64,000 nt of DNA from Podarcis liolepis (lineage: Eukaryota): the NCBI GenBank assembly GCA_965112155.1, contig OZ218107.1; one strand, 5' to 3'. Below are positions 1-64,000 of the stretch, in pieces; the stretch's first letter is position 1, and each line of letters starts with the position of its first letter. Made by a program: the position numbers and the translations under genes. A model generated the notes under the pieces. It worked only from the letters and a program-made list of their open reading frames with translations. It made no database searches and had not been told where the DNA came from.

Positions 1-3000
1 GCTAAAGAGGTTAATTAATAGGGTAAATTGGATGACGGAATGCATGTTCATGAATGCAAGAGAGGGTTTGAATTTCTTAAAATCACTTAGATTATCAACA
101 ATTTGCATATCGAGTAGGCTGAAGAATCTCACAGAAAGGAACTTGAGTTCTAACTGAATAAGTAATAGTCTTAGATAGGATATTAGGAAAGGGGGGAAAG
201 AACAAATGAGTAATGGGGGGGTGATTAAGATGCCATCTTAGACCAACAGTTCTTCACATTTACTGCATTTCAATTCAATTCAAAGGCAACAGAGAGGATA
301 CCATACTCTGTTAAGGTAAACCTTCCTGAGTCCCACTGATATCATTGGGGGAGATTTCAGTTTGTGCTTCACTGCCCCAATGATTTTGGCTGCATAGTGC
401 TCAGTGCAAGAACATTAGTTTGGGATGAACTGGACAAGTGAACCATAGAGAAAAGAAAACTTATGGGCTTACCGCGATAGCACTGCAGAACAAACAACAA
501 ACTCTATGTGAAGCAGTCAGTTTAAGAAGATTCAATGAAACAAAATTATTTTGTGTTATCTTTGTTCTCTAATTTTCTATGACATCAAATAAATATAATG
601 GCTTCAGGGCAGACATTTCCAAACAGTTAATGAGTAAGTTTAGCCTTATGTTCCTCTAACTGATCATTAACTGGCAGCAATTACCCTTCTTGTCATTTAT
701 TATTGCTTCATTACACCCAAATTGCCATACAGAATACTTGCTTAGTAGCTGGCATTTGAATCTAGGTTTTCATTCTTCGATAGCTCCAGTTCCAAAGGCA
801 TACCCTTCAGAAGACTTCAGATATCTTCAGTGACTGATCTGGAGTAACTTGGAGTAGCTTGCAGTCATTTCACCTCTATGCTTCTAGAAGAGGCATGAAG
901 GGAACTACTAAGAAAACATATTACTATGGGATATGAAGTAAATGTAGTAAAAATAACATAGGGAAAAAGCTACTTCTTCAGTATCAATAACTTTATAGCA
1001 GGCATGATGAACTTTTAGGCCTCTTGATGTTGCTGGACTCCAACTCTCAGTCCATCATCATAGGATAAAATTGTCTCTTCTCCTGTCCAGATCAAGATTC
1101 TTACATTATAGTTGTAGAGTGGTTGTCACTGCCAGGTAGGCTAGAGATTAGTGGAACCTTGTTGCTCCTGTAACACAAGAAACTTTGGGTGATAGCTGTC
1201 AAGGCGGGATTTGGGAGCAAGTCAACAATAACTCACAAGGTGTCAGTGAGGTTAATGCAAAGAAACCCAACAGGTTGGGCCTAGTGATCACAGCAACTCT
1301 TCCCAGTAGGTCTTGCCCCAATGAGGCAGTTGTGAGGACTGAAGGTCCCTGTCTTCCCACAGCTCCCTAAGTCCTCCCTCCTTCTGTGACCAGCTTCCCT
1401 CCTCCCTGGTCTCCCAGAATGTGAAGAGGGATGAAGAGAGCAGAGCAAAGAGAGACAAGATGAAGGAACTTCAGGTTGCCAGAGAAGGACCCAGGGGAGG
1501 AGGATACTTAGGGAACTGGGGGAAGGCAGAACAAGCTGGACAAGATCAGCTGAATGCTTTAAATTCATTTCCTTGGTAACCATCTACATCCATCATATGG
1601 TAACTAGTGATCAACACGGTTGTAGAACTTCCATATGTCAGCACAATGTGCAGTTATTGGTTGTTTTAAAAGTGGGGATATAAAACAGAAAGCAGGAAGT
1701 GATTCTCATCCTTTTCTGCATGTGGCCCTCTCAGACATGAGCAAAAACGATGACAGTTGTGACAGCTACGATGAAGACGCCATGTTGGGTAGAAACATAA
1801 GAAGACAAATCTGAGCCTCCTGTCACTCTCTCTAGTTCAGCTTATTTCTCCCTGTGCTGTTTTGCCACATTATTTTTAAGGAGAGCCTAAACAAGCCACC
1901 TAACTGAAACCAAAGAGTGATGGAGATTTAATGTTGGGAAGGCTAATGAAACATTAAAGACTTTTCCATTTGGAGTTATTATCTCGGTTTTTCTAAGTCC
2001 TAATTGATTATCCATGCATCTGATTTGGAATAAAAGGATTCCTTCTCAAACCTATAAATTATCAGCTAACCTTTTCACAGTCTTGTAATGAAACGAGTAA
2101 ACAATTCATATTTTGACAGATGTTACTCCCACATCACGTTGTTCTGTTGACTGCTAGTGGAAGTCGGGTTTCTTTGCTACAGTCTTTGCGTTTGGCAGCC
2201 CCCTCTCCAGCGCCATCAGTTTCATATTTCGGCATCTTTTGGTGGCTGCCACATACATGTCTGGGAGATGACACATCAACAGTCATAATGACACGCTTAA
2301 GTTGACACACAGAAGTGGCATCATTTGCAGAAGTATGGAGTGTGAACAAATCAATAATTTTGGGGGGGGGGTTTCTTTCATTTTAATTACATTTTGAAAT
2401 ATCCCCATGAGAATTTGTCAGCCTTTTGGGTGCACCTTTCTCCTAATATACCCATTTTTCTGTATGCAGTCATGCCCAGCGAACAGATTTTTCCAAAGCA
2501 CTTCCCCCTAATATAACTGTGTGTGTTATTTTGACTAATACAGACACAAACACATTTATTTACACTTTCCACTAATTTATGCATTTTTGTAAATGCAGTA
2601 ATTTCACTTGGCAACACTCTTTCTCTGTGTGAAAAGTGACAAATCTATATAACAAACCATATTTGATCCTTTTTTCAGAGAACAATTGCTCACTGGTACC
2701 TAGAAATGCCTCATTATAGCTTTGCTGCCTGGACGTGCTTTTCACTCTTCTGTCTTCTCAGCCTATGAAGCATTTCAGTTTCAGGGTGGAAATGGCGCAA
2801 CCATTATTTATTATAAAAATCAGGGCCTGGAGGGCAAACACCTTCCAACTAAGCTTAAAATATGTGAACGTCCTTATTTTAAAGTAAGTGATTACCTTGG
2901 TTCTTTGGTAAATCTAAGCATACATCTGGGATTAACAAAGCTGTTTTTCCTTTCAAGAAGGAAAATACCGGATGCCTTCTGTGTGCATGTATATTTCTCT

Positions 3001-3895
3001 GCAGCCAAATCTTGTGTTTATCTGCCACCCCCAGGGTTCTCTTAAAATCAACACTTCATTTCATAAGGGTGTTCTGAGGTAAGTACAATTTTTAATAAAT
3101 AAACACTCATCATCAAGTCCAGGAAGGAAATGAGGAAATATACACGTATATATTTCTGGCTATATATATATTTCAAATATATTGGTAGGCTTACCTATTC
3201 CAGAAAAGTGAGTCTCTTGCTAGATTTTGAGTTTGTGCCCAGTTAATTACTCATCAGCTACCCAAAATGATAAGAAATGTGAAGAGTAGCTGAAATCCTT
3301 TTCATGCTGAAGTGTTTCCAAGCCTTTATCATCAGAGCTGTCTTACAAAAACACGTTTGTTCTTTGTCTCATCCATCAAGCTAGTGCTAAGATTTTTTTT
3401 GTGCGTGTCTTAGACAGATTATTTTCTGTCAAGCACTCTGATCGATGTGACTTAACATCTGAATGAAGGAATTTTGCTTATGATTTCTTACGCTCCTGGC
3501 CATGGGGAAAGTCTCCTAGGGAGAGTAACGGATACGTCACATTTGGACACCCTGCCTTCAATGGGCTCATGGTATGCGATGGTCACTATGAAGAAAAGGG
3601 CCGTCTTTAGCATATGCAGCGCCAGGGTTTTGCCCAGATCTGCCCAGCAGCCCCAAACTTAGTTTAGCCTTGCCCAGAGCTGTTGTGAATGACAAGCGCT
3701 GCCACTGTGTGTGTGTTTAGTGGGTGCAGGCGAGGATTGTGCTGCTCTATCCCCCCACCTCTGCAATACTCCCACATTGTTGCAGTAGAAATACCAATAT
3801 TTTCCCTTTTGTTTAATTCCTCTACATTGCACCTAAATTCAAATGTATAAAGGAATCAAACCAAAGTAGGGGATTGAGACATCAATAGTGGCAAT

Positions 3896-4545
3896 TAGCG
3901 ATGGGGAAGGGGCGGTTGTCAATTCAGTTCACATTTAAAGGCAAAGTCATGTAATTCGCGCTTCTCAAATGAGAACCGAAACATATCCATCCTTCAGAAT
4001 TAAAAGTGTTGCAGATTTCACATTTGTCAATACAAAACTGCAAATGCTAGGGTAAAGTGTGCATAGAAATGCATATAATAGTAAAACTAGCATACAAAAA
4101 TGCATTTTATGTAAAATTGCTTTGCAAAAATGTGTATTTTAGGCAAAAGTGCTTACTGAAATCTGTATACAGTGGTGCCTCGGGTTAAGAATTTAATTTG
4201 TTCCGGAGGTCCATTCTTAACCTGAAACTGTTCTTAACCTGAAGCACCACTTTAGCTAATGGGGCCTCCCGCTGCCGCCGCACGATTTCTGTTCTCATCC
4301 TGAAGCAAAGTTCTTAACCCGAGGTACTATTTCTGGGTTAGCAGAGTCTGCAAGCTAAAGCGTCTGTAACCTGAAGCGCCTGTAACCTGAGGTACTACTG
4401 TATTTGGAAAAATTCTCACCAAAAGGCTAATGAATTTTAATAAGGAGTTTATTATTATTTTTTGTATGAATGTAGATAACTAAATTTAGGATTGGAAAAA
4501 CATGAAATTGAGTGAAAACAGAATGGGCATATTTGCCCATCCCTG
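3896..4545. mobile_element. Old non-autonomous DNA transposon-like repeat (TAGGGATG...CATCCCT-type ends), interrupted by a Tigger-like MITE
   Basis: Ends tagcgatggg / cccatccctg. Internal motifs (ttcagttcacatttaaagg, aaaatgtgtatttt, gaaattga...ccatccct) recur at about 33765, 47858 and 57100. Confidence 0.5.
4170..4400 (+). mobile_element. TcMar Tigger-like MITE
   Basis: TIRs cagtggtgcctcgggtta / taacctgaggtactactg with TA on both sides; same family at 8480, 43039 and 58531. Confidence 0.9.
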
Positions 4546-7303
4546 ATGACAATGCAGAGCGATTTCAGTGACAGTGGGAGACAAGAGGAATAACAGCAAA
4601 GGTCAAAAGCCTTTTCTTAGCTCATAACAACCTGAAATGCAATCAGTCCTGAGAGATGATTGTACACAGTTTGGAGCATAATACAAAGAGTTGCCCCGTC
4701 TCTTAAATAGTGCCCTGAAACCAATTTCTTCCACTGCTTTAAATGAAATGGATAAATTAATTAAAGGCTATCCATGACTTTACAGAACTCATTGATTAAC
4801 TAATGATAGTTAACAAGGCATTATTCAGTTCATGTCTCTGTAGTGCAAACAAGAAGGATTAAAAATGGAAAAAAATAACATAATCTTATATTTCCCCCTG
4901 GATATTGATTTGTGGAGCCCCAAGACTGTTCTGAAAATGATTCGTGTAGTCCATATCTGTCATGGAAACAAATGCATTCCTTGGGTGGCTGAGCAACATG
5001 AGGTGAAATGAATTCCTCAGAAACGCATTCCCTGAAGGCTCCTATCCATTACTGTTACAAGTTTGCAATGGAAATGGCTGGGTTTCTATGTAGAGGGCAA
5101 GATCAAATTTAAAGCCTTGTGAAAGATGCATTAGGAGGAGGGGAAACCTGTACAAATATAATATACACAATATATTAGCAGTGCGATATGGATGGAAATG
5201 AAACATCTATTTATTTAGGAAATACATGGAGTTTATCAACGTAAATGTGGAACAACTCAAATCAAAAAGTTAATCCAAAGAGAAATAAAGGTGAAAAATA
5301 AGGTGCAATTTGATGTCTGCATATAGCAAGGGAATTAGCACATTGCTATTCCACGTAAACACATAGATTGCAACTCCTGTGGCAGGTGTGATCACTATCA
5401 GTCAAAAGAACCATCCGCATCCAACCCCTGATTTTAGCCTAAACTCTTTCAAATGTCTGCTGTCTGCCCTTTCACGGAGCATTATGGATTATTATGGATT
5501 AATGTCAAAGCCTGTTGGTTTGTTATAAAACAGTATTTAAAGGTCGTCTTCTTCCATCTGCAGCATGTACTTCAAAGCATGTCTGCCTTCATTCAGGAAC
5601 CTGAGCGTTTTAAGAGGAATTCAAGCACGGGGCCATTCAGCAGTCCCCTGTCCCTTACCGAGACACTTAATGGATTAGTTAATCTTCTTTTTGCAAAAGA
5701 ATGGTGGTTTGGCATCATCTGCAGATCCAAAGTTACGGATCCAACTTGTACCACTGCAACAACACTATTCCTTCTAAGTGGTACCGCCACGTGTGATCAG
5801 CCCTGGGTGAGAGGCCTGTCTTGCCAAAGGCAAGGTGGTTCTTTCAAAATGAGATTCAGAAGCAATACAAAATACACAACTGAGTGAGAAGATTAAAGGT
5901 TTTATTCTAAAATGGCAAGCAATGTATACACATCAAGCAAGCACTTCAATCTGCCCCTTGGAAGCCCTCAAGAAGCAGCAAAGTGGCTCCCCCAGGTAGC
6001 CTCAGTTTGCATGGCCCATCCAGTCAGTCCATGCACGGGCAGCAAATAAACTGTCCAAACCATCCGATTTTATAGATAGCCTGTACAGCTTCCAAGACTG
6101 GCTGTGTCCATTAGCCAACCCCTCCCAATGCCTCACTTTCTCAAAACAATGTCCAGCGTCAAAGAAGGTACCCAGCATTATCCTCCACAACTGATGAAGA
6201 CAGCTGTGTGTGGGGCTTCACCTCCTCCCAACATCCTCAGGACATTAAAGACTGTTCTCACACCATCAAAAAACTTAAGAAGAGCAAGGGAGGGGGAAGG
6301 AACGGAGGCAGGAAGGACTCTGTGTTAGATCACTAACTCCTCGATACATTTTTTGTCTTCCAGATGCATTTCCCAAATAAGGCCCTCTATAGAAACATAG
6401 GAAGCTGCATTATACTGAGCCAGACCATTGTTCCATCTGTGCTATTGGCTTTCCCACCCCACCCACTGCAGGGCTGCATGCGACCCATGGTCTCTCTGAG
6501 GAATTCTTCCTTTTGAACTTCAACCCAGCAGCTCCTAGGATCTAGTTCAGCTAGTATTTGATTTAAGGCTATCACATGACCCTGGAAGATCTTGAACTGA
6601 AATAGTCTAGCAAATTCCATGTAGGTGTGTGGAAAATATTGAACACTGGAAATTGTTTTTCAGCATAAAGCTTCGTTCTGTGAACATGATTGGCACATTA
6701 CCGTTACATTCTATTGTACTTCTACCCCCCTCTCTCAAAAGAGTCCCACAGTTTGTGGGAAAGTCATTTGGCTCTACAACGTCTAGCTTAACTTTATAGA
6801 ACCCCCCTATAGTGTGATATTTTAAGATACTAACACCTTAGTGAAAAATTCCACTCTGCATGCCAAGACATGTTTAATAAATATAAACTGCTGTGCTTCC
6901 AAGGTATGTGCAAATTGTGAAACTGTATTGGCATACGATCCCCTAGGCAGAAACAGCCAGAAACAGCACTGGCAATATTATAGGAGTTCAGAGTGGGGGG
7001 AGAGGCGAGTAATGCCGTACCAAGAGGGGAATAGCTGACTTGATTAGCATCCCTTTAGAATAGATAGTGTTGAACTGTCGGTTCCAGGAAAGGATATTTT
7101 GGTCATGCTGGGATGGAATGTAACTCCCAGCTGATAACCTTCATTATACACCGACATCCTGGAAACTAGTTCTATGTCAGATTACCTTCTCATTTCCGAT
7201 AGATATGTTACTATATATAAAATGTCTGATGGGTCTTCTGAAGCATTGATTTCGATGGTTGTCAAGAGAACCTATTTTGGTCATGTTCACTAGTCATTAT
7301 AAC

Positions 7304-7514
7304 TAGGGTTGCCATATTTCAAAAAGTAAAAACCAGGACAACCCAAAAGTTGTTGAGCTTTTTTTTCTTTCAAAAATGCAAAACAACAACAACACCCCAC
7401 CTTATTTTTCGATTGACTTGCCTAAGATCCAAGACAAAGCTCCACCTTTCTGAAATCCTCCCCGGACGTCAATTTTGATAATGTCTGGGAAAATCTGGAC
7501 GTACGGTAGCCCTA
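7304..7514. mobile_element. hAT Tip100-like non-autonomous element
   Basis: TIRs tagggttgcca / cggtagcccta; the same 3' end (aaattctggacgtatggcaacccta) recurs near 41240. Confidence 0.7.
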
Positions 7515-7542
7515 TTATACTACTACTTCTTCTGCTGCTGCC

Positions 7543-7595
7543 TCTTCTTCTTCTTCTTCTTCTTCTTCTTCTTCTTCTTCTTCTTCTTCTTCTTC
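7543..7595. repeat. (CTT)n microsatellite
   Basis: Direct reading; it produces the poly-Leu in ORF 7475..7750. Confidence 0.95.
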
Positions 7596-8479
7596 ACCAA
7601 ACCTTTATTAGGCATTACAAATATAGGCCATCATACAACATCCATATATATATAATTTTAACTATTATAACTATTTTGGTGGTGGAAATGGCCACTTGGC
7701 AGAATCTACTCCAGTTTTTAAGAATTCTCGATAACTATATTGGTAGATAAAGCCACCAATATCCTAGTCATTGCACAAAACAGAATGACTTCTACTTGCA
7801 TCATGGAACTTCTCTTCCCTTTCCTCCCCTCCTGTGCCTGCCTCCCATAATCTGCTCTGGAGGTTGCCATGGTCATCCATACTAGTTTGGGGAGGGGCAT
7901 GCAGGAGGAAAGAGGGAGGGTAAATTTCACTGTATGAGCAATGCATTGTCCTGTTTTTGTAATGGTTTAGTTGGATTCAAACCATAGTATGAAAATGTAT
8001 TCATCAGGACCAATCAAAATCTCACCAAGTCATAAGCAAACTTTTAAGTCATAAGCAAACTCTTAAGAACCCTTCATCAGGCTGGGTGTCACTACAGATT
8101 TGTTTGTAAATCCTCTAATAGGCTAGGATGCAGATCTTGCAAATATATCTTCAGGTGTCCTGAGTAGCTCAACCATTACTATAATTGAATATTTTGAACA
8201 ATACCATGTAGAATGGTGATGCATGAAGAACAATGAGAAATTTGGTGAAACTAACCATCTTCTACTGTCTGCATTTTATGTTAAATCTACCCATTTGTTT
8301 GGGGAAGGTGTGCAATGGTGACATCTAGGACAAGTTTATATGCAGATTCCTGTAATTCTGCTTGTGTAAATGTGTTTTCAGCACTGGAAATAAAAACTAA
8401 CAACCTATGTGCCAGAAACAGCACAGGGTGGTGATTAAGATCACATCAAGCATTTTGAGCAGAAACCTGCAAGCGAGTA

Positions 8480-8699
8480 CAGTAGTACCTTGGGTTACAG
8501 ATGCTTCAGGTTACAGACGCTTCAGGTTACAGACTCCGCTAACCCAGAAATAGTACCTCTGGTTAAGAACTTTGCTTCAGGATGAGAACAGAAATCGGGC
8601 GGCGGCAGCGGGAGGCCCCATTAGCTAAAGGTTAAGAACAGTTTCAGGTTAAGAAAGGACCTACAGAATGAATTAAGTTCTTAACCCTAGGTACCACTG
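8480..8699 (-). mobile_element. TcMar Tigger-like MITE
   Basis: TA-cagtagtacct ... aggtaccactg-TA; reverse complement of the 4170 copy. Confidence 0.9.
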
Positions 8700-8956
8700 T
8701 AGAAGCAACATGGAATGAATCAACAGTGAGTCTTGGTCAAGGATTCCTGGTCAGCTTCCATGGAAAAGTTGAGGTCTTTGGTATGTTCTTTCCAGGAGGA
8801 CTGGCACATCCTTCTCTCATTTACAATATTTTCGATTTCAGAGTCAATCCCAATCTATGAGTGATAACTCCTAGCCAGTTCTTTGGGATGCATGATTTCA
8901 TGCAGCAGAGCCAAAAAGAATCAATGGCCACTTTCTGGAATGGCGCTACAACGCCC

Positions 8957-8970
8957 CCACTAGAGGGATC
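8957..8970 (+). promoter_or_regulatory. CTCF-like motif (weaker)
   Basis: ccactagagggatc versus consensus CCASYAGRKGGCRS, with 2 mismatches at the 3' end. Confidence 0.35.
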
Positions 8971-10230
8971 TCTATGTGTGGATAGCTTCTCCTGGCTTAC
9001 CTATGCAGCTTGCCTCACAACGGCTAATCTCGCCATTTGATCGGCCTGCAGAGATGGGTCTGGGAGGGCTTTCAACATCAAAACTTTTATTGAAGGTGGC
9101 ATTTCATAGTCTGGCATCTGTAGTGGCAGATGGCTTGGGGCATCATCATCAGCTATCATTGTCCCTGGCTTGCTGACAAGCTCGCAGTCACAGGCACTAA
9201 GCAAAAATAAATAACGCCAGCACGGCATGTGAAGTGACATAATTAAGTAGCATAGGCTTAACTTTGAGAAAGTATCTGAAAAATAATTTGTGCGATCAAT
9301 ACAAATCGCAAGCATGTAGCTATAGATGTAAATCGTCGATTTTCTGGACACCTGTAATAATAGCAGAGTGTTTTTCTGACACTTAACGTATAGTTATGTT
9401 TAGCGGGTGAAATGTTTCTTAAATATTAAGCAATTGGTGCTTCAGTCAATTTCCATCTTGAATTTACTGGTTCTCTTGTTGTCATTGTATATTGTAATTG
9501 ATGGGTTTGTAGGCCATCTTGAGTGGCTATTGTCAGAAAGACATAGATAATAGATTTAGTAAATTATAAGAAGGTGATTTCTAGTAGGCTTATTAATTTT
9601 GTTCTGCTGTAAACATTTCAGAGCCCTAGAGCTCCCAGTTGTGGACATTCTAAAGGTGATACCATTCTTGAAGCTCTCTGTAACCCGAGTATCACTATTT
9701 TATGGTTAATGCCGTTATACTTTGACCAGAGTAGCCACTTGCTATGGCTTTTCCATCTTGCAAAATGTACATTTCTCTCCTTTGACCCTGACAAAATTGC
9801 ATTGGTGCAGGATTATATATCTAGGCTTGTCAGCAGACATTGCAGGAAACTGTATTTCCTTTATACTGATGACCTGGTTGACAAGAACTATTATTTTAAC
9901 AGAATGCATTAAAAGTGTTTGCACAGCTAAGGCCTTTACTTCAGCAGGAGCAAGGGCTAAATATGTAACAGTGTTCAGACAGACCCACTCATAGTCTCTG
10001 CATGCAAGATAGACCAATAATATGTCACCTTAGAAATCGCCAGAATTGAAATGTCCAGAGAGACAAGGTGGTTCTGCAGTGTAGAGGGCAACTCCACGAC
10101 TTGGTGCATGGAAACAGCAGTGTACTGGAGCAGGGAAACAAGGAAGTGCAGCCCCAATACATTTTATACCAGGAATAATGATGTCATCTGCAGAAATGGT
10201 ATTTGCCAGTCGGTAGTTGTTGTAAGCTTG

Positions 10231-10840
10231 TTTTTTTTTTTAATTATTCAAAATTATAACAAGACATATTATCCAAAAACATATCATCTTTGTCCCCCCC
10301 CCCCCATTTTTCCTCCCTCCCACAAAAAAAACCACCCACCCCCACCTGGCTTCCCTCAGCTCCAGTCTTTGATTTCTCTGAGAATGCTGTTTTCCGCATG
10401 TTACAAAGTTGTATAGATCCTCAAACTATTTAGCTGATTATTATCAATAAAAAGTTTGTGAATGTTTATTCAAAACCTGCCAAGGAGTTCAGTTCGCTTT
10501 GTTGCGTCTTCAGATACTTTGTAAAGGGTTCCCATTCATCCTTAAAGTCACAGTTATCCTTGTCCCGTAGCTTATATGTCAGTTTTGGCAGTTCTGCATA
10601 GTCCATCATTTTTTCTTGCCATGATTCTTTAGTTGGGGTTTCTTCAGTCTTCCATTCTTGTGCTACCAGAACTCTTGCGGCCGTTGTTGCATACATGAAG
10701 ATGTTTTTCAACCTTTTTTTGCAGGTCTTTCCCTACAATCCCCAACTAAAATGCCTCGGGTTTTTTAACAAATGTTAAATGGAACATTTTCTTCAATACG
10801 TTGTAAATCATTTCCCCAATTTTTTTAATTACCTTACAAT
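10231..10840 (-). mobile_element. 5'-truncated L1-clade LINE (ORF2 C-terminus, 3'UTR, poly-A)
   Basis: ORF 10466..10711 contains FMYATTAAR..W..E.W..KMMDYAEL, homologous to the 23605 ORF; poly-T tail at 10231. Confidence 0.85.
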
Positions 10841-11028
10841 AAAACACTATTATGCTATAAATTGAAGTTAGCTATAAATTAAATTTATGCTATAAATCAC
10901 TGCTCTTTGGAGAGGGGATTCAATAATATATATTGGATCAACGCAGTTACCTGACTGTTTGGACTCTCCTTAAAAGGGTGGTTATGGGAGCTGTCACGAT
11001 GAGACACTTCATTTCAAAAGTTGCCACT

Positions 11029-11497
11029 TGTTGTTTAGTCATTTAGTTGTGCCTGACTCTTCGTGACCCCATGGACCAGAGCATGCCAGGCACTTCTGTC
11101 TTCCACCGCCTCCTGCAGTTTGGTGAAACTCATGCTGGTAGCTTCGAGAACACTGTCCAACCATCTCGTCCTCTGTCGTCCTCTTCTTCTTGTGCCCTCC
11201 ATCTTTCCCAACATCAGGGTCTTTCCCAGGGAATCTTCTCTTCTCATGATGTGGCCAAAGTACTGGAGCCTCAGCTTCAGGATCTGTCCTTCCAGTGAGC
11301 ACTCAGGGCTGATCTCCTTAAGAATGGATAGGTTTGATCTTCTTGCAGTCCATGGGACTCTCAAGTGTCTCCTCCAGTACCATAATTCAAAAGCATCAAT
11401 TCTTTGGCGATCAGCCTTCTTTATGGTCCAGCTCTCACTTCCATACATCACTACTGGGAAAACCATAGCTTTAACTATACAGAGCTTTGTTGGCAAG
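11029..11497 (-). mobile_element. BovB (RTE clade) LINE 3' fragment
   Basis: ORF 11035..11535 has the BovB C-terminus (KAMVFPVVMYGSESWTIKKA..RIDAFELW..RRRGRQRTRWLD..HGVTKS); (CAA) tail; TSD gttgccact at 11020-11028 and 11498-11506. Confidence 0.95.
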
Positions 11498-13244
11498 GTT
11501 GCCACTACACCACTGAATTCATATGTAACAACCATACAGTAAGCTCTTCATGTCACATTTTTAGTTTTTTGTGTTTTTAGGGGGAGGGCATGATAGAGGT
11601 GTAGATGATTATGATTGCAAGCTGCCCACAGACATCTGGCTAGCCACAGCTGGAAGCAGAATACTGGGTCAGTATAGGGCCAGCCACTGTTGGAAATTGA
11701 GTGATCTGAACAAGCAATGGTCTTCTTATCTTCTTGTGACTGCTGTTCACCTCTATGTGGTTTTGTATTTTCATTTTTTTAAACTACAACATCTTCATAG
11801 TTCCTGGCTGTGCTTAGACTCCCCTTTCTCTCATTCCTTTCCCTTCCAGACCTTCCTTAACCTCTTCCCATCACCAATTTAGCTGCTGGTGGAAAATATT
11901 GATTCATTTCAGACTTTTTTGCCACAGTCCTGGGGGCTTAGTGAATCAAAGTTTCATTTAAAACATGCAGTTTTATAGATCCATTTTAGATTTTTTTAAA
12001 AAAAATAAAGTAAAAATAAATACAGATTGCCTGATTTAAAAGAATAATCATGAATCAGACAAGTCAATTTCGGCAAAAGAGTTTGCAGGCCAATTCAGCT
12101 TTGATAAATGCCGCCCTTTGTTCCTTGTTTCAAGGACAATTTGTTTCCTGCTGATTCTACTGACTTTTAAAATTGCTGCACATACAATAAGGGAAGCCAG
12201 TGTGTTTGGACAGAGGGGTGGGGGGAATCTTGTGTTTATAACAAATGGCTCTGACTACTGCAAAAAAAAAAAAAAAAAGGAGGGGGAGAGCTCATACCAC
12301 ACATGAACATGCCCTTCATCAATATTTCATACTCGAAGAACTGGTAGCTTTTCCTCAAAACAATCCCAGCCAAAAATTAAGGATAATTTGAAAGATATTC
12401 TATTAGTCTGTCTTGTCCAGAGTAACAACCTCAAGTGCTGAAATGGCTTGTTAATTAGGGTAGGGCAACTTGTCAGAACAGCAGTGCAGTGAGGGGAAAA
12501 GATCGATGTCATCCTGGCTGGAAGTCCTGGAAGACCAGCTCCCTGGCTTGCAGGTTTTTTCCTACCTGTGCTGGGAAGGCAAGGCCCTGACTGACTCCAA
12601 CTACCAAGGCTGAGGCTGCTGAACAGACTTCAGCGCTGGGATAATTTTTGGAGTGGGTGGGACTTGTTCTTGCTGTTATTACTTTTCTTTGTATATTTTT
12701 GATCTTACTGTGATTTTTAATCTTACCATGAGTGTGTGCTCCATCTTCAATGTAACTAAAAGTGGAGGGGAGTTATTGGGACCTATAAAGCATCTCAAGG
12801 CAAGAATCACTGAATGACCTTTCCTCACCCTGCAATCACACGTTGGGGGAGGTTCTTCACCACCTATAATACTCATTCCCTATATGGCTTCTAGTGTTAG
12901 AAAATGGACCATAAACAATTTAAAAATAATAATAATAATTGAAGAATGTTTTATCCCAAAGGATATGGTTCTGCCTATTTACTTGGCATCATCATCCCAT
13001 TTAGTTGCAAAGTAAGGGTGTTTAGGATTGCAGTCTTTAGTTTATTGCCTGAACTAATGCCAGTCCTTGTACTTAGAAAAGATAAATCTAAGTTGAATCT
13101 AATGTGCTGATTAGAATCAATTTGATAAGATTTCTTCTACATAAATCCAAATGCTAAATGTACCAAATCAAAATCTACACAAACGCAAATATTCTTTACC
13201 ATTAATGATGCTTCAGGGGATGTATGGGGTGTAGTGCCTGTGGT

Positions 13245-13604
13245 GGGACGCGGGTGGCGCTGTGGTGTGAACCATTGAGCCTTGGGCTTCCTGATCGGAA
13301 GGTTGGCAGTTCAAATTCTCACGACAGGGTGAGCTCCTGTTGCTCGGTCCCAGCTCCTGACAACCTAGCAGTTTGAAAGCATGTCAAAGTGCAAGTAGAT
13401 AAATAGGTACCGCTCCAGCGGGAAGGTAAACAGCATTTCCGTGCACTGCTGTGGTTTCGCCAGAAGCGGCTTAGTCATGCTGGCCACATGACCTGGAAAA
13501 ACTGTCTGCATACAACGTCGGCTCCCTCGGCCAGTAAAGCGAGATGAGCGCCGCAACCCCAGAGTCGTTTGCGACTGGACTTAACTGTCGGGTCCTTTAC
13601 CTTT
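13245..13604 (+). mobile_element. Sauria SINE (full length)
   Basis: tRNA-like head gggacgcgggtggcgctgtgg with B-box-like gttcaaat; core gtgcaagtagataaataggtacc; BovB-derived tail ending ctttaccttt; TSD tagYRcctgtggt. Confidence 0.95.
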
Positions 13605-15454
13605 TAGCACCTGTGGTGGGGGACACAGCTCTCACCTGTGGCTCCTGGAAGATGGCAGCATGTGACAGCAGCTGCATCCCAGAAATGGCTTTGACTGGCT
13701 GGCTAAACCAGGTGAAGGGATCTATTGGGTCTCAAACTCTCAATGAGTTTCCCTGCATGAAAAGATGGGCTTGGTGGATTGAGTGGAGAGGACAAATAGT
13801 GGGTCAAATGATCAAGGAGGTGGTTACTGCATGTGCTGTAGAGGGAAAGAGGGGCAGGTGGGTCTTGTCATCCTGGGAAGATAGGCCATCTAGGAGAAGG
13901 AAAAGTCTGATCCTAAGCTTCCACTGCCTTGTGGGACTTTTTTTGGGAGAAGAAAAGGCTAAGAAATAAATCCTGCGCAAATCCAGAGTAGAGTTGCTAA
14001 GATGGTTGTATAACACCTTGTACACCTTCTTCCAGCAACTCCTGTAGCCAAGCTGGTGCCAAACATATTGCTCTTAATTTTTTTGGATCACATCCGTGAG
14101 GCCAAGAGGGAAGTCTTGTTGTCTCAGCAGCCCAGGACTGCTGTACACATTGCCCAGGCTTGCAACCTGGAGAGGTCACTTTGATGCTGCTAAAGCAGTA
14201 GTTTGGCGCACTCCATTGTCTTGTGAGACAGACAGGTGCCAACAATAAAACGCTTCAATACAATTTACATTTGGCTCAAGAAATCTAATTTTGTTCAGGC
14301 CAGTAAGACAATAGATTTGTAAAACATTTCTGATAATACTCTTGAGGTAATCACATTCTTTATGAAATGTGAGGGCAGAGCAAGAAACATCTGCTTTCTT
14401 TTTCTCTCTTAATTTCTGCAAGTTCCACATCACATAAGCTTGTTAAGTTATTGGCATGGAAAGGGAAATGCGAGGCAAATATTTAAACCTTGGTATTTTG
14501 CAGAGACCCTGATCACCTCATTAAATGCTTCCTTTAAAAATCCATTTTTTAAAATGCCCAGGTGGGTATTGATTCCGCTACATAACATGAATGTGATACT
14601 GTCTTCTTGACTGCCACATGCAATTTTATTCTAACATCTAGCAATGAGATGCCAAATGGAAACGATGATAAAATAATTACATTAAACTAGTCAGAACATG
14701 TAGAGTGAATTCAAGTCCCAGTCCTTTGATGCTGAGAGTCAACTCCTGTAGGCTTTAATGACAGCGCTACTAGGGATGCACTTAGACTCATAACTTGTTC
14801 GCGTTTATCATAAAAGTGTTCTGCTCTTCTAGCTGATGCAGTAGGTTTTAAACAGGCATTTCATTCTTTCACAAATGCTGCACTTAAGATGATAAATGAT
14901 AAATGGTAAAGGAAAACCATTTGACTATACAAGTAACATGAATAAAACCTGTATTGGGAGAAAGTAGGAATTAAATGTGAAATTGAATATGTGTGTACAT
15001 TCTCATGGTATCTATAAGTATCCTGAATAATTTGATCTTCCTGAATTCCAATATGATATTCACTTCCTGAAATGATATGCAGACCAGAACATCAATAACC
15101 ATCAGATTTCCCACTTCTCTTAATGTGTTCTTAGCTCTAAACATGTATCAAAATGTTTCAGAGAACTTGTATTCTGAGAGAAAATACAGTTCCCAAAATG
15201 TGTATTTTGAGAAGAAAAAACTATATATATTTAAATGTGTTTCTGAATACAATCCTTTTATAGGTTTTTTAAGTAACTCATTGCAGAAGTGAAACAGAAC
15301 AGATTTATGAGCAATAGTATGTGAAGGAGACATGGATGAAAAATAATACTGATTTGTTCTTCTTGTGTGTGTGTGTGTATCTATCTAGTGTATTGTCTAT
15401 ACCTGTCTGTCTAGACAGATGGATAGATAGATAGATAGAGCTGTATCTATTTGA

Positions 15455-15607
15455 GGAAGGGCTCCAGCTTAGTGGTGGAGCTCATTCTTGGCGTGCAGAA
15501 GGTCCCAATCCTCAGCATGTACTATTAGAACTGGGAGAGACCCCAAATCACTGGAGAATTGCTGTGAGTCAGCCTCAGCATTTCTGGGCTAGATGGACCA
15601 ATGGTCT
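15455..15607 (+). mobile_element. Degenerate tRNA-derived SINE (Squam3-like)
   Basis: A-box-like agcttagtgg, then gcagaaggtccca, then CR1-like ctagatggaccaatggtct. Confidence 0.55.
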
Positions 15608-17942
15608 ACACACACACCCTCAGTGAACACATTAAAAGGGCCCTTCTATATTATGTAGGGGGGGGGACCCAGGATCTAAATTGGGGTGGTTCACCACTGT
15701 AGGTAAAAGACTGATCCGGCCCCTGAGGCAAGAACCTATGGAACGGAGTGCCTCATACTCTAATTCACTATTTCAATAGCACAGGGAGCATATCAGGAAG
15801 AGGCCATGGAGTACAGGAGAAGTGCAAGTCTGCAGATTAGACAGCTGGCCCAGACCAGACTGGTTCTCTGAAAGTGTGTGGATCATATGAAAAGTAGATG
15901 GGAGGCAGAGGCCCCAAAGCCTTCAGTTAGCCTCTTATAGAGGGAAGTTGTTTACTGGAGCTATCCTTGGTGCTGAAACAACTGACCTGCCTTGAAACAT
16001 GGGACCAGAACGTTACACCCACCTTTCTTAGTCTACACATTTTCTCCCTTTTTCTAGAAGTGAAAGCACTTTTCTAAATCTCTCTTAATTTTTGATTAGC
16101 AAAAGAGCCAGTGAGTGTCAATTAATATGTGCTGGGAAAGAATCATTTCTCCTCTCAGCCCGGAACCGGACACAGTACTCCTGATGTTTAACCTAGGGAG
16201 AGTAGAGCAGGACTCTTACTTCCCTTGATCAGGACACTATACTTCTGTTGATGCATTACCTTTTCTTTATTCCTTTATTGTTTATTCATGTTAAGCTTGT
16301 GAAGGGCATATCAAATATTCATTCACACACACACAAAACATTTTGGACACTCTTTTCCATTATGCACATTGTACAAGCTCATAAGCATGTATTTTAACAT
16401 TGTTTCTGCAGCTCAGAAATAGACCTTTAAAAAAAGAAAAGAAACTGTCTTTTTTATGTATTGTATGTAATCATTGACCCATTCATCTTGTTTCTTAAAA
16501 TGATCTAAATAGGGTTTGGTAATTAGTATTAAACATGCTTGATGATAAAATTACAGCCCAATCACCCTTCGAAATAAAAATAGCATCTTCATCTAAAGTT
16601 AATTAGCAACAGACTTTACAAACAGTTAAGATAACAAGGAGCAAAAGAGAGGAAGATCAGGAACATAATGAGAAAATCATCTTCAGACACAAAGTACGGT
16701 ATTAAAAGGGGCCAACATGGTTACTTTAATTTTCAAGACAAGCCCAAAGTAATTAGATCACTAGTACATTAACTGCAAAATATTAATGAGAAAATGGGGT
16801 TTTCTGACCTCTGCTATGTATATGAACTGACAGGGAGTTGTACATGCACCTTTGATAGGAAGGGGGCATTCTGGTCATAAAGACCAGAGAAATGGCCAGT
16901 TTCCTATCTTCACCTTTGGTTTACACTACATCAATTCAGAAATAAAAGGATTTTATTGAAATTACTTCAGAATGAAATAAGTTTAATGGGGGAAAGGGAG
17001 GAGATTTCATTGGCCTCACATTCCTAAAAGTTACCGAGGTAGGTTGGACCCCACAGTATTAGCTGAAGAGAACATAAACAAGAAACCCCCCAAAATGACT
17101 TGGTGAAATGTTGGGCTCACAGTAAATAATGGAAATAACCCAATGTACTCTAAAAGGGTTTGTTGTTGTTTTCCAAATACATAGGTTTTGATAGTTTCAT
17201 TTGCCCGTTCATTTCGATAAGGCTAAAGTGCATTCCTGGTAGCTTCCTAAGTTAAATGCTATTTTTACTGCTACTAATACAACAACAACAACAACAACAA
17301 CAACAGGAGGGAGGTGAAGTACCACAAGACAACTGACCCTCCAATCTTTAAAAGGGTACACAGTCCACCCTTACTTTAAAGAAGTTTTGCAAATGTCCAC
17401 AGCAACCGTACTAGGTTAGGAAGGTTAAAATGCAAAATCTATTGAAAGAGTAGAAGTTTTAATGAGGATTTTCCTCTCAGTGTATCTTTAAAGAACTTCA
17501 TTCTGTAGAGCACATACTTAAAGACCTTGCTGATCAATTACTCTGCTTTGGGGAGTAGCTTTTGTTTAAAAACAATTTCATTAAACAAACAATACAAATG
17601 AGAAAAAGGACTGATAGTAACAATAAAAAACACGAATTCAGTATGAGAAGCTTTTGGTGATAAATCCTAAAGTAAAAAAAATCAAAAGTAAATAGAACAG
17701 AGTTAAAAGTTATCAGTGGGATGTAAAAAAAATATCTTACTTTAAACGGCAAAGGAAAGAAGAGGAAAAAATGTCTAGCCTGCTTACAGACATCACAGAC
17801 ATCTTATTTTGAAGGAAATTTGCCAGCTGTGTGGTTGCATTGTCATGTAGTAACTGAATAACCCCCCAAAAGAGGACAAGTAGGAAGGCAAGGAAAATAA
17901 TAAAAGACGATAAAAGGAAACAAAATGATGGGCAGTACATTT

Positions 17943-17992
<50 letters not shown>
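17943..17992. repeat. (AAC)n microsatellite
   Basis: Direct reading; a shorter run is at 17281-17305. Confidence 0.95.
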
Positions 17993-18143
17993 ATGGAAAA
18001 CAACTTCCAGGTCATTGCAGTTATATTCTACAAAAGTTGTGCAAGGTGTTCAGTCATATATTCTCAAGAGGCCAGTTCTATGAGTTCTCCTACTTGATTG
18101 TCAACATAAGATGGGGGCAAGGGGTTACAAACCCATAATACCA

Positions 18144-18156
18144 GTCGCTTAGCAAC
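18144..18156. promoter_or_regulatory. RFX X-box-like motif
   Basis: gtcgcttagcaac in repeat-free DNA that retains CpGs. Confidence 0.35.
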
Positions 18157-19583
18157 TAAAACGGCATTACATCAAATCTAAGCTGCATGCATCTTATTTA
18201 GGGCTCGCTGGACTGGAATGCAATTTATCGAGTGAACAAAGTTTCTATCCAAATACGATTTTGGTTTTAAACACAGTGTAAGGTAGTCTCTATGTGAGTA
18301 TATTGTATTCAGTTATGGGTTATCGGAGTTTTTAGGGGATAACCAGGCTGGGATAGTTGGGATAGCAGGCTTGTTGGTTTTTGAAAGTCTGATGTAGATT
18401 TTTCAATTTCGTTGTTCTGTATGGGACCATGACAATAAAAATAATTGTATTGTATCATAAAGGGGCATTCACAGACTGTGGTCAGTTTGAGGTTGATTCT
18501 TTGACGCCTTTCAAAAAACCCCAGAAACCTCCTGCAAATTACCTCAGAGTCCTAATAAATGTTTGTAAGAGAAGACTCAGCTTACCATGTCACCATCAAG
18601 GAAACCTAGTAGAATAGTATTTGTAGAAACAGAACCAATTCACTCACAGCAACAATTTGTTGTCCTAGTCTGAAATCAAGCATGGGAGAAATAACTGTAC
18701 TAAGTTTGTTTCTACTGCTTACAGAATATAGCATTGCCCCCGATTGTAGGGAATAAGTGGGGAGAAGAGATGTTGTCCTTGCATATTTCTTTGCTTATCC
18801 AGAGCCTCATATATGAAAAATGTCCTCACCATCTGTGCATTACCAGAAAGAAAGTCCTACAGCCCACACTGGGACATAGACTGGGCTGCATGCTGGTTAA
18901 AATCTTTACATTTTCTGATTAAATAAATCCCTCATTTGTATGCTAAGTGTTTTCTTTCCATTTTGGATTTCACATTTGTGAAACGAATCTTCATAAAAAC
19001 CGCATTTCTTGATTTTCCACACATTTATCTGTTTATTCACATGTGACTTTGACAATCTTGGTGCCCTTTCTTCCTGCCTAGACAATGTAATACAGGTGTA
19101 ATTTTTATCTTAACTCCTCAGACTCAAGATGTTGCTAAAATGTGCTTCCATCTATACATGACCTCTTAAATCTGATTATTTCTCTTTGTTGATACTGCTC
19201 TTACTCTGATTGTCTCTTTGGCAGTTTCATGTCTGAATTATTGAAATGTCTTCCCTATTGGTTTACACAATCCTCATTTCTGTTCTTCATTCAGTTGCTG
19301 CTTTTATATTCAGTATACATTTTGCGGGCTTCCTTTTTTGTATTTCTCAACCCTCTTACTTATACTTTCTTCTGTCTTTCTACATCCCTTCCCTTTTACT
19401 GAAAACTCCATTTTATATCTATTATTTCCACTCTCCTCATACATTTCTGTTGTTGTGACAACTAATGTATGAGATCCAAGATGATGTAGAATTCTTTTTT
19501 CTCAACTTTCATGTTGTTTCATCTATCTTCACTTTCAAAAACTCCTTGGGAATATTTCTCATTTTAAAAAATTGAACACCTTC

Positions 19584-20070
19584 TGTCAGGGACCGTGCTG
19601 AGGAGGGCTCACTGAGGAAGAATGGTGGGAGCCGCCCCCTTCTCCTGATCCCGAATCTTCTCAGGAGCAGGAGGACAGTATAGATTTGGAACAGTGGTTT
19701 GCAGAGGGGCGTAGTTCAGAAGGCAGAAGCTGGGAAATACTGGGTGGGGAACAGTAAAAGAGAGAGGGTTAGCATTCACAGTCTCTGGACAGCATTCACC
19801 CCCTTCCCCAAAGACCCGGAGAACTCAGAGAGTGTTAGAACAGAAAGCGCAGAGGGTACAAGCTCAGATTACAAGACGTGGGAGTGATTTAGTTTAATAG
19901 GAACAGAGGGGGGAGGGGACTTAATTGGGAACATTGCCATTTCTAGGAGGTGTGTTCTTTGTTCTCTTGCTGTGATTATTAAAGTTTCTAACTGGTAAGA
20001 AGACTTATTTTCATTTGTTCTGCTTATCTACTGCCACAGGGGGACGAAGCCAATTCCCTGAAGCCTGAAA
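19584..20070 (+). mobile_element. Solo LTR (Gypsy-like)
   Basis: Starts TGTCAGG and ends CCTGAAA (inverted terminus with one change); 5-bp TSD ccttc at 19579-83 and 20071-75; ATTAAA near 19978. Confidence 0.8.
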
Positions 20071-20194
20071 CCTTCCCCCAACCTCTCCTATTTCCATTTC
20101 CCCCTCCCCTCTGATATATTTTATCTATTTTACTTCTATATACTATGCCTGACTTCTGGTGTTACACAGTGCTCTCCAATACCTAACCATCAGC

Positions 20195-20435
20195 TTAAGG
20201 AGAGCCTGGTATATCAGGCCAGTGACCCATCTAGTCCAGCATCTTGTTTTGCAGTGCCTGGGGGAAATACTGAGGTAGGACCCAAGCACAAAAATCCATC
20301 TTGTGGATTTCCGAAACCAGTATTCAGAAGCATAATGGCCTCTTACCCTGGAGGCAGAGCCATTATGGTTAATAGCCATTGATAGCCTTAGTTTCCATGG
20401 ATTGGTCCAATCCTCTTTTGAAATCCATCCAGGTT
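20195..20435 (-). mobile_element. CR1-like LINE 3' end relic
   Basis: agagcctgg..tcaggcc..cccatctagtccagcatc, the reverse of the CR1-type 3' end also seen at 27480-27530 and 29810-29885. Confidence 0.6.
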
Positions 20436-23230
20436 GATGGGTGTTGTTGATGATCAACTGATTGCTGAGACTTGTGAAGTCCTGTGCACAATGAACTTTA
20501 CAGGTGCTGCCTATCCGCTGCAAACCCTCCTTTGGCGGAGCCAGGTGTTTAACTGCCTTACCCCTGACATCCCAAAAGAGCCTTGTGGGTCAAAGGAGGG
20601 GGCCTGGGGAGACTAATTATTAGACCCACAGCTGGAGATGCCCCACTGCTTGCAGAGAACATAACCCTCCATAGTTGAGGCGCCATGTGTGGACATTACT
20701 CAAGCTTATCTTGGCAAAACGAAAGCAGGGATTCTCAAAGAGAATTGGATCAATGGCTGTACTCTTTCAGTGCAATCCTATACATATCTGCTCAGAAGTA
20801 AACCCCCTTGAGTAAAATGGGGCTGATTTCTATATAAGTGTGTATACAGTTACAGCCTCTTCCTTTGTCAGACAGCAAACCTTTGTTGCTATGGAATGAG
20901 GGTGAAAGTAATGGTCTGCCATGCTGGGATACTGCAGAGCATCACTTCCAAAGAGAAAGTAACATAGATGCTGCTGAAGTAATATGAACAACAAATGCTT
21001 GTTGTTGTTGTCAAAAGTACCTGTGGTATCCTCATTCAGTAATGGATGCTGGCAAAAATCATATTGCTAAGTTATAATCACACTTCACGCCTACATCTTT
21101 GATAAAATTAGAAGGGAGACAAACAAAAGTTTTTGAACTGGAGAGACTTTCTTTTTGTTATAATGATTGAATTGCAATTGCCAATTTCATCCTGACAAGA
21201 CTGGCATTTTCAAGGCACTCTGAGTGATTACAGTGATGATGTTCCTCAAATCCAAAGTCAGTGGCAGTCACAAAGAGAAATGAGAATGTCCTCTGTTACC
21301 AGCCTTGATTTATACAGAATCAAAAGTAAATTGGTTATGAAAGTCAGTAATATATTAATGAAGATTAACAATAGAGCCCTGAGGATCCCGAGTAACTGAA
21401 CTGGAAACCTGAGAATGATTGATGCTGTGGTGGCAACAAAGGACCTGTTGAGAAATGATGGCTCCCCATGTTATTATGGAGAATCAGAAAGGTAGTGAAT
21501 CAAAGATGGAACTCAGGACTCTTAATGCCACTTCTTAGGATGAGTTGATCATGCTGATTGTAGCAGAGAGAACTTATTTCTTGGAAATGAAAAATACAAC
21601 TGCTCAGAAAGTCATAGGGATAATTCAAGTCTCCTGTTAATATCTGCTATTCTGTGTGGACCCAACATGCAGTGCTGATGCTTGGTAAATGACAAATCAG
21701 AAAGTTTGGGACTTCTGGGAGTATCATCTGCAGTGTCCCTGCCTGTGGTAGAGGCGTAGTAATGGAGGGCAGAGCCTTTTTGAGCTCCAGGACCTCAGAT
21801 GTACCAGATCTACACTGCACAATGCACAAGTTGTACACATTCTCCCTCCACCCCTTCATTCTTTTAGGGGGCCTTCTGCCAGACCTGCAAAGGAGTCTTG
21901 ACTGGCTTCAATTACTGGCAGCATCCAGAAGTCTTACTGATACCTACTCCTCTGGTCAAACACCTGCTGCTCACCAGCTCATGTCACATCCCTGTAGCCT
22001 TGATTGATAGAACCACAGCTCATGCCTACTGGCCCAAACACTCCCTGTGCTCAGTTGCTTGGGCAATTCAGATTCAGTTGCTTGGGCAATTAATTCAGAT
22101 TCCACCATCCTCTTGGCTGGACCTTTACGCAGCAGCTGCCTGCTGAACTCCTCCCCTCTCAAGCTGCTGCCTGGATACAAGTCATCAGGGACATATGACA
22201 TTCACCAGAGTGTTCTTAAAAGAACTCAGATGGGAAATTACTAAACTTTTAACAACAATATGTGACGTATTATTAAAACCAGCCTCCTGACAAGAGAACT
22301 GGAGGGTCAGAGATATAAAGTACCCTTCCCAGAGGAGATCCAGGGAATTATAGACTTGTGCATCTAAGTTCTTCTGCAAGTAAATTGGTGGCATTATTAA
22401 AGCTAGAATAGTTAAATGCATAATAAATCTTGCTGAAGACAAATCTATAGAGCTTCTGAAAAGGGAAGCTTTGATTCACTAAACTGTTAGAAATCTTGGA
22501 AAGCACATAAATAGGGCTAATCATATCCTGGACTCCTGAAAACCTTGTGACAATGTAACAGACCTGATGTCCTGTGATAAGAGGACAGGTCCTTCTATAG
22601 GTCAGTAACTAAATTAAAAAAAGAAAGAGAGGTTTAGGGTTGCTGGCAAAAGCGCTTTTAAAAAACCCTGCACTGTACAACGGCTGCATGTACCTCCAAC
22701 CAGCTGGAGAATAGGGAGATGCAGCCAAACTGGACACTCTGCAGAGAGGTACCAACTTGCACCAAAGATCGAGGGGGCCATCGTTGCATGTGTGACATCA
22801 CACACACAATGCAGAGCCTCACACATGTGACATCATGCGTGCAGCACACATCGTCTTGCATTTCAGGAGAAGTCAGGGGCAGAGCTGAACGCAGTGGCCG
22901 GTGGCTCCTCCTTTCTCACCCTTGGCCTTTGTCACTGGCCAGGAGGAGGAGCCAGTGGTGGCCCTCACTCTTGGCTTCCCACCGGCGGTGGCAGTGGAAT
23001 GTGCACCAAGGCCTCCCTCAGAGCTGGTAGGTGTGAAGAGCACAGCAGTTTGGGGCCAAGGAGGGGAAGGGAGATTGACATGGGTGCCAGGAGTGACAGC
23101 TGCGAAAGCCACCACTGTCCCCATCTGAAAAGTCAGATTGCCATTTAACATATCTAACAGGCGTAAGAGGAAGACAAGCTGTGATGGGTAACTTGGGATT
23201 CAGCTACATTAATCAAAATACAGTGTTGTA

Positions 23231-24595
23231 GAGAGGAGGGGGGAAAGGTTTGAACTGTATTTATCTGCAAAAAAAAAGAGGAAAAGGAAGCTAAAATCCA
23301 CCGCTCAAAACCTGGGAACGGTCTGCCTTGAGACAAGGAATGCCGCTCTGTGTAAAGCACTATCGGTAAACAGAGTATTTTAGACAGCTAACTCTGCAAG
23401 AGAGATACAGTGTTTCTGGACTTCTCCTGGTTTTAAAGTGCAATTGAAACTGTTGTTTTTTGTGTGAATTGGGGGATTCATAAGGACTATTTTTTCTTAA
23501 AGTTGCAAGTTTCGACTGTTACTGTGTCCCCCTAGAGGAGGTTTGATACTGCTACAATAACAACTGGGCTAGGGGAATTTTCCATCTCAAAACAAATTCT
23601 AACCGTGGGATTGACCTTAAGGATGTACAATCTGCTGTTGAAATGGAATACTCAGGATGAAACAGTGAAATCTGTTATGATTAAATGGGCACAAGATGTT
23701 GGACATAATATAATGATGGCTGACTGGGAACAGTTATGGACCACAGGTATGAAGTTTACGGCATGTAATGCCTTAAGAGAGAATATTATGAAAATGGTAT
23801 ACAGGTGGTACATGACCCCAGTCAAGCTTGCAAAAATCTATCATTTGCCCGATAACAAATGTTGGAAATGTAAAGAAACTGAAGGTACATTCTTTCACCT
23901 TTGGTGGACGTGCCCAAGGATTAAGGCTTTCTGGGAGATGATCTATAATGAATTGAAAAAAGTATTTAAATATACTTTCTTGAAGAAACCAGAGGCCTTT
24001 CTCCTGGGCATAGTCGGCCAATTGGTGCCAAAGAAGGATAGAACTTTTTTTATGTATGCTACAACAGCAGCAAGAATACTTATTGCAAAGTATTGGAAGA
24101 CACAAGATTTACCCACTCTGGAAGAATGGCAGATGAAGGTGATTGACTATATGGAACTGGCGGAAATGACTGGCAGAATCCGAGACCAGGGAGAAGAGTC
24201 GGTGGAAGAAGATTGGAAGAAATTTAAAGACTATTTACAGAAATATTGTAAAATTAATGAATGTTAGAATGATGTTGGATAGAAACTAAGTGGTTTTAGC
24301 TGCAATACTATAAGGGAATATGAAAAATGGATTACTAATAGGTAAAGATTTAATGTTAGAATATTTTAAGATTAAAGATTAGGATAAACAAAGAGGGGAA
24401 GGATTTGCTGAACCAACAAACTGAATTGGAATACAAAAAAGGGAGGCGTGAGGAGGTCCGGGAAACAAGCTAATGAAAAATAAGTAATGGAAAGATTGAG
24501 TTGTTTTTAATTACTTTTATTTTGTATTTTTCTTTTTTTCTTTTTCTTTTGTAATATTTTGAAAATCTTAATAAATATCTTATATATATATAAAA
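23231..24595 (+). mobile_element. L1-clade LINE: about 390-bp non-ORF2 leader, ORF2 C-terminus, 3'UTR and A-rich tail
   Basis: 16-bp TSD aaaatacagtgttgta at 23215-23230 and 24596-24611; AATAAA near 24570. Confidence 0.9.
23623..24267 (+). CDS. L1 ORF2 C-terminal domain with CCHC zinc knuckle (retrotransposon remnant, 214 aa from the ATG)
   Basis: Uninterrupted frame containing CWKC-x8-H-x4-C, YRWYMTP and FMYATTAAR; no EN or RT domain. Confidence 0.8.
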   Translation: MYNLLLKWNTQDETVKSVMIKWAQDVGHNIMMADWEQLWTTGMKFTACNALRENIMKMVYRWYMTPVKLAKIYHLPDNKCWKCKETEGTFFHLWWTCPRIKAFWEMIYNELKKVFKYTFLKKPEAFLLGIVGQLVPKKDRTFFMYATTAARILIAKYWKTQDLPTLEEWQMKVIDYMELAEMTGRIRDQGEESVEEDWKKFKDYLQKYCKINEC

Positions 24596-24627
24596 AAAAT
24601 ACAGTGTTGTAAATGTGTTATAACACT

Positions 24628-24646
24628 GTGACACCAGATGGCGCTG
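24628..24646 (+). promoter_or_regulatory. CTCF binding motif
   Basis: gtgacaccagatggcgctg matches the core CCASYAGRKGGCRS at all but the first position; CpG retained. Confidence 0.6.
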
Positions 24647-25296
24647 TAGAGCTGAAATCACAACCTAGTGATATTTTCAATTGTGAGCTTTAAAAAAAAA
24701 TAATTAAAAATCACAGAGCATTTTCAAAGCGTTCTTTATAGCTGTGTAGATCTAGCTTTGGTATTGGCAGGAAGGACGAGGAACCAGAATTGAGGACTCT
24801 GCAAATGTTCTTGCCTAACATGCGGCCTCAGGGTTAAATCTTTGAAGACTATCCCGACACCTCTGGTGAGGCACTCCATAATTTTCCTTTGTTCCCATGT
24901 AAATAATCTCTATTTAAATGAGATAACTTCCTCTCCTTTTCTTCCTTTCTCTGGAGGCGTTTCAAAATTTGACCTCGGATAATATATTCAGTATTTTCCT
25001 TTTATTGTTTCTCTATACGCATGCCAACTTCTTCTTTTTCCTGGAAAGCAGTTTGGGAACTTCTGCTAATAAAGCGGGGGGGGGGGGAATAGCAATTCAG
25101 CGTAAGGAGTTGACCTAGCAACTTGCTTCAGTTCTAATGACCAAAAGAGGTCAAGGGCCTCCTTTCTACACCGCAGCATTGTCTCCTGTAATTATCCTGT
25201 TACACAGGTTTAACTCATCAGCTTACTTTCCATGAAGGATCGAGTCATCTACTCGCAAGCACAGTGCTCACCAGCGAATATAGGGCTGTGTCTTTA

Positions 25297-25866
25297 TTTT
25301 ATTTTTTTAAAATGATATTTATTGTGGTTTTACAAACAGTAAAAGATTACAGAATTTAGACATATAGAATAAGAACAAAAAATAACCGTAATAAAAAAGA
25401 TACAAAGATACAAAAACAAAATACATAAACAGCAATAGGTAAAAAGTAAAAAGCAGTTAAAAAGAAAGAAAAAAAGATCAATATTTTCATATCTTATATT
25501 CCATTTACTTGTTCCCTGACCTCCTCTCACCTCCCTTTTTTGTATTCCAGTTCACATAGTTAATTCAGCAAATCCTTACCCTCTATCATTTATCTTTACT
25601 CAATATCTTAACCTGTTATAAATATGCATTTTCAACCATTATTAATCTGTAATTACATATTCTTATTGATCTTTTTACCAATACCACTTATTTTCAATCC
25701 AACATCCCTTTAACATTCATTAATTTTACAGTATTTCTGCAAGTAGTCTTTAAATTTTTTCCAGTCTTCTTCCACCACCTCTTCTCCCTGATCTCGGATT
25801 CTGCCAGTCATTTCTGCCAATTCCATGTAGTCCATCACCTTCATCTGCCATTCTTCCAGAGTGGGT
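25297..25866 (-). mobile_element. 5'-truncated L1-clade LINE, same family as 23231
   Basis: PTLEEWQMKVMDYMELAEMTGRIRDQGEE..KYCKINEC; 19-bp TSD atatagggctgtgtcttta at 25278-96 and 25867-85. Confidence 0.92.
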
Positions 25867-26028
25867 ATATAGGGCTGTGTCTTTAGTCCCTGTACACAGT
25901 TACCTGGAAACAAGTTGCACTGAACTCTGTGGGCAAATATTGAAATGTGCTGTAATTTCCCGCCCCCTCAGCTAAGACAGAAAGAAGCTTCATTCGGGAG
26001 AAGGCATCTGCCTGACTTCCAAGCACCC

Positions 26029-26029
<1 letters not shown>

Positions 26030-26081
<52 letters not shown>

Positions 26082-26082
26082 T
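26030..26082. repeat. (AAT)n microsatellite
   Basis: Direct reading. Confidence 0.95.
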
Positions 26083-26869
26083 TTATAGCTGTTTTTGTTG
26101 CATGTGCATCCAGTTCCTCCCTTTCTACCAAATGATGCTCAAAGCAGCAAACACCAGTAGAATTTGAACTAAAGCAAGAATCGAAACGTAAGAAACAGAC
26201 AAATCATCAATAAAATAAAAACGTATATAAAAAACACAGGCACTTGAACAAACGGAAACATTTACTGTAACAATAAAAAGTAAGTGAAAGAGGTCTAAGG
26301 GCTGTCTGAATAAAAATGTATTTGCATGCTGGCAGAAGGTCATTAGAGAAGAAAGTAGATGGGCTTCCTTTGGCAACAGTTTGCAGAGCCTGTGAGGCCC
26401 TGTTCACCACACACAACATAAACCTTCAGAGTAGTCGATCCGAGATCTTAAGCTGCAGGTGTCATAGTGGAAGAGCACTATGCATGACATTAATGTTTAT
26501 TCATTATACATTGCACATTCAAAAATGATTAAAAACCTAGTTCTCGACAGTATTAGACTTCCAAGGCCCTAAAATCATGAACACTATGGAGAACATTTTC
26601 TTCATGTTGGATTTGTAGGTGCTTTTCTAATATGAGTGATGAACCTGAATGATGAGTCATCTGCTTTAGGACAAGACTATATATTGCTCAACAACAACCT
26701 CAACGGTGTATTGCAATTGATGCTAAAAACGCAGTTTGAAAACTTTGATTGTTAGAGCTCAGATTTTTATTTATTGATTGAATATATTCAGGGTGAACAC
26801 AAGCTCCTCTTCCCAAGGTTAGCCTTGTGTACACTTCTGGCCATTTACCTCAAACATGAGATTGTAGAG

Positions 26870-27530
26870 CAGGAAAAGGTTCCATAAAGGATAACATTCC
26901 TATGAGGAAAGGTTAGAACCTTTTGGACTTTTTGGTTTAGGAAAAAAAGGGGGGCATAACAGATGTCTATGTATGATATGGATAAAATGGATAGGTGGAT
27001 TTCCCCCCCTCTCCCTTTTTCATAATACTAGAACCCAGTAACATTGAATGAAGCTGAAAGTTGGCAAAAGGAAATACTCCTTCTCAAGAGCATGGTTAAA
27101 GCATGGAGTTTGGTCCCGCAAGGTACAGTGATGGTCACCAACTTGGGTGGCATTAAAATGGATTAGGCCAGCGGTTCTCAACCTGTGGGTCCCCAGATGT
27201 TGTTGGGCTACAACTCCCATCATCCCTGAGTTCTGGCCTTGGTAGCTAGGGGTGATGGGAGTTGTAGTTCAACAACATCTGGGGACCCACAGGTTGAGAA
27301 AGCCTGGATTAGGCAAATTCATGGAGAGTAAGGCTCTCAATAACTAGGCATGATGGTTATGGTCTACATTCTGTGTTGGAGGCAACGTGCTTCTACACAG
27401 CAGTTTCTGGGAATCACAATTAGGGAGAGTTCTGTTGCAATCAGGTCCTGTTTGTAGGTTTCCCCTGGGCATCTGGTTGGGACCTGTGAGAACAAGATGC
27501 TGAACTAGATAGGCTTTTAGTCTGTACCAT
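26870..27530 (+). mobile_element. Degenerate CR1-like LINE 3' part, interrupted by a hAT MITE
   Basis: cctatgaggaaaggttag, tagaacc..cattgaatgaagct and aggaaatactccttc motifs; 3' end gatgctgaactagat. Confidence 0.6.
27169..27306. mobile_element. Palindromic hAT MITE (138 bp)
   Basis: 8-bp TSD gattaggc at 27161-68 and 27307-14; the two halves are near-perfect reverse complements. Confidence 0.92.
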
Positions 27531-28874
27531 TGTGTCACCTCTGGTAGTCACCTCTGCAGGGGGAAAAATTGGTTAAGGACTTAAATAAAGAAAGAAACCC
27601 AAAACTGTTTTTTCCCCCAGTTACTGCAAGAAACTATAGGCAATGACCAATTTGTGCAGGCATTATGTTCATGACCCTCCCTTCTCTGTTATGCTCCCGA
27701 CTCACTCAGTTCCACTCCCTTTTCCGGCCACTTCTAGGTCGCCATGATGTGTGTGGTTGCACTCCTGCCTCAATCAGACGTGCGTAAATCTGTTGTTGTC
27801 TATATTTGTAGTCTAACTAGCACTAGCAAACTACAATATTGCAACATCAGGAGGTGACCTGAAGGATGATGGGGATGAAGCTAGCAAGCCTTTCCCCACA
27901 GTCCCCCTCATGTCAAATATCTGTGAAGACATTGATTCAGTCTAAAGACGCAAATATCTAACAGGACAAGATGGCTGTTCTCGTTTGAACATCCTTGTGG
28001 ATGGTCAAGGATATGCCAGCAATTGCTAGCTGTGCTTGGACTGAGAACACTTACGCGTTGTAGGTGTGAACCTGTACATTAATCTGAATATTTCTTTCCT
28101 TTCATGGACAAGTCTAAAGAAAAGCATTCCATTAGGAAAGTCATGATTCTTTTCCTCACTCCATCTTATTTAGTTAAAGCACTTAAACAGCTATTTCCCA
28201 TCAATCAGAACATATGTAGGACTTCTCAAGGGGCAATTAGAACGGCTTTGGAAATGAAGATATATATTAAAAGCCATTTTAGTGGGGTGGGGCAGAATAG
28301 CTTAAGTGAATGCCTGCTCTTTCTTTATGCCTCCAATCCACATACATATTGTCTCCTGAAAATCTTGAACATGTACACCCAGTTTCTGTCCCTTGATTGT
28401 CCCACCTCCTAATAATCTTGCATCTCTCTGTTCCATGTGAATCAGGAGAGGGGCCTGAGATGCTAGAATGGTGCTTGGAGGTGGTGATGGGCTGGATGTG
28501 GCAGATAAATCAAAGACTTTATACATTGAAGGGTGGGAGTGAAGTTGATGGAGGATAAGGCTATCAATGACTACAAGCCACACTGGCTATTCTCTCCCCA
28601 CTAGTCAGAGGCAGTATTGCTTCTAAATTTCAGTTTCTGTGAACCATATGGGGTTGGGAGTGCTCTCCCCCCCTTTTTGAATAACTTTTTATTGCATTTT
28701 ATAAACAAGAATAATGTTATACAAATAAGTATACCAAGTTTTCTCATGCCATTTGTACATCACAAAAATAGCATAATAAATGTGGAGTGATATCTACAAC
28801 ATATGGTTCATTATTAGCGGTCAGTGTATAAGTTCTTGGTTCATGAATTGGTTTAAACAAAGGGGAAACAGGAT

Positions 28875-29198
28875 GTTGTTGTTGTTGTTTAGTCATTTAG
28901 TCGTGTCCGACTCTTCGTGACCCCATGGACCAGAGCACGCCAGGCACTCCTGTCTTCCACCGCCTCCCGCAGTTTGGTCAAACTCATGCTGGTAGCTTCA
29001 AGAGCACTGTCCAACCCTCTCGTCCTCTGTCGTCCCCTTCTCCTTGTGCCCTAAATATTTCCCAACATCAGGGTCTTTTCCAGGGAGTCTTCTCTTCTCA
29101 TGAGGTGGCCAAAGTCTTGGAGCCTCAGCTTCAGGATCTGTCCTTCCAGTGAGCACTCAGGGCTGATTTCTTTAACAATGGATAGGTTTGATCTTCTT
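28875..29198 (-). mobile_element. BovB LINE 3' fragment
   Basis: Highly similar to 11029-11345; (CAA)n tail; TSD ggaaacaggat at 28864-74 and 29199-209. Confidence 0.95.
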
Positions 29199-29315
29199 GG
29201 AAACAGGATAGAACAGAGTTAACAGACAACATTCAACATCACAAACCAAATGCCTAATCAGGAGACCTCGTGGTTGTGCTTAGAGTTAAGTATGAGTAAT
29301 AGTAATTTTTAATTG

Positions 29316-29484
29316 CCGTATTTTTTGCTCTATAACACGCACCTGACCATAACACGCACATAGTTTTTATAGGAGGAAAATCCATAGGCATGCCACCTGT
29401 AGGCATTCCCTCCATAACACGCACAGACATTTCCCCTTACTTTTCAGGAGGAAAAAAGTGAGTGTTATGGTGCAAAAAATACGG
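29316..29484. mobile_element. TcMar Tc2/pogo-like MITE (CCGTA termini)
   Basis: ccgtattttttgc ... gcaaaaaatacgg followed by TA. Confidence 0.8.
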
Positions 29485-29764
29485 TACTCCTTTATGTGAA
29501 TGAGCACAAGGAATGCTGGTGACTTGAAGTACATTTAATAAAATGAAGGACTGTTTTGTGAACACAGCTTAACAGAGCAGCTGAAGAAATGAGAAACAGA
29601 CTCTTTTGGAAAGATAAAATCCGAATTCCTCTACTGCTGGCCAGGTTGCCTGCCAGACCGTGGTTACTTACCGTATATTATAGAGGCATTGTATAAACTT
29701 CAGATCTTTACTGAGGCTGTTCATGCTGCTGTTTTGAATTTTTTTGTGTGTGGGGGGGGGAGGG

Positions 29765-29885
29765 GTCCTCTTGTCCTCAGGTCCTGCTTGGAGGTTTCCC
29801 ACCTACAAGGTTGGCCACTGTGAAAACAGGGCACTGGACTAGACGGGCCATTGGCTTGATCTAGCAGGCTCTTCTTATGTTTTTT
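29765..29885 (+). mobile_element. CR1-like 3' end
   Basis: ggttggccactgtga..ctggactaga.gggccattggc..tctagcaggctcttcttatg. Confidence 0.65.
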
Positions 29886-31096
29886 AATTCTGTGGGTGTT
29901 TAGTTATACTGTAATCAATGGAGCTTGTTCCCAGCAAGTAAGCAAACCCCAGATTCGATACTTTGCAGTTGGGTAGGCAGGGAGTGAAGGTTTCCATCAA
30001 ACTTAGCAGAAGATGTTTTGCTTTAATATATAAAAAAGCTGAGTGTAGGTTTCTTCCAACCAGAAGCTTGTCTACAATGGGAATATAAATTGTCAGTTAA
30101 TGGAGATATTTTGTTAGATTATGTGGCAGGGATCTGGGTTCCTGAAACAAAGGTCAGGGGCACTATTCCCCATGTGCATTTTAACTAGCAGATTTGGTGA
30201 CCATGCCTGAACTCTGCTGTGTGTGAGACAGACTGTCTGTAGATTGATTGCATGGAATAACCCACAGTATTTCAGAAAAATGTAACTTACAGGGAAATGC
30301 TTGCTGTGATGTGGAGGAAGCAAAATTGGCCTTGCACACACTTTGTGGTTTTCATTTTCATGGATGCAAATGGATTGCAAAATGAGGTTGTTAAGTTTGT
30401 GGTGCATAATGAAGGTTGAGCTGATAAATACAAGTATCAGAAAAAAGGGTGTGTGTGATTGTTTTGGCACTTAAAATATACAACCTGGTAAATGTCTCAG
30501 GTTTCAGTATTTCTTGTTACTTATTTATAATGTCCAGATCTGAAATGTGAAGAGTCCTGCTTTTTAAGGGCTTATGTATATTCTCATCCACACGGTGTAC
30601 CGAAACAAGATCTTGAAAAACGTGGCTGCTCCAGCCTATTTAATTCAGTCAAGGAAGTGGCATATAAGCATATGAATCTGTGAGCCGGATTTTGCCATTC
30701 TGAGTGCTGCCAGCCTTTTCAGTGTGTATATGGGTATATATTTTTCTGCCTTCTTCTTCTCCTTAGGACAAAGGTTATAAGCAAAGTGAAATCCGCATAG
30801 TGCTGTAAAGATTTTTCCGCCTGTGAAATATTTTCAAAAGGCCTCTAACCCGAACGCTGTAACTGCCCTTGCAGTTTTATCCAAAGGTTACCAAAGAAGC
30901 AAACAAAAAAGTTGGATTTTCGCCCTTCTAGGTACACCCAAAGGCCCATAGCTATTCACATAAAGGAAGTCACAACACAGTCCCATTCTCTTGCTTTTAA
31001 TGGGCCATAGTTCAGTGGTAGAGCACATGCTTAATATACAGAGGATAGGAACACACCCTCCAACATTTTTCTGATGAAAATAGGAATGTCCTTTTC

Positions 31097-31127
<31 letters not shown>

Positions 31128-31282
31128 TGCCACCCATCTGACTGGGTTGCCCCAGCCACTCTGGGCAGCTTTCAACAGATATAAAAACATAATAAAACAC
31201 TAAATATTAAAGAAACTTCCCTACACAGAGCTGCTTTCAGATGTCTTCTAAAGGTTGTATAGATACTTATCTCCTTGGCTTG
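31097..31282 (-). mobile_element. L2 LINE 3' fragment with (TTA)n tail
   Basis: Same 3' end as the 38134 copy (cccatctg.ctggg..ccccagccactctgggc). Confidence 0.85.
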
Positions 31283-31822
31283 GAGAGCAACTCTATGAGA
31301 TCAAGCCTCTATGAAAATAGTCTCTCTTTTAAAGCCTTCTAAGTTACCGGACCAGACCGGGTATTACCACTGAGGGGGGTGACAAAATGCTGGGCGGCAC
31401 TCACCACGGGGCTTGCAGCACGCCTGAGCCATGCGTCTCTCCTGGGAGTGACACGATGGCTTGGGTGCCTGTAGGCTCCATGCTGCCCCAAACAGTCCGC
31501 CTGCCACCTCCCTCTCAGCTGTAGGGCGGCTGAGTGGGAAGAGGCAGGCAGACTCCTCGGAGGCCCTGCAAAGCATCCTACCCCGGCTGGCCCTGCCCCA
31601 CGGGCGGCTGGCCCCACCCCTGGGTGCAGGGCACGTGTGCCACCCCAGGCACCTGATCCACTTGCTCCGCCGCTGCTGCTTGCCCCATGTGCAAAAGCAT
31701 GCACAATGTTGCTGGTTGCACCACAAACTCGCCCCCTACCCACATTTCATTGATGCATTGCCCTTGCCTGTGTGAGCACATGTGGTTTGAGAAGAGCAAA
31801 GCACATAAACTATCCCAGAGAA

Positions 31823-32078
31823 CATGGGTAGGCAAACTAAAGCCCGGGGGCCCGATCAGGCCCAATTGCCTTCTCAATTTGGCCCGCAGACGGTCCAGGA
31901 ATCAGCGTGTTTTTACATGAGTAGAATGTGTCCTTTTATTTAAAATGCATCTCTGGGTTATTTGTGGGCCATAAGAATTTGTTCATTTCCCCCCCCCCCT
32001 TCAAAATGCAGTCTTGCCCCCAACAAGGTCTGTGTGACAATGGACCGGCTCCCTGCTGAAAAAGTTTGCTGGCCCCTG
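31823..32078. mobile_element. hAT (Charlie-like) MITE
   Basis: Ends catgggtaggcaaact / agtttgctggcccctg; 8-bp TSD ccagagaa; reverse complement of the 50522 element. Confidence 0.88.
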
Positions 32079-32913
32079 CCAGAGAAGGTCAGCAAGTAAC
32101 CTGAAATGATTGTCTTGCTTCTTTATGCTGCTCATTTGCTTTCACAAATCCTGATCCAGCTCTAGTTGTGCATGAATGTGTGGATGGGAATGCATATAGG
32201 AATATGCATCACAGAGAGAGTGACACAGAAGAGTGCTGACAGGTACCTTCAGCTCAGATAGATGCTCAGCCTGTCCCCTGTCCCCAAGGTCTAATTTGCA
32301 GGTTTGCACAAGCAGTCATGATGAGAAATAAATAAAACAGAAATGGGCACAAGAAACCTTTTAGATCATTGTCGTGCCATTGGAACAGCAGCATCTTAAT
32401 CAAAAAAAGAACCTGGTAGACTACCATAGAGTTGTATTCAACTAAGACTTACTCAGAGTAGCCTTATTAAATTAATGGACCTAACATTTTCAGTCATTCT
32501 AGTGGGTCTACTCTCAGTAAAACTTAGATGAATACCACTGATAGCCTCTCTGATAGGGAATCAGCGCAGAATTCTGGAGCACTGACAGAAATAAGCTCCA
32601 GATGCTCCATTCCATCATGAGGCTGGAATCAATATTCTGCTGAAACATCCCCAACCGTCTTCAAGGGCAGCATAGATGCACAGAGTGCATTACAGTACTT
32701 TAGCCTTGAGATGCCAAAGTCATGACTGATATCCCTAGGTCTGCATCTAATTAAAAAAGAGTTGCAGATTTTTCACCAGCGAGAGTTCCTGGACACAGCA
32801 GCAACCTTGAAATGTAGCAGTAGCCATGAATCTATGGAAACACAGAGCTCTGAGCTAGAATGATGAAGAAAGACCAAAGTCCACCAATGATGGGTGGCCC
32901 TAGGACACATGCA

Positions 32914-32914
<1 letters not shown>

Positions 32915-32949
<35 letters not shown>
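32915..32949. repeat. (CA)n microsatellite
   Basis: Direct reading. Confidence 0.95.
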
Positions 32950-32951
<2 letters not shown>

Positions 32952-33337
32952 GCTGAAAACAGCTAGTTCTGTCATGTCTGGTTTCACCTGCAGTTGGCTT
33001 GCCTGCATCGACTCCACTATCCTGGCCAAATTCTGAATAAATTCTGACATTACCTGGAGCAGATAAAAAAAGGGAGACGAGAACTGATGTCACCAACTTA
33101 TTGCTGACACAAAGCTCCATCCAAACTTCTCAGGTGACTTCCACAGCTGCTGAACACAAGCAGAGACCAATTGTAGACTACTCTGGGGAGATAAATAACT
33201 TGTGCTGAGGGGAAATATAGCTTGGAAACCTCATTTGCTGGATGTAAAGTGGGACCCCTTTCCCATTCATTGTGTGTGTTAGAAAGATAGGTGAAGTTTG
33301 TCTATTGTGCTGCAGAAAGGGAGCAGATTGCGTAGGT

Positions 33338-33393
<56 letters not shown>

Positions 33394-33622
33394 TTTCTAT
33401 GCCACCCTTCATCCTAAAATCACAGAGATGTTTACAATATAAAAACACACAAAAAGTCATAGTACCATAGTAAACAGGTAAAGGTAAGATAACAATACCT
33501 CCCACAGTTTAAAAGGCCATATATTGTTTAATTAGCCAAAAGCCAGGGAAAAGAGGAATGTTTTTGCCTAGTGCCTAAAGATATGTGTAAAAAAAAAAAA
33601 GCGCCAGGTGAGCCTACCTGGT
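33338..33622 (-). mobile_element. Older L2-like 3' fragment with (AAAT)n tail
   Basis: (attt)n followed by gccacccttc..cacag, an L2-like 3'UTR and ccaaaagcc.ggg.aaagagg..gttttt. Confidence 0.6.
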
Positions 33623-33764
33623 GATGCTTCCTTCTCTTCCTGTATTGCATTGCAACCTGAGGACACAGAACCACAAGTCAGGAGTGGATACTTGCAATGA
33701 ATGGACACAAGATCATTTGCCACAACTTTCTAGGTTGTATTGCATTGACTCACAGCCCAGCTAC

Positions 33765-34030
33765 CAATGGGGAAGAAATTCAATTCAGTTCTCATTTAAG
33801 AGTGAGCCTGCTCAATTTGTACTTTCCGAAACAATATGTGAACCCAAACAGATCTATCCTTCAAAATTTGCACTTCAGCGGATTTTTCAAAATTACATTT
33901 GAAAAAATGTGTATATCAGGAGATATTTGCACTAAAAGGTTGTTGAATTTTCACCCAACTGACATGGAAATGTGGAGAACTGAATTTGAGAAATTGAAAT
34001 TGACAGATTCACCCGTACCTCATCCAAGTT
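33765..34030. mobile_element. Old DNA-transposon-like repeat (family of 3896)
   Basis: Shared attcagttctcatttaag and gaaattgacagattca motifs. Confidence 0.5.
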
Positions 34031-35220
34031 TTTAGACTCATTCTTGGTTTTAACTGGAAAGGGGAAATGTATCCCTAAATTTAGGTTGCAATCCTTTGCT
34101 CACGTACCAGGAGGCAGGTCCTATTAAACTCTGCCTCAGCCATGTTACAGAAGCTGCAGGACTTTCTCTATGTTCTAAAGGTCCCTGATTTAAAATGTCT
34201 TCTTTGTTTACCTTGGCTTGATTTTATTTTACTCTCAAAGTGAATAAGGCATATGGAAGGAAAAGTAAGAAGACATATTTGGGAAAATGCATGAAGTGCT
34301 TAACCCACCTATCGAATGGCTTTGCAGTCTTTCGTCCTGCTCTGAAGACAGGTTTCTAAAAGGTCACCTTTAAAAGCACCTATCTGTCAAATGCTGCCTT
34401 ACTAAGGGTTTCCTGTCTCCTTTCTTTTGGTTCTGTTCCAGACAGTCCCTTGCATGCATTCAGCAAAGTATTTTCATTTGCAAACTGTCTCTTCTCTGGT
34501 GTGCCACAAATGGCTTTTAAACCTCAAGAGTTCTCTTAAAAGCTGCTTTGGATATAGCGTAGGGAGAAGTTCCACCTGAGTTTTAGGATGACAAACTGCA
34601 TACTCAGGTTTTCTTGCCTGCATCGGGGTATATGTGCTTTAAAAACAAACTTTAAGCACAGCAATCATCTCTGTTTTCTTCAGAACATAATTGGTCATTT
34701 TCTCCTTTTTTCACACACTGGTAATTCTTCTCCCTTCCTCCTCCTCCCCCCCCCCTTTTAAAAGATATGTTGAAAGCTCCAAAAGCTGCTTGTATGTGAT
34801 AGAAAACACTTTATACAAAATACATGCAGGGATAAGAAATTCATTTCAGTGAATATGAAAGCAGCATTATTCTCCCAAGCACAATTTTTATCCAGGATGC
34901 AGTGGAGCATAGGAGCAATGCTTCTGGTAAATAAGCACATCAGACAAAATATAACACCAACTAAGTAGCAGTTTTGATTAGATGACTTGCTCACAGGATC
35001 TTATTTTTTAAAAACTATCTTCTCTTCCCTGTTCCTCTGCTTTCTGAGGAGTGATTGGTGGCAATGTGCAAGGGAGCTTTCTGTTTTAGATGTCTGAACA
35101 CACTCCCTTTTCATTTTATTTACCTTATTTAATTTATTGTTCTGGCTTCTTTCCCTTCTTCCTTTTCTGATGCTGGGTTCTTCGCACTTTTTAAATGCTA
35201 TTAAATCAAAAGTCCTCCCT

Positions 35221-35442
35221 TATTTATTTACTGTTCCATTTATACCCCACCTTTAATCCAAGGAGCTCGATATGGCATACATAGTTCTCCTTCATCTCCA
35301 TTTGATTCTTACAGCAACCTTGTAAAGCAGATTAGGCTGAGAGACTGTGATTTGTCATTCAACAAGCATCAGGGATGAGCGGAGCTTTGAACTCTGGTCT
35401 CCCAGGTCCTACTCCAACTGTCCAACCATTACACTACACTGG
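35221..35442 (-). mobile_element. MIR/CORE-like SINE relic
   Basis: Reverse tRNA-like head (tttgaactctggtctcc..ccattacactacactgg), core cttacagcaaccttgt..attaggctgagagac and an L2-like tail. Confidence 0.6.
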
Positions 35443-37830
35443 GAGCACTGGTTTTGATGAGCACTATTTATATTTGCCATGGGGGGGGGGGGCTTTTTTG
35501 TTCAGAGGAAAGACACAGTGTGAAGGGACATGATAGACGTCTACCAAATTATGCACAATGTGGGGACTTGGGACACCCAACAAAGTCAAATATTGAAAGC
35601 TTCAGGACAGACAAAAGAATGTTGAAGGGTGCAAGGCTGTCAGGCATGGAGATCCTTTCCCCCTCCATTAGCATCAAAGGCAAGGATAACAAGCAGTTCG
35701 TATTTTATAGTCCTTTTCATTCAATCATCTGGTTGCACGACAAGAATCCATGTCTCCACACACACAAAGAGAGACGTTGGCTACTCTGAGCCCTGCCTCT
35801 TCCGTCCCCAACAACCTCCTGAGTGCCAATGGGAAGTCCCACCCACCATCTTGTAACTGGGCAATTCCTCTTCAAATGGTTATAGCAGCTCTCTTTCTCT
35901 CTACTGTAAGCAAGGGGGCAAAAATCCCCACCTCCTCCTCTTCTGTCTTCCTGTTCCGACCATTCCCTGACAAAGACAGATGCAGCACATGGTTAAATGA
36001 TGGCATTCACCGAAGCAGGTGGAAAAAAAGAGATGTCCTTGGCTTCCAACTCAAAAAATTGTTACACAGTTCCTTAACAGGCCACTGGATAATCCCATAT
36101 TCGGGTGGCTGGGTGGGATAAACGCTCTGAGGAAGAGGAGGGAATGCTTAATTTTTAAAGCAGAACACATTCTCTCACCCCCATTGGCTGCATTGGCTCA
36201 TCCATCGTCATCCTCAGGGAGGGGCAAACTTCCCTGCAACTGTGGATTGGAGGAGAAAAAAATCCCCAGGGTATCATCATCCCTGCCCCACCTTTGGAAC
36301 AACATGGTCTGGTGAGTAACCATGCCAGTCTGCTTTATTGATTGCAGCCCTCTTTCCTGCATTCCATATAAGTGAATTTACCCCCCATATTTGGTCCGAT
36401 CACTTAGATGGAGCAAAGGAAAGTAGCTGCTATCAGGAAAATGCTTGAGAAAGAAACATAGTTCTTCACCCTGCCTCATCAAGATAGGACACGGAGCAAA
36501 ATTTATTTACCTCTGGCAGCAAAATAGCTGGATCTCACCCATGGCCAACAAACAAAATCAGTCCCCTCTTATTTTCTAAAATGTGCTGGAGCATACATTC
36601 AAAGGTTGAAAGGACAAACCAGGTTAATATTGTTACATCCCACCTTGATGCATTTTCTCAACTTTGATAACTTTGTTGTGAAAATAGCATGGTATAGGAG
36701 ACACAAAAGCCTGAAGAGTCGCTGATTCAGTTTCCACCAACGCAAGGAAGAAGACACACAGGCAGAAGCAGAGAAGTGTCAGGTTTGAGACTTTAGGGAC
36801 TGAAAGAAATATGAAATGTGAGTTTGGGTCCAAAGGAGATGTCAAACAACAGAGTTCAGGTAGGGGATAGAAACAAGATGGCGGGATGAAGCAGGGGTAA
36901 TAAGCTCCGAAGGTTCTGCTGCTTGTGTAAATGAAGTAAAAGAACAGAGGCTGATGAGAATTGCAGTCCAAAACATGTGGAGGGCACCAGGTTGATGGAG
37001 GCTGATTTAAATTCTTCATGTTCCAGACCAATGTGGTTTTTCCAGTTGCAGTACCGTGGGCCCACTGGGGCTGATGCATGTGATCTAGTTGACCCATGTA
37101 ATGTGAAACCTGTATTAACTGATGAGAGCAGAACACAGGGGGACAGTGGTTTGGGCATAACAGCCACATTGCAAAGGGAAATTGGGACTTGATGCCCTTG
37201 TGCTTGTCAAGGATGGGATGGCTGTTTCCCCAGTTTAGCTCACTGCTCTTCTCCTCTTTCATTTATGAAAGGGGCCTTAGAGCTTAATCAGTATTAACAG
37301 CAGTGTGACAGGCTATTTACTTGCTTGACACTACAGCTAATTCTTAGACCTGATAATAGCTTTCCTCCCTTATGATGCAGAACACTTTTAAAATGATTGA
37401 CGCTAAATGTTATTACTCTGTTAGTGGACTCAGAATTAATTCTAATCAAATGCTTCAGAAAGGCTTTAATTATATTTCTAGAATGTTGTCCAAACGTTGG
37501 AACCATATTTTGGTTATTTTGGATGACACTGTGTCATCAAATGGAAATTGTGGAACTCTCTTTTAATAAGTAAAGTAGTAGAAAAGGTAGACTCTTGCTC
37601 AGGTTTAGGTAATAGCTTTGAGAAAGTTAAACACCAGTGTTTACGAATATCAAGAAGTGTTAAAGGGTGTTTTGGTTCCCTCTCTCCAGAAGCATGAACA
37701 GATTTACTGGGTCTTGAAGGCTGTTCAATTATGGTAGTTAATTGAGCTGTTCTCATAACTATGTACATCGCGTAGGTGCAGCTATCGCAAGACAACTCCA
37801 TCCGGAGCTGGTCCAAGATATCTTGCCGCT

Positions 37831-38133
37831 TGTCATGGACTGGCTGGATGCAGAGGAGTGGGGCCAGGAGGCAGATAAGCTGGTTGAGGAAGAAGCCAGA
37901 GAATCTCCCTGTCCTGCTGTGACCAGCTCACCTCCTCCCTGGTGTTTTAGAACTCATAGAGAAATGAAGTGGGTGAGCAGAGCAGAGGAAGGTTGTATCT
38001 GAGTACAACTGTCCTCTGCTCTGCCAACCCACTTCATTTCACAGCCTGAGACTGTGTGGGGAAAACCCTGGAGAGGAGGAGTTCCAAGGGCACTGGGAAG
38101 GTGGGGACCTTCATTCCTTGCAACTGCAAAACC

Positions 38134-38196
<63 letters not shown>

Positions 38197-38602
38197 TTAT
38201 TATTTATACCCCGCCCATCTGGCTGAGTTTCCCCAGCCACTCTGGGCGGCTTCCAATCAAGTGTTAAAAACAATACAGCATTAAATATTAAAAACTTCCC
38301 TAAACAGGGCTGCCTTCAGATGTCTTTTGAAGAGAAGATAGCTGCTTATTTCCTTCACATCTGAAGGGAGGGCGTTCCACAGGGCGGGCGCCACTACCAA
38401 GAAGGCCCTCTGTCTGGTTCCCTGTAACCTCACTTCTCACAATGAGGGAACCGCCAGAAGGCCCTCAGTGCTGGATCTCCAAAGAGTTCCTGAGGCCACC
38501 AGGCCAGAGCTGTGGCTTGTTTCCTTGAATAAAGGGTTCGCTTCACCGGCCTTGAGTGATTCATTGTGTTGGGCTGACCTACGCCTGACTCTAGCCCTGA
38601 CA
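37831..38602 (+). mobile_element. Probable solo LTR with a nested L2
   Basis: TGTCATGG ... CCCTGACA termini; AATAAA near 38528; the internal segment resembles 1380-1450. The TSD is only degenerate (ccgct/ctacc). Confidence 0.55.
38134..38479 (-). mobile_element. L2 LINE 3' fragment with (TTA)n tail
   Basis: The minus strand reads RSSTEGLLAVPSL(stop)EVRLQGTRQRAFLVVAPALWNALP..FKRHLKAALFREVF, a typical L2 ORF2 end. Confidence 0.88.
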
Positions 38603-39085
38603 CTACCTGAGACAAAGTGGGTATCCCCACTTCCCATTCACATACAGAAGCCAACTGGACTGGCAGCTGAATCTAACTTCAAGTGAGGACCACAGGCCAG
38701 CTTAAGGGTGTGTAGGGCAAGCTGCCTTGCACCCACAGCCCTGTCCTCAAACATATTGCCACTGGTTCTAAGTTGGAGGTATTACAATAATATTTAATGG
38801 CTAGAAATATGTGTGTGTCGATGTACAATTTTTAGGAGTATTTTTTGATGAATAAGTGGAGCGTTGGAATGGGAAGCCCACTCATCCTCCTTTGCACTGC
38901 AACACACCCCACTTTTCCATTTCATAGCTTCATAGGGACAGAAATTATGTTGTAATGCTGAAGAAAACAGAAGGTTTGGTATACAGAACTACTCAAGAGA
39001 TTGTACAGTAACTTAATAATGCAGGGTAGCCCTGTGGTGGAGTAAAAACCTATCTGGAGGAAAAGAATGCAACCCTATACTCACT

Positions 39086-39178
39086 GTCTATCTGAAGAAG
39101 TGTGCATGCACACAAAAGCTTATACCCAGAACAATCTTAGTTGGTCTCTAAGGTGCTACTGGACATTTTTTTATTTAT
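39086..39178 (+). mobile_element. Penelope-like element pLTR fragment with mutated hammerhead motif
   Basis: ctgaagaagtgtgcatgcacacAaaagcttatacc..cttagttggtctctaaggtgctactgga; flanking ctatactca(ct) duplication. Confidence 0.75.
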
Positions 39179-39190
39179 CTATACTCACTT

Positions 39191-39534
39191 AAAGGTAAAG
39201 GGACCCCTGACCATTAGGTCTAGTCGCGGACGACTCTGGGGTTGCGGTGCTCATCTCACTTTATTGGCTGAGGGAGCCAGCGTACAGCTTCCGGGTCATG
39301 TGGCCAGCATGACTAAGCTGCTTCTGGCAAAGCAGAGAAGCACATGGAAATGCCATTTACCTTCCTGCGATACCTATTTATCTACTTGCCCTTTGACATG
39401 CTTTCGAACTGCTAGGTTGGCAGGAGCAGGGACCGAGCAACAGGAACTCACCCCGTCATGGGGATTCGAACCGCCGACCTTCTGATTGTCAAGTCCTAGG
39501 CTCTGTGGTTTAACCCACAGTGCCACCCGTGTCC
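39191..39534 (-). mobile_element. Sauria SINE (full length)
   Basis: Reverse complement of the 56376 type; tail aaaggtaaagggacccctg. Confidence 0.95.
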
Positions 39535-39645
39535 TACTCAAGAGATTGTACAGTAACTTAATAATGCAGGGTAGCACTGTGGTAGAGTAAAAACCTATCT
39601 GGAGGAAAAGAAAGCAACCCTATACCCACTGTCTAACTAAAGAAG

Positions 39646-39769
39646 ACATCTTAAGGCAGCCCTGTTCAGGGAAGTTTTTAATGTATGATATTTTAGTGTT
39701 TTTTTGGTTTCTATGGAAGCCGCCCAGAGTGGCTGGGGAAACCCAGCCAGATGGGTGGGGTACAAATAA

Positions 39770-39815
<46 letters not shown>
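39646..39815 (+). mobile_element. L2 3' fragment with (TTA)n tail inserted into the second Penelope copy
   Basis: Same family as 38134; flanked by taaagaag at 39638-45 and 39816-23. Confidence 0.85.
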
Positions 39816-39817
<2 letters not shown>

Positions 39818-42070
39818 AAGAAGTATGCATGCACACGAAAGCTTATACCCAGAACAAACTTAGTTTGTCTCTAAGGTGCTACTGGACAATTTTTTTAATT
39901 ACCTATACTCAGTAGACATGTCAAGGATTGGGCTATTAGTGGGGGCAAGTGAAGGTCTTTGCTAGTGAGGAGAGAAGAAAGAACATTGACTTAAGCTGTT
40001 GTAGATACCTGAAAAGGCCATGCTGAAAAGTAGCCTCCAAATTTCTGATTGGCAGTTGCTCGCTAGGGTTTTAGCCAGGACCGTTCCCCAGTTCTGCATG
40101 GACACACCAGGAACTGAAGCTGGGAGCCTTGTGCATGCAAGGCAGATGACCAACCTGTGGTAAATATTTCTGTGGAGAGGCACCCTGATCAGTCACATGA
40201 AATGAAGTTTCAAGGCAGCTGATAATGATATGCAGTTTGGCTCTGTAAAGCTAAATAAGATTAGAAAGGGATACCAGTTAAGCTTATCTTGTCACTCAGC
40301 ATTTGTTTTGTCAAAGAATGCTGTCAGAAGGGAAGTATTTAGCTTTCCCCAAATTACCTAGAAGTTCTCAATATTCAGATGCTTGAGAATATTAACAGTA
40401 AGCATAGTACCCTTGTTTTAAGAGGAAGGTTATAGCGTAATGCCATCCCCCCCATCATTTTTTTTAAAGAAGTTCTTTTGAGGATCTTTATCTGGAATAA
40501 TCTCTTTAAAGAGAAATCTCAGCAGGCAATTTGGATTGAAACTCAGGGACAAACAGCACATGTTTATTCATTTTTATTTAAATAAACTGCTTCCTGGTGG
40601 GAAACTCTCAGAGCCACAGGTCTGAAAGTTAATTAGACAATTCTATGGCTAAGCATTTGGAGAATATATATGTAACATATAAAGAATGCTTTCCTCTCTC
40701 TTTTAGTGGCATTTGGAAGGTTGCAAGAAGAGCAAAGGGAGCTGGAAAAATATTTTCAAACTTCAAAAGTGGCATATTAGAGCAGTTGAAAGCCTTCTGA
40801 CATTTGGAACTTTGAAACACAATTCACCAGGGTTATTCATTGCCGTAAAGAATGCATTAACCAGAATAATCCCAAAGATAAATTACAATAGTCTGTTGAA
40901 TTGAGCTGTAGTGATTCAATTGTCGTAATTAATTCAAAGGAAAATTACACTACTGACACCAAATGAGAAGAAACCTCATTTCACATAATAAACCTCGGTT
41001 TACTCAAGAATAAGCCACCTTTACAAAGGTAGAATGTGGCCTTATGCAGAGACAATTCATGTGACTTTAATTTACTCACCTACGCCTTTAGAATTAATAA
41101 GCCTAAAACAAATTACCATGGATTCTGATTGGAGGAACCTCTGGCAGTTTCCGGACATTTGGCCGATTACTGCCCAGCCACTGCTGACGAATGTGGTATT
41201 CCATATATTTCCAGGAAATTCTGGACGTATGGCAACCCTATCTCCACAAAGATATTTTCAAATCTTCCACTGGCATGGCATTCATGGATTTACTTATGTT
41301 TCTTTCCAACCCACTGTGTCCGCAACATACTAAAGATGCTGTTTCAAATGTGGCAATTACTTTGCACCCCTGTGCCAATATGATGTTACCCGCCTGAAAC
41401 ATGAGACCACACAGAAGGGCTTTGCATCATTGAATGGAAGGCAGAATTCTTTCCTAGAAGGGTTCGGGAATGACAGAATGAAACGGTCTGCTCACCTCTC
41501 CAGATCGAGGTTCTTCTGATATAGGCAGGTGGTTTAGGGCGCCAGCCTATGTTTTTATTTTATTTTATTTATTTATTTTTACTTAACACATTTATAGACT
41601 GCTTCATAGCATAAAGCCATCGATGGCATGAGCTAGATCAAGAAAGCATGTTTACATTTCTAATTTACATGTCAAATCTTGTAAAATCCTTTCCAACTTT
41701 GAATTACCTGTCATAATTGTATAGATTTGTAGGCCCACGCACTTGTTCCCGGAATGTGGACAAGCTGTTTGCTCGACAGAGTCAATTTCAATGTTTCATT
41801 GATTGTGTGTGCTTTAAGCGACTTGTTCGTCGTGTTTTCATTTTCTCAGCACAAATCCTGAGTCGTTGTTTAAACCTTAGCAGTCTGGCAATACATCCTG
41901 AATTCCCATAGTGCAACACACTTACTGCTAGGGTTCCTGTCTAGCTGTTAGTTTTGCTCATCATAATTTATATCGTAAGGTCCTTTGGGTAGGCACCTGC
42001 CTTTTGCTTAGGATGCTTTGCAAGTTTCCATGTATGCAGAAAGTGCTGCATAAATAACAAAATATTAATA

Positions 42071-42248
42071 AAAAAATTCCTTCCAGTAGCACCTTAAAGA
42101 CCAACTAAGTTAGTTCTTGGTATGAGCTTTCGTGTGCATGCACACTTCTTCAGATACTTCTTCGTAGGAATTCTTCGTAGGAATCCTACTTCGAAGGAAT
42201 TTTTTTATTTTGACTATGGCAGACCAACACGGCTACCTATCTACTACT
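42071..42248 (-). mobile_element. Penelope-like element fragment with partial inverted pLTR
   Basis: aaaaaattccttccagtagc is inverted against cctacttcgaaggaatttttt; 12-bp TSD aaaatattaata at 42059-70 and 42249-60; same sequence family as 39086. Confidence 0.8.
42120..42157 (-). ncRNA. Minimal type I hammerhead ribozyme motif (PLE-type)
   Basis: Minus strand GUAU-CUGAAGA-A-GUGUGCAUGCACAC-GAAA-GCUC-AUAC: helix I GUAU/AUAC, palindromic helix II, intact core and AGCU palindromic helix III. Confidence 0.75.
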
Positions 42249-43038
42249 AAAATATTAATAGTATCAACAGCAGAGGGAGGGATTCATGATGGCAGCCATG
42301 TCTATGAAGCTTTTGCTGTGCTAGATGTCCCCTAAGTTCTCAAAGGTAGGATGCAATGTTTGTGTGTCTGTCAAATGCAAATACATGATTGTATTGCGTT
42401 GGGGCAAGGCGGTGATGTTAAAGGGTTGTGTATTCTCTATGTTGTACTTTCAAGAACATTGTTTTGAAAGGCAAATAGATGAATTTAGCAACAGGGTGGA
42501 ACACACTTATGGGTAAATACAAGTAAACGTGGCACTGTGACTGGGAATAAACTAAGGCCAAACCCAACACTTAAAATGCTGTTATGCTATTTGAACAGTC
42601 ATGAATTTCCCCCAGGAATCCTGGGAGCTAGTGTTTGTTCAGGATAGAGTGAGAGTTGTTAGGAGACCCCCTTCCCAGAGCTACAGTTCCCAGCACCCTT
42701 TTAACTTCTGTTTCCAGGAATCTTTGAGGAAATGATGGTTGTTAGAGAGGTATAACAATGCTTTAAATGTATTTTGTGGATGTGCTCTGAGTTGCTCATC
42801 ACTGCCGTGTGAGTATAGTGGAAAGAAGCAGGGGTAGTCAAATGAGGCCTGTTGGAATTGATGCAACAAAATCCCTGATATAGACTGTTTGGACCGTGTG
42901 CAAAAATGAATAAGCTTTCCACCCCAAGGATGAGTTCCAAAGCTTCACTGAAACAGTCCTGAGCAGTTATAATAAACATTGCATAGAACAAATTTACACA
43001 TTGCTCTCAAGTAGCAGACAATGTGGTTCAGTCCTTTA

Positions 43039-43247
43039 CAGTGGTACTTTGGGTTACAGATGCTTCAGGTTACAGACGCTTCAGGTTACAGAAATAGTAC
43101 GTGGGTTAAGAACTTTGCTTCAGGATGAGAACAGAAATTGTGCGGTGGCGGGGCGGCGGCAGCGGGAGGCCCCATTAGCTAAAGTGGTACCTCAGGTTAA
43201 GAATGGTTTCAGGTTAAGAACGGACCTCCAGAACGAATTAAGTTCTT
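43039..43247 (-). mobile_element. TcMar Tigger-like MITE lacking one TIR
   Basis: TA-cagtggtac start; aligns with the 8480 copy and breaks off at aagttctt. Confidence 0.85.
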
Positions 43248-46200
43248 TAAAACAGCCCCAAAAACTTCTCTTTCAGTGCCTAATGTGAACCTCTCTTAAG
43301 AAGATGCAAACCTCTGCAGGAGTTTTGCATACAAACATTGAATTTTATGCACATTAACTTATACCTTTAGCATGGTCCTCGAGTGGGAGCCTACCTCTCC
43401 TCGTCTGCAAGTGTCATGTTGAGGTGTCACGGCTTGGGGACTTAGGCTTCATAGGCACCCCAAAGAATCCTGGAAACTATAGTTTGTTAAGGGTGCTTAA
43501 CTCTGTGAGAGGCAAACTATAGTTCTCAGGATTATTTGGTGTGTGTTTTAAACGACCTTTAAATAAATTTGGTGCCCACAGCCTCAGCCACTAAGAGGGC
43601 ATAGGCTTACAGCTAAGCCCACCTTCCAACATGCTTTCAATGCTGTACTTCTTTCTCATTATACTGACTGAATCCCACTTACATTAAGGTTACAACTTCT
43701 GCTGGTGAAATGTGGTTGTTTTTTGTTTACATGGTCATTGCATTGTGCTCCATGGGTGCAAGGGGATTTAGGAGCGATTGCATCCCTCCCTGCTGACACA
43801 TCATAAGGACAGGATCATTCTCATTGCCACTTTGTATGTGGCACACTCTATTTTCCTCCACTCTCCCCCTTTTCTTTCTGCTTTTCTGCTTCCTGCTGGT
43901 TTTCAAATAACTCCTTCCTTCAATTGGCAGCTGCAAATTGAAAATCTATGCATATTAGTATTACCAGGACAAAACAAACAATTGCAGTAAAGATCTAGTA
44001 TGATATTTCCATTTTACACTTTACTTTCTTCCTGCCGACTTTGGATGAAGAATCTCAGAATTGGGGGTAGGTGACGTCAGCAAGAGAGACGTGCCACATT
44101 TGTGACAATGCAAGAGGGCATGGAGGAAGGGTATGTCTTGGTCTTCTCTTGGTTTTTTTAAACAAAGGAATTGTGTTCTGTGGCTGCAATGGGTTTAAGG
44201 AGCATTGGAATATAATCTATAGGTTTCATGAACCCATTTTCAGTATTCTGCTCAGCCAGTACCTCACATGAATGTAATCTGTGAAGAAAATTGAAAAATC
44301 CATAATCTAGCCATGCCAGTTCCAAACAGCTCCCATGCTGATTGCCTGTGATAATGCTCTGGGCCACTATTAGGCCAGGGCTCAGCTAGGGCTCTCTTGA
44401 GAAGCCTCTGGCTGTATGAAGCAGCGGTGATTGGAGCATATAGGCCAATGGGATCTATGATTTGCTCATACATGGCAGCCTCAAGCTCTGGAAGCAAGCA
44501 CCAAAAGCTGCTGGGACTGAGTTGCTCTCATTCCTGATATTCAGACCAGACTTGTGACCCAGGAATGTGTTTGAATTTTCTGCCCTCTATTGTATTTGGC
44601 TTCCCGTAAAAAGGCAGCAACCCTCAATTTCATAAAATCAGGAGACTGTTTTGGAGACAAACATACTTGCTCATTTTATGCTGTTAATAAATATAGGAAT
44701 CCATTATCTTCTGATTTATCACGGTGTTCAGCATTGTTGTTTTATGGTTTATGGCAGTTCACTTAGCAAAGAAAGCATGCATATTGTTTTCAATTTCTTT
44801 GCACTCCCAGCAGAGTGGTAAAACTGTTTTAGGTAATAGATAAGTAACTATAATAGGTGGGAGCCATTCTGACATTTCTGGCTAAATGTATTTCAGCTCA
44901 TACTGACACCGTCACCCAAGGCATACATTTGTTAATGTGACATTTATAGACTTCATGGGTCATTTAAAATATTGTCTCAGACAATGAAAGTCGGGTATTT
45001 CTATTAAAGCTGAAAAACACACAACATTCACATTTCTGCGCATTTGGAATTGTTGACAGGCAGATAGGACAGCAGATATTTTGCTATGTGATTGGAAGAT
45101 TGGCAAAGTGAGATGCAAGATGGGTTCTTATGCACAGAGCTCAAACTGTTGCTCAAACACTGGTCTGGAACTGGCCGAGAACTCCCATGAAATTTATTCC
45201 ATTTCCTTGACATTTCCCTAATTTCTACATCCTAATTGAGCTTTCCTGCAATGTAAAAGTCACTTTCAGAAATCTAGCAGAATATGTGAAATTGTTTATT
45301 TATCTCTGGAACTTCTTCCTAAAGTCACAGGGCAGGTTACAGCATCAAAACACAATATGAAAAACAATTTAAAACAACTTAACACTCATAAAAATAAGGT
45401 GGGTCCTAAAAACATACACCTTAGGGGTCAAAAGCCAGGGGAAAGATGTGCATCTTCAGCGTCCTCTGGAACCTGTATAATGAAGGTATACCTGAGTGGG
45501 ATGAAGTTCTACAGCTTAGGGGCCACCACCGATAATGCCCTCCCAAGGTCTGAATGCATCCTAAGTCTGTGGTGGGCATAGGAGCCAATTTCTAGGTGGG
45601 CCCCAATAAAATATTTGAGGGGGCTACGCCCCTCAAAGTTGATAGGGCACAAAGAGCAGTTAGGGAAATCAAAATGCAAACTATATTCAAGTGATCTTTC
45701 CCTTGTGCTGTTACCATTATGTGAAGAGATAAATGTGGCTACACTCCCAGGGTCCATCCTTACACCCAATTCTCCTTCCCTCACCTCACCATTGCCACTC
45801 CCACAGCCCTTCAGCTCTTGGGGTTTGAACTTCTACAGTGGGGATCATGCTTCACTTTTGTAGGCACCCCACACAATTTCAGGGAAGTCAGGGTTAAGGA
45901 TCACACATATAGAAAATACTTCTCTTTTCCAAGTTATCCCACCAGTGTGTGGAGGACGATGGGGAACAGTGATGGGAGAGCACTTCTTCCCTTCTGCCTC
46001 ACCGAGGGATGAGAAAGCCTGAACAGGCAGAAAGTGAAGTTGGTTTCTCCTAAAATCTCTCCAAACCATGTGCAACTGCCTTTCCCCATTTTGCTATACT
46101 GCATAATTTACAGATGTACACGCAGGGCAACATCACAGATCATCTCTAAATCATAGGGCAGATTTTCAGCTGGGAATGGTATTTGGTAATGAAGGGTATT

Positions 46201-47183
46201 TCTGCCTCTACAATTTTAACGCACTCTGAAATTCACTCCAAATAATTGCAGCTAGAATGGATAGTAAGGGGAAATGTGCAGACACGTGTTTATTCATGTA
46301 TGTGTTTGATAATTTTTTTATGTCTAAAGGCAGAGGATTCTCCAAAATGCACAATTGTTTGGGTATCTCCATTGATTCTCTAACTAGCATGCGCTCTGCT
46401 TTCCTTAAATGCAATAATGATTTTGCTTTCATTGTATCCGTATGGATACCATTTATTAATATCAGATCATTGTACTTCCATTACAATTCTCTGAATTATT
46501 TTCTTCTTCAATGCTGAATGCCACTTAGCTTAATGAGACAGTGGCACCCTCATTAGAATGCACCTAGGAAAGTGTCAGTGTGGCCAAGACTTCCAATTCG
46601 GCTGAGACAAATTAATATTGTCAAACCCAAGAGAGACATTATAAATTCTCCTTTATGCTGTCTTTATATCTTTCAAGGACAGTTCAACTCCCCTCCCTTG
46701 AAGACACATCTGATACTTCAAGTGTCTTATAGGTCAAGCCAATGCAAGCTTCTCAGAAGCAAGTCCCACTGATTTCAATGATGCTTACTCACATGGATTT
46801 GGGTGTAAGCCAAAATGCTGTGCTAATGCTCAAGTGTTTTCCTTCAGTTTATCCATAGAAAATAGTATGGCTCGACCTTTTCAGGTGTTAGAAAGCTAAT
46901 AAAATTCTAATTAATATAAATGTGTTCTTACAGTTCAGTCCATGGAGAGAAATAAATAACTCAATGTTGTGAAATTTTGTATATTTCCTGTAGGAAAGAG
47001 GGGATATGAACTACTCTACACTCAATTCTTATTTAAAAAATGTTTGGAGTGTTGGGTGACTACCAGGGTGAACATATCATTTCATCTAATTATTAATTCC
47101 TAGCTAATTGTGGTCTTTCTACTTTCTACTTGCCCTTAGAAAAAACACTACAATTGAATTCAAGCAAATGATTTAGCTAGGAG

Positions 47184-47554
47184 AAAGGTAAAAATGTAAA
47201 GGACCCCTGACAGTTAAGTCCAGTCACGAACGACTCTGGGGTTGTGGCGCTCATCTCGCTTTACTGGCCAAGGGAGCCGAAGTTTGTCCGCAGACAGTTT
47301 TTCTGGGTCATATGGCCAGCATGACTAAGCCGCTTCTGGTGAAACCAGAGCAGTGCACGGAAATGCCATTAACCTTCCTGCCAGAGTGGTACCTATTTAT
47401 CTACTTGCACTTTGATGTGCTTTGGAACTGCTAGGTTGGTGAGAGCTGGGACCGAACAACGGGAGCTCACCCCATCGTGGGGATTCGAACCACCGACCTT
47501 CCAATCGGCAAGCCCAAGGCTCAGTGGTTTACACCACAGTGCCACCCGCATCCC
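47184..47554 (-). mobile_element. Sauria SINE (full length)
   Basis: Reverse complement of the 13245 type; tail aaaggtaaaaatgtaaagg. Confidence 0.95.
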
Positions 47555-47857
47555 TTAGACTGATTTAAATCCAGGCATTTTAATCAGCAATTGGATATAA
47601 ATCATGGTAACTCACCAAGCAAAAATGCCAATTAAAACCATTGGTTTAAATCAAGTGCTCTGTTTTGTAATTAATCCATGATCTGAATATAAGTGCATAC
47701 TGTTAGGCTTCTCTAGCAATATGTGTGTGTGTGTTTGTATTACTAAATAAAGTATTTTTGTTACCTAGCAGCATAATCTAAAACTTCTGGTCATTCACCG
47801 CACCACACAGGTATATTTGACTAGACTATGTTGATGATGATAGATATCACATATTTA

Positions 47858-48274
47858 CAGCGATGTGCGAGATGTTCAAGCCAGGTCACATTTAAAGGTG
47901 AAGCTACTTAATATGTTCATTCTGATAGAATACACAAATAAAAACAAAGCACTCCTTTGAATTTGCTCTTTTCCAAATTTTGCAATGGAGTTCTCTAGCC
48001 AAGTAATGTGCATTAAAAGCATATATTGGGCCAATGTGTGCATACAAATGCATATATTAGTAAAGATAATCTACAAATTACATTATATTAGGGAGGGAAA
48101 CTGCTTTGCAAACAGTGTTTCTATGAGGTGAAATTAAATGTATGTGATTTTTTTAACGAACATTTATTTTTATTAAAATAAAATGCAAACTGATGGGGAA
48201 ATGTGAAAAACTGAATTTAAGATTGAAATATGAGAAACTGAGAGAAACTGATACTGCAAGATTTACCCATCCCT
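47858..48274. mobile_element. Old DNA-transposon-like repeat (family of 3896)
   Basis: cagcgatg start, tcacatttaaagg, and end tttacccatccct. Confidence 0.5.
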
Positions 48275-48694
48275 CAGGGAAATTAGTGGGGTTATGTTTG
48301 GCTCTGGGTTCACAGGGAAAGATGAGCAATGGAAAGAAGTATCTGAAGTATCAGTCAATGAGGTAATCTCCATGTTGCCTCACTGAAAGGTCAAGCAAGG
48401 CCGGATTAAAGTGGTTGGGTGTCCTTGTGCAGTTCCCAAAATAGGGCCCCTCTTTTGCTAAAGAGGAACTCATGAGAAAGGTACCTCAAATAGTCTTGTG
48501 ATATCTTAAAGACTAATGGCACAAACTTTTGCAGGAAACCCTGAGCACATGTGGTTTCACAACTCTCAGCCAGTTGTAAGCATATTTTTTTACCTGCATT
48601 GATAAACAAAAGAAAATACTCTGAGCACACACTTTTATTGTTTTTACTCATTTCCTGCCTTCGGCCAGTCCGCAACTCTATCTTAGCCTACTTA

Positions 48695-48949
48695 CCGTAT
48701 TTTTTGCTCTATAAGACTCACTTTTTCCCTCCTAAAAAGTAAGGGGAAATGTGTGTGCGTCTTATGGAGCGAATGCAGGCTGTGCAGCTATCCCAGAAGC
48801 CAGAACAGCAAGAGGGATTGCTTTCACTGCGCAGCGATCCCTCTTGCTGTTCTGGCTTCTGAGATTCAGAATATTTTTTTCTTGTTTTCCTCCTCCAAAA
48901 ACTAGGTGCGTCTTGTGGTCTGGTTCGTCTTATAGAGCGAAAAATACGG
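48695..48949. mobile_element. TcMar Tc2/pogo-like MITE with internal 29-bp hairpin
   Basis: TA-ccgtattttttgctctataagac ... gtcttatagagcgaaaaatacgg TIRs. Confidence 0.88.
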
Positions 48950-50397
48950 CTCCTCACTTGGCTGTTGTGAATATATAGAAGGAAGGATAAAATGGCTGCA
49001 AAAGGGAATTTAGTGCTTGTATCATAGAAATCAAATTTAATTCCTTTAACCAGACTAATGCACCTTTGTTTTTGAAGGGACTTGCTTTAATCCACATCAC
49101 CCCACAAATCAGTACAGCTTCAGGGTTTCAAACAACTTCAATCTGGCCTGATTATGGCTTTGAAAGGCTGATGGAACTATATCCTAAAGGTAAAAACATA
49201 GACAGCTTGTCCCTCAGAATGAAGAACACAGAGAGAGGGCAAGTCTGAAATCGGGAAAGCAGAATCCCAATGCCAGAAATGGAAGCTGACATCAAAGTAT
49301 GATGTGTGGGATCTAATTATTTTGGGGTTGTGTTTTTTTTAATGAAACCTAGCTGGATGGACAGGTACCGGTCTGGACGGTACCTAGCTGGGTGGACAGA
49401 GCAGCCAAAGTATCCAAAATAATGCATTTAATTGGTGCACAGTTCTCCTAACTTCCATTTCTGATATTTGTATGAAGTAAAGTTCAGGTTGACTTTTTTA
49501 AAAAAAGATAACATTAAATTCACCTCTTTGTTTGCATGTCTTATTAATCTTTTCCCGTTCCAAACAGGAATTTTCTGATGTTGACCTTCTGTCTGCCTTT
49601 TCCTCCCTTGCTCTTTAAGCCATGAAATAGCAAATCTCATAAATATTCACCATTACCATTCCGATTATTTCAAAACATTTTTGATTAGTGTTTACCTTTG
49701 CTTCAAAGGAGACATGCAGCTAATTTCAGTGTCATCCTAATCTTCAAGTGGAGCAGTTTTAATGTACTTTGCATTAATGTGTTTAAATCCAAAATTAAAA
49801 CCAGTCTGTCAAGCTCAGTGTAATGGAGGGAAATGTATTTTAGCTTCATGATTTTCCTCTTTTCTTTTTCTGAAAAGCACAGTTTGTGTGCTTTTGGAGT
49901 TCTAATAATTTCAAAAGATTGGTTTCAAAGAACTGACATATTGATAGTTTGCATTAAAATGATACATTAAAGCTGGAACTAGCTGCAGGAATATGAATGA
50001 TATTCATCTTCCACATAAACACCATCTAACAAAAAGAACTGAATGGATTTATAAGTAACTTGTGCTTCCCTTGGATAAATATAGGCAACTTCAATCATGA
50101 GCTCAGGTGTTGTTTATTTATTGACAGATATGCCATCTCAGTCCTACAGAAACTAAAGACAACCATTCTGAGCACTCAGTTTAGCAGTTCAACAAGAATT
50201 TCAGGTTCCGTCACAGACTTTGAGGGGAAAGCTTCTTTCCTTTCCCCTGCCATGGAGATGTTTATTTATCACCCTGCCATGATGGAGTGGTAAAAAAACC
50301 AAACCACCCTTTCCACCTTAGCAAAGTGCCTCCTCAAACTGAGATTTATGTCAACAGCAGCAGCGTTAAGAGGTTTTGTTACAATGTATGTAACATG

Positions 50398-50793
50398 CAA
50401 GGCTTTTTTTAGCCGCTACTCGCCAGAACTCACTTCCAGAACCTCTCAGGCGGGCGCCATTGTCATTATAAGAGAACAAAGGAGGTGTTCAATGTGAGTT
50501 GCGGCCCCTCTTTTCCTAGACCAAAGGGGTCAGCAACCTTTTTCAGCCGTGGGCCAGTCCACCGTCCCTCAGACCATGTGGTGGGCTGGACTATATTTTG
50601 AAGAAGAAAAATGAACGAATTCCTATGCCCCACAAATAACCCAGAGATGCATTTTAAATAAAAGGGCACATTCTACTCATGTAAAAACACGCTGATTCCT
50701 GGACCATCTGCAGGCCGGATTTAGAAGGCAATTGGGCCACGTGCGGCTCATGGGCCTTAGGTTGCCTACCCCTGTCCTAGAAAAATAGCCCTG
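50398..50793. mobile_element. hAT MITE (outer element of a nested pair)
   Basis: caaggcttttttt ... aaaaatagccctg; 8-bp TSD gtaacatg at 50390-97 and 50794-801. Confidence 0.85.
50522..50774. mobile_element. hAT (Charlie-like) MITE (inner element)
   Basis: caaaggggtcagcaacct ... aggttgcctacccctg; TSD tcctaga(c/a). Confidence 0.88.
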
Positions 50794-52029
50794 GTAACAT
50801 GTATTTAAGAATTTCATACGGTACATTGTTGATTTTGATTTGGCTTTTAATTGATTTCACCTTGTTATTGGGGGTGGGTGAGTAATTGTTTTGTTTTGTT
50901 TTCCTTTTTAAATTTTTTTACCATGTATTTTATTCTATGAGCCACCTAGCAATGTTATGATGAAGGGTGGTATATATCACAAAAACAACATCAACAACAA
51001 CACAACAATCTTCTTCTTTGGCGATCACTCGTAGCCGAGTAAGATTGTCTCCATAAACGTAGTTTTAAAAGTGAGTCTGTGCATTTTTATGCATGTCTAC
51101 TCAGAAGGGAGTCCCACTGAGTTCAATAAGACTTACACCCAGCAAGTGAGACTTTTACCAGGTCTTGACAGCAATAAGCTCTACCACCAAGGATAAGGCA
51201 GGAGCTGCTCTGCAACCTGCCTCTCACCTGTAGGACTTTCCTCCATGGCTGGGGGATATAATCTGGGGGATGCTATTGGATCCATCTCTGTTATTTCAGG
51301 CACAGGTGGCCTTGGTGAAAGGGGAGCCTTTACTTGATTGTCAATTGTGTGAAGGGCAATGAGCAAAAAGGACTTTGTTGTTTTAGCTATTGACATACAT
51401 TTGCACATATATTATTTCCTTTTCTTTTGGGGATGCTATTAGTGCTGAAAAATCACAGAAGACAAGGATGCAATTTGCTTGGAGAAGAATGGCTGTGACA
51501 AGGCCAATAGATTATGAGTGCAATAAGTGGATATTAGCTCAGACTGAATTTAAGTTTAATGGGGTTGAACAGAGGAACTGTGAATTGAAAGATAAAGAAG
51601 GTAAACTCCTTTGCAAAGAAAATGCAAAATACATTTATCAAATAATATTGTATCTTTATCAGCAGTAGACAAACGTTCCCTTTCAGATGAAAGGAAAGCA
51701 GCAACCAACTTACCTGGTGCTGAAATCATAGCAAAAACTTTTTTTATTCTCCCATGCATATGGAGAGTTTTACTTGTTTTTAAATATATAATAAAGGTAT
51801 ATTAAACAATTCACAATAAATCCCAGATTGAGTAACTCCCATTAAAGCCCAGATCGAGTAGCTCCTTTTCTGCAGAGATCATGCAAATAGCCAGTTGCAA
51901 GTCATCTGGGATCCTAATAAAGCAAGTGAACATAGACTTGCAGGCCTACTCAGCTTAGGTTTAATTAGCTTTCTTTTTCATGTTTGTCAGTTGATCCCTT
52001 TTAAAGGCGATGGGTATCAGCATTATAAT

Positions 52030-52290
52030 GCACATGTATCTAAAGCAGCTCACTGGTGGGGTGGAACCGCTATGCTAACCTTCCAGCAGATGGGTCCCTG
52101 GGAGGCAAGGTGGTGGGGAGGTCAGTGCAGTGCAAACATATCAGCAGAGCCAATCCTGTGCTGCTGCTAGCACATTTGCACTGTGTTGAGCTCCTTACCA
52201 CCTCGCATTAAGCAACAGTGATCCACCTGCCAGGAAGGCAGTGTAGTGGGCTCCAAACCCACCCAAGTAAGCCATTTATGTCTGCGTGCC
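52030..52290. repeat. Long degenerate inverted repeat (old palindromic MITE-like)
   Basis: Arms of about 120 bp centred near 52155 align as reverse complements, mostly with transition differences. Confidence 0.65.
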
Positions 52291-53512
52291 TATTCCAAAG
52301 AATATAGAGATTACTTATAAGCAATTTAAAGACAGGTGAGATAGAGTGCTAGGTTAAGGATACCAGATTTCCCCCCAATGAACCTGGTGACACTTTTCAA
52401 CTTCCTACTACATAGATGGATCTTGTCAGGGGGCTGATTTGTATTCCGGGGACTGTCCCTGGGAAATAGGGATGTACCTTATGCTAGGTACAGTTGCAGA
52501 GCGCAAACGTCACATGGAGAATGTCCTTGATTCAATTCCAAATATCACTACTTAAGAGATTGCAGCTCTGTCTCAGACCCTATAGAGGCAATTTTCAATC
52601 TGGGTAGGCAATACTAGGCTATAGAGAGAGGCAGTCAGACATGGTCTATATTCCAGTCCATTTTTACTCAGAAGAGTTTTGCCCAACACTAAGGACAATC
52701 TCTTAATTAAACATACTTATGACACTTTGATGGATTAATGTTTATGTTAGGAATAATGAATTCAGTGCATTGTGTAAATGCCATCTCCCACACACATTTG
52801 AGGAAACCAGGAACACCTCAACTGATGGTTCCTCAGTCTGCAGCAGAGCTGAGTACCTTTATGACTTACTGTACTTCAACCTTCCCCAATGCGGTGCCAT
52901 TCAGATGTTTGATTCTAACTCTCATTGGCCCAAGTCAACACGGCTACTGGTCAGGGATGATGAGAATTTTGGTCAAATGATATCTGGCAGGTACCAGGTT
53001 GAGGAATCCTGCCTCACTAACAGGTAACACACACGTTCATGGGAGTTGCGTGACTATGTAGTTTGCAATAGTGAAATGAAATATAACTGGGAAAATGAAC
53101 AACGGTTTAGACTAGTGGGATCCAATGAGATTTTCTCTACAAGAAAGTTTCTACCATGCCAGCAAGCTTTTCTTTAAGTCAAGGGTATCCATCTTGATTG
53201 CACCATATTGATACAATAATCTTGACGGTAGATTGATTTCTTAGAAGGGATGTGTTCATTAGGGACATTTCTTTGAAACAAGCATATCACTAGATGTTTC
53301 AGCATGTTCTCCAGAGGAGATGTATCCACAGTATTGAACAACACTGTCAGTATCGAGTCACTGAAACAGAAAGAGATGGACTGTAGTCCAACAGTCCACT
53401 GATGCATACACAGGGCACTTAATGTTCACAGTCAAGTCTCTCTGTGTGTTTTAAGGAACAGGTCTAAATAAAGATTTATGTCAGGTAGTGATTCAGTCTT
53501 TGGCTGGAGAGA

Positions 53513-53938
53513 CCGCTTGTTTCCGTGTATAAGATGATGCCTTTTGCTAAAAAAGAAAAGAAAAAAAAAGGCAAAAAATAGGTGTCGTCTTATACATGGA
53601 TAGTGAATGCAGAGGGGGGACGTGTGATTAATGGCAGCAGCAAGCAGGAGATTGGCAGCGGCGATTGGATGGGTGATTGGTGGGTGCAGCAAGGCCTGCT
53701 TGCGATTGGCTGCAGCTACGGCAATTGGGCAGACAATTGGCGGCTGCGGCAAGGTGTGCAATTGGCAGTGGCTGTGGCAAGCGATCGGCAGTGGTGGGCA
53801 GGCGAGTGAGCGACTGGCGGAAGTGACCTCCCCCACCCCACCCCCCAAAAGCTAAACAACTTAATATCTTAATTTTGGATTAAAAAAAAAGAGGAGTCCT
53901 CTTATACATGGGGTTGTCTTATACACGGAAGAATACTA
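53513..53938. mobile_element. TcMar Tc2-like non-autonomous element with internal GATTGG tandem units
   Basis: ttccgtgtataaga / tcttatacacggaa inverted ends; repeated (c/g)gattggc units at 53640-53820. Confidence 0.7.
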
Positions 53939-56202
53939 TATATACTGGAAAGAGAGCGAGAGCGAGAGAAAGAGCCTCATTCAATGTAGTATAAACATGA
54001 TCTGCTTTTGCCATGTCGACATCTATGATCAGATAATTATTTGTAACATTTCAGCCACTTGTGGTTTTGCTTACAGTAATTTATTCCTTAAACATTTCCT
54101 TCTTTTTGCTCGAGTATCCAAATGTATATAACAGGCTGTTTAGCCTAATTAAAAAGCTTTCAAGTACTAAAGAGTATCTACAGAGCGGCATATTAATAAA
54201 AAAAATATATGTGGTCAATGATTGTAAAAATTAAAAAAAAAAGTTTAGTAATTGTAATTTAAAACAATATTTGAACATAAGCTGTTTCTCCTGTGAGACC
54301 TATATAATGAATGTGTCTTAAGTGGCCTGGATAATTTAAATACCAGCAATACCATCCTTAGTTATGCAAGTTAAACATATAACTTGAATGAATCAGATGA
54401 AATTGAGCATACAAAAATGTAGGCTGAATAATAAAACATTCAGATGGCAAGGTCTAAAATACGATGCTTAAATTGTAGAAGAAAGTATATTTAGTGTTGC
54501 AATGGGATGCTTTCTTGAGTAGATTTTTGATGATGTAGAAGTGCTTACTGGGTCTAATATAATGCAGGTGTAGAAAGGGAAATCTGAAGTGGTGGCAGTT
54601 TAAGGATTTGTGTCATGCTCTGCCATATTTAAATACATTAAATTGGAGAATTTAAAAATGATGGATTGTACCCAGTCTTATTTTTTATTGAGTTATGTAA
54701 AAGGCTCAGTAAGACAGAAACAATAAAGAGTTGATTGTAAATATATATTAGCAGTGGCAAGAATACTTTCTGCAACAGAATGGAGACAACACAAAAGTAT
54801 TGCTGGGAAAGGCATGGAATTTGGTGCTAATGGCTGAAATTGACATGTCATTTGAAGGCAGAAGAACAAAGACAACAGCAGAACAATTTTGCATTGAATT
54901 GGAAGACGTTTATTGACTATTACAGAAGAAATATATTCCTTCCTCAGTCAAAAAGCAGTTTTCTCTTACCCTTACAGTATCTTATTTGGAAATTTTATAT
55001 CCCACTTTTCACCAGCTAGGCCTCAAAGTGGCTTACAATGTTAAAAAGATACAACATTATATATAAAAAACATTAATTAAACCTAAAAAAATTAAATCGC
55101 AGAAACTTAAAATCTCAAACAATTACACAAGAACATGGTAGCATTTTTAGAATATCAGACATTTTATTGTTTTATTTAATAAAATAATCAGGTGCCTGCA
55201 ACTCAGCAGAGAGGGTGCCTGTCTGGCTTCTGTTGGGAGCGAGTTCTACCAAACTGGGCTTTCTGTGCCGTATCCTGTACTATTTGAGAAGGGGCCCAAC
55301 TCTCAGGGCCAGATAGAAGTCATAAGGGGAAGGGGTCATATGTAAGAGTGGTGAAAAACAGTGTCCTATCTTGTGTGAATGGGACGGCTAAGGCAAAGCC
55401 CACTGTTAGATCCAGCTTTTTACCTTTGCTATTGGATATTCAAATATTTGCATAGCACATACAGAAACTCTCTCCGCCTTTTGCTGTGGAATAAGTTCCA
55501 TACCATTTTCCAATGGAAGCAAATGACAACTAAACACTTTAAATTATTCATCACCTAATTTGCAAATTATTGCAAGAGATTCTTTGCCAGAAAACCGTAA
55601 GTCCCTCACAGCCTCTGGGAAAGAGAGAAATAATTCCCTTTTTATATAGTATATATAGACATGTGATAATGAAAATTCTCTTACTTCACAAGAGGATATT
55701 CAGAGCAAGCTCTTGGCTAATCTAGAAATCAAGGTTAAACCATGCATATGTATAAGTGTTATACAATTTTTGATGTTCCCCTTCTATTTTATTTATCATA
55801 AGGGAATTATATTAAAACTGAGGTACAATATCAAAGACAAATGCCATTGAAATTGGATGAAAGATTGAGGTTGCAGTTGAACTCACTGGGGCCTAATTCT
55901 GAGTAGACAAGGACTGGGCTGCATTGCTATATCTACAGAGATAGTCTGTTACCTTCTTCCTTTAATCTAAGCATATATGTGTGGAAGGGAACCTTACTAT
56001 GAATACTTAAATTAGAACTCAGAACTATGTTCTCCTCACAGTAGCCCCAACAAAACTGATGGCCCTAAAATAGTCATGTCCATTAATTTCAACAGGCCTA
56101 TTCTGAGAATGACCAACACGGGATAAAACCCATAATTAAATTAGTGGTGTATAGTGTGGACAGTGCATACACATGCAAAATATCTTGTCAGATATTTTAT
56201 GT

Positions 56203-56203
<1 letters not shown>

Positions 56204-56233
<30 letters not shown>

Positions 56234-56360
56234 AAGAAGAAGAAGAAGAAGAAGAAGAAGAAGCAGCAGCAGCAGCAGCAACCCATCAGGCTGGGTTTCC
56301 CCAGCCACTCTGGGTGGCTCCCAATCGAATATTAAAAGCACAATACAGCATTAAACATTT
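56204..56360 (-). mobile_element. L2 3' fragment with compound (AAG)n(CAG)n tract at its tail
   Basis: cccatc.ggctgggtttccccagccactctggg as at 38134; (AAG)n at 56204-56263. Confidence 0.8.
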
Positions 56361-56375
56361 ATTTAATACGTGGAT

Positions 56376-56725
56376 GGGACGCAGGTGGCGCTGTGGGTTA
56401 AACCACAGAGCCTAGGACTTGCCGATCAGAAGGTCGGTGGTTCGAATCCCCACGATGGGGTGAGCTCCCGTTGTTTGGTCCCAGCTCCTGCCAACCTAGC
56501 AGTTCAAAAGCACATCAAAGTGCAAGTAGATAAATAGGTACCGCTCCAGCGGGAAGGTAAACGGCGTTTCCGTGCGCTGCTCTGGTTCGCCAGAAGTGGC
56601 TTAGTCATGCTTGCCACATGACCCAGAAGCTGTACACCGGCTCCCTCGGCCAATAAAGCAAGATGAGCGCCGCAACCCCAGAGTCGGTCACGACTGGACC
56701 TCATGGTCAGGGGTCCCTTTACCTT
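56376..56725 (+). mobile_element. Sauria SINE (full length)
   Basis: gggacgcaggtggcgctgtgg head, ggttcgaatccc B box and ctttaccttt tail; TSD ttaWtacgtgga. Confidence 0.95.
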
Positions 56726-58530
56726 TTATTACGTGGACTGCATGTAGCACATCTCTTCCCCCAGAATAATTTCAGAAACTGTAGTTTGTTAAGGGTACTG
56801 TAAATTGTAGCTCCATAATTCTTTTTAGGAAGCCGTGTGTTTTAAATGTATGGCATGTATGCAGCCTTATATACTGTTTAAGATAACAAAGTCTCTAAGC
56901 TCTTCACACCGGTTACAATAATAAATCTGCAAGCTCCTTCATGGGCACCAAGAAGAAGACCGAAACATACCAGTGCCCAGCAAAATCATGATTCTTACTG
57001 GAAATATAAAAAGAGGCACCCTATACAGAAACAATCCCAAAGTCAGAATAGCCCTGATGAAAAATGCATTCATTAAAATACGTCAGGATTTTTCTCTCCT
57101 CTGCATTTGATTCATTTCACATTTCAATGAAAAACTACCTAATTCACACTTCTTGAAACAATGTGAACTGAAAAAAAATTTTTTTATTATAAAAAAATTG
57201 CACATCTCTGGATATTGTGATGCAGTTCTCAAATGAAAATATATGTACCAAAATTACATATATTAGGAAAATATGTAATGTACACAAAGCTACATAAGAT
57301 ATTATAGTAAGAGAAATGCCCAGCAAAATATATTGGTAGGTTTAAAATAAATCATGAACCGATGCAAAAATGTAGTGGGTTGAATGTAAGAGTAGAAAAA
57401 TGAGAAACTCTGAGAAATTGAAAATGACAAATTTATCCATCTCTACTTTAACCTCAGTGTGAAAATCTGCAATGGACTTTATTGAAAAGTTAATCTCAGG
57501 AGGAAAAAAAACCCTTCAAGTTTTGATAGGAAAATACTTCAAGAGAGAAAGTTGTTTTATATGTAAGTAGCCATAGCGTCTAATGACATGAATGATAAGG
57601 TTGCAGGTGTTTCTTGATTTATTCATATTCTGTCCCAGCATTTTCTTCACAAGGAAAAACAAGTATAATTGGCCCATTGTCACCCTATTTGTTCATGGAA
57701 GCATCTCATTGACAGGTTTGGTTCACTGCAAATTCTTTTTCACATCTCCCACTTAAAATGAAAAGCAGGACCATTTCTTACAAAATGTCACAATCACATT
57801 TCAGATTTGAAGAGAAAGAACTCGATAATAAATGAATTCTTGGATGGAAGTGAAACTTTTCTGAGCCTCCTACCACAGTTCTTTCTTTCCCAGGGAATCC
57901 CTTTTTATCTTGGAATCTGACTTCATAAAAATATGTTATTTTATTCAAATACCCACCAAAACACCCACAAACCATGTCTGTGAGAGCAATTTGCATTTAC
58001 TAATGATGGAGCCTTAAGATTACCATTAATGTGCAGCATGTATAAAGGATGTAATCGTTTTCATTAACGCTTGCTAAACGGCCTCATAATTACCGTCTTT
58101 GTCAAAAAGCCATTTCTCATGGATTATATTTGGCTGCCCATAAGGAGTAATATATTGTGGACTGCAATAATTATGAAGATATTTGTACGTGAATTAATGA
58201 AGATTGTGATATAAACTGTGAACTTCGTCTAATAGGGTGACATTTTTTTTAAAAAAAAACATTTTGTAGACCATCTTTCATCCAAACAGTTTTAAAACAG
58301 CTTAAAATATAATTCCTCTTAGAGCAAGGGAAAAGGGAAACTACTTCTCTGTTGGAAATGTTGTATGAAAATAGGCTTCATTTAGGCTTCCGGTTACTTT
58401 GAACCAGATCTGGTGTTGGGTCAAAATTACCTTGGGCGTGTGAGTGATGGGTTGGTTCCTAGCCATGTTATACTATAGAAGTGTATGTTGTACATGACCC
58501 TCCAGTACTGTGGAAGATGTCATTTCATTA

Positions 58531-58772
58531 CAGTGGTACCTCAGGTTAAGTACTTAATTCGTTCTGGAGGTCCGTACTTAACCTGAAACTGTTCTTAACC
58601 TGAAGCACCATTTTAGCTAATGGGGCCTCCTGCTGCTGCCGCGCCGCCGGAGCCCGATTTCTGTTCTCATCCTGAAGCAAAGTTCTTAACCTGAAGCACT
58701 ATTTCTGGGTTAGCAGAGTCTGTAACCTGAAGCGTATGTAACCTGAAGCGTATGTAACCCGAGGTACCACTG
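58531..58772 (+). mobile_element. TcMar Tigger-like MITE
   Basis: TA-cagtggtacctcaggtta ... taacccgaggtaccactg-TA. Confidence 0.92.
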
Positions 58773-59508
58773 TATTTCATTCACTTGCGAGTCTGGTACC
58801 CATAGGACTACATCTGCCATGATTTCTATTATCCACAACAGATATTGTATATTATTAGAGTTTTAGATCATCATAACACAAAATGCCCCAAGGAACAATG
58901 GGGGCAGAGCCATATATATCTTAATGCATACGGCTCATGACAACCATTTGTGCTCTGGCAACATCTTTTTCTCCAGGCATGGAAAAGTGAATTGTGCCAC
59001 TGGGTGAGAAATGCTGTAATTAGCCATTGTGGTAGGGAGGGGTGGTGTAGAGTTAGAGATAATGCTCTTGAAAATTATAGTACCATTTAAATAATTAAAC
59101 TTGCTGCAAAGATATATGCCAAGATTTTAGTGACAAAGACTCAAGATTTATAGACAAATTAATGCACAGGGACCAACTTGAATTCATGAGGCGTAGAATA
59201 ATTGCAGACTGGTTAAGGCAGGTTTTTCTCTGAATGCAAATTACTCGTGAACTGATATGGAGATCTCAACATGGCAAATTCCATCAACACCTTAGGAGGG
59301 CCAGGGTTTTTTAGTTGCCTGTTTTTAAAGCTTAATATAGTCAAGAGACTTTTGTTGCTGCTGCTTTTGTTTGGCATGGCCTGTTGATGAAATCACACAC
59401 ATTCGGTGCCTTCCATCTTGGTGTTTTAGCTATAAACAACTACACATACCTATACAATTTATTCACTGCAACACTGATGAGATTCCTTCAGTGTGAAACT
59501 TCAAATAT

Positions 59509-60177
59509 GTGGTAGGGCTCATTTCAGGAGGGGATGAGTCCGCCTATCGGGACGAGGTGGAGCGGCTCTGTGTTTGGTGTGGAGAGAACAATCTGGCTCT
59601 TAATACGGCTAAGACCAAGGAACTGGTGGTGGATTACAGGAAAAAAAAGGCGGACATTCAGCCCTTGTATATCAACGGGGAACGGGTGGAGAGGGTGGCG
59701 GAATTCAGGTTTTTGGGAGTAGCTATCGATCAGGGCATGACTTGGAGCGCACATACCACTGCTCTGGTGAAGAAGGCCCAGCAGAGAATTTATTTCCTCA
59801 GACTTTTAAAGAAGAACAATCTGAGTGAGAGACTGCTGGTGTCCTTCTACCGAGGCTCCATAGAGAGCATTCTTACATACTGTATTTGTGCTTGGTTCTC
59901 CAGTTGTACAGCTAGGGAGAGGAAGGTGCTCCAGAAGGTCATAACCACAGCCCAAAGGATTATTGGTCATCCTCTCCCATCTTTGGAAGAACTGTACGGT
60001 TCCCGTTGTCTTAGGAAAGCAAATAATATCCTGCAGGATTCATCTCACCCGGGACACGGTCTGTTTGCACTACTGCCTTCTGGCAGGAGATATAGAAGCA
60101 TCAAGTCAAAGACAAATAGACTGAAAAACAGTTTCTATCCAAGAGCTGTGGCCTTTTTGAATGCTGTAACTCGATAG
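59509..60177 (+). CDS. Rex1/Babar reverse transcriptase C-terminal region (retrotransposon remnant)
   Basis: VGLIS..DESAYR.EV..L..WC..NNL.LN..KTKE.VVD.R, FRFLGV, KKAQQR.YFLR, IESILTY, HP.H.LF.LLPSGRRYRS..T.RL.NSF.P.A; no stops or frameshifts. Confidence 0.88.
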   Translation: MVGLISGGDESAYRDEVERLCVWCGENNLALNTAKTKELVVDYRKKKADIQPLYINGERVERVAEFRFLGVAIDQGMTWSAHTTALVKKAQQRIYFLRLLKKNNLSERLLVSFYRGSIESILTYCICAWFSSCTARERKVLQKVITTAQRIIGHPLPSLEELYGSRCLRKANNILQDSSHPGHGLFALLPSGRRYRSIKSKTNRLKNSFYPRAVAFLNAVTR

Positions 60178-60351
60178 TGTGACCTGGGAGTTTGATGGGT
60201 GTGGTGTGGGTGTGGCTGGAATGTGGTTTGTTTGGTTGTTGTTGTTGTTTTGCTTTTGTTGTTTTAAGGCATGACATCCAATTTCGTTGCACTTTGTGCA
60301 ATGTTGCACTTGTGTAATGACAATAAAGAATCTATTCTATTCTATTCTATT
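59512..60351 (+). mobile_element. 5'-truncated Rex1/Babar-clade LINE
   Basis: RT C-terminal ORF, short 3'UTR, AATAAA near 60322 and a (TCTAT)n tail. Confidence 0.92.
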
Positions 60352-63070
60352 CTATAAACAACTACACATACCTATACAATTTATTCACTGCAACACTGAT
60401 GAGATTCCTTCAGTGTGAAACTTCAAATATGTGAACTTTCAGTCAGCCATTTATTTGCTACCTATACGAAGAAGAAAATAAATAAGGATATATTTTACAA
60501 ACTCAACCAACTTAAATCCAGCAGGTCCCATACTCACTGTAGACCCATTGAAATGGATGAGAAAATGCTTCTCCAGCCTTCTAGACCAAGTCATGCAGTT
60601 CCCATCACTTTGGAGTACAAAATTAGTAGCAGTCTGAACAACTTCCTTCCTAATTAACATTTGACCACTCATCATGGTCCCCAAAGGTGCTATGAGTACC
60701 TTCCCTGGATACATGCATTAACTGTGCTGGGCAGCCTGTCAATCAATGCCGTCTGGCTGCAATCATTTTCTCCTGTTTATCATTTGGACATCATCATCAT
60801 ATGTTTAAATTAGGATTGGTTGAAAATGACCTGAAGCTCACTCTATTTAAACAAAAAGAAAGGAAAAGGGGAAATGGCAAAGTCTAGTGCACTGATACAA
60901 CACTGGAATTAATTTACCTGGAATTAATTAACAAGCACGTCACTATATTTTGCGTTCTTCATATGAAACAGGTTCTGATTGAGAGCTTTCAGGGGCATCT
61001 AGTTGGCATCCATGAGAAAAGGATGCTGGACTATATCATCTCACTACAAAAAAGTAATTGTCATCTGGTCATCTCACTACAAAAATGCAATTGCCTTCAA
61101 TATGCTATTAACAATTGGTTTTCATTATTCATGCTGATACATACTAGGAACAATTTGACTGTGGTTAGATGTATCCCTGACATATTCATGGAGCTGGTCT
61201 CTGACTTCAGTTGATTGATTGGCATATCCTACCACAGCTATTGGGATGTGATATAGTACCTGGCAAAAAAATATTAATGTAATCAAACGCAAGCCATGGA
61301 AAATTAATCAGTGGGATGGGAACCAGCAACAACCTTACGAAGAAGAAGATGAGACTTTCCTTTGAATAGCTTTACATGCTTCAGAGTACAATGTTGGTTC
61401 ACACCATCCTCCTAGTGCTTTACAAACTGGGTTAAAGTGCTTATGGAGAGCATGAGATCTGTGTTAAATTGGCTGTTTGTTTAGCACTTGGGGGGTGAGC
61501 AAGTTTACATGGAACTCTGACACTGTCATGGTGATCCCATCTTCTGTATGTCTAATGAAGGGAGGAAAGGAACAGCTTTGCTGCAGTTTTGATGCTCACC
61601 ACAGCATGCCAACTCAACATGTTATGTGCCAGAAGCTCATGCAAATAAACCCCGAATTACCACAGAAAAGGAAAGGAGTGACTGAATCTAGTTATGAGGC
61701 TTAGCAATGCATGATTGGTTCCTATCAAGACTTTGGCTTCTCTGCAGTTCTGGACAACTGAGTACAACGTCTTTGAGAAGAAATTGGACTAAACTAAAAA
61801 CAAATCTGGGTGTTTCATCTCTTCAGAGGCATACCAGATGAGATTGAACTGTAAGAGGCCAAGGAATCAATGCCTGGGCATATGGCAGTTTCAGGCAGAT
61901 TAGAGGGAGCTGATGCCTGAAGTAAAAGCTGAACATTTGGGGAAGTACATGAACATTGGCTATCAAGAATGAGTCAGCAAGATAAATGCTACCTTTGAGA
62001 ACTGGGCAAGTAGTGCAGTGTAGGAACATATATTTGCTTTACTTATATATACAGGAAAAATGATGACATACCAGACCCAAAGAGGAATGCTTGTGTAGCT
62101 AGCAATTGGTAGCTTTAGCAGATTGCCTCCTAGTGTGCACAAAACAATATTATTTCTCACCTTAAGCGAGATATAGAGTTTAGCCTTCCCTCCTGGGAAG
62201 ACCCCACATGATTGTAAATAAATGCTAGATTACAAAATGGTTGAAATGGGAGGCTGAACCAGAAAAATAGAGAGGTGCAGCAATGACTTCAGCTGTTTAA
62301 CCCCCTCTTAGAATTGTATCATTGGCAATGTAAAGGCATGTCTTAAAAGACCTGGGAACATAGACCTAGCACAAAAAACTTGTCCCTCATTTATTTTGAT
62401 ATGGGAATTTTGGTTCTCAGCACTGGTTAATGAGTGCAAAGAGACTTTCAGAACAGGCACAGAAGCTACTGCAGCTGGCTAATTCCAACAAATAACTCTC
62501 ACACTAATTAACTAGTTGTGTGACCAGAGTAACAGAACATAGGAATATAGGAAGCTGAGTTAGCCAGATCCTTGGCCCATCTAATTTAGCACTGTTGATA
62601 CTTCAAGAAGAAGTCCTTCCCAGCTCCATATGAAGATGCCAGTCATTGAATGTGGTATCTTTTGCTCACAAAACATGTGCTCCACCACTGAGTCATGCCC
62701 TTTACCCATTATGTTGAAAGGGGACAGCCGTGTGAGATATCCCCTTTCACATAATGTACAAGTTGTGACTTTTCTATTTCTGAAAGAAGAACTGTGATCT
62801 TTGAGTTTTCTCTTCCAAGGTTGTTCTGCTCACTTGAGTAGCTTAGTTTACATGATTTGTGGAACTTGGTTAACTGAAAGATCACCCGTTTTGCATATGC
62901 CTAATTGACCTTCGACGCCCTTTTTGGTTGCCCTGCTCCAGATGTCCCTGTCATGGGGTGGCTACCAAATAGAGGGTAATTGTTTTTTGGTAGTGACACT
63001 CTGACTGTAGAATCACCTCCCCAGAGCAGCTCACCTGGCACTTTCTCTATGGTCTTATCGGTACCAAGTA

Positions 63071-63222
63071 CAGTGGTAACTTGGATCTCAAACACCTTGG
63101 AACTCAAGCAACTTGGAACCCAAACACTGCAAACCTGGAAATAAGTGTTCCGGTTCACAAACTTTTTTCAGAAGCCGAATGTGCTCCGTTTTGAGTGCCA
63201 CGCTTCTGCTTTGAGTGTTACA
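63071..63222. mobile_element. Tigger-like DNA transposon end fragment (different family from 4170)
   Basis: TA-cagtggta start with repeated ttggaac motifs; no second TIR seen. Confidence 0.5.
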
Positions 63223-63364
63223 CTGGGCTACTGGTCACGCTCCCTCAAAAAAAATATCCTGGGGCCACAGCCCTCCCAGCCCCCCAACACTATGCCACTG
63301 TTGATGGGTGTCTATATAAATTTAAACTACTGTTATTCTTGATTATACTGATAGTAGGAGTGGA

Positions 63365-63407
<43 letters not shown>
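63365..63407. repeat. (AAT)n microsatellite
   Basis: Direct reading. Confidence 0.95.
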
Positions 63408-63808
63408 GTTGTGTGTTGAACCCTCATTACTGAGTGGTCAGAACAACCCAAACAATAGGAAGCCAGCGTAATTATGCCAGTATAATCTACCTCTGTTCCA
63501 AACTGCTAACGGGAGAGGGGGCACTGCTGGACAAACCAGCCTGAGCCTAGCAGAGGGAATGCAAGCCTTTAAAATATATACTTACACCACCTATTTTGCA
63601 AGTATAACTTTTTCTGGATTGACTGAGCTGAACAGAGTGTGGAACTGGAGTAAGTTCCCCCTGCCCCATCCCGCTATGTCTCTACTGTTCTCCCCAATTC
63701 CTGGTTTTGGCTGAGCCAGAATGAAGGACTTATTCCTGTGTAGCTGAGATAGGATGAGGAACTTTTGACTGAGCTTGACACCTAGCACAAAGACCCTCAT
63801 CCCAGGGA

Positions 63809-63936
63809 NNNNNNNNNNNNNNNNNNNNNNNNNNNNNNNNNNNNNNNNNNNNNNNNNNNNNNNNNNNNNNNNNNNNNNNNNNNNNNNNNNNNNNNNNNNN
63901 NNNNNNNNNNNNNNNNNNNNNNNNNNNNNNNNNNNN
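63809..63936. other. Assembly gap (128 N)
   Basis: Run of N. Confidence 1.
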
Positions 63937-64000
63937 GTATATAATAGGCCTTCAGGAGGGTTTTCCCTAATCTAAGGGATGTAAAAGAGCATAGGTGCTG

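Follow-up and report, generated by a model that had tools for sequence, protein, structure and literature searches.

A minimal hammerhead ribozyme motif in a head-to-head Penelope-like insertion of Podarcis liolepis and the family to which it belongs

Introduction

Minimal hammerhead ribozyme motifs have been described in the pLTRs of Penelope-like elements (PLEs), those of reptiles included (PMC4209133; also PMC6765202, PMC2377424 and bioRxiv 10.64898/2026.07.22.740005), and published work also covers PLE insertions with 5'-truncated arms in inverted orientation and a tail on one side, as well as TATA/Inr-like motifs (PMC8557442, PMC3846280), the TATA and Inr-like motifs having been noted in a rotifer pLTR. 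Monomers of the PLE minimal hammerheads remained uncleaved in vitro and dimers cleaved weakly (PMC4209133). For a PLE of the green anole, two internal priming sites, cutting of both strands and protein-assisted cleavage are documented, the motif having needed the element's own protein to cleave (PMC11167929). The statistics of a large family may matter for two questions, namely what role the hammerhead plays in PLEs and how head-to-head insertions originate.

Here we describe such a motif in a stretch of 64,000 nt from Podarcis liolepis (contig OZ218107.1; hereafter the window). Our reading, with a probability of roughly 0.8, is that an abundant PLE has left its standard minimal hammerhead in a 178-bp head-to-head stub, likely inert there, and that the stubs of this family derive from an uncut template, priming at two sites and a start at a promoter.

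Results

The motif and its insertion

Between 42157 and 42120, the letters of the minus strand agree exactly with those given in the first-pass annotation (Table 1). The core CUGANGAH and the element GAAAN-palindrome-NUH, by which PLE hammerheads are recognised, are represented by CUGAAGAA and by GAAA-G-C-U-C, and G10.1-C11.1, an unpaired base between 9 and 10.1, a short helix I and a longer helix II are all present (features as set out in PMC4209133). With the published consensus matched and a parental RT-GIY-YIG ORF found (see below), the earlier identification as a PLE minimal type I hammerhead was upheld; the motif is textbook for PLEs, and the site is mostly ordinary. Rfam, which had been suggested as a check, did not recover it: canonical hammerhead covariance models left the motif unmatched anywhere in the window, none of the 28 window matches at E up to 10 being a hammerhead.

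Table 1. Coordinates of the hammerhead motif, of the insertion that carries it and of related copies in the window
Feature	Position	Strand	Remarks
Minimal type I hammerhead motif, 38 nt	42120..42157	-	predicted cut 42124/42123; agrees with the consensus of the PMC4209133 supplement
Helix I	42157-42154 with 42123-42120	-	4 bp
Core C3-A9	42153-42147	-	sequence
Single extra A after core C3-A9	42146	-	sequence
Helix II, perfect 14-nt palindrome	42132..42145	-	alone, hairpin of 5 bp with 4-nt loop; between two molecules, 14-bp duplex
G12-A15.1	42131-42128	-	sequence
AGCU palindrome	42128-42125	-	sequence
C17	42124	-	sets the predicted cleavage site, 42124/42123
Left target-site duplication, 12 bp	42059..42070	+	identical to 42249-42260; last 4 bases also match the T-rich end of the element
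Arm 1, pLTR end without tail, from helix I (first base) to T-run	42071..42157	-	= parent L045:2151-2237, 87/87 identical
Junction filler, 35 nt, short repeated pieces resembling element ends	42158..42192		sequence; similar fillers at other loci
Arm 2, short pLTR end and tail	42193..42248	+	56 nt; = parent L045:2225-2279, 55/56 columns identical
Right target-site duplication, 12 bp	42249..42260	+	sequence
Older copy of the same family	39086..39176	+	88% identical; G12 to A, core broken
Older copy of the same family	39818..39895	+	89% identical; starts within the core, lacking CUG; adjoins a (TTA)n run

The minimum-energy fold of the isolated 38-mer contains both helices, with a stability no better than that of shuffled sequences (z -0.44; 61 of 200 shuffles were as good). 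A loose core pattern matched the window five times against 1.36 expected, a number reached by none of 100 shuffles; two of the core-like matches, at 59474 and 60396, are without helix II (a simple hairpin, judged by eye). The motif is not a product of chance, because its 32-nt core occurs in 11,832 exact copies in the 1.57-Gb genome, as against none for the reversed control.

That the motif belongs to a tiny PLE insertion, as had been proposed, proved right, while the insertion extends well beyond the motif at 42120-42157: it is a head-to-head structure of 178 bp (42071-42248) flanked by a 12-bp target duplication. The motif forms the 5' end of the 87-nt arm 1, which runs on the minus strand from 42157 to 42071, and the tail of arm 2 corresponds, by translation, to the first codons of the parent ORF. 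Little can be made of the earlier emphasis on intactness, since arm 1 is 100% identical to the parent and the exact 38-mer was present in 61 of 100 sampled arms; the motif is intact here because the insertion is young, and not because of selection at the site. The window holds no second intact copy on the same strand, its other two copies being damaged and on the opposite strand. A 112-nt duplication (38989-39100 and 39534-39645, 95% identical) runs into the older copy at 39086.

The parent element and its relatives

The parent was found as a tandem and inverted array on contig C3 at approximately 23.28 Mb (loci L044/L045) with two intact PLE ORFs of 910 aa; the array unit measures 3008 bp and two units differ at 1 of 2826 bases. 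Judged from these sequences, the family is very young. The single ORF encodes an RT and, at its C terminus, a GIY-YIG domain (Pfam RVT_1 and GIY-YIG), with the motifs DKG and YIDD and two cysteines between GIY and YIG. Its RT-EN linker is of the form CX4CxxC (CNKPRCQLC at residue 770) and thus satisfies CX2-5CxxC, which PMC8557442 gives as a Neptune feature, common to Nematis; the protein points to a parent of Neptune or Nematis type. Its closest named relatives are turtle proteins with 61-69% identity.

In the parent pLTR, the hammerhead occupies L045:2151-2188, between the ORF stop and the next ATG and sense to the ORF, and lies 96 nt upstream of the start codon. A GIY-YIG search of the genome yielded 13 loci, and in 12 of them the motif adjoins the nuclease. 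Both the copy number and the link to an RT-GIY-YIG ORF, which the first-pass annotation had proposed to look for, are now in hand. The traits of EN+ PLEs are all present, namely a partial tandem forming pLTRs, an inverted copy, a one-sided tail and a target duplication.

Both helices are retained among older relatives within this genome, seven of which show compensatory changes. For these loci, 7 selected by eye out of 30 retrieved by a search that itself fixed the core, both sides have changed in 6 of 11 pairs (covariation 0.364 versus 0.175 when shuffled), which suggests that the fold matters to the parent elements. Several further repeated hammerhead-like families (L124-L152), with the same core and a different helix II, occur in the genome. 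A looser genome-wide pattern gave 1,045 matches compared with 750 for its control, and single matches of this pattern are therefore weak.

Where copies begin

The 5' ends of arms were mapped, with gaps allowed, in the first 100 matches of the 24-mer starting at the cut site, taken from the first 4.7 Mb of contig C1; three were censored at the fetch edge, and the sample is richer in long copies than genome counts suggest, 46 of the 100 extending further upstream. The 8 nt just before and at the front of the ribozyme (L045:2147-2154) received the ends of 39 out of 85 arms at risk, that is, 0.057 per nt against 0.002-0.007 elsewhere, and another 15 of the 100 had their 5' ends inside the motif (2155-2176). 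The cut site and the 8 nt preceding it received no 5' end (0/100; 95% upper bound approximately 3%). Exact counts across the genome follow the same course: 13,739 of 16,232 copies (85%) run 10 nt on past the cut, and only 3,506 of 11,832 (30%) run 17 nt on past the putative start at 2148, where approximately 75% would be expected at the cut-crossing rate by our arithmetic. As the sequence across the cut site is retained, the stubs were copied from uncut RNA. It should be noted that the missing ends do not prove the ribozyme inactive, since cut RNA might be a poor template.

The parent has a TATATAG at L045:2118, 30 nt before the A (2148) of TCAGT, and transcription likely starts at this putative TATA/Inr-like pLTR promoter, 2-3 nt upstream of helix I. 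The same spot also offers a pyrimidine run with CAG (TTTCAG/TG, L045:2144-2151), and according to PMC4209133 the intron of Drosophila Penelope ends at helix I, so that the pile-up of 5' ends might be explained by a splice acceptor. We regard this as quite unlikely: the 42 arms beginning at 2145-2154 share no upstream exon, their commonest 12-mer being found only twice, several arms directly abut the target duplication, and no joint into 2150 is among the RNA joints listed.

Where copies end and how arms are paired

The 3' ends of arms fall into two groups, at about L045:2237-2249 and 2273-2288. Among 32 head-to-head pairs, 30 had exactly one tail, two had two tails and none was without a tail (p 1.2e-7); the flanks were duplicated over 12-16 nt in 26 of the 32, mostly 12-14 nt. 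Two groups of ends, with one of each in 30 of the 32 pairs, fit the two priming sites and the both-strand cutting described for an anole PLE in PMC11167929. The one-tail rule is also better accommodated by two priming events than by self-priming on an antisense template, a route proposed for rotifer PLEs (PMC3846280). That route, or stalling of the enzyme at the folded ribozyme, could replace run-off at the RNA start as the origin of the stubs, and the 15 ends within the motif, some of them at the palindrome, would agree with it. However, if structure in the sense RNA blocked the enzyme, copies should stop at the 3' side of helix I, and none of the 100 ends was located there; we consider this origin unlikely.

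The copy number of the stubs is very high and their length short and uniform, as in a self-propagating non-autonomous family (a SINE or retrozyme). However, junctions and arm lengths differ from insertion to insertion, the stubs do not include the TATA-like box, the ribozyme units are not arranged here in a tandem array and the arms match the parent directly, which makes such a family most improbable.

RNA reads

Family reads from four RNA runs (fragmented libraries, matched by species label) cross the cut site at steady depth in 4/4. Read ends at the predicted cut, which had been named earlier as a sign of cleavage, did not pile up in any of the four, in reads that come from many loci. Because 87-97% of the reads run on into other sequence, i.e. 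many loci, they are not assignable to the locus at 42120-42157, and a run search listed no RNA run for 42071-42248 itself. Mixed flanks were seen at L045:2149/2151 and 2237/2273. A joint leading from L045:2339 to 2148, 192 nt back to the predicted start base, occurs in two single-cell runs (7 and 12 reads) and is absent from two bulk runs; it could reflect one tandem copy in the genome, a jump between templates or a circle.

Folding and cleavage

Helix I had a predicted probability of 0.00 in 320 nt of local context. The active dimer was predicted at -11.1 to -13.0 kcal/mol, as compared with -13.6 for two monomers and -28.0 for the helix II duplex; the active dimer thus offers no advantage over monomers, and the inactive helix II duplex is favoured over it by 15-17 kcal/mol. 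Neither Mg2+ nor tertiary contacts nor proteins enter into these energies. For a natural relative whose palindrome is not perfect, a smaller gain from dimerising was predicted (-10.0 versus -17.0). In the parent leader, helix I had a probability of 0.42-0.48 when the tail was present and of 0.00 when it was not; within L045:2148-2285 the tail is predicted to pair with a stretch that otherwise sequesters the core, which raises helix I from 0.00 to about 0.47.

The first-pass annotation had suggested that the site could self-cleave if transcribed, probably with a second copy in trans, and these predictions lend that suggestion no support: helix I would be unformed, the active dimer unfavourable and the lone copy at 42120-42157 is likely inert at its site. 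A ribozyme that cuts host transcripts through the locus by pairing with another copy would have all core bases and G10.1-C11.1 at its disposal, thousands of identical partners and family sequence present in RNA, and dimers of such motifs do cleave weakly in vitro (PMC4209133). We nevertheless hold it to be very unlikely in view of the folding energies, of the read ends, which are not piled at the cut, and of the published behaviour of monomers, which remained uncleaved (PMC4209133), and of the anole motif, which needed protein (PMC11167929). If true, trans cleavage of host RNAs by copies would affect many transcripts, for which we found no support here.

Other features of the window

A Pfam search of the 147 stop-to-stop frames of at least 75 aa in the window returned a single match (59497-60174), and therefore neither a host exon nor the strand of a host gene could be assigned. 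An exact direct repeat of 82 nt, its copies 922 nt apart, surrounds a 226-aa frame matching ALKBH8_N (PF09004) at 59430-60433, which is likely a retroelement fragment; the repeat contains a core-like string without helix II. Long hairpins at 27196-27279 and 37961-38040, for which both strands gave Rfam microRNA matches below threshold, are likely repeat-derived.

Discussion

The stub at 42071-42248 would be explained by the following course of events. The element's protein would make a staggered cut in the target DNA, and cDNA would be primed from both DNA ends at two sites approximately 35 nt apart near the ORF start, giving one tail-less and one tailed arm. Copying would run off the 5' end of the RNA, probably at the TATA/Inr-like promoter, and the two cDNAs would be joined head to head with filler. 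A transcript through the locus is predicted to form helix II and not helix I, with no appreciable cleavage; if the ribozyme has a real role, we would expect it in tandem transcripts of the parent, helped by the element's protein.

A wider proposal, for which we see about even odds, is that the stubs record the cycle of a Neptune-type PLE. In this cycle, RNA started at the promoter just before the hammerhead would serve uncut as the template, with priming at two sites and synthesis onto the two ends of a single staggered cut, while the ribozyme would be held off by folding until protein binds; both the alternative pairing relieved by the tail and the palindromic helix II, which could pair two RNAs, may contribute to this restraint. 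Whatever the case, a ready test system is offered by this family, which is very young, has an intact parent and numbers more than 10,000 identical copies.

The literature searched (Repbase, Dfam and subscription papers lying outside it) contained no paper on this P. liolepis family, nor, in the parts available, any account of 5' ends clustering at the front edge of the ribozyme, although Fig. S2 of PMC11167929 maps copy ends and may already show it. The window motif fits the consensus of the minimal hammerheads of PMC4209133 at every position. The Chrysemys picta entry in the supplement of that paper has likewise a 4-bp helix I, the core CUGAAGAA, a 5-bp helix II and GAAA-GC-U-H, and differs from the window motif by one compensatory pair in helix I, one in helix II and another helix II loop; the cleavage triplet is CUC here and CUU there, and only the loop of the window motif makes helix II a perfect palindrome. 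A word search of one supplement file of PMC4209133 gave no Anolis or lizard entry.

EN+ PLE insertion units, as described in PMC8557442 and PMC3846280, consist of an inverted 5'-truncated copy with a one-sided tail of 30-40 bp, and share with the stubs studied here the head-to-head arms, the one-sided tail and the short target duplication. Non-LTR retrozymes (bioRxiv 10.64898/2026.07.22.740005) likewise have a type I hammerhead, PLE origin and no protein; an assignment to them was rejected, as retrozymes carry two or more complete hammerheads in consecutive, tandemly arranged units, whereas here only one intact motif lies in an inverted stub. The green anole element Poseidon_Ac (Frangieh et al. 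2024, PMC11167929) has the hammerhead at the junction of pLTR and ORF, a tail from the ORF start and two 3' end sites in common with our family, and likewise an uncut RNA template and no RNA-seq ends at the cut. The two differ in the CX2-5CxxC linker, present in our parent and absent from Poseidon, in the start codon, which lies 62 nt past the cut here and inside helix II in Poseidon_Ac, and in the tail, which begins approximately at the start codon here and about 110 nt into the ORF in Poseidon_Ac.
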